Of a stretch of 32,000 nucleotides of DNA, positions 1 through 32,000 are shown piece by piece (the first letter of the stretch is position 1; every line of letters starts with the position of its first letter). The translations under genes and the position numbers were made by a program. The notes under the pieces are model-generated. The model did no database searches and was not told the DNA's origin. It saw only the letters and a program-made list of their open reading frames with translations. The DNA comes from Candidatus Karelsulcia muelleri (lineage in GTDB: Bacteria; Bacteroidota; Bacteroidia; Flavobacteriales; Blattabacteriaceae): positions 30,001 through 62,000 of the forward strand of contig NZ_CP029011.1 in the NCBI RefSeq assembly GCF_003214255.1, given 5' to 3'.

Positions 1-84
1 GCTTTTAAAGGAGATCTTTGTACTTTTCCTATTAATTTTAATATTAAATTATCAGATAAATTGTATAAAATAATTGAAAAGTAA
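1..84 (+). CDS. 3' end of an unidentified CDS (continues upstream of the window)
   Basis: Frame 1 is open from base 1 (AFKGDLCTFPINFNIKLSDKLYKIIEK*). The stop TAA at 82-84 overlaps the next ATG as TAATG. No recognisable motif. Confidence 0.3.
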   Translation, partial: AFKGDLCTFPINFNIKLSDKLYKIIEK

Positions 85-320
85 TGTTTATTATAAGTTT
101 TAAAAGAAAAAAATGTATAGGTTGTTATTCTTGTATAGAATCTTCTCCATTACATTTTAAAATGTCAAAAAAAGATGGAAAATCTTTTTTATTAAATTCT
201 ATAAAAAAAAAAAATTTTTTTATTTTAAAAACCAAAAATTGGGGGACCTTTTTAAATTGTAAAAAAGCTTCAATAGTTTGTCCAGTTAAAATTATTATGT
301 TAAACTCACAGTTTTATTAA
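84..320 (+). CDS. Small single-cluster 4Fe-4S ferredoxin-like protein
   Basis: 78-aa ORF with CxxCxxC ('KKCIGCYSC') near the N-terminus and a distal 'CP' ('IVCPVKI'). This is the Bacillus-type monocluster ferredoxin cysteine pattern. ATG start. The 3' end overlaps the glnS 3' end by 26 bp. Confidence 0.55.
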   Translation: MFIISFKRKKCIGCYSCIESSPLHFKMSKKDGKSFLLNSIKKKNFFILKTKNWGTFLNCKKASIVCPVKIIMLNSQFY

Positions 321-1935
321 AAATTAATTTATCTAAACAAAAACTTAATTTATCTAAACAAAAATATCCAATTCGTTGAAATTGAAATTTCTTATAAATT
401 GTTGCTTTTCTTATGGAAGGTTCTGCATATGCAATTGTTGTTTTTAATGAATTTTTGTTGATCTTATCAAGATAATTTTTTAATTGTTCAGATTTCTTTT
501 CAAGAAAAAGATTATCATATATATTTATTTTAATTTTTATAGCATGAATTTTAGAAACCCAATGTAATGTACATTTAATTTTTTTCTTCCTTGTAAACCC
601 CGATAAACTTTTTTTATCATAAGTACAATATATTTGTTTTATGCTACCATCTAAATTTCTATAAATCTTATTAGCTTTTAAAATATAAGCGTTTTTTAAA
701 CGTATTTCTTCTCCTAAAGAGAATCTCAAAAAATTTTTTGTTTTTTTTTCTAAAAAATCTTCATTTTCTATATATATTTTTTTTGAAAATGGAATTTTTC
801 TATAGTTTTTTTTTAATTGGTTAGGAAAATTTTCAGAATTTAACCATTCAACTTTATCATCTGGATAATTTTCAATTATTAATAATATTGGATTTATTAC
901 CACCATTACTCTATAAGAGATTTTTTTTAAATGTTTTCGAATACTAAATTCTAAAAGAGAAATATCTATATTATTTTCTCGTTTGGAGAGACCAATTTTT
1001 TTTATAAAATTATTTATTGATTTTGGAGTATAACCTCTTCTTCTAAGTCCTGCTAACGTAGGCATTCTTGGATCATCCCATCCATTTACAATTTTTTTTT
1101 TTACTAAAATTTGTAATTTTCTTTTACTTAAAATATTATAATTTAAATTTAACCTAGAAAATTCATATTGTTTAGGAATTAAACTATTTTTTTTTTTTAT
1201 ATTTTTTAAAAACCATTTATATAATGGTTTATGATTTTCAAATTCAAAAGAACAAAAAGAATGTGATATTTGTTCTATATAATCTGATTGGCCATGTGTC
1301 CAATCATAAGTAGGATATATACACCAATTTTTTTTGGTTTTAAAATGATTTTTTTTTTTGATAATTCTATACATTATAGGATCTCTAAGATTCATATTTG
1401 GGGATTTCATATCTATTTTTGCACGTAAAACACATTCACCGTCATGAAAATATCCATTTTTCATTTTTTCAAATAAAAAAAGATTTTCTTTTATAGATCT
1501 TTTTCTATATGGACTTTCAATTCCTTCTTCAAAAGGATTTTTTTTTTGTTCTTGGATTTGTTCTTGGGTTTGATCATCAACATAAGCTTTTCCTTTTTTT
1601 ATAAGAATTTTAGCCAAAAAATAAAGTTTATTAAAATAATTAGATGCATAAGTTTCTTTCTTCCATTTAAAGCCTAACCAAAGAATATCATTTTTTATAT
1701 ATTCAATGAATTTTTTTTTTTCTTCTATTGGATTTGTATCATCAAATCTTAATATTACTGAGGTTTTATATTTTTCTGCTAATTTAAAATTGAAAAAAAT
1801 AGATTTAGCATGTCCAATATGTAAATAACCATTAGGTTCTGGTGGAAATCTAAAAAGTAATTTGTTTTTGGTAAATCCTGATTTTAAATCTTTTTCTATA
1901 ATTTTTTCTAAAAAATTTAAATTTTCTTTTTTCAT
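295..1935 (-). CDS. glnS: Glutaminyl-tRNA synthetase
   Basis: 546-aa ORF with ATG start. It carries 'FRFPPEPNGYLHIGHAKS' (HIGH), 'LRFDDTNP', the KMSKS-like 'LSKRKL' and the C-terminal 'RIGYFC..IFNKTV'. The pattern matches GlnRS rather than GluRS. Confidence 0.92.
   Translation of the reverse strand: MKKENLNFLEKIIEKDLKSGFTKNKLLFRFPPEPNGYLHIGHAKSIFFNFKLAEKYKTSVILRFDDTNPIEEKKKFIEYIKNDILWLGFKWKKETYASNYFNKLYFLAKILIKKGKAYVDDQTQEQIQEQKKNPFEEGIESPYRKRSIKENLFLFEKMKNGYFHDGECVLRAKIDMKSPNMNLRDPIMYRIIKKKNHFKTKKNWCIYPTYDWTHGQSDYIEQISHSFCSFEFENHKPLYKWFLKNIKKKNSLIPKQYEFSRLNLNYNILSKRKLQILVKKKIVNGWDDPRMPTLAGLRRRGYTPKSINNFIKKIGLSKRENNIDISLLEFSIRKHLKKISYRVMVVINPILLIIENYPDDKVEWLNSENFPNQLKKNYRKIPFSKKIYIENEDFLEKKTKNFLRFSLGEEIRLKNAYILKANKIYRNLDGSIKQIYCTYDKKSLSGFTRKKKIKCTLHWVSKIHAIKIKINIYDNLFLEKKSEQLKNYLDKINKNSLKTTIAYAEPSIRKATIYKKFQFQRIGYFCLDKLSFCLDKLIFNKTVSLT
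324..365. repeat. 21-bp perfect-length tandem duplication (2 copies, 1 mismatch) inside the glnS 3' end
   Basis: ttaatttatctaaacaaaaac / ttaatttatctaaacaaaaat at 324-344 and 345-365. It is in frame and gives FCLDKLS-FCLDKLI in the protein. Confidence 0.9.
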
Positions 1936-1943
1936 ATAAATTT

Positions 1944-3812
1944 TTATTTTCTTAAAAAAAGAATTAATATACTTATATCTGAAGGAGAAACTCCACTTAT
2001 TTTAAGTGCTTCTCCAATAGAATTGGGTTTATAATTTATTAATTTTTCCTTTGCTTCAATTGAAAGAGATTTTATCTTTTTATAATTAAAATTAATTGGA
2101 ATTTTTAAATTTTCTAATTTAGACATTTTTTTTACATTTTCTTCTTCTTTTTTAAAATATCCTTTATATTTAATTCTAAGAGAAATTAAATATAAAATTT
2201 TTTTATTGATCTTATTCTTTTTCATAAAATTTTTTACTAACGATAACTTCTTTATTTCTTCTATAGAAATTTCTGGCCTCGATAAAAAATCACCTAATTT
2301 AATGTTTTCTTTTCTAATAAAAGATTTTTTTAAAAATTTTTTCGCTAATTCAAATTTAATTGTTTTTCTTTTAAAAAAAGAAAAACATTTTTTTAAATGT
2401 TTATTTTTTAATTCTAATTTTTTTATTCTTTCATAATTTACCAATCCTAATTTTTCACCAATAGGGGTTAATCTTTCATCGGCATTATCTTGTCTTAATA
2501 AGATTCTATATTCTGCTCTGGAAGTGAACATTCTATATGGTTCTTCTGTTCCTTTATAAATTAAATCATCAATAAGTACTCCTATATAGGCTTCATTTCG
2601 TTTAAGAATCAATGGATCTTTTTCATTAATTTTTAAATTAGCATTTATTCCTGCTATTAAGCCTTGTGCTGCGGCTTCTTCATATCCTGTTGTTCCATTT
2701 ATTTGACCTGCAAAAAAAAGATTTTCAATTTTTTTTGATTCTAAATTAATTTTTAATTGTGTAGGATAAAAATAATCATATTCTATAGCATATCCTGGTC
2801 TAACCATTTTAGCCTTTTCAAATCCAGGAATTGTAATTAATGCTTTATATTGAACTTCTTCTGGCATAGAAGTAGAAAATCCATTAATATATACTTCTTG
2901 AGTATTCCAACCTTCTGGTTCTACAAAAATTTGATGATTATCTTTATTAGAAAATCTATAAATTTTTTCTTCAATAGAAGGACAATATCTAGGACCTACA
3001 CATTTAATGTGTCCATTAAAAATAGGAGATAAATTAAATTTATCACGTAATAATTTATGAGTTTCTAAATTTGTATAGGTAAGATAACATTTTTTTTGTT
3101 TTATTCTCATTCTCTTTTTTTTACTTAAAAAAGAAAAAGGTTCTATTGGAGAATCTCCTAATTGTTCAATCATTTTCGAATAATCTAAAGATTTTCCATC
3201 TAATCTGGGAGAGGTCCCTGTTTTCATTCTTCCTGAAATTAATCCAAATTGTTTTAATTTTTCTGTTAATCCTTTTACAGAATTTTCGTAAATTCTCCCC
3301 CCACTTTTTTGTTTTTTTCCTATATGGATAATTCCATTTAAAAATGTACCATTTGTTAATATTACTGATTTACTTTTAATAGTAATTCCAAGAATGGTTT
3401 TAACTCCAATTACTTTATTATTTTTAATAATTAAATCTATAACAGTATCTTGATATAAATTTAAATTATAATTTTTTTTTAAAATTAAACGCCATTCTTT
3501 CGAAAATTTTAGTCTATCACATTGGGCTCTAGGACTCCACATTGCAGGTCCTTTAGATTTATTTAACATTCTAAATTGAATCATACTTTTATCTGTTATT
3601 ATACCTGAATACCCTCCTAAAGCATCAATTTCTTTAATTATTTGTCCTTTTGCAATTCCTCCCATTGCGGGATTACATGACATTTGTGCTATATTATATA
3701 TATTTGTTGTAATTAATAATGTTTTTGATCCAAGATTAGAAGCTGCTAGAGCTGCTTCTGATCCAGAATGTCCCCCACCTACTACAATTACATCATATTT
3801 CTGATCAAACAT
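1944..3812 (-). CDS. mnmG: tRNA uridine 5-carboxymethylaminomethyl modification enzyme MnmG (GidA)
   Basis: 622-aa ORF with the FAD fold 'YDVIVVGGGHSGSEAALAA', plus 'MSCNPAMGG' and 'GQINGTTGYEEAAAQG'. Confidence 0.95.
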   Translation of the reverse strand: MFDQKYDVIVVGGGHSGSEAALAASNLGSKTLLITTNIYNIAQMSCNPAMGGIAKGQIIKEIDALGGYSGIITDKSMIQFRMLNKSKGPAMWSPRAQCDRLKFSKEWRLILKKNYNLNLYQDTVIDLIIKNNKVIGVKTILGITIKSKSVILTNGTFLNGIIHIGKKQKSGGRIYENSVKGLTEKLKQFGLISGRMKTGTSPRLDGKSLDYSKMIEQLGDSPIEPFSFLSKKKRMRIKQKKCYLTYTNLETHKLLRDKFNLSPIFNGHIKCVGPRYCPSIEEKIYRFSNKDNHQIFVEPEGWNTQEVYINGFSTSMPEEVQYKALITIPGFEKAKMVRPGYAIEYDYFYPTQLKINLESKKIENLFFAGQINGTTGYEEAAAQGLIAGINANLKINEKDPLILKRNEAYIGVLIDDLIYKGTEEPYRMFTSRAEYRILLRQDNADERLTPIGEKLGLVNYERIKKLELKNKHLKKCFSFFKRKTIKFELAKKFLKKSFIRKENIKLGDFLSRPEISIEEIKKLSLVKNFMKKNKINKKILYLISLRIKYKGYFKKEEENVKKMSKLENLKIPINFNYKKIKSLSIEAKEKLINYKPNSIGEALKISGVSPSDISILILFLRK

Positions 3813-4245
3813 AATATTTATTAATAATGTTTTTTTTTTTAAAAAAAAATAAATAAAAATCTTCTTTTTTAGACATTAAATTTTTTTCATATTTTTTAAT
3901 ATCATTATATCCTATTAAATGTAATCCAGCATGGATAATTACACGTTTTAATTCATCATAAAATGAATTTTTAAATTTTAACGAATTAAATTTTATTCTA
4001 TTAATACTAATAAAAATTTCTCCAGAAATAATATTGTTTTCAGAATACTTAAAAGTTAGAACATCTGTATAAGAATTTTTTTTTAAAAATTTTTTATTAA
4101 TTTTAATTAAAAATTTATCCTCACAAAAAATATAATTTATTTTTTTTATCTTTTTTTTTTCTTTTTTAAAAAGAAACCCAAGCAATTTTGAAAATAATTT
4201 TTCATTATATAAATGAAATTTTGTTTCATAAATAAAATTTATCAT
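3805..4245 (-). CDS. ybeY: Endoribonuclease YbeY (rRNA maturation factor)
   Basis: 146-aa ORF with the metal-binding motif 'HAGLHLIGYND'. The size is typical. It overlaps the mnmG start by 8 bp. Confidence 0.8.
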   Translation of the reverse strand: MINFIYETKFHLYNEKLFSKLLGFLFKKEKKKIKKINYIFCEDKFLIKINKKFLKKNSYTDVLTFKYSENNIISGEIFISINRIKFNSLKFKNSFYDELKRVIIHAGLHLIGYNDIKKYEKNLMSKKEDFYLFFFKKKNIINKYYV

Positions 4246-4261
4246 AATAAGGAATTAATTA

Positions 4262-4521
4262 ATGTTATATATTGTTCCAACCCCAATAGGAAATAATCTT
4301 AAAAAAAGTAGATTTTATTTTCTTTTATTTGAGCAGAAAATATTAAAAATTATAAAAAATTATTATAAAATAAAGAATATTTTAAAATCATATCATTCTT
4401 ATAATTTCTGATCCAGGTTTTTTATTAGTAAAATATTGCATAAAAAATCAAATCAAAGTTTCTTGTTTTTACCAGCATTCTTGGATTTTTACCACATAAA
4501 CAAGGTAAAAAGAATAAGTAG
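4262..4521 (+). pseudogene. rsmI: Eroded relic of rsmI (16S rRNA C1402 2'-O-methyltransferase), frameshifted and internally deleted
   Basis: Three RsmI-like blocks lie in three different frames. (1) 4262-4411: 'MLYIVPTPIGNN...SYHSYNF*' (compare the RsmI N-terminus LYIVPTPIGN and ..H.HNE). (2) From 4407: 'SDPGFLLVKYCIKNQIKVSC' (compare ISDPGF/YxLVRxCxxxxIxVxxLPG). (3) 4465-4521: 'ILGFLPHKQGKKNK*' (compare EGFLPxKxxxR). About 260 bp remain of a gene that is normally about 0.7 kb. Confidence 0.75.
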
Positions 4522-4569
4522 TCCTTCTAGAATTTTAGAAACTTTATTTTTAATAAAAAAATTTGAAAG

Positions 4570-4642
4570 AAGCACCGAGCGGATTTGAACCGCTGTAAAA
4601 GGTTTTGCAGACCTCTGCCTAGCACCACTCGGCCACAGTGCC
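4570..4642 (-). tRNA. tRNA-Cys (GCA)
   Basis: Reverse complement: GGCACTG-TG-GCCGAGTGGTGCTAGGC-A-GAGGT-CTGCAAA-ACCTT-TTAC-AGCGG-TTCAAAT-CCGCT-CGGTGCT-T. It folds as a cloverleaf with anticodon GCA and discriminator U73 (the Cys identity base). G1:U72 and U6:G67 are wobble pairs. CCA is not encoded. Confidence 0.85.
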
Positions 4643-4693
4643 CAATAAAATTATATTAATATTAATATATATATATTTTTTTTTTAAAAAAAT

Positions 4694-5599
4694 ATGAAAA
4701 AAAAAACTATATTATTTTCTTCCAGAAAAAGTTTACACCTTTCAAAAGAAATTGCCCATTTTTATGGGGATAAATTAGGAAATATAAATTTCTTGGAATT
4801 TAGTGATGGAGAATATGAACCAGATTTTGAACAATCTGTTAGAGGTACTAGTGTTTTTTTAATTGGATCTACTCTGCCTCCAGCAGATAATCTGATGGAA
4901 TTATTATTTATGTGTGATGCAGCAAAACGTGCTTATGCAAAGAAAATAACATTAGTCATACCATATTTTGGGTGGGGCAGACAAGATAGAAAAGAAAATA
5001 AAAGAACTCCTATTGGAGCAAAATTAGTATCTAATTTAATGACAGTGTCTGGTGCTACAAAAATAATTACAATGGATTTACATGCAAATCAAATACAAGG
5101 CTTTTTTGAAATTCCTGTAGAAAATTTAGATGCTTCAACTTTATTTATAGAGTATATCAAACAATTGGAACTAGATTGTTTAACAATTGCTTCTCCTGAT
5201 ATTGGAGGAGCCAAACGTGCAAGAAATTATGCTAGCATTTTAAATGCTGAGGTAGTTATATGTTATAAAGAAAGAAAACAAGCAAATAATATAGACTTTA
5301 TGAATATAATTGGAAATGTAAAAAATAAAAATGTTATTATTGTAGATGATTTAATAGATACAGCAAATACTATTTCAATAGCTTCAAATCTTATAAAAAA
5401 AAAAGGTGCAAAAAGTATACGTGCTATTGCTACTCATCCAATTTTATCAGGATCTGCATATGAAAAAATAGAAACTTCTTCTTTAGAAGAACTTGTAGTA
5501 ACAAATACAATTAAATTAGATAATAAAAAAAATTTAAAAAAAATAACAATTTTAAATTGTGCAAAAATATTTGCACAAGTTATGCGAAATTTTAATTAA
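4694..5599 (+). CDS. prs: Ribose-phosphate pyrophosphokinase (PRPP synthetase)
   Basis: 301-aa ORF with 'DLHANQIQGFF', the PRPP-binding loop 'VIIVDDLIDTANT' and 'PYFGWGRQDRK'. Confidence 0.92.
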   Translation: MKKKTILFSSRKSLHLSKEIAHFYGDKLGNINFLEFSDGEYEPDFEQSVRGTSVFLIGSTLPPADNLMELLFMCDAAKRAYAKKITLVIPYFGWGRQDRKENKRTPIGAKLVSNLMTVSGATKIITMDLHANQIQGFFEIPVENLDASTLFIEYIKQLELDCLTIASPDIGGAKRARNYASILNAEVVICYKERKQANNIDFMNIIGNVKNKNVIIVDDLIDTANTISIASNLIKKKGAKSIRAIATHPILSGSAYEKIETSSLEELVVTNTIKLDNKKNLKKITILNCAKIFAQVMRNFN

Positions 5600-5611
5600 A
5601 AAAATATATAT

Positions 5612-6223
5612 ATGAATAATATAATAAATATAAAAAAAAAATCTAATCGTGAATTAAGAAATTCTGGTTATGTTCCTTGCGTAATATATAGAAAAAAAAA
5701 AAATATAACATTTTCTGTTTTAATTTCCACATTAAAAAAAAATCTTTTGAAGATGAATTATTATAAAATTTATTTAAAAATAAAAAATTATTATAAAATG
5801 GAGGCAATTTTAAAAGAAATTCAATTTCATCCAATAACTGAAAATGTGATACATTTAGATTTTTACGAATTAAAAAAAAAGAATAAATATACTATTTCCA
5901 TTCCCCTAATATCTGAAGGTCATTCTATAGGTGTTTCTAAAGGAGGTGAATATAAACTTTTTTTAAAAAAAATAAAATTAAAAATTTTAAAATATTTTTT
6001 TTTAAACAAAATATTTTTAAATATAAGTAATTTAGAAATAGGAAATAATTTTTATTTAAAAAAAATTTATAATCCTAAATATATACTTCTTCATTTTAAA
6101 AAAGAAGTAATAGCATCAGTTTTTCCATCTAGAAATCTTTTAAAAGATGAAAAAAAGAAAGTAAACCTAATCAACCAGAAAGAGAAAGAGAAAGAGAAAG
6201 AGAAAGAAAAAAATATAAATTAA
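5612..6223 (+). CDS. rplY: 50S ribosomal protein L25 (long Ctc form)
   Basis: 203-aa ORF with the N-terminal 'LRNSGYVPCVIY' L25 signature and 'QFHPITENVIHLDF'. It has a lysine-rich C-terminal extension. Confidence 0.75.
   Translation: MNNIINIKKKSNRELRNSGYVPCVIYRKKKNITFSVLISTLKKNLLKMNYYKIYLKIKNYYKMEAILKEIQFHPITENVIHLDFYELKKKNKYTISIPLISEGHSIGVSKGGEYKLFLKKIKLKILKYFFLNKIFLNISNLEIGNNFYLKKIYNPKYILLHFKKEVIASVFPSRNLLKDEKKKVNLINQKEKEKEKEKEKNIN
6179..6208. repeat. Hexanucleotide microsatellite (aaagag)n at the rplY 3' end
   Basis: aaa gag aaa gag aaa gag aaa gag aaa gaa encodes a KEKEKEKEKE tail just before the stop at 6221-6223. Confidence 0.9.
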
Positions 6224-7900
6224 ATGAATATAAAACGTTATACTGTAACAGCAGCATTACCATATGCTAATGGCCCAATTCACATTGGTCATTTATCAGG
6301 AGTTTACCTTCCAGCAGATATATTTGTACGTTATCTTAAATCTAATGGAAAAAACGTTATTTTTATTTCTGGAACAGATGAACATGGTGTTCCTATAACA
6401 ATAAAAGCAAAAGAAGAAGGATTATCCCCCCAAGAATTAGTAAATAAATATCATTCTTTAATTAAAAACTCATTAAAAAAAATGGGAATATTATTTGATA
6501 ATTTTTCACGTACTACATCTAAAATCCATTTTAAAACTTCTAGAAAGTTTTTTAAAATTCTTTATCAAAAAAAAATTCTTTTTGAAAAAGAATCAGAACA
6601 TTATTTTGACAAAAAAGTTAAAAAATTTTTACCTGATAGATATATAAGAGGAATATGTCCTAAATGTAGTTATAAAGCAGCATATGGGGATCAATGTGAA
6701 AAATGTGGTTGTTCAATTTCGCCTGAAGAATTAATAAATCCTTATTCTTTTTTTACTGGCAAAAAACCTATTTTAAAAAAAACTAAACATTGGTATTTAC
6801 CATTAAATAAATATCAAAATTTTTTAGAAAAATGGATAAAAACAAAAAAATTTAAAAAAAATGTTTCTGGACAAATAAAAGCCTGGCTTAAGGAAGGGTT
6901 AAAACCTCGAGCAATTACAAGAGATTTAAATTGGGGTATTCCTCTTCCAATTAAAAATAACACTGGAAAGGTATTATATGTGTGGTTTGAAGCTCCTATA
7001 GGATATATTTCTTCCACAATCGAATGGGGTTTAAAAACAGGAAAAAATTGGGAAAAATATTGGAAAAATAAAAATACAGCAATTATTAATTTTATAGGAA
7101 AAGATAATATTGTATTTCATGGAATAATTTTTCCAATTATGCTTAAAGTTCATGGAGAATATATCTTACCATATAATGTACCTGCTAATGAATTTCTTAA
7201 TATTGAAAAAAAGAAAATTTCCACTTCTAAAAAGTGGGCAGTATGGTTACATGAATATTTAGAAGACTTTCCTAAAAAAGAAGATGTTTTAAGATATGTT
7301 CTTACATCTAATATGCCGGAAACAAAAGACACTAATTTTAGTTGGCAAAATTTTAAAAAAAAAAATAATTCAGAATTAGTCTCAATATTAGGAAATTATT
7401 TTAATAGAGTTGTTGTACTTACCAAAAAGTTGTTTAATGGCAAAGTTCCTTCTCCAGAGAAATTTCAAACAAAAGATTTTTTTCTATTAAAATTTTTAAA
7501 AAAATGTCCTTTAAAAATAGGAGGTTTTATAGAAAAATATCATTTTAAAGATGCTTTAATGACATTTATGGAACTTGCACGTTTAGGAAATAAATATTTA
7601 ACGGATGAAGAACCGTGGAAAATTAATAAAAAAAGAGTAAAAACTATTATATATATATCTTTTCAAATAATGGGAGTGATTGGAAATTTGTCTAATCCTT
7701 TTTTACCTTTTACATCATCAAAAATATTAAAAATGTTATCTTTAAAACAATTAAATTGGCAATTGCTTTTAAAAACTAATGAAATTGTAACCCCCGGCCT
7801 GTTATTATCAAATAACAAATTATTATTTGATAAAATAACCGATTTTGAAATAAAAAAACAATTAAAAAAATTAATAAAATCAAATAAAATAAACAAATGA
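6224..7900 (+). CDS. metG: Methionyl-tRNA synthetase
   Basis: 558-aa ORF with 'ALPYANGPIHIGHL' (HIGH), the zinc knuckle 'CPKCSY...CEKCG' and 'KISTSKK' (KMSKS). Its ATG directly follows the rplY stop. Confidence 0.95.
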   Translation: MNIKRYTVTAALPYANGPIHIGHLSGVYLPADIFVRYLKSNGKNVIFISGTDEHGVPITIKAKEEGLSPQELVNKYHSLIKNSLKKMGILFDNFSRTTSKIHFKTSRKFFKILYQKKILFEKESEHYFDKKVKKFLPDRYIRGICPKCSYKAAYGDQCEKCGCSISPEELINPYSFFTGKKPILKKTKHWYLPLNKYQNFLEKWIKTKKFKKNVSGQIKAWLKEGLKPRAITRDLNWGIPLPIKNNTGKVLYVWFEAPIGYISSTIEWGLKTGKNWEKYWKNKNTAIINFIGKDNIVFHGIIFPIMLKVHGEYILPYNVPANEFLNIEKKKISTSKKWAVWLHEYLEDFPKKEDVLRYVLTSNMPETKDTNFSWQNFKKKNNSELVSILGNYFNRVVVLTKKLFNGKVPSPEKFQTKDFFLLKFLKKCPLKIGGFIEKYHFKDALMTFMELARLGNKYLTDEEPWKINKKRVKTIIYISFQIMGVIGNLSNPFLPFTSSKILKMLSLKQLNWQLLLKTNEIVTPGLLLSNNKLLFDKITDFEIKKQLKKLIKSNKINK

Positions 7901-8706
7901 TTTGGGATCCCATAAAAATATTAAATATATTTGGGTTTAAACTTTATATATATAGTATTTTTTTTTTTATATCTTTTTTATTGGGTATTAAAAAACTTAA
8001 ATATTTTTATAAAATTGATGAACATTTGATAAAATATAGTTTATTAGGTCTTTTAATAGGTGCACGAATAGGACATGTTCTATTTTATGATTTTTTTTAT
8101 TTTAAAACAAATTTGCTTGAAGCTATTTTTCCAATAAAAAATTCTAAATATATAGGCTATCAAGGATTATCTAGTCATGGGGCTGCTATAGGATTATTAA
8201 TTTCTACATTTTTTTATAATAAAAAATTTATTAAAAAACAATTTTTTTGGCTTTGTGATAGATTCTGTATAATAATTGCTTTTAGTGGTTCGATTATAAG
8301 AATCGGAAATTTTTTTAATTCTGAAATTAATGGAAAAAAATCTAATTTTGCTTTTCCTTTTTCTATTGGTTTTATCCAATTATATCAAGATAAAATCTTG
8401 AAGATAAAAAGATATCCTTCTCAATTATATGAATCTATTTCTTATATAATAATATATAAAATATTATTTTTTCTTTATAAAAAAAATAAATTTAATGGAT
8501 ATATTTTTAGTATATTTCTTATATGTATTTGGTCTATAAGGTTTCTCTTAGAATTTTTAAAAGAACCTCAACCAAACGAAATGTTTTTTTTATTTAAATT
8601 AAATACTGGTCAATTATTGAGTATTCCTTTTATAATTATTGGATTTTTACTTTTTTTTAAAAAAAAATTAAAGACAATAATTTATAAATTTTATTATCCG
8701 TTTTAA
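7897..8706 (+). CDS. lgt: Prolipoprotein diacylglyceryl transferase
   Basis: 269-aa polytopic membrane ORF with 'GARIGHVLFY', 'LSSHGAAIGL', 'RIGNFFNSEINGK' and 'YPSQLYES', which are Lgt signature blocks. It overlaps metG as ATGA. Confidence 0.85.
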   Translation: MIWDPIKILNIFGFKLYIYSIFFFISFLLGIKKLKYFYKIDEHLIKYSLLGLLIGARIGHVLFYDFFYFKTNLLEAIFPIKNSKYIGYQGLSSHGAAIGLLISTFFYNKKFIKKQFFWLCDRFCIIIAFSGSIIRIGNFFNSEINGKKSNFAFPFSIGFIQLYQDKILKIKRYPSQLYESISYIIIYKILFFLYKKNKFNGYIFSIFLICIWSIRFLLEFLKEPQPNEMFFLFKLNTGQLLSIPFIIIGFLLFFKKKLKTIIYKFYYPF

Positions 8707-10104
8707 TGATTCTTTTTTTCCTATTATTGAAATAATAAAAAACAGATCCAATCCTTTTAAAGATCCAACTAAAGAAATTCGTAATAATTGCATAATAGAA
8801 TATCTTTTTTGGTCCAAGTCCAACTTTTGAATTAAAGTTTTAATATTTAAAATATTAAATTTTTTTTCATTTAAAAAAATCCATATTAAGGAATGGAACC
8901 TTTTAATATTTTTTTTAAAAAAAAATTTTTCATTTAAATCTGGAGATTTAAAAAAATAAATTGTTTGATTTATAATTTCATTTATAAATGAACATTTTTT
9001 TATTAAAAAATTAATAATTTTTAAGAAAAAAATATTTTTTATTTTTATATAAAAAATATTACGTTTTTTTAATTCTTTCTTTAAAAGAAAAAGAATTTCT
9101 TTATAAGTTTTTTTTTTAAAATATTTACAATTAAACCATTCTGCTTTTTTAAAATTAAATTTAGCAGAAGATATGTTTATATCTTCAATTTGAAAAATTG
9201 AAATTAAATTTTTTAATGAAAAAATTTCTTTTGTTCCACCTGGATTCCAGCCTAAAAAAACTAACATATTGAGAAAAGCTTCTGGAAAATATCCAGATTC
9301 TCTATATCCTTTATATTTTTGGGAAGTTTTCTTATCTTTCCATCCTAAAGGAAAAATTGGAAATTTTAAAATTTTTCTTTTACTAATTTTACCTTGTCCT
9401 AAAGGATTTAATATTAACGGTAAATGTAAAAAAATTGGAGTAATCCAATAAAAATATTTATATAAACAAATATTTATTGGAAAAGAAGATAACCATTCTT
9501 CACCTTTTATAACATGAGAAATTTTCATTAAATGATCATCAATTACATTGGCTAAATGATATGTAGGAGTGCCATCAGATTTTAGAATAATTTTCTCATC
9601 TAATGAATTAATAATTATTTTGCCCCGTAAAAAATCTTTTATTTTTAATCCAAAAAATTTTGGAATTTTAAATCTTATTACAAAAACTATTCCATTAATT
9701 ATTTTTTTAAAAGTTTTTTCATTAGAGATATTTAAATATAATTTTTTTCTATTATAATTTCTTTTCTTCTTTTTTTTTTCAAAAGCATAATAAGCAAAAT
9801 CATTTGCTAATAAATATTTTATATATTTTTTATAGATTTCATATCTTTCTGATTGTCTATAGGGCCCATAATTTCCTTTCATTGCTGGTCCTTCATCTAC
9901 AGTAAGTCCACACCATTTAAGAGATTTAATTATATAATTTTCTGCACCAGATTTGTATCTGGATCTATCGGTATCTTCTATTCTGAGAATAAATTTTCCC
10001 TTATTTTTTTTAGCAAATAAAAAATTATATAAAGCCGTTCTAATGCTACCTAAATGAAGAGGTCCAGTAGGACTGGGTGCAAAACGAACTCTAACTTTTT
10101 TCAT
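8668..10104 (-). CDS. gltX: Glutamyl-tRNA synthetase
   Basis: 478-aa ORF with 'VRFAPSPTGPLHLGSIRTAL', 'LRIEDTD' and 'KISKRK'. Its 3' end overlaps the lgt 3' end by 39 bp (convergent). Confidence 0.93.
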   Translation of the reverse strand: MKKVRVRFAPSPTGPLHLGSIRTALYNFLFAKKNKGKFILRIEDTDRSRYKSGAENYIIKSLKWCGLTVDEGPAMKGNYGPYRQSERYEIYKKYIKYLLANDFAYYAFEKKKKKRNYNRKKLYLNISNEKTFKKIINGIVFVIRFKIPKFFGLKIKDFLRGKIIINSLDEKIILKSDGTPTYHLANVIDDHLMKISHVIKGEEWLSSFPINICLYKYFYWITPIFLHLPLILNPLGQGKISKRKILKFPIFPLGWKDKKTSQKYKGYRESGYFPEAFLNMLVFLGWNPGGTKEIFSLKNLISIFQIEDINISSAKFNFKKAEWFNCKYFKKKTYKEILFLLKKELKKRNIFYIKIKNIFFLKIINFLIKKCSFINEIINQTIYFFKSPDLNEKFFFKKNIKRFHSLIWIFLNEKKFNILNIKTLIQKLDLDQKRYSIMQLLRISLVGSLKGLDLFFIISIIGKKESLKRIIKFINYCL

Positions 10105-10110
10105 AAAAAA

Positions 10111-10947
10111 TTAAATTCCTCCAATTATTTCAAGTATTTCTTTTGTAATATTTTCTTTTCTTATTTTATTAAAATAATATAATAATTCTTTTTTAATTTT
10201 TAACCCATTATCTTTAGCTTTTTGCATAGCCATCATTCTTGATGAATGTTCTGATATTTTTGATTCTAAGATTGAATTATAAATTTTTAATTTTAACATT
10301 TCAGGAAATAAAAATTTTAATATTTTTTTTTTAGATGGTTCAAATCTAAAATCTTTTTTTTTTTTTAAAAAAAAATGTTTGTTAATTTTAACTGGTAAAA
10401 TTTGTTTTATTGAAATAAATTTTTTATATATATTTTTTGAATTATTATATATCATAATAATTTTAATAAAATTTCCTATTTTATAATTTTTATATATATC
10501 ATTTATTATATTAGACAAAATATTAAAATTTATGTTTTCTATTAAATTGCTATTATAAACTAATATAGGATATTTTTTAGAAAAAAGTTCTTTTCCTTTT
10601 TTACCAAAAAATAATATATAAATATTTTTTTTTTTAAAAAAATTATTAATTAAATAATTTGAAATTTTTAATAAAAAATTATTAAAAGATCCACAAAGAC
10701 CTCTATTAGAGGTTAATACTATTAAGAGTATAGTATTTTTTTTGTTTTTTTTAAACAAAAAATTATTATTATTTAATAATAAAATTTTAAAAATTTTTTC
10801 GAGATTATATTTATAAAAATTTAAATTTAAAAGTTTTTCTTGAGTTTTTTTTAAATTTCTAGATGAAACTAGTTTCATTGCACTAGTCATTTTTACAATA
10901 GAACTTACTGTATTTACTCTATTTATTAATTCTTTTAAATTAGACAT
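10111..10947 (-). CDS. atpG: F-type ATP synthase subunit gamma
   Basis: 278-aa ORF with the N-terminal 'LKELINRVNTVSSIVKMTSAMKLVS' and C-terminal 'ITKEILEIIGG'. It starts immediately after the atpA stop (TAAATG). Confidence 0.88.
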   Translation of the reverse strand: MSNLKELINRVNTVSSIVKMTSAMKLVSSRNLKKTQEKLLNLNFYKYNLEKIFKILLLNNNNFLFKKNKKNTILLIVLTSNRGLCGSFNNFLLKISNYLINNFFKKKNIYILFFGKKGKELFSKKYPILVYNSNLIENINFNILSNIINDIYKNYKIGNFIKIIMIYNNSKNIYKKFISIKQILPVKINKHFFLKKKKDFRFEPSKKKILKFLFPEMLKLKIYNSILESKISEHSSRMMAMQKAKDNGLKIKKELLYYFNKIRKENITKEILEIIGGI

Positions 10948-12531
10948 TTAATTTAATCTAAATTTTTTTTTAATAATTAAGGCTACATTCTTTAATGTAG
11001 ATCTAATTTCATTATTTAATTTTCCCTGTTCTAATAATTTTATTATATTTAAATGATTATTATTTAAATAATTTAAATATTCTTTTTCAAAAAGCTTCAC
11101 TTTTTTAAGTGGAATATCTTTTAAAAGATTCTTTGTACCTGCATATATAATAGCTATTTGATAGCCTAATCTATATGGAGAATTAATAGATTGTTTTAAT
11201 ATTTCTATATTTCTTTTGCCTTTTTCAATAATTTCTTTAGTTGTAGCATCTAAATCTGATCCAAATTGAGAAAAAGATTCTAATTCTCTAAATTGAGCTT
11301 GATCTAATTTAAAAGTACCTGCAATTTTTTTCATTGATTTAATTTGTGCCGTTGCACCTACTCTGGAAACCGAAATTCCTTCATTTATAGCCGGTCTTAT
11401 TCCTGAATTAAAAAGGTTTGTTTCTAAAAAAATTTGTCCATCTGTTATTGAAATAACATTTGTAGGAATATATGATGAAACATCCCCAAATTGGGTTTCT
11501 ATTATTGGTAAAGATGTTAAAGATCCTCCTCCCAAAAGTTTTTTTTTTATACTTTTTGGTACATCATTCATTTCAGATGCAATTTTCTTATCACTTATTA
11601 TTTTAGATGAACGTTCTAATAACCGTGAATGTAAGTAAAAAATATCCCCTGGATAAGCTTCTCTGCCTGGTGGACGACGTAATAATAAAGAAATTTCTCT
11701 ATAAGCTACTGCTTGTTTCGATAAATCATCATAGATAATTAAAGCAGAACGTCCAGTATCACGAAAAAATTCTCCTATTGCAGTACCAGAAAAAGGAGCA
11801 AAAACCTGCATAGCAGCAGAATCTGAAGCATTAGCTGTTAAGATAATTGTATATGATAAAGCATCATTTTTATTTAAAATTTTTATTATACTAGCTAAAG
11901 TTGATGCTTTTTGACCAATTGATACATAAATACAATAAACGGGATTTCCATTTTCATAAAATTGTTTTTGATTAATTATAGTATCTATTGCTAGAGTAGT
12001 TTTTCCAGTTTGTCTATCTCCTATTATTAATTCTCTTTGGCCTTTTCCTATAGGAATCATAGAATCTATACATTTAATTCCAGTTTGTAAAGGTTCTTTT
12101 ACTGGTTCTCTATAAATCACCCCAGGTGCTTTTCTCTCTAATGGCATTTTAAATACTTTTCCTTCTATCGGGCCTTTTCCATCGATAGGAACCCCGAAAC
12201 TATTTAAAACCCTTCCTAACATTCCTTCCCCTACATTTATAGACGCAATTTTTCCGGTTCTAATGACTTTCTCCCCTTCTTTTAACCCATGGGAAGGTCC
12301 AATTAAAATAACTCCTACATTTTCTTCTTCTAAATTTAGAACAATTCCTTTTGTTTCATTTTCAAATTCTACTATTTCTCCATAAATTACATTATTTAAT
12401 CCATATACATTCACAACTCCATCTCCTATATTCATTATTATTCCAGATTCAAGTATTTCTTCATTAGAATTAAAATTTAAAATTTTTTTTTTTATTAAAG
12501 CTGAAATCTCAGCATATTTTATATCCAACAT
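10948..12531 (-). CDS. atpA: F-type ATP synthase subunit alpha
   Basis: 527-aa ORF with Walker A 'GDRQTGKT' and '[31 protein letters not shown]'. Confidence 0.97.
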
Positions 12532-12537
12532 ATATTT

Positions 12538-13077
12538 TTATTTTAACAAATTTTGTTTAAAATTTTTAAAAAAATTTTTAATTGTAAAATCATAATATTT
12601 ATTATCAAATTTTATTAAAAATCCCCCCAATATATTTTTTTTTTTTTTTAAAAAAAAAATAATAATTTTCTTCTTAATCAGAAAAAGAATTTTTTTATAT
12701 AAAAAAAAATTTAAATAATTATTATTAATATAATTTTTATACCGAAAATGTAATTCTATTATATTTTGTTTTTTTTTAAAAAAATCTATATATTTTAAAC
12801 AAATTTTTTTAAATAAAAATTCTTTGTTTTCAATTATTATTAATAATAACAAGTTTTGTATTAAATTAGATTTAATTATTTTTTTAAAAAAATTTATTTT
12901 TTTCTCTTTTTTTAAAAAAGGTGTTAATAACAATTTTTCCAAATTATGATTTTTTTTTATTAAAAATAATAATTTTTCTATTTCATTTTTTAGAAAAATT
13001 TCTTTTTTTAATTCTAAAGCAGAATCCAAAAATCCTTTTGCATATTTTTTTATTAAAATTTTAGAATATAATTTCAT
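12538..13077 (-). CDS. atpH: F-type ATP synthase subunit delta (OSCP)
   Basis: 179-aa ORF in the canonical position between atpF and atpA. The sequence is very degenerate, so the call rests mainly on synteny and size. Confidence 0.65.
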   Translation of the reverse strand: MKLYSKILIKKYAKGFLDSALELKKEIFLKNEIEKLLFLIKKNHNLEKLLLTPFLKKEKKINFFKKIIKSNLIQNLLLLIIIENKEFLFKKICLKYIDFFKKKQNIIELHFRYKNYINNNYLNFFLYKKILFLIKKKIIIFFLKKKKNILGGFLIKFDNKYYDFTIKNFFKNFKQNLLK

Positions 13078-13079
13078 TC

Positions 13080-13562
13080 TTATGAAAGAATTTTTTTCAA
13101 AAATTTATTATGATTTTTATTATTTAATTTAAATTCTTTTGTTAAAATTTTTTTTGAAATAATTATTGATAAATTTAAAATTTCATTTTTTAATTTTTCT
13201 AAAGCTATTCTTTTTTTATTTTCTATTATTATATTGGTTTTTTCAATAATTAATTGACTTTCTAAAAACACTTTTTTTTTTGCTTCTTCCTCTATTTTTT
13301 TTTTTTCTTTTTGAGCTTCATTTAAAATCTTTTGCTTTTTTTTTTCTGCTTTTATTCTAATTTTTTTTTTTTTATTTTTAAAATTTTTTATTTTTTCTTT
13401 TGCTTTTTCGGCTTCATTTATTGAATTCATTATATTTTTTTCACGTTTTTCTATAAAATTATTTATAGGATTCCATGCAAATTTTCTAAGAATAATAAAT
13501 GTAAGTAAAAATATTATTGATTGCCAAAATATTAATCCTAAAGAAGGCGTAATTAAATCCAT
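13080..13562 (-). CDS. atpF: F-type ATP synthase subunit b
   Basis: 160-aa ORF with a single N-terminal TM helix ('LGLIFWQSIIFLLTFIIL') followed by a long charged helix. It sits in the operon position between atpE and atpH. Confidence 0.8.
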   Translation of the reverse strand: MDLITPSLGLIFWQSIIFLLTFIILRKFAWNPINNFIEKREKNIMNSINEAEKAKEKIKNFKNKKKKIRIKAEKKKQKILNEAQKEKKKIEEEAKKKVFLESQLIIEKTNIIIENKKRIALEKLKNEILNLSIIISKKILTKEFKLNNKNHNKFLKKILS

Positions 13563-13578
13563 AATAAAATTATGGTTC

Positions 13579-13806
13579 TTATTTTAATACTGCCAACAAA
13601 GCAGTAACTATTCCAAACAAAGATGCTCCTTCTAAAAGAGCTGCAGAGATTATCATTGCAGTTTGAATTTTATTTGCAGCTTCTGGTTGTCTAGCTATTG
13701 CTTCCATAGCATTTCCTCCAATCTTGCCAATACCAAATCCCGCTCCCAATACAGCTATTCCTGCTCCTAAAGCAGAAAATCCTATATAATTTAAATTATT
13801 TTCCAT
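13579..13806 (-). CDS. atpE: F-type ATP synthase subunit c
   Basis: 75-aa two-helix hairpin protein with the 'ARQPE' loop and the carboxylate-bearing 'ALLEGASLFG'. Confidence 0.93.
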   Translation of the reverse strand: MENNLNYIGFSALGAGIAVLGAGFGIGKIGGNAMEAIARQPEAANKIQTAMIISAALLEGASLFGIVTALLAVLK

Positions 13807-13872
13807 AATAATTAATTATTTTATAATAATATTAAATATATATATAATAATTTTTATTAAAAATCAAATAAA

Positions 13873-14904
13873 TTAATTAATTGCTAATCCTAAATATAAT
13901 GCTGATAAAGAGGTAAAAATAAATGCTTGTAAAAAGCAGACCATTATTTCTAATAAAGAAATAAAAATAGAAAAAGGAATAGATATAACTATTGAAAAAA
14001 AATTTTTAAAAATAAAAATTAAAGAAATAAAACTTAATAAAATTATATGTCCTGCTGTAATATTTGCAAATAAACGAATACAAAGAGTAAAAGGACGAAT
14101 TAATAAACCTAAAATTTCTATTGGAATTAATAAAAATTTAATTAAAAATGGAACATTTGGCGGAAAAAAAAGATGTTTCCAATAATTTTTTTTAGAACTA
14201 AAAAAAGTGATTAAAAAAATTATCATTGATAATGATAAAGTTACGCTAATATTCCCTGTAATATTAGGTCCTGTAGGAATTATTCCTAAAATATTATTTA
14301 CTAAAATATAAAAAAACAGTGTTAATAATAATGGTAAATAAAATGTATCTTTTTTTTTTCCTAGATTAGGAATAACTATTTCATTTTTTAAAAATAAAAT
14401 TATTGCTTCTAAGAGAAGAAAGAGTTTGTTTTTAACAAACTTCTTCTTATAAGAAGAAGATAATTTTATAAATATAAAAGATAATATAAAAAGAGATGTT
14501 ATTAAACAAAACACATTTTTTGTAATTGAAAAATCAAAAGGAATTTTATTAAGGATAAAACCATTTTTATCTGTTTTTAGAAAACCAACGGAATTAGTTT
14601 GATAAATTTTATCATGAAAAAATCTATAATAAAATTTATTAATTTTTAATAAATTATTTCCATGGTTAAATTTTGATGACATAAAAACATTTAATCCTTT
14701 ATTTAAAATTAATATTGGTAATGAAAAAGAAACATTTTTTTTTTCTTTTTCAAAAAAATTCCATTCATGAGAATCTTTTATATGATTTAAAATAAAAAAA
14801 GCTGGATTAAATAAAAAATTTTTTTTATTATTCAATTTTTGAGAATGTAAAAATCTTAAATTACTAAACCCAAACAAAAATATTAAAAATAAAAAAAAAT
14901 TCAT
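13873..14904 (-). CDS. atpB: F-type ATP synthase subunit a
   Basis: 343-aa polytopic membrane ORF. 'IRLFANITAGHI' contains the essential Arg. It is the first gene of the atp cluster. Confidence 0.88.
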   Translation of the reverse strand: MNFFLFLIFLFGFSNLRFLHSQKLNNKKNFLFNPAFFILNHIKDSHEWNFFEKEKKNVSFSLPILILNKGLNVFMSSKFNHGNNLLKINKFYYRFFHDKIYQTNSVGFLKTDKNGFILNKIPFDFSITKNVFCLITSLFILSFIFIKLSSSYKKKFVKNKLFLLLEAIILFLKNEIVIPNLGKKKDTFYLPLLLTLFFYILVNNILGIIPTGPNITGNISVTLSLSMIIFLITFFSSKKNYWKHLFFPPNVPFLIKFLLIPIEILGLLIRPFTLCIRLFANITAGHIILLSFISLIFIFKNFFSIVISIPFSIFISLLEIMVCFLQAFIFTSLSALYLGLAIN

Positions 14905-14970
14905 TATTAAGTATATTTAAATTAATTTTAGAATTAATTAGTTAGTCCAGCAAATTGACATTAAAAATAT

Positions 14971-16209
14971 TTATTTTTTTAAAACCCATTGAGCAGTATC
15001 AAAATTAATTTGTCTTAAAAGAATTTTTTTGTTTTTAACAAAATTTTTTTCATTATATTTTTTATAATGAATAATTGTGTATAATTCTACATTATTTATT
15101 TTTTTTATAATAAATTTATTTTTTAGATTGAAAATAATATTCATAATATTATTAAATTTATCTTCTAAACAAACTGTCAAACTAATTGAGGAATATTGAA
15201 TTAATAATATTTTAATTTTTGAAAAAAAATTAAATATTTCACTAATATTTTTTTCTAAATATAAAAAATTTTTTTTAAGAAAAAAAGATAACAAAATTGT
15301 TTTTTTTTTTAATATAAAAAAAGAATTTTTAAAATTTATTTGTTTTTTTTTTTTAATTAAGGTCCCTTTTTTTTTGGGGAAAAAAAAAGATCTAACATAT
15401 AATGGAATTTTTTTTTTTTTTAAAGGATGTAAAGTATTTAGATGTATAATTGAGGCACCATAATAAGATAATTCAAAAGCTTCTTCAAAAGAAAGACTTT
15501 TTAAAAAAGTAGTTTTTTTAAAAACTTTTGGATCTGCATTTAAAATGCCAGGTACATCTTTCCAGGTAGTTTGACTTTTTGCATTTAAACAATATGAAAA
15601 AATTGATGCAGTATAATCTGAACCTTCTCTTCCTAAAGTAGTAGTATAATAATTATTATCTGCTCCTATAAAACCTTGAGTTAAATAAGAAAATTTCTTA
15701 TTTAATTTTTTAATTTTTTTTTTTGTTTGTTTCCAATTTACATGTGCTTCACGAAAACAATTATCAGTTTTTATAAAATTTCTACAATCTATCCAAATAT
15801 TTTTAATATTTTTATAATTTAAATAATCACTAACTATTTTAGTAGAAATTAATTCTCCAGCTCCCACAATTTGATCATATATAAAATTATAATTTAATAT
15901 GTTATTTTTTTTTAAAAAAAAATAAATATTATTAAAATAAAATAATATATTTAAAACATAATAGTTTTTATTAAAAAATAAATTTTTAATCATTTTTAAA
16001 TGATTTTTTTCTATTTCAAATAAAAAAATGTAGGGGGATTTTTTTAAAAAATATGTATTTACTACTTTTTCAAGCTTATTAGTAGTTTTGCCAATAGCTG
16101 AAATTACAATAACAGTATTTTTATAACCTACAGATTTTATTACTTTGGATAAATTTTTTACTCTTTTAGAGTTTTTAATAGAAGATCCTCCGAATTTATA
16201 TATTTTCAT
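14971..16209 (-). CDS. lysC: Aspartate kinase
   Basis: 412-aa ORF with 'KFGGSS', 'VISAIGKTTN', 'LGREGSDYTA' and 'PGILNADPK'. The C-terminal region is degenerate and ACT-like. Confidence 0.85.
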   Translation of the reverse strand: MKIYKFGGSSIKNSKRVKNLSKVIKSVGYKNTVIVISAIGKTTNKLEKVVNTYFLKKSPYIFLFEIEKNHLKMIKNLFFNKNYYVLNILFYFNNIYFFLKKNNILNYNFIYDQIVGAGELISTKIVSDYLNYKNIKNIWIDCRNFIKTDNCFREAHVNWKQTKKKIKKLNKKFSYLTQGFIGADNNYYTTTLGREGSDYTASIFSYCLNAKSQTTWKDVPGILNADPKVFKKTTFLKSLSFEEAFELSYYGASIIHLNTLHPLKKKKIPLYVRSFFFPKKKGTLIKKKKQINFKNSFFILKKKTILLSFFLKKNFLYLEKNISEIFNFFSKIKILLIQYSSISLTVCLEDKFNNIMNIIFNLKNKFIIKKINNVELYTIIHYKKYNEKNFVKNKKILLRQINFDTAQWVLKK

Positions 16210-16241
16210 TTAAAGATATTCTCATCAAATGAATTTCGAAA

Positions 16242-16427
16242 TTATTTAATAATTTTTTCAAGTAACAGGAAAATACTATTTATAAGTAGAAATATAATTA
16301 TAAGAAAAAAACTTAAGAGATAATTCATATTAAAAATTAAATTCTTTTCTAAAAAGAAAGAAATTATTTCTATAAATAAAAAAATTATTAATATAAATAA
16401 ATATATGTATGAAATATTTTTTTTCAA
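16242..16427 (-). CDS. Hypothetical small hydrophobic ORF (possibly spurious)
   Basis: 61 codons with a TTG start and only Ile/Leu/Phe/Lys-rich low-complexity sequence. It lies in the same frame as the MarC-family ORF, 4 codons after that ORF's stop. No motif. Confidence 0.2.
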   Translation of the reverse strand: MKKNISYIYLFILIIFLFIEIISFFLEKNLIFNMNYLLSFFLIIIFLLINSIFLLLEKIIK

Positions 16428-16439
16428 AATTTTATTGAT

Positions 16440-17054
16440 TTAAAAAATCTTAATAAGACTTTCATTTGGAAAAATATTACATACATTTCGTCCAAATACT
16501 TTTATTGAAAAAGATAATAATATTATTCCAAATAATTTTTTAATAATATATAAATTAGATTTACTAATTTTTTTTTCTATAAAATCAATATTTTTTATTA
16601 CAAAAAATACGAATATCATATTCAAAATTAATGACAACATTATTGTTTTAATATCATAATTGGTTTTTAAAGACATTAAAGTTGTTACAGATCCTGGACC
16701 GGCAATTAATGGAAATGAAATTGGAATAATAGAAATTTCGATATTAGATTTTTTTTCTAATTTAGATAAATCTATTTCAAAGATCATTTCTAATGAAACT
16801 AAAAATAATATTATAGCTCCCGCTAATGAAAAAGAGTAAAGATCAATTCCAAATGAATTTAAAAAAAAATCTCCTAAAAAGAAGAAAAATAAAAAAATTA
16901 ACATTGATACCAATGTTATTTTTTTAGTATTTATTATATTTCCTTTTTTTTTATATCCAATAATAATAGGAGCATTTCCTATAATATCTATTATACTAAA
17001 CAATATAAGAAAACATGTAAAAAATAATTTTATTTGTTGAAGTTGCATTTTCAT
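16440..17054 (-). CDS. MarC-family (UPF0056) integral membrane protein
   Basis: 204-aa ORF with about 6 predicted TM segments. The N-terminal 'FSIIDIIGNAPII' resembles the MarC-family signature. Confidence 0.6.
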   Translation of the reverse strand: MKMQLQQIKLFFTCFLILFSIIDIIGNAPIIIGYKKKGNIINTKKITLVSMLIFLFFFFLGDFFLNSFGIDLYSFSLAGAIILFLVSLEMIFEIDLSKLEKKSNIEISIIPISFPLIAGPGSVTTLMSLKTNYDIKTIMLSLILNMIFVFFVIKNIDFIEKKISKSNLYIIKKLFGIILLSFSIKVFGRNVCNIFPNESLIKIF

Positions 17055-17115
17055 TTAAAAAAATTTAAAATTTTACTTTTTTAAACAAAGTAATAAATAT
17101 TAATTAATTAATTAT

Positions 17116-17897
17116 TTAATTATTATTTTGTCTTATTATTTCAAATAAAATAATAGCAGTTGAAGTACTCACATTAAGAGAATCTATTTTGCCTTTCATA
17201 GGAATCTGAATAATAATATTAGATGATTTAAACCAATTTTCTGATAATCCTTTTGATTCTGCCCCTATGACAATGGCTAAAGATTTCTTCTCTAATTTTA
17301 GATTATATATATTTTTTATATTTTTTATATTTTTTTTAACAGATGTTGAAATAATTTTAATTTTTTTTTTTTTTAACCATAAAATAATATTTTCAGAATT
17401 ATCTATTGTTATATTATTTGTAAATACTGCACCTAAACTTGAGCGAATAACATTAGGATTAAATATATCAATTGTATTATTACATAATAATACAGCATCT
17501 ATTCCAGCAGCCTCAGTTGTTCTCAAAATAGCTCCTAAGTTTCCAGGTTTTTCTATTCCTTCTAAAACTAGTAAAAAAGTAGTTAAATTAATTTTTATTT
17601 TTTTAATATAAAATTTTTTTTTCAAAAAAGAGGCAAGAATGCCACCAGTTTTTTTTCTAAAAGAAATTTTTTTATATATTTGATATGAAATCAAAAATTT
17701 TTTTCTAAAAAAATTAGAAATAAATTCGTATTTATATATTTTTTTATATAAAAATATATATTCTGGAATATAATTTGCTTTTAAGGCCATTTTAATTTCT
17801 TTTAATCCTTCTACTATAAAGTAATTATATTCTTTTCTTTTTTTTTTCTTTTTTAAAAAAAAAGATATTTAATAATTTTGTTATTAAAACTATTCAT
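17116..17897 (-). CDS. SpoU/TrmH-family RNA 2'-O-methyltransferase, with the reading frame interrupted near the 5' end at a T9 tract
   Basis: The catalytic region is in the track ORF 17116-17790 ('LEGIEKPGNLGAILRTTEAAGIDAVLL', 'IVIGAESKGLS', 'IPMKGKIDSLNVSTSTAIILFE'). That frame stays open upstream to 17866 and encodes '..KKRKEYNYFIVEGLKEIK', with no start codon. The family-typical N-terminus 'MNSFNNKIIKYLFF' starts at ATG 17897-17895, directly after the leuB stop, but in another frame. One extra T in the coding-strand T9 (window A-run 17855-17863) joins the two. Confidence 0.8.
17309..17335. repeat. 9-bp x3 in-frame tandem repeat inside the SpoU/TrmH-type gene
   Basis: atatttttt is repeated three times and encodes (KNI)3 in 'IKNIKNIKNI'. 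Confidence 0.8.
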
Positions 17898-18950
17898 TTA
17901 AATCTTAATAATATAATTAATTAAAAAATCTCCTACTTCTTTAGTAGAAAAAGAATATTTAGGATTTAAATCTTTAGTAGAAACTCCATTTTTTATAGAA
18001 TTATTTACAGCCTTTTTTATTAAAAAACTTTCTTTTTTCATTCCAAAATCTTCTAACATCATAGCAACAGATAATATTGATCCCAAAGGGTTAGCTATAT
18101 TTTTTCCAGCAGCTTGTGGATAAGATCCATGTATTGGTTCATACATAGGAGTTTTTTTTCCAATAGAAGAAGAAGGAATTAATCCTAATGAGCCAGTTAT
18201 TGCACTAGCTTCATCTGATAGTATATCTCCAAACATATTATCAGTTAATAATATATCAAATTTTTTAGGATTAAAAATCATCTGCATAGATGCATTATCT
18301 ATAAAAAGATAATCTAATTGTACTTCTTTAAAATTTAAATGAATTTCTTTCAAAGTTTCTCGCCATAATCTAGAAGTTTCTAAAACATTTGCTTTATCAA
18401 CTAATGTTACTTTTTTTTTTCGTTTTAAAGCTGCTTTAAAAGCAGCTGTTGCTATCCGGGATATCGTTTTTTTTTCATAATTACAAACATCATATGCTTT
18501 TGTTTTATTTAGAGATAATCCTTTTTTTCCAAAATAAATTCCATTAGTAAGTTCTCTATAAATAATAAAATCAACATTTTCTATATATTTTTTTTTTATC
18601 GGAGATATTTTTAATAATTTTTTATAAACTTTAATAGGTCTTATATTAATATATACCCCCATTTTTTTTCTAAGTTTTAATAAACCTTGTTCCGGTCTAA
18701 TTTTAGAATTCTCATATTTGGGATTTCCTATTGCTCCAAATAAAATCGAATCACATTCTAAACAAGTATCTAAAGTAGATTTTGATATTGGTATACCTGT
18801 TTTTTCTATAGAAATTCCTCCTACTAAACAGTTATGATAAATAAATTTATGATCATATTTTGTTCCTATAGCATCTAATACTCTTAAAGATTGATGAATT
18901 ACTTCTGGGCCTATCCCGTCTCCTGACAAAACAGCTATATTTTTTTCCAT
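17898..18950 (-). CDS. leuB: 3-isopropylmalate dehydrogenase
   Basis: 350-aa ORF with 'IAVLSGDGIGPEV', 'DNMFGDILSDEASAITGSLG' and 'YEPIHGS'. Confidence 0.95.
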   Translation of the reverse strand: MEKNIAVLSGDGIGPEVIHQSLRVLDAIGTKYDHKFIYHNCLVGGISIEKTGIPISKSTLDTCLECDSILFGAIGNPKYENSKIRPEQGLLKLRKKMGVYINIRPIKVYKKLLKISPIKKKYIENVDFIIYRELTNGIYFGKKGLSLNKTKAYDVCNYEKKTISRIATAAFKAALKRKKKVTLVDKANVLETSRLWRETLKEIHLNFKEVQLDYLFIDNASMQMIFNPKKFDILLTDNMFGDILSDEASAITGSLGLIPSSSIGKKTPMYEPIHGSYPQAAGKNIANPLGSILSVAMMLEDFGMKKESFLIKKAVNNSIKNGVSTKDLNPKYSFSTKEVGDFLINYIIKI

Positions 18951-18953
18951 ATC

Positions 18954-19541
18954 TTAATAATAATAAATTTTTTTTTCAAAATTTTTAAATTTTTTTTTCA
19001 AATTTAAAATATATTCAATTTCATCATATCCATTTATGAAACATTTTTTTATAAAATCATCTATTTTAAAAAATTCTTTTTTTTTTTCAATTTTTACATA
19101 TTGGTGTTCAAGATTTATTTCAATAAATAAATTAGGATTTAATAAAATTTTTTTTAAAATAAATTTTAAAAAAGTATTTTTTAATTCGATAATTAATAAA
19201 CCATTATTTAAAGCATTTTGTTTAAAAATATCAGCAAAATAATTTGAAATTACTACTTTGAATCCATAATCTCTAATAGCCCACGCTGCATGTTCTCTAC
19301 TAGAACCACAGCCAAAATTTTTTCCAGTTATTAAAATTTCTCCATAAAATTTTTCATGATTTAATATAAAATTTTTTATTAAATTTCCTTTTTGATCAAA
19401 TCGCCAATCTTTAAATAAATTTTTTCCAAAATTAATTTTTTTAGTTAATTTTAAAAATCTAGCTGGAATAATTTGATCAGTATCTATATTTTCTAGATAA
19501 ATTGGAACTGCTCTACTAATTAAAGTAATAAATTTTTCCAT
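18954..19541 (-). CDS. leuD: 3-isopropylmalate dehydratase small subunit
   Basis: 195-aa ORF with 'ENIDTDQIIPARFLK' and 'GKNFGCGSSREHAAWA'. Confidence 0.93.
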   Translation of the reverse strand: MEKFITLISRAVPIYLENIDTDQIIPARFLKLTKKINFGKNLFKDWRFDQKGNLIKNFILNHEKFYGEILITGKNFGCGSSREHAAWAIRDYGFKVVISNYFADIFKQNALNNGLLIIELKNTFLKFILKKILLNPNLFIEINLEHQYVKIEKKKEFFKIDDFIKKCFINGYDEIEYILNLKKKFKNFEKKIYYY

Positions 19542-19551
19542 AAATAAATAA

Positions 19552-20961
19552 TTAATTAATAGGATTATATTTTAAATATTCTGATACATTTACAATTTTT
19601 CCTTCCAGAGCTGTAATGGCTGCTACTAAAGGACTAGCTAACAAAGTTCGTGCTCCTTTACCTTGACGGCCTTCAAAATTTCTATTTGAAGTAGATAAAC
19701 AATATTCCCCAGATGGAATTTTATCTTCATTCATTCCTAAACAAGCTGAACATCCTGGCAGACGTAATTCAAAACCTGCATTTAATAAAATTAAATCAAT
19801 TTTTTTATTTAAAATTTGTTTATATACTTGTTTTGAACCTGGTACGACCAAAACATAAACATTTTCTGCTTTTTTTTTATTTTTTATAATTTTAGATATT
19901 AATTTAATATCTTCTATTCTAGAATTAGTACAACTGCCAATAAAAATATAATTTATTCTTAATCCTAATAAAGACTCTCCTTCTTTTAAACCCATATATT
20001 TTAGAGATTTTATTTTAATATTTCTTTTTTCAAAATTATTTTCTTTTGGAATTGAATCAGATATTTTTATGCCCATACTTGGATTAGTTCCATATGTTAT
20101 CATGGGATAAATATTAGAGGAATTAAATTTATATTCTTTCTCAAAAGATGCTTTTTTATCTGTTTTTAGATTCTTACATTTTTTTTTAAAACTATTTAAT
20201 TCTTTTTTCTTGGTAGAGAAAATTTTATAATATAAATATTTTAAAGTTGTTGTGTCTGGTTCTATCATACCTCCTCTTGCGCCCATTTCTATACTCATAT
20301 TGCATACCGTCATACGTTCTTCCATATTCATTTTTTTAAATACAGATCCACTATATTCTATAAAATAACCTGTTCCTCCATCTGGACCTAATTTAGATAT
20401 AATATATAAAATTATATCTTTTGCAGTTACTCCTAAATTTAAATTTCCTTCTAATTTTATACGCATTTGTTTAGGTTTACTTTGTAATAAACATTGAGTA
20501 GCCATTACCATAGCTACTTGACTGGTCCCTATACCAAATGCTATACAGCCAAAAGCTCCATGAGTAGAAGTATGACTATCTCCACATACTATTGTCATTC
20601 CAGGAAGAGTAATTCCAAGTTCAGGACCAATAACATGTATTATACCTTGAAAATCATGTTTTAATCCAAAAAATAATATTCCATTTTTATTACAATTTTT
20701 TTTTAATTTTTCTATTTGAAATTTTGAAAGAACATCTTTTATTGGAAAATTTTTAGCAGTTGTAGGAACATTATGATCTGTTGTAGCTATTATTTTATTA
20801 GGTTTTAAAATTGAAATTTTTCTTTTTTTTAATTCTTCAAAAGCTTGTGGACTAGTTACTTCATGTATATAATGCCTATCAATATAGAGAACATCTATTT
20901 TTTTATTTAAACTAAAAACTACATGTGATTCCCATATTTTTTCAAAAAGAGTTTTATTCAT
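19552..20961 (-). CDS. leuC: 3-isopropylmalate dehydratase large subunit
   Basis: 469-aa ORF with 'DRHYIHEVTSPQAF', 'VCGDSHTSTHGAFG', 'GSCTNSRIEDI' and 'PGCSACLGMN', giving the aconitase-type Fe-S ligands. Confidence 0.96.
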   Translation of the reverse strand: MNKTLFEKIWESHVVFSLNKKIDVLYIDRHYIHEVTSPQAFEELKKRKISILKPNKIIATTDHNVPTTAKNFPIKDVLSKFQIEKLKKNCNKNGILFFGLKHDFQGIIHVIGPELGITLPGMTIVCGDSHTSTHGAFGCIAFGIGTSQVAMVMATQCLLQSKPKQMRIKLEGNLNLGVTAKDIILYIISKLGPDGGTGYFIEYSGSVFKKMNMEERMTVCNMSIEMGARGGMIEPDTTTLKYLYYKIFSTKKKELNSFKKKCKNLKTDKKASFEKEYKFNSSNIYPMITYGTNPSMGIKISDSIPKENNFEKRNIKIKSLKYMGLKEGESLLGLRINYIFIGSCTNSRIEDIKLISKIIKNKKKAENVYVLVVPGSKQVYKQILNKKIDLILLNAGFELRLPGCSACLGMNEDKIPSGEYCLSTSNRNFEGRQGKGARTLLASPLVAAITALEGKIVNVSEYLKYNPIN

Positions 20962-20962
20962 T

Positions 20963-22120
20963 TTATAAAAAATTATTTTTTTTTAAAATTTTTTTTAAAT
21001 CTTCATCAGAAATTTCTTTTTTTTTATCTGCATATTTTATAAAAAAATTATAAATTAAATCTAATTTTGATTTTTTAAATGAATAACCTAATTGTTTATA
21101 ACGATAGGCTAAAGCTGAACGTCCACTTCTAGCTGTTAAAATAATAGAGGATTTTTTAACTCCTACATCTTTTGGATTAATTACTTCATAAGTTTCTCTT
21201 TTTTTAATTAATCCATCTTGATGGATTCCGGAAGAATGTGAAAAAGCATTAGCTCCTACTATTGCTTTATTATACTGAACCAACATCCCGGTACATTCAG
21301 ATACTAATTTACTTGTTTTATATAATAATTTGGTATTTATTTTTGTATAAAAATTTAAATGTTTATGTTGTTTCAGTATCATAACAACTTCTTCTAAAGA
21401 AGTATTTCCTGCTCTTTCTCCAATTCCATTAATAGTACATTCTATTTGTTGAGCTCCATTCATTATTCCAGCTATTGAATTTGCAGTCGATAATCCCATA
21501 TCATCATGACAATGAGTTGATATTGTAACTTTATCAATTGAATTAACATTTTCTTTTAAAAATTTAATTTTTTCAGCATATTCTTCAGGTAAACAATAAC
21601 CTGTCGTATCTGGAATATTAATTACTGTTGCTCCTGCTTTTATAACAGCATCACAAATTTGTGCTAAAAAAATATTTTCTGTTCTGCCAGCATCTTCTGC
21701 ATAAAATTCTACGTCTTCTACAAATTTTTTTGCATATTTTACTGCCTCTTTTGCAAGATCTATTATTTTTTTTTTAGTACTATTGAATTTATATTTAATA
21801 TGATATTGAGAGGTACCTATTCCTGTATGAATTCTCGGCTTTTTAGCATATTTTAATGCTGAAGCTGCAACTTCTATATCTTTTTTTACAGCTCTTGATA
21901 GACTACATATTATTGGTTCAGAAATAGATTTACAGATTGCTTCAACTGAATGAAAATCACCTGGACTAGATATCGGAAATCCGGCTTCTATTATATCTAC
22001 TCCCATTAGTTCTAATTGCCGAGCTATTTTAATTTTTTCTGATGTGTTTAATTTACATCCCGGAACTTGTTCTCCATCACGTAATGTAGTATCAAAAATT
22101 TTAATTCTTTTTTTTTTCAT
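20963..22120 (-). CDS. leuA: 2-isopropylmalate synthase, short form (catalytic domain only)
   Basis: 385-aa ORF with '[11 protein letters not shown]', '[12 protein letters not shown]' and 'NGIGERAGN'. It ends right after '[16 protein letters not shown]', the linker that precedes the regulatory domain in roughly 500-aa LeuA proteins. Confidence 0.9.
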
Positions 22121-22158
22121 ATTTAATTAATTTCAGAGGCTGGGCATAAAAATGGTGA

Positions 22159-22494
22159 TTATCTTTTAATTAAAAAAATAATTTCTAATATTAGTGAACA
22201 ATAATAATTTATCATATAATTAAGAATTATAAATTCATTTGATAATTTAAAATTATTTATCATATAAAAAATAATTACAATATTTAATAATAAATTAAAA
22301 AAATATTTAAAATAGAGATTTAACTTGTTTTCTAAAAAAAAATAAAATAAAAATATTTTTAATTTTAATAAAAAAATTATTAAATATAAAATTTTTATTT
22401 TGGAATCATCATTAAAAAATATAATTATTAAATTATAATTAAAAAAATATAATATTATTATTGAAATAATAAGATAAATCAATTTTTTTTTCAT
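22159..22494 (-). CDS. Hypothetical hydrophobic protein (uncertain)
   Basis: 111-aa ORF with ATG start and strongly hydrophobic low-complexity sequence, and no motif. Its start is 7 bp from the divergent tyrS start. Confidence 0.3.
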   Translation of the reverse strand: MKKKLIYLIISIIILYFFNYNLIIIFFNDDSKIKILYLIIFLLKLKIFLFYFFLENKLNLYFKYFFNLLLNIVIIFYMINNFKLSNEFIILNYMINYYCSLILEIIFLIKR

Positions 22495-22501
22495 ATAAAA
22501 A

Positions 22502-23782
22502 ATGATTAATTTAATACAAGAATTTTTGTGGAGAGGATTAATACATAATACTACTTATAGTAAAAAAATCAAAAATGAAAAAATTACTTTATATACAGGA
22601 TTTGATCCTACTTCTAAATCTTTACATATAGGAAATTTAGTAGCTATAATTATGTTAATTCATTTTCAAAGATCAGGGAATAAGATTATATCAGTTATTG
22701 GAGGAGGAACAGGAATGATTGGAGATCCATCTGGAAAAAATAGTGAAAGAATTCTAATTAAAAAAGAATCTTTACAGAAGAATATAAAAAATATAAAAAA
22801 ACAATTATCTTTTTTTTTAGATTTTCATTATAATGAAATATTAAATAATTATGAATGGTTAAAAAAAACATTATTTCTTGATTTTGCTAAAGATATAGGA
22901 AAATATTTTCCAATTAATTATATGTTATCAAAAGATTCTATAAAAAAAAGAATTTATAAAAAAAATAGTATTTCATTTACAGAATTTACATATCAATTAT
23001 TACAAGCATATGATTTTCTTTATTTATATAAAAAAAAAAATTGTTCATTACAAATAGGAGGTTCTGATCAATGGGGAAATATTACCAGTGGGATAGAACT
23101 TATAAGAAAAAAACTAGGTATAAAAGTAAATGGATTAACTTTTCCGTTAATTACTAAACTTGATGGCTCAAAATTTGGAAAAACTGAAAAAGGAGATAAT
23201 ATCTGGATAGATCCAAATTTAACATCTCCATATGAATTTTATCAATTTTGGATAAATATTTCTGATGATCAAGCAAAAAAATATATAAAAATATATACTT
23301 TTTTAAAAAAAGAAGAGATAAAAGAAATTATTTTTTTTCATGAAAAAAATCCAAATTTAAAATTAATTCAAAAAAAAATAGCATCTGAAATAACTATTTT
23401 TGTACATGGAAAAAAAATTTTTGAAAAAATAAAATTTATATCAAATATTCTTTTTAAAAAAGAAAAAATTTTAACTAATCTAAGTAAAAATGATATTAAA
23501 TCTATATATGAAAATATTCCTCATAAAAATTTATTTATAGATATAAATTTTAAAATCCCAATTTTAGATTTATTAGTAAATAAAAGTAATTTTATTAAAT
23601 CTAAAAAAGAAGCTATTAGACATTTAAAATGTAATTCAATTTTAATAAATAAAAAAATAATAAAGGAAAATTTTTTTTTAAAAAAAAAGGATTTGATCTC
23701 AGAATCATATGTTCTTTTGCAAAAAGGGAAAAAAAATTTTTTTATGATTAAATTTAATTTTTTGTTTTTAACACATTTATAA
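22502..23782 (+). CDS. tyrS: Tyrosyl-tRNA synthetase
   Basis: 426-aa ORF with 'GFDPTSKSLHIGNL' (HIGH), 'GGSDQWGNI' and 'KFGKTE' (KMSKS). The C-terminus is S4-like. Confidence 0.95.
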   Translation: MINLIQEFLWRGLIHNTTYSKKIKNEKITLYTGFDPTSKSLHIGNLVAIIMLIHFQRSGNKIISVIGGGTGMIGDPSGKNSERILIKKESLQKNIKNIKKQLSFFLDFHYNEILNNYEWLKKTLFLDFAKDIGKYFPINYMLSKDSIKKRIYKKNSISFTEFTYQLLQAYDFLYLYKKKNCSLQIGGSDQWGNITSGIELIRKKLGIKVNGLTFPLITKLDGSKFGKTEKGDNIWIDPNLTSPYEFYQFWINISDDQAKKYIKIYTFLKKEEIKEIIFFHEKNPNLKLIQKKIASEITIFVHGKKIFEKIKFISNILFKKEKILTNLSKNDIKSIYENIPHKNLFIDINFKIPILDLLVNKSNFIKSKKEAIRHLKCNSILINKKIIKENFFLKKKDLISESYVLLQKGKKNFFMIKFNFLFLTHL

Positions 23783-23811
23783 AAAAATCTCTATTTAAAG
23801 ATAAAGAATAT

Positions 23812-26604
23812 ATGGAATATAATTTTAATAAAATAGAAAAAAAATGGCAAATTTATTGGAAAAAAAAAAAAATTTTCAATAAAAAAATTCTTTATAAGAA
23901 AAAAAAATATTATATATTAAATATGTTTCCTTATCCTTCTGGAGAAGGATTACATGTTGGCCATCCAATAGGATATATAGCATCTGATATATATGCACGT
24001 TATAAAAATTCTCAAGGAGAGAATGTTATTAATCCAATAGGATTTGACTCATTTGGATTACCTACAGAACAATATTCAATCCAAACAGGAATACATCCTA
24101 ATATAATGACAAAAATTAATATTAAAAGATATAAAATACAACTATTAAGATTAGGAATCTCTTTTGATTGGGACAGAGAACTAAATACTAGTGATAGTAC
24201 ATATTTTAAATGGACTCAATGGATGTTTATAAAAATGTTTAATTCTTGGTATGATAAAAAATTAGAAAAAGCTAGATCAATTAAAATTTTAATTAATGAA
24301 TTTAATTTCAATGGAAATAGAAATATTAATGCTTTTTCTACATTTAAAAAACGATTTTCTGCAGATGAATGGAAAAAAAAAAAAAATTTTGAAAAAGAAA
24401 AAATTTTACAAAACTATCGTATAGCTTTTTTATCAAAACGATCTGTAAATTGGTGTCCTAAATTAGGGACTGTATTAGCAAATGATGAAATTAAAGAGAA
24501 TCTCAGTAAAAGAGGAGGTTATCCTGTTTATAAAAAAAGAATGTTACAATGGAGTCTTAGAATAAGTGCATATTCTGAGAGACTTTTAAATGGTTTAAAT
24601 AAAGTTAATTATCCTGATAATTTAAAAAAATCTCAAAAATCCTGGATAGGAAAAGAATCTGGAATAAAAATATTTTTTTCATTAGAAAAAAATGAAAAAA
24701 TAAAATTAGAAATTTTTACTATTAAACCATATATGTTATTTGGAGTAACATTTATAATAATTCCATTAGGAAGTTATTTTTTAGAAAGAAAAAAAATAAC
24801 AAATATTGTTGATAAACAATATATTAATGATGTAAAAAAATATCTTTTAAATTTTTCTCTAAAAGAAAAAGAAATCTCAGGAATATTTACAGGCAATTAC
24901 GTTTTACATCCATTGACTAAAAAAAAAATTCCAGTTTATATTAGTTCTTTTATAAAAGATGATTATAATTTAAATTCTATTATGTGTGTTCCAGCACATG
25001 AAATTAAAAGTTATAAATTTGCTAAAAAATTTGGTATTAAAATACTTGAAGTGTTATCTATAAAAAGTTCTGAAAAGATTTTTTGTATAAATTCTTCATT
25101 TTTAAATGGATTAAATTTAAAAAATTCTTTTTTTTTTATAAAAAAAATTTTATTAAACAAAAATTTTGGAAAAAAAAGTATTTCTTTTAAATTAAAAGAT
25201 GCTGTTTTTTCAAGACAAAGATATTGGGGGGAACCAATTCCAATATATTATGAGAATAATATTCCTAAAACAATAAATAAATTACCTTTATTATTACCAT
25301 ATATGGATTTACCATATATGGATATTTCTCATAATGAGATTAATTCTCCATTAACTCGAGCTAAATTTTGGGCGTGGGATAAAAAAAATAAAAAAATAGT
25401 TTATACAAATTTAATAAATAAGAAAACCATTTTTCCTTTAGAAACTAATACGATGCCTAGTTGGGCTGGCTCAAGTTGGTATTATTTCCGATATATGGAT
25501 CCTAAAAATAAAAATTTTTTTTTAAATAAAAGAAAAGAAAATTATTGGAAAAATGTTGATCTTTATGTAGGAGGAATAGAACATGCTACAGGTCATTTAA
25601 TTTATGCAAGATTTTGGCATAAATTCTTAAAAGATTATGGATTGGTAAATTCAGAAGAACCTTTTAAAAAAATTATTAATCAAGGAATGATTTTAGTAAA
25701 ATCTGCTATTATTTATCGTAATAAAAAAAAAAAATATTATATATCATATAGTTTATTAAATTTAAAAAAAAAAAATGATTTTCAAAAAATTAATATAGAT
25801 ATCAAATATATTAAAAATAAGAATGAAGTAGATATAGAAAAAATAAAAACTTGGCGGTCTGAATTGAATAATTCAAAATTTATATTAGATAATGGAAAAT
25901 TTACATGTAATCGTATACTTGAAAAAATGTCTAAATCTAAATATAATGTAATTAATCCAGATTTTATTTATAATAAATATGGTGCTGATACATTCCGTAT
26001 GTATGAAATGTTTTTAGGACCATTAGAAAAATCTAAAATCTGGAATATAAAAAATATAGATGGAATCTATAATTTTTTAAAAAAATTTTGGAATTTTTTT
26101 CATAAAAAAGGAAAATTTTATGTAGATGAAAATTATCCTTCTAAAGAAGAATTAGAAATTTTATATAAAACTATAAAAAAAATAAAAAATAGTCTAGAAT
26201 CTTTTTCTTTTAATATACCTATAAGTGAATTTATGATTTTTTTAAATAAATTAATACGTATGAAATGTTATAAAAGACAAATATTAGAACCAATAACTAT
26301 TTTATTTAGTTTTTATGCTCCTCATATTTCTGAAGAAATATGGTATAAATTAGGTAAAAAAAAATCTATTTATTTTGCTAATTTTCCAAAAAACAATCTA
26401 AATTCTCTTTTAGAGAAATATTTTAATTACCCAGTAACATTTAATGGAAAATTTCGTTTTAAAATTAAATTTAAAAAATCTGAACCAATTCAGAAAATTG
26501 AAAAAAAATTATTAAACAATGAAAAAATAATTTTGTTTTTAAAAAACAAAAAACCTAAAAAAATATTTATTATTCTGAATAAAATAATTAATATAGTTTT
26601 TTAA
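23812..26604 (+). CDS. leuS: Leucyl-tRNA synthetase
   Basis: 930-aa ORF with 'MFPYPSGEGLHVGHPIGY', 'VGGIEHATGHLIYARFW' and 'KMSKSKYN'. Confidence 0.96.
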   Translation: MEYNFNKIEKKWQIYWKKKKIFNKKILYKKKKYYILNMFPYPSGEGLHVGHPIGYIASDIYARYKNSQGENVINPIGFDSFGLPTEQYSIQTGIHPNIMTKINIKRYKIQLLRLGISFDWDRELNTSDSTYFKWTQWMFIKMFNSWYDKKLEKARSIKILINEFNFNGNRNINAFSTFKKRFSADEWKKKKNFEKEKILQNYRIAFLSKRSVNWCPKLGTVLANDEIKENLSKRGGYPVYKKRMLQWSLRISAYSERLLNGLNKVNYPDNLKKSQKSWIGKESGIKIFFSLEKNEKIKLEIFTIKPYMLFGVTFIIIPLGSYFLERKKITNIVDKQYINDVKKYLLNFSLKEKEISGIFTGNYVLHPLTKKKIPVYISSFIKDDYNLNSIMCVPAHEIKSYKFAKKFGIKILEVLSIKSSEKIFCINSSFLNGLNLKNSFFFIKKILLNKNFGKKSISFKLKDAVFSRQRYWGEPIPIYYENNIPKTINKLPLLLPYMDLPYMDISHNEINSPLTRAKFWAWDKKNKKIVYTNLINKKTIFPLETNTMPSWAGSSWYYFRYMDPKNKNFFLNKRKENYWKNVDLYVGGIEHATGHLIYARFWHKFLKDYGLVNSEEPFKKIINQGMILVKSAIIYRNKKKKYYISYSLLNLKKKNDFQKINIDIKYIKNKNEVDIEKIKTWRSELNNSKFILDNGKFTCNRILEKMSKSKYNVINPDFIYNKYGADTFRMYEMFLGPLEKSKIWNIKNIDGIYNFLKKFWNFFHKKGKFYVDENYPSKEELEILYKTIKKIKNSLESFSFNIPISEFMIFLNKLIRMKCYKRQILEPITILFSFYAPHISEEIWYKLGKKKSIYFANFPKNNLNSLLEKYFNYPVTFNGKFRFKIKFKKSEPIQKIEKKLLNNEKIILFLKNKKPKKIFIILNKIINIVF
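25294..25323. repeat. 15-bp perfect tandem duplication inside leuS
   Basis: ttaccatatatggat occurs twice, at 25294-25308 and 25309-25323. It is in frame and gives LPYMD-LPYMD. Confidence 0.92.
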
Positions 26605-26676
26605 ATTTTAAAGTATAGAATTTTTTTAAAAAAAAATATATTATATATATAATTTAAATATTAAAAATCTCTTTTT

Positions 26677-27528
26677 ATGAGAGAGGATTATAAAAATTTA
26701 ATAAAACTTTGTACGCAAGTAAGAAGAGATATATTAAGAATGGTATATTTAGCTAATTCTGGTCATCCAGGTGGCTCAATGGGATGTACTGAATATTTTG
26801 TAGCTTTATATAAAGTAATAATGAACTATGATACCAAAAATTTTAAAATAGAAGGAAAAAATGAAGATTTATTCTTTCTTTCTAATGGACATATTTCTCC
26901 TGTATATTATAGTATCTTATCAAGATGTAATTTCTTTCCTCTTAAAGAATTAAATTCTTTTAGAAAAATTAATTCTCGTTTACAAGGACATCCGACTCCT
27001 TCTGAAGGGTTACCAGGGATTAGAATTTCTTCAGGTTCCTTAGGACAAGGAATGTCCGTTGCTATAGGTGCTGCTTTAGCTAAAAAACTTAATGGAGAAT
27101 CAACAGTAATTTATAGTTTACATGGTGATGGAGAACTTAATGAAGGTCAAATATGGGAAGCAGTTTTATATGCTGGAGCAAAAAAAATAGATAATTATAT
27201 AGCTACTATAGATAATAATGGTCAACAAATAGATGGAACGACAGATGAAGTTCTAAATTTGGGAAATATTAAAGATAAATTTGAATCTTTTGGATGGTTT
27301 GTTTTAGAAGAAAAAAAAGGAAATAAATTAATTAATGTAATTAATGTGTTAAAAAAGGCTAAAAAATTTATTAATAAAAAAAAACCTATATTAATAATTT
27401 TAAAAACTAAAATGGGATATGGAGTAGATTTTATGAGTAAAGATAATTCTTGGCATGGAAAAGCTCCTTCTTTTGAAGAGCTACAAAAAGCTTTAATTCA
27501 ACTTCCCCAAACATTAGAAGATTTTTAA
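26677..27528 (+). CDS. Transketolase, N-terminal (TPP-binding) subunit
   Basis: 283-aa ORF with 'NSGHPGGSMG' and 'HGDGELNEGQIWEA'. It stops where the pyrimidine-binding domain would begin and is followed 6 bp later by the C-terminal subunit. Confidence 0.9.
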   Translation: MREDYKNLIKLCTQVRRDILRMVYLANSGHPGGSMGCTEYFVALYKVIMNYDTKNFKIEGKNEDLFFLSNGHISPVYYSILSRCNFFPLKELNSFRKINSRLQGHPTPSEGLPGIRISSGSLGQGMSVAIGAALAKKLNGESTVIYSLHGDGELNEGQIWEAVLYAGAKKIDNYIATIDNNGQQIDGTTDEVLNLGNIKDKFESFGWFVLEEKKGNKLINVINVLKKAKKFINKKKPILIILKTKMGYGVDFMSKDNSWHGKAPSFEELQKALIQLPQTLEDF

Positions 27529-27534
27529 AAAAAT

Positions 27535-28503
27535 ATGAAATTATATAAAAATATAGGAATGAGAGAAACTCGTTCCGGATTTGGAGATGCATTATTAAAA
27601 TTAGGAAAAGAAAATACTAAAATAGTAGCTTTGTGTGCTGATTTGACTAATTCATTATCAATGACAAAATTTTATAAATTATTTCCTTATAGATTTTTTC
27701 AAATAGGCATTTCAGAAGCTAATATGATGGGAATTGCAGCTGGACTGACTATTGGAAATTATATTCCTTTTACTGGAACATTTGCCAATTTTGCTACGGC
27801 AAGAGTTTATGATCAAATTCGTCAATCAATTGTTTATTCTAAAAAAAATGTTAAAATATGTGCCTCCCATTCTGGGATTTCTTTAGGAGAAGATGGGGCA
27901 ACTCATCAATCTTTAGAAGATATAGGAATGATGAAAATGTTACCAGGTTTAGTAGTTATAAATACTTGTGATTATAATCAAACATATGCTGCTACAATAG
28001 CAATTTCAAAATATATAGGACCTGTTTATTTAAGATTTGGGAGACCTGCAGTACCTAATTTTACTAGTGAGAAAAAACTATTTCAAATAGGAAAAGCAAT
28101 TATTCTTAATAGAGGAGAAGATGTAACAATAGTTAGTACAGGGCATTTAGTTTGGGAATCTTTAGAAGCCGCTAAATTTTTAAAAAAAGAAGGGATTTCA
28201 TGTGAAGTAATTAATATACATACAATAAAACCATTAGATGAAGAATCTATTTTAAAATCAGTAAAAAAAACTAAATGTATAATTACTGCAGAAGAACATA
28301 ATTATTGGGGGGGATTAGGGGAAAGTGTTGCAAGATTATTAAGTTTAAATTATCCTTGTTCACAAGAAATAGTAGCTGTAAATGACACTTTTGGAGAAAG
28401 TGGCAAACCATTTGAATTAATGAAAAAATATTCTTTAGATAAAGAAACTATTATTAAAAAAGTAAAAAAAGTAATTAAAAAAAAAAAATTATTAAATTAT
28501 TAA
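27535..28503 (+). CDS. Transketolase, C-terminal (pyrimidine-binding plus C-terminal domain) subunit
   Basis: 322-aa ORF with 'FFQIGISEANMMGIAAG' and 'SLGEDGATHQSLEDIGMM'. Confidence 0.9.
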   Translation: MKLYKNIGMRETRSGFGDALLKLGKENTKIVALCADLTNSLSMTKFYKLFPYRFFQIGISEANMMGIAAGLTIGNYIPFTGTFANFATARVYDQIRQSIVYSKKNVKICASHSGISLGEDGATHQSLEDIGMMKMLPGLVVINTCDYNQTYAATIAISKYIGPVYLRFGRPAVPNFTSEKKLFQIGKAIILNRGEDVTIVSTGHLVWESLEAAKFLKKEGISCEVINIHTIKPLDEESILKSVKKTKCIITAEEHNYWGGLGESVARLLSLNYPCSQEIVAVNDTFGESGKPFELMKKYSLDKETIIKKVKKVIKKKKLLNY

Positions 28504-28506
28504 AAT

Positions 28507-28578
<72 letters not shown>

Positions 28579-28614
28579 CCTAAAAAATTCTTAATTTAAG
28601 TTTTTTTATTAAAA

Positions 28615-29895
28615 ATGTTGAAATGTTCATTTATAAAAGAAGAAAAAAAAGAAATCTGTAGAAGATTAAAGAAAAAAAATTTTTATAATTTTTTTATTAT
28701 AAATTTAATTTTAAAAAATGAAAAACAAAAAAAAAAAATAAAATTAAAAATAAATAATTTATTTTTTTATCTAAATTTTTTTTCAAAAAAAATACTTTTG
28801 TTTTTAAAAAACAAGTATTTTTTGGAATTAATTAAAAGTTATTCTTTTTTTTTAAAAAAAAAAAGAAAATCTTATAAAAAGATTATTAAAAAAATAAATA
28901 TTAAATTAATTAATAATCTTATTAAAATTCCTAATATTCCTTCAAAAGAAATTAAAAAAAAAACAAATATTGTTTTATATCAAAATTTTGATAAAAAAAA
29001 AATAAAACAAAATTTGTTTCCTCACTGGGAATTAGGAAAAAAATTTAAACTTTTTTGTTTAAAACAAGGATCAATTATATCTGGAAATGGCTTCAATGTA
29101 TTAATAAATACAGGAGCTTTATATCAACGAAGTTTAATACAATTTTTTTTAGAAAAAAATATTATTTCAGGATATATAGAATATATTCTTCCATTTATTG
29201 TAAATAAAAATTCTGTTTATGGAACCGGTCAATTTCCTGATAAAGAAAATCAAATGTATAATATAAATTATGATAATTTAAATTTATATCTTATCCCAAC
29301 AGGGGAAGTACCATTAATAAATATATTTAAAAATAAAATTTTTAAAGAATCAGAGTTACCTTTAAAAGGAACAACTAATACTTCTTGTTTTAGAAGAGAA
29401 TCAGGTTCATATGGAACTAATGTTAGAGGATTAAATAGATTACATCAATTTGAGAAAGTAGAAATTGTACAAATTAGTACATGTTATTATTCTTATTATT
29501 CATTTTATGAAATGGTTAATCATATTAAATATATATTATTATCATTAAAATTAAAATTTAGAATAATTCAATTATGTGGAAATGAGTTAGGATTTACTTC
29601 TGCTTTAACTTATGATTTTGAAGTTTATTCTCCTGGACAAAAAAAATGGTTAGAAGTTAGTTCAGTTTCTAATTGTAGAAATTTTCAATCAAATAGATTA
29701 AATATAAAATATCGTTCGATTAAAGGAAATATTCAAGATTGTCATTCTTTAAATGGAAGTTCTTTAGCTATTCCAAGAATTTTTTCAACTTTAATAGAAA
29801 ATTATCAAAATATAAATTATATTTTAATTCCTAAAGAATTAATTAAATTAATGAAAAGAAAAAAAATAAATATATGTCAAAATTTTGTGAAATAA
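28615..29895 (+). CDS. serS: Seryl-tRNA synthetase
   Basis: 426-aa ORF with class II motif 2 'FRRESGSYGTNVRGLNRLHQFEKVE' and motif 3 'GSSLAIPRIFSTLIENYQ'. The N-terminal coiled-coil arm is highly degenerate. Confidence 0.9.
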   Translation: MLKCSFIKEEKKEICRRLKKKNFYNFFIINLILKNEKQKKKIKLKINNLFFYLNFFSKKILLFLKNKYFLELIKSYSFFLKKKRKSYKKIIKKINIKLINNLIKIPNIPSKEIKKKTNIVLYQNFDKKKIKQNLFPHWELGKKFKLFCLKQGSIISGNGFNVLINTGALYQRSLIQFFLEKNIISGYIEYILPFIVNKNSVYGTGQFPDKENQMYNINYDNLNLYLIPTGEVPLINIFKNKIFKESELPLKGTTNTSCFRRESGSYGTNVRGLNRLHQFEKVEIVQISTCYYSYYSFYEMVNHIKYILLSLKLKFRIIQLCGNELGFTSALTYDFEVYSPGQKKWLEVSSVSNCRNFQSNRLNIKYRSIKGNIQDCHSLNGSSLAIPRIFSTLIENYQNINYILIPKELIKLMKRKKINICQNFVK

Positions 29896-30113
29896 CTTGT
29901 CGAAAACCAATAATGGGAAATAAAATTTCACATGCGAATAATAAAATTAAACGCAAATTTTACTTAAATTTAAGTAAAAAACGTTTTTTTTTAACAAAAA
30001 AAAATAAATGGATTACTTTAAAGGTTTCTTCTGCCGGAATAAAAATTATTAATAAAATTGGAATTGAAAAAATATTGTTTTTATGTCAAAAAAAAAAATT
30101 AGAATTCAAGTAA
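29874..30113 (+). CDS. rpmB: 50S ribosomal protein L28
   Basis: 79-aa ORF. '[33 protein letters not shown]' matches the L28 N-terminal pattern. It overlaps the serS 3' end by 22 bp. Confidence 0.9.
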
Positions 30114-30265
30114 TAATAGAATGTACAGAACATAAAAATAGCGGATTATATGGAACTTCTAGATATATTACTACAAAAAACAAAAAAAATAATCCAGAAA
30201 GATTAGAATTAAAAAAATTTAATCCTATTTTAAATAGAAAAACTCTTCATAAAGAAATAAAATAA
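30083..30265 (+). CDS. rpmG: 50S ribosomal protein L33
   Basis: 60-aa ORF with '[42 protein letters not shown]', the Bacteroidetes-type L33 pattern. It overlaps rpmB by 31 bp across an A11 run. Confidence 0.92.
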
Positions 30266-30266
30266 T

Positions 30267-30437
30267 ATGGAAAAAAACTTCAAAAACCATAAAAAAAAAA
30301 CTATTCAAAAAGAAAAAAAATCATTAAAAAAAATGACAAAAATTATTTTTTTTTTAAAAAAAAAAAATAATTATTCTTTTAAAGAAAAAATTATAAATTC
30401 TAATTTAATTGTTCATTGGGTGAACGACCGGAATTGA
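30267..30437 (+). CDS. Small DUF4295-like protein (56 aa), absent from the supplied ORF track
   Basis: The ATG is at 30267, 1 nt after the rpmG stop. Hand translation: MEKNFKNHKKKTIQKEKKSLKKMTKIIFFLKKKNNYSFKEKIINSNLIVHWVNDRN*, with TGA at 30435-30437. The block '..TK.I...K...NYSFKE..' and the position after rpmB-rpmG fit the conserved Bacteroidetes DUF4295 gene. The last 14 codons lie in copy 1 of the 56-bp repeat. Confidence 0.65.
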   Translation: MEKNFKNHKKKTIQKEKKSLKKMTKIIFFLKKKNNYSFKEKIINSNLIVHWVNDRN

Positions 30438-30607
30438 ACAATTAAATTCTAAATTCTAATTTAATTGTTCATTGGGTGAACGACCGGAATTGAACAATTA
30501 AATTCTAAATTCTAATTTAATTGTTCATTGGGTGAACGACCGGAATTGAACAATTAAATTCTAAATTCTAATTTAATTGTTCATTGGGTGAACGACCGGA
30601 ATTGAAC
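30394..30607. repeat. 56-bp perfect tandem array (about 3.8 copies) containing the 3' end of the DUF4295-like ORF and the 3' T-loop/acceptor segment of tRNA-His
   Basis: Copies of 'aaattctaatttaattgttcattgggtgaacgaccggaattgaac(aattaaattct)' begin at 30395, 30451, 30507 and 30563. The sequence at x equals x+56 from 30394 until 30607. The fourth copy runs on into the intact tRNA-His body ('cggcaaccc...'). Confidence 0.95.
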
Positions 30608-30661
30608 CGGCAACCCTTAGAACCACAATCTAATGCTCTAACCAATTGAGCTACGTTCACC
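30586..30661 (-). tRNA. tRNA-His (GTG) with genome-encoded G-1
   Basis: Reverse complement: G(-1)-GTGAACG-TA-GCTC-AATTGGTTA-GAGC-A-TTAGA-TTGTGGT-TCTAA-GGGTT-GCCGG-TTCAATT-CCGGT-CGTTCAC-C. The anticodon is GTG, and the extra 5' G pairs with C73, as is typical of bacterial tRNA-His. Confidence 0.9.
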
Positions 30662-30758
30662 ATAAAATAAATAACAAAACCATAAAATAAATAACAAAAC
30701 CATAAAATAAATAACAAAACCATAAAATAAATAACAAAACCATAAAATAAATAACAAA
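30659..30758. repeat. 20-bp perfect tandem array (5 copies) filling the spacer between the rluD-like stop codon and tRNA-His
   Basis: 'accataaaataaataacaaa' occurs 5 times with no mismatch. Copy 1 begins with the first 3 nt of the tRNA (G-1, G1, U2). Copy 5 ends at 30758, directly abutting the stop codon at 30759-30761. Confidence 0.95.
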
Positions 30759-31726
30759 CTATAAACAAAAATTCTTAATCTTTTTAATAAGGAATTTAAA
30801 TTTCTCTGGAATAGGAGAAATCAAATATTTATTTTTTAAATAAATAGGATGTTTAAATTCTAAATAATAAGCATGTAATGCTTGATATTTCAACGTTTTT
30901 AAACATTTTTCTAAAAAAATTCTTTCTTTAAAAGAAAGAAAATTTTTATACTTTTTATCTTCTCCATAATTTTTATCATTAAAAATGGGATGCCCAATAT
31001 ATTTTAAATGTACTCTTATTTGATGAGTCCGTCCAGTTTCTAAACTACATTTTAAAAGTGAAAAATATTTAAAGGTTTCTAACACTTTATAATGTGTAAT
31101 AGCTTGTTTACCTAAACAACCATTAGGAAAAACATTCATATGTGTTTTATTTTTTAAGCATCTTCCTATATTACATATAATAGTTCCTTCTTTTTTAAAA
31201 AAAATTCCCCAAACTAAAGTAATATATTTTCTTTTTATTTTATTAAACCAAAATTGTTTTGATATTTTATTTAAAATCTTTTCAGATTTTGAAACTAAAA
31301 TTAAACCACTTGTTCCTTTATCTATTCTATGTCCTAAAAATGGATAATTATCATTAATATTAATTATTTTTTTATTTTTAAAATAAAAATGTAATCCATT
31401 ACTAAGAGTCATAGATTTATTGCCATTGCCTGGATGAACTACTAAACCTGATTTTTTATTAATAATTAATATATATTCATCTTCATAAAGAAGATGAAGT
31501 TTCATTTTTTGATAATGAAATTTTTTTTTTTTCAAAAAAATTTCAATTACATCATTATTTTTTAATAAATAATTTTTTTTTTTATAAATTTTATTAACAA
31601 AAACATTTTTCTTTTTAATTAAATTTTGAAAAAAATTTCTTTTATAAGAAGAAAATTTTTTTTTTAAAAAAAAATCTAATCTTAGATTAATTTCATTTTT
31701 TTTAACAAAAATTTTTTTTTCAACAT
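30759..31726 (-). CDS. rluD: RluA-family 23S rRNA pseudouridine synthase with N-terminal S4 domain (RluD-like), with the start codon out of frame across an A9 tract
   Basis: The track ORF 30759-31535 (which starts at a TTG) carries 'LLYEDEYILIINKKSGLVVHPG', 'HRIDKGTSGLILVSK' and 'GRTHQIRVHL'. The same frame stays open to 31733 and encodes an S4-like 'INLRLDFFLKKKFSSYKRNFFQNLIKKKNVFVNKIYKKKNYLLKNNDVIEIF', with no ATG/GTG/TTG. The only ATG (31726-31724) is 1 nt out of frame, and A10 instead of A9 (window T-run 31712-31720) would join them. Confidence 0.8.
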
Positions 31727-31770
31727 AATATTTTTATTTTAATATTATATATATAAAAATAATTAAGAAA

Positions 31771-32000
31771 TTGAGATTTTTTATAGAAATATCTTATAAA
31801 GGATCATCCTTTTTTGGATGGCAAATTCAAAAAAAAAATCTGTCTATACAAGAAACAATAGAAACTTGTTTAAGTTTTTTATTAAAAAAAAAAATAAAAA
31901 TTATAGGTGCGGGAAGAACAGATACTGGAGTTCATGCTATTCAAATGTTTGCTCATTTTGATTTAACAAAATTAACAAAAAATCATATAAATAATCATTT
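31771..32000 (+). CDS. truA: tRNA pseudouridine(38-40) synthase TruA, 5' part (runs off the window)
   Basis: Open frame from TTG 31771: '(M)RFFIEISYKGSSFFGWQIQKKNLSIQETIETCL...IIGAGRTDTGVHAIQMFAHFD'. This matches the TruA N-terminus, including the catalytic 'GRTDxGVHA'. There is no in-frame ATG upstream; a stop lies at 31726-31728. Confidence 0.85.
   Translation, partial: MRFFIEISYKGSSFFGWQIQKKNLSIQETIETCLSFLLKKKIKIIGAGRTDTGVHAIQMFAHFDLTKLTKNHINNH

Follow-up and report, generated by a model that had tools for sequence, protein, structure and literature searches.

A 56-bp tandem array containing the 3′ end of tRNA-His, probably a young minisatellite of a cicada Karelsulcia chromosome

Results

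The tRNA-His gene is bordered by two tandem arrays

The window, as we call the whole 32-kb stretch of the Candidatus Karelsulcia muelleri (Sulcia) chromosome that was analysed, has a G+C content of about 21% and carries its single detected tRNA-His gene in a conserved neighbourhood: serS, rpmB, rpmG, a DUF4295-like ORF, rluD and truA are the neighbours both here and in every relative (Table 1). The tRNA is well supported, with a score of 68 bits against the Rfam tRNA model and a predicted minimum free energy of -25.1 kcal/mol for the cloverleaf; its CCA is only partly encoded. Directly upstream, on the same strand, lies an rluD-like gene that is intact according to its Pfam domains and its alignment to the sister gene. 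We considered that this gene might be truncated to 258 aa and rejected the idea, as the frame is open and aligns to its sisters over its full length. Exact searches with its product, as the 317-aa and as the 258-aa version, gave no match. On the other side, the DUF4295-like ORF runs towards the tRNA gene on the opposite strand, and its last six codons and TGA stop sit in the first unit of a tandem array, where they lie antisense to a copied 3′ end of tRNA-His. The Pfam match behind the name of this ORF is weak (E=0.018, 15.3 bits, residues 10-47); the label is backed by its place after rpmB-rpmG and by gene annotation in many relatives, and at least 27 assemblies of genome size (0.2-1 Mb) have a called gene with exactly this 56-aa product.

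Table 1. Features in and around the tRNA-His locus, in window coordinates
Feature	Position	Strand	Basis
15-bp in-frame duplication in leuS, window-specific	25294-25323		
serS	28615-29895	+	Gene-order reading of window
rpmB	29874-30113	+	Gene-order reading of window
rpmG	30083-30265	+	Gene-order reading of window
DUF4295-like ORF, 56 aa	30267-30437	+	ORF list; weak Pfam match; 3′ of rpmB and rpmG
56-bp tandem array, 3.9 units	30388-30607	.	TRF and period check; repeat family D1
Repeat unit 1	30388-30443		
Repeat unit 2	30444-30499		
Repeat unit 3	30500-30555		
Partial repeat unit 4, continuing into intact tRNA	30556-30607		
Extra copies of the tRNA-His 3′ end	30417-30439, 30473-30495, 30529-30551	-	Exact motif positions
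4-nt filler AATT, not in single-copy ancestral sequence	30440-30443, 30496-30499, 30552-30555	.	Allele parse
Junction hairpin, 14-bp perfect inverted repeat TGAACAATTAAATT / AATTTAATTGTTCA with 9-nt loop	30435-30471, 30491-30527, 30547-30583	.	Inverted repeats I13-I15
Intact tRNA-His (anticodon GTG)	30586-30660, encoded G-1 at 30661	-	ARAGORN; Rfam RF00005
20-bp array, x5.0	30659-30758	.	TRF score 200; perfect run confirmed
rluD-like pseudouridine synthase, S4 and PseudoU_synth_2 domains	30759-31712	-	Pfam

A direct check of the 56-bp period gave no mismatch in 158 comparisons between 30394 and 30607, a perfect run of 214 bp or 3.82 units, and the array continues down to 30388 past a single mismatch at 30393, where unit 1 has an A and units 2-4 have a C. 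The copies thus lie head to tail at very high identity, as in a minisatellite. TRF reported the same interval, 30388-30607, with a period of 56, 3.9 copies, 99% matches and a score of 433. Of the other arrays in the 32-kb window, the 20-bp neighbour scored 200 and the next best 118, so that chance is no explanation for the 56-bp array.

The + strand motif TGGGTGAACGACCGGAATTGAAC, the reverse complement of GTTCAATTCCGGTCGTTCACCCA, occurs at 30417, 30473, 30529 and 30585, so that the last 23 nt of the tRNA are present four times and the complete tRNA only at the last site. Each extra copy comprises G53, the T-loop, the 3′ strand of the T-stem, the 3′ acceptor strand, C73 and CA, and lacks everything 5′ of G53; ARAGORN and Rfam accordingly see one tRNA-His only. 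The sequence-only reading that preceded this work had described the units in just this way, as T-loop, 3′ T-stem and 3′ acceptor strand plus trailer with a full tRNA only at the end, and the exact motif sites and both tRNA searches agree with it. A functional array of tRNA genes was rejected, since no extra unit contains a complete cloverleaf. Unit 1 retains the end of the DUF4295-like ORF, and the last unit retains the tRNA.

A second array, which had escaped the earlier reading, forms the 5′ leader of tRNA-His. With a 20-bp unit, ACCATAAAATAAATAACAAA, the array starts on U2, G1 and G-1 of the tRNA and runs as far as the stop of the rluD-like gene.

Copy number of the tRNA-His 3′ end varies between closely related genomes

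We compared the window with 28 different relatives that cover the tRNA-His locus. Accessions CP029009-CP029028 are the Sulcia of 20 Japanese cicada species (PMC6042066), and CP168741, CP169620-29 and CP170724-33 are cicada Karelsulcia from a 2025 survey based on Illumina data (PMC12627099). These accessions being symbionts of different cicadas, the comparisons are between host species despite the tiny sequence divergence. The L33 and DUF4295-like proteins of the window are identical to those of many genomes of 238-278 kb, and in a search of species-representative genomes SerS was 66% identical to that of the distant Karelsulcia muelleri ENCA, the other matches being to unrelated taxa.

The 3′ end of tRNA-His is present as one copy in 27 of the 28 relatives, as two in CP176552, and as 3.8 units in the window assembly. 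CP176552 has exactly two units with the same junction (TRF 1.9 copies, 100%), and relatives differ at the array by whole units only. An earlier prediction that the locus would be a variable-number repeat therefore holds between relatives. A scan of JGI metagenomes for the junction 21-mer gave no match.

Both nearest relatives are single-copy: in an ungapped alignment of 11.2 kb, CP029024 is 7 SNPs and CP176556 12 SNPs from the window, and the two-copy genome CP176552 is 52 SNPs away. A second alignment, of 19 sequences, gave the same SNP picture. With the closest relatives single-copy, the expansion to about four units is more recent than a very shallow split. The window and CP176552 are not nearest relatives, and a junction shared by two such genomes implies either two origins with the same junction, or an older duplication followed by several collapses to one copy. 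SNP trees on 7-11 kb, with their few sites and much homoplasy, favour neither.

With its stop codon, the ORF reaches 20 nt into the tRNA gene, in antisense, in 22 of the 28 relatives; these are the 23 relatives with the trailer of this clade minus the two-copy CP176552. The remaining five, CP198923, CP198909, CP169621, CP170725 and CP169628, differ from these in the trailer or in the 3′ end of the tRNA.

The duplication is probably real and its exact copy number provisional

The array, or its copy number, could be an artefact of assembly, the real genome having one unit or some other number. A typical short read cannot cover the whole of the perfect array, and related genome sets were assembled from Illumina data. 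The one read-derived contig that matches the window, a 6.7-kb Logan contig from SRR30806169 with an identical SerS (the sole exact SerS match), differs from the window by one homopolymer over 4.26 kb and stops just before the array, at about 30371, 17 bp short of it, so that it neither confirms nor contradicts the array. The break, however, falls outside the repeat, in a T/A homopolymer with a one-base difference. Assemblers usually collapse tandem repeats and seldom inflate them, and the history implied by an A in unit 1 and a C in units 2-4 is internally consistent. Above all, the independently assembled CP176552 has the same junction in a two-copy form that single reads can span, which argues that the duplication itself is real. 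We therefore consider an artefact unlikely. A perfect array of 214 bp cannot be counted from 150-nt reads, and the number of units in the window is accordingly provisional.

Tandem duplications are frequent in this clade

Variation is greater still in the 5′ leader of tRNA-His than on the 3′ side of the gene: the 28 relatives and the window together have at least 10 leader alleles. The 20-bp unit is present once in CP029024, 2.6 times in CP176546, five times in the window and about 5.6 times in CP170724. Other leaders consist of 15 bp x2 (CP176551), 13 bp x2 (CP176556) or 11 bp x2 including TCACC of the tRNA (CP168745); CP198923 has an imperfect duplication of the tRNA 5′ end, and a deletion allele was also found among the relatives.

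More generally, the 11-kb alignment contains many lineage-specific tandem duplications. Besides the window-specific one in leuS (Table 1), the leuS-tkt spacer carries 70 bp x3.0 in CP029024 and 71 bp x2.0 in CP168745, arrays that differ in their junctions and are thus independent events at one site. There are further arrays of 24 bp x4.0 inside tkt in CP176554 and of 24 bp x2 in CP176552, and differences in (ATTAAT)n inside the rluD-like gene. Perfect repeats had been called unexpected in such a genome; the arrays of the sister genomes speak against this, as does the repeat-length heterogeneity already published for Sulcia (PMC7952229). A 6-bp repeat with alternative alleles has likewise been described in Karelsulcia atpB (PMC13345377). 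The variation of the leader array between relatives and the arrays of sister genomes together suggest that tandem repeats are a normal mutational mode of the clade. The same slippage-prone behaviour that made the 56-bp array would also have made the 20-bp x5 leader array and those of the sister genomes.

The junction points to a probable fold-back template switch

To describe the junction, we parsed the two-copy allele against the one-copy allele with a minimum of filler. In this parse, 52 contiguous bp (AAATTATAAATTC...GGAATTGAAC) are duplicated and AATT is added. The 52-bp segment consists of the final 29 bp before the tRNA end and the 3′ 23 nt of the tRNA, and the repeat unit is thus made of 52 bp of local ancestral sequence, single-copy in 27 of the 28 relatives, and of the filler. 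CP176552 and the window share the junction ...GGAATTGAAC-AATT-AAATTATAAATTC, with the difference that the junction copies of the window read AAATTCTAAATTC, with C for A.

Upstream of the sequence TGAAC in the tRNA T-loop there is only one complement, a GTTCA that lies immediately beyond the 3′ end of the tRNA and, in the ancestral arrangement, at a distance of 24 nt. If a strand ending in TGAAC folded back on this site, it would be extended by AATTAAATTA; this predicted extension agrees with the observed junction of CP176552 over 10 nt and with that of the window over 9 nt. Its last six bases, AAATTA, are also found upstream in the template, where they would provide microhomology for the return switch. 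The truly novel bases at the junction are the four of the filler only, for which the probability of a chance match is about 0.03 in a composition this AT-rich. A chance match at this level makes the fold-back step plausible, if unproven.

The duplication turned the 5-bp inverted repeat GTTCA/TGAAC at the junction into a 14-bp palindrome. Two features of a quasipalindrome event are present: a short inverted repeat existed beforehand at the switch point, and the novel bases, complementary to the sequence beside the partner arm, extend the palindrome. The predicted DNA hairpin energies are -10.3 and -11.6 kcal/mol, compared to -6.9 kcal/mol for the ancestral span. An alternative pairing, of 30402-30415 with 30435-48, encloses a copy of the tRNA 3′ end (inverted repeats I1-I6). 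The A-to-C change makes two adjacent 7-mers identical (TAAATTC TAAATTC) and is present in all three positions derived from the junction and absent from unit 1. This distribution suggests the order of events: duplication, then the A-to-C change, then expansion.

The most likely origin, inferred from one junction, is thus a fold-back template switch at the 3′ end of tRNA-His. During replication, a nascent strand ending in ...TGAAC would have folded onto the GTTCA beyond the 3′ end of the tRNA and gained some 9-10 nt there before re-aligning at the upstream AAATTA microhomology and copying the segment again, which would yield both the 56-bp duplication and the 14-bp palindrome at its junction. 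An A-to-C change in the junction copy would then have created the identical adjacent 7-mers, and the array most likely expanded afterwards by slippage, with slipped-strand mispairing between identical, hairpin-forming units taking it from two to about four copies.

Neither terminator nor promoter nor integration site accounts for the array

A search for terminators on both strands of 30388-30607 gave no candidate site. Mixed sequence with no U-run follows the junction hairpins, which are themselves A+T-rich; as an intrinsic terminator requires a G+C-rich hairpin with a U-run, this role was rejected for the array. A promoter was rejected as well: the repeated TTCACC-N16-TAGAAT matches the sigma-70 consensus at 9 of 12 positions, and the regional count of such matches equals the shuffle expectation. 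Rfam searches of the array returned tRNA only, with miRNA-like hairpin matches far below their gathering scores.

That the array is the scar of a site-specific integration, its copies being att-site duplications left by a lost integrase-bearing element, is effectively refuted: the duplicated part, T-loop to 3′ end, is indeed the portion typically duplicated at tRNA att sites, but the 33 nt between copies are the tRNA's own 29-nt trailer and a 4-nt filler that local sequence could template rather than foreign DNA, relatives differ by whole units only, and neither the window nor any relative has an integrase near the tRNA, the usual neighbour genes being present throughout. The earlier statement that there is no cargo and no integrase is borne out by these neighbours.

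Separation of the ORF from the tRNA and predicted decoy pairing

The array could also be functional, being kept because it separates the ORF from the tRNA, because its hairpins or 3′ halves modulate tRNA-His maturation, or because it acts as a barrier to transcription or processing between the convergent genes. The geometry agrees with the first of these. In single-copy relatives the two genes overlap by 20 nt (for example in the relative L031, where the ORF ends at 10171 and the tRNA occupies 10152-10226), and in the window this overlap has become a gap of 148 nt. The sequence-only reading was therefore right that the array separates ORF and tRNA by 168 bp, the stop lying in unit 1 instead of 20 nt inside the tRNA. 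It listed relief of the overlap as a possible consequence; that such relief is under selection is unlikely. The overlap is kept in 22 of 28 relatives and the duplication is missing in 27 of 28, so that nothing points to selection against the overlap. Furthermore, residues 48-56, the part of the ORF that overlaps the tRNA gene, fall outside the DUF4295 match and are lineage-specific, the ORF ending before the tRNA in more distant cicada Sulcia.

A role in maturation was approached by equilibrium folding of putative read-through precursors, consisting of the tRNA and its full trailer. The predicted probability of the native acceptor pairing was 0.98 with one copy, 0.16 with two and 0.08 with four. 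In the window precursor, the 5′ acceptor strand preferred the third copy (0.75), and the T-stem remained native (0.99). Forcing the native acceptor stem costs 1.4-1.8 kcal/mol, which is within the error of the model. An earlier proposal that the extra 3′ halves act as decoys is thus upheld to the extent that folding of tRNA plus trailer shifts the acceptor pairing; against it, the energy gap is small, the native 3′ strand is transcribed first, and the folding omits tertiary contacts and processing. The thermodynamics allow decoy pairing in putative read-through precursors.

As for a barrier between the convergent genes, every junction adds a 14-bp hairpin on both strands, but these hairpins lack U-tracts and the array contains no terminator-like site. 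Identical units and an unstable copy number are, moreover, what is expected of a young neutral repeat. Overall, we judge a function for the array to be improbable, a little more so than an assembly artefact.

Discussion

We consider it likely that the array is a young, lineage-specific minisatellite of the cicada Sulcia (Candidatus Karelsulcia muelleri) chromosome, without a dedicated function. Its patchy distribution suggests probable neutrality, and the array likely has no effect on expression or a slightly deleterious one. It would be tolerated because both genes were left intact. As a separate observation, the equilibrium folding hints at a possible cost or effect on tRNA-His precursors, which would run counter to neutrality.

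A more far-reaching account would have the G+C-rich, structured ends of the tRNA-His gene serve again and again as anchors for template-switching in this extremely A+T-rich genome. Two lineages of cicada symbionts would then have acquired the same 56-bp duplication, with its identical junction, independently of each other, the 5′ leader would for the same reason have been duplicated many times, and up to three decoy 3′ halves in read-through precursors would measurably perturb maturation of the presumed sole tRNA-His. We think this has little chance of being correct as a whole.

Tandem-repeat regions with copy-number heterogeneity have been reported in Sulcia and Nasuia genomes by Waneka et al. 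2020 (PMC7952229), and the array described here belongs to the same group of tiny symbiont genomes. The Sulcia regions in that study span 54-141 bp, their sole specified unit is a 6-bp microsatellite, and gene ends are not reported among them, whereas the array described here has a palindromic junction and a 56-bp unit that takes in the end of an ORF and the 3′ third of an essential tRNA gene. The mutational mode behind the 56-bp array, that of tandem repeats in reduced symbiont genomes, is thus a known one, within which the array stands out by its size, its palindromic junction and the part of a tRNA gene that it contains.

Three other systems bear comparison. Mutations templated by quasipalindromes through a fold-back template switch have reportedly been described in E. 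coli and phage T4, in the Ripley model and in later work of the Lovett laboratory. The likeness is close, as the inserted bases here exactly perfect an imperfect inverted repeat, from 5 to 14 bp; the difference is that the switch, as read from one junction, would have been coupled to a second re-alignment that resulted in a tandem duplication.

Animal mitochondrial genomes contain tandem duplications with partial tRNA genes, in the form of pseudo-tRNA copies and control-region repeats. In both cases the genomes are small, AT-rich and recombination-poor, slipped-strand events at a structured tRNA gene would be involved, and partial, non-functional copies accompany one intact gene. The array described here differs in lying on a bacterial chromosome, in copying only the 3′ third of the tRNA, and in also resolving an antisense overlap with an ORF.

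At the tRNA att sites of integrative elements, partial 3′ tRNA duplications flank genomic islands. The same segment, from T-loop to 3′ end, is found here in extra direct copies; in contrast to att sites, the array has neither cargo nor integrase and its copies are 56 bp apart with the tRNA's own trailer between them, and it is not a member of that family.

At the tRNA-His locus, assemblies from short reads will probably break or contain the wrong number of copies. The locus is also hypervariable and, together with the 20-bp leader array, could serve to type cicada Sulcia lineages that otherwise differ by less than 0.1%. The array would gain in scientific interest only on proof that its templated origin is recurrent or that it affects the maturation of tRNA-His; if the decoy effect is true, the alleles with one, two and four copies would form a natural dosage series for tRNA precursor misfolding and processing in a minimal cell. 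The locus offers a clean example, at the sequence level, of a duplication junction that a fold-back template switch would explain. Globally, it illustrates that the famously static Sulcia genome still turns over small tandem duplications at intergenic, hairpin-bearing sites.

Repeat variation in the tRNA-His leader

The 5′ side of tRNA-His carries a tandem array of its own, whose first bases are U2, G1 and G-1 of the tRNA and whose far end abuts the stop codon of the rluD-like gene. Across 28 relatives and the window, no fewer than 10 leader alleles occur, with array copies ranging from 1 to about 5.6; duplications of 11, 13 and 15 bp and a deletion are also among the variants.

Positions of repeats and variant sites in the window and in relatives
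Feature	Sequence	Positions	Unit and copies
tRNA-His leader array, perfect	window	30659-30758	20 bp x 5.0, ACCATAAAATAAATAACAAA
T-run/A-run	window	~30349-30370	
DUF4295-like ORF	L004 (CP029020)	3185-3421	
tRNA-His T-loop region	L001 (CP169628)	~3348	
rluD-like start region (minus strand)	window	31700-31735	
rluD-like internal repeat	window	~31347-31358	(ATTAAT)n
leuS duplication, perfect, in frame	window	25294-25323	15 bp x 2, TTACCATATATGGAT
Transketolase C-terminal gene array, perfect	L034 (CP176554)	7707-7802	24 bp x 4.0
leuS-tkt spacer	window	~26546-26615	single copy
leuS-tkt spacer array, perfect	L031 (CP029024)	6129-6337	70 bp x 3.0
leuS-tkt spacer array	L029 (CP168745)	6228-6367	71 bp x 2.0

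Just upstream of the 56-bp array, the T-run/A-run at which the Logan contig of SRR30806169 stops differs by one base between the window and that contig (T10A12 vs. T11A11, respectively); the cause may be heterogeneity of the homopolymer or an error in sequencing. In CP029020, an AAACC/AAAAC-type microsatellite close to the 5′ end of the DUF4295-like ORF lengthens it to 78 aa. In CP169628, the T-loop region of tRNA-His has a G in place of an A (CCGGGATTGAAC vs. CCGGAATTGAAC on the + strand), a change that also alters the final residue of the overlapping ORF.

Repeats and a possible unusual start in coding sequences

On the minus strand of the window, the open rluD-like frame begins at 31733 but offers no ATG, GTG or TTG until 31535. 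The start annotated in relatives corresponds to an ATT at 31712; an ATG about 10 nt upstream of it lies in a different frame, with a run of nine A after it. This arrangement suggests either a non-canonical start or a reliance on poly(A)-tract slippage. Within the same gene, (ATTAAT)n encodes an ININ...IN stretch and differs in copy number, in frame, among the window and relatives L027, L028, L034 and L035, giving products of 317-323 aa among relatives.

The leuS duplication is found only in the window and is missing in all 10 aligned relatives. With the array in its transketolase C-terminal gene, CP176554 has a product of 346 aa instead of 322.

Independent duplication of the leuS-tkt spacer

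The repeat unit of the leuS-tkt spacer contains a hairpin, AGGTTTTT...AAAAACCT. The array junctions are unlike in the two genomes (TTTTTTAG|G vs. TTTTTTAAG|G, respectively, in CP029024 and CP168745), so the spacer was duplicated independently in each, at the same site.
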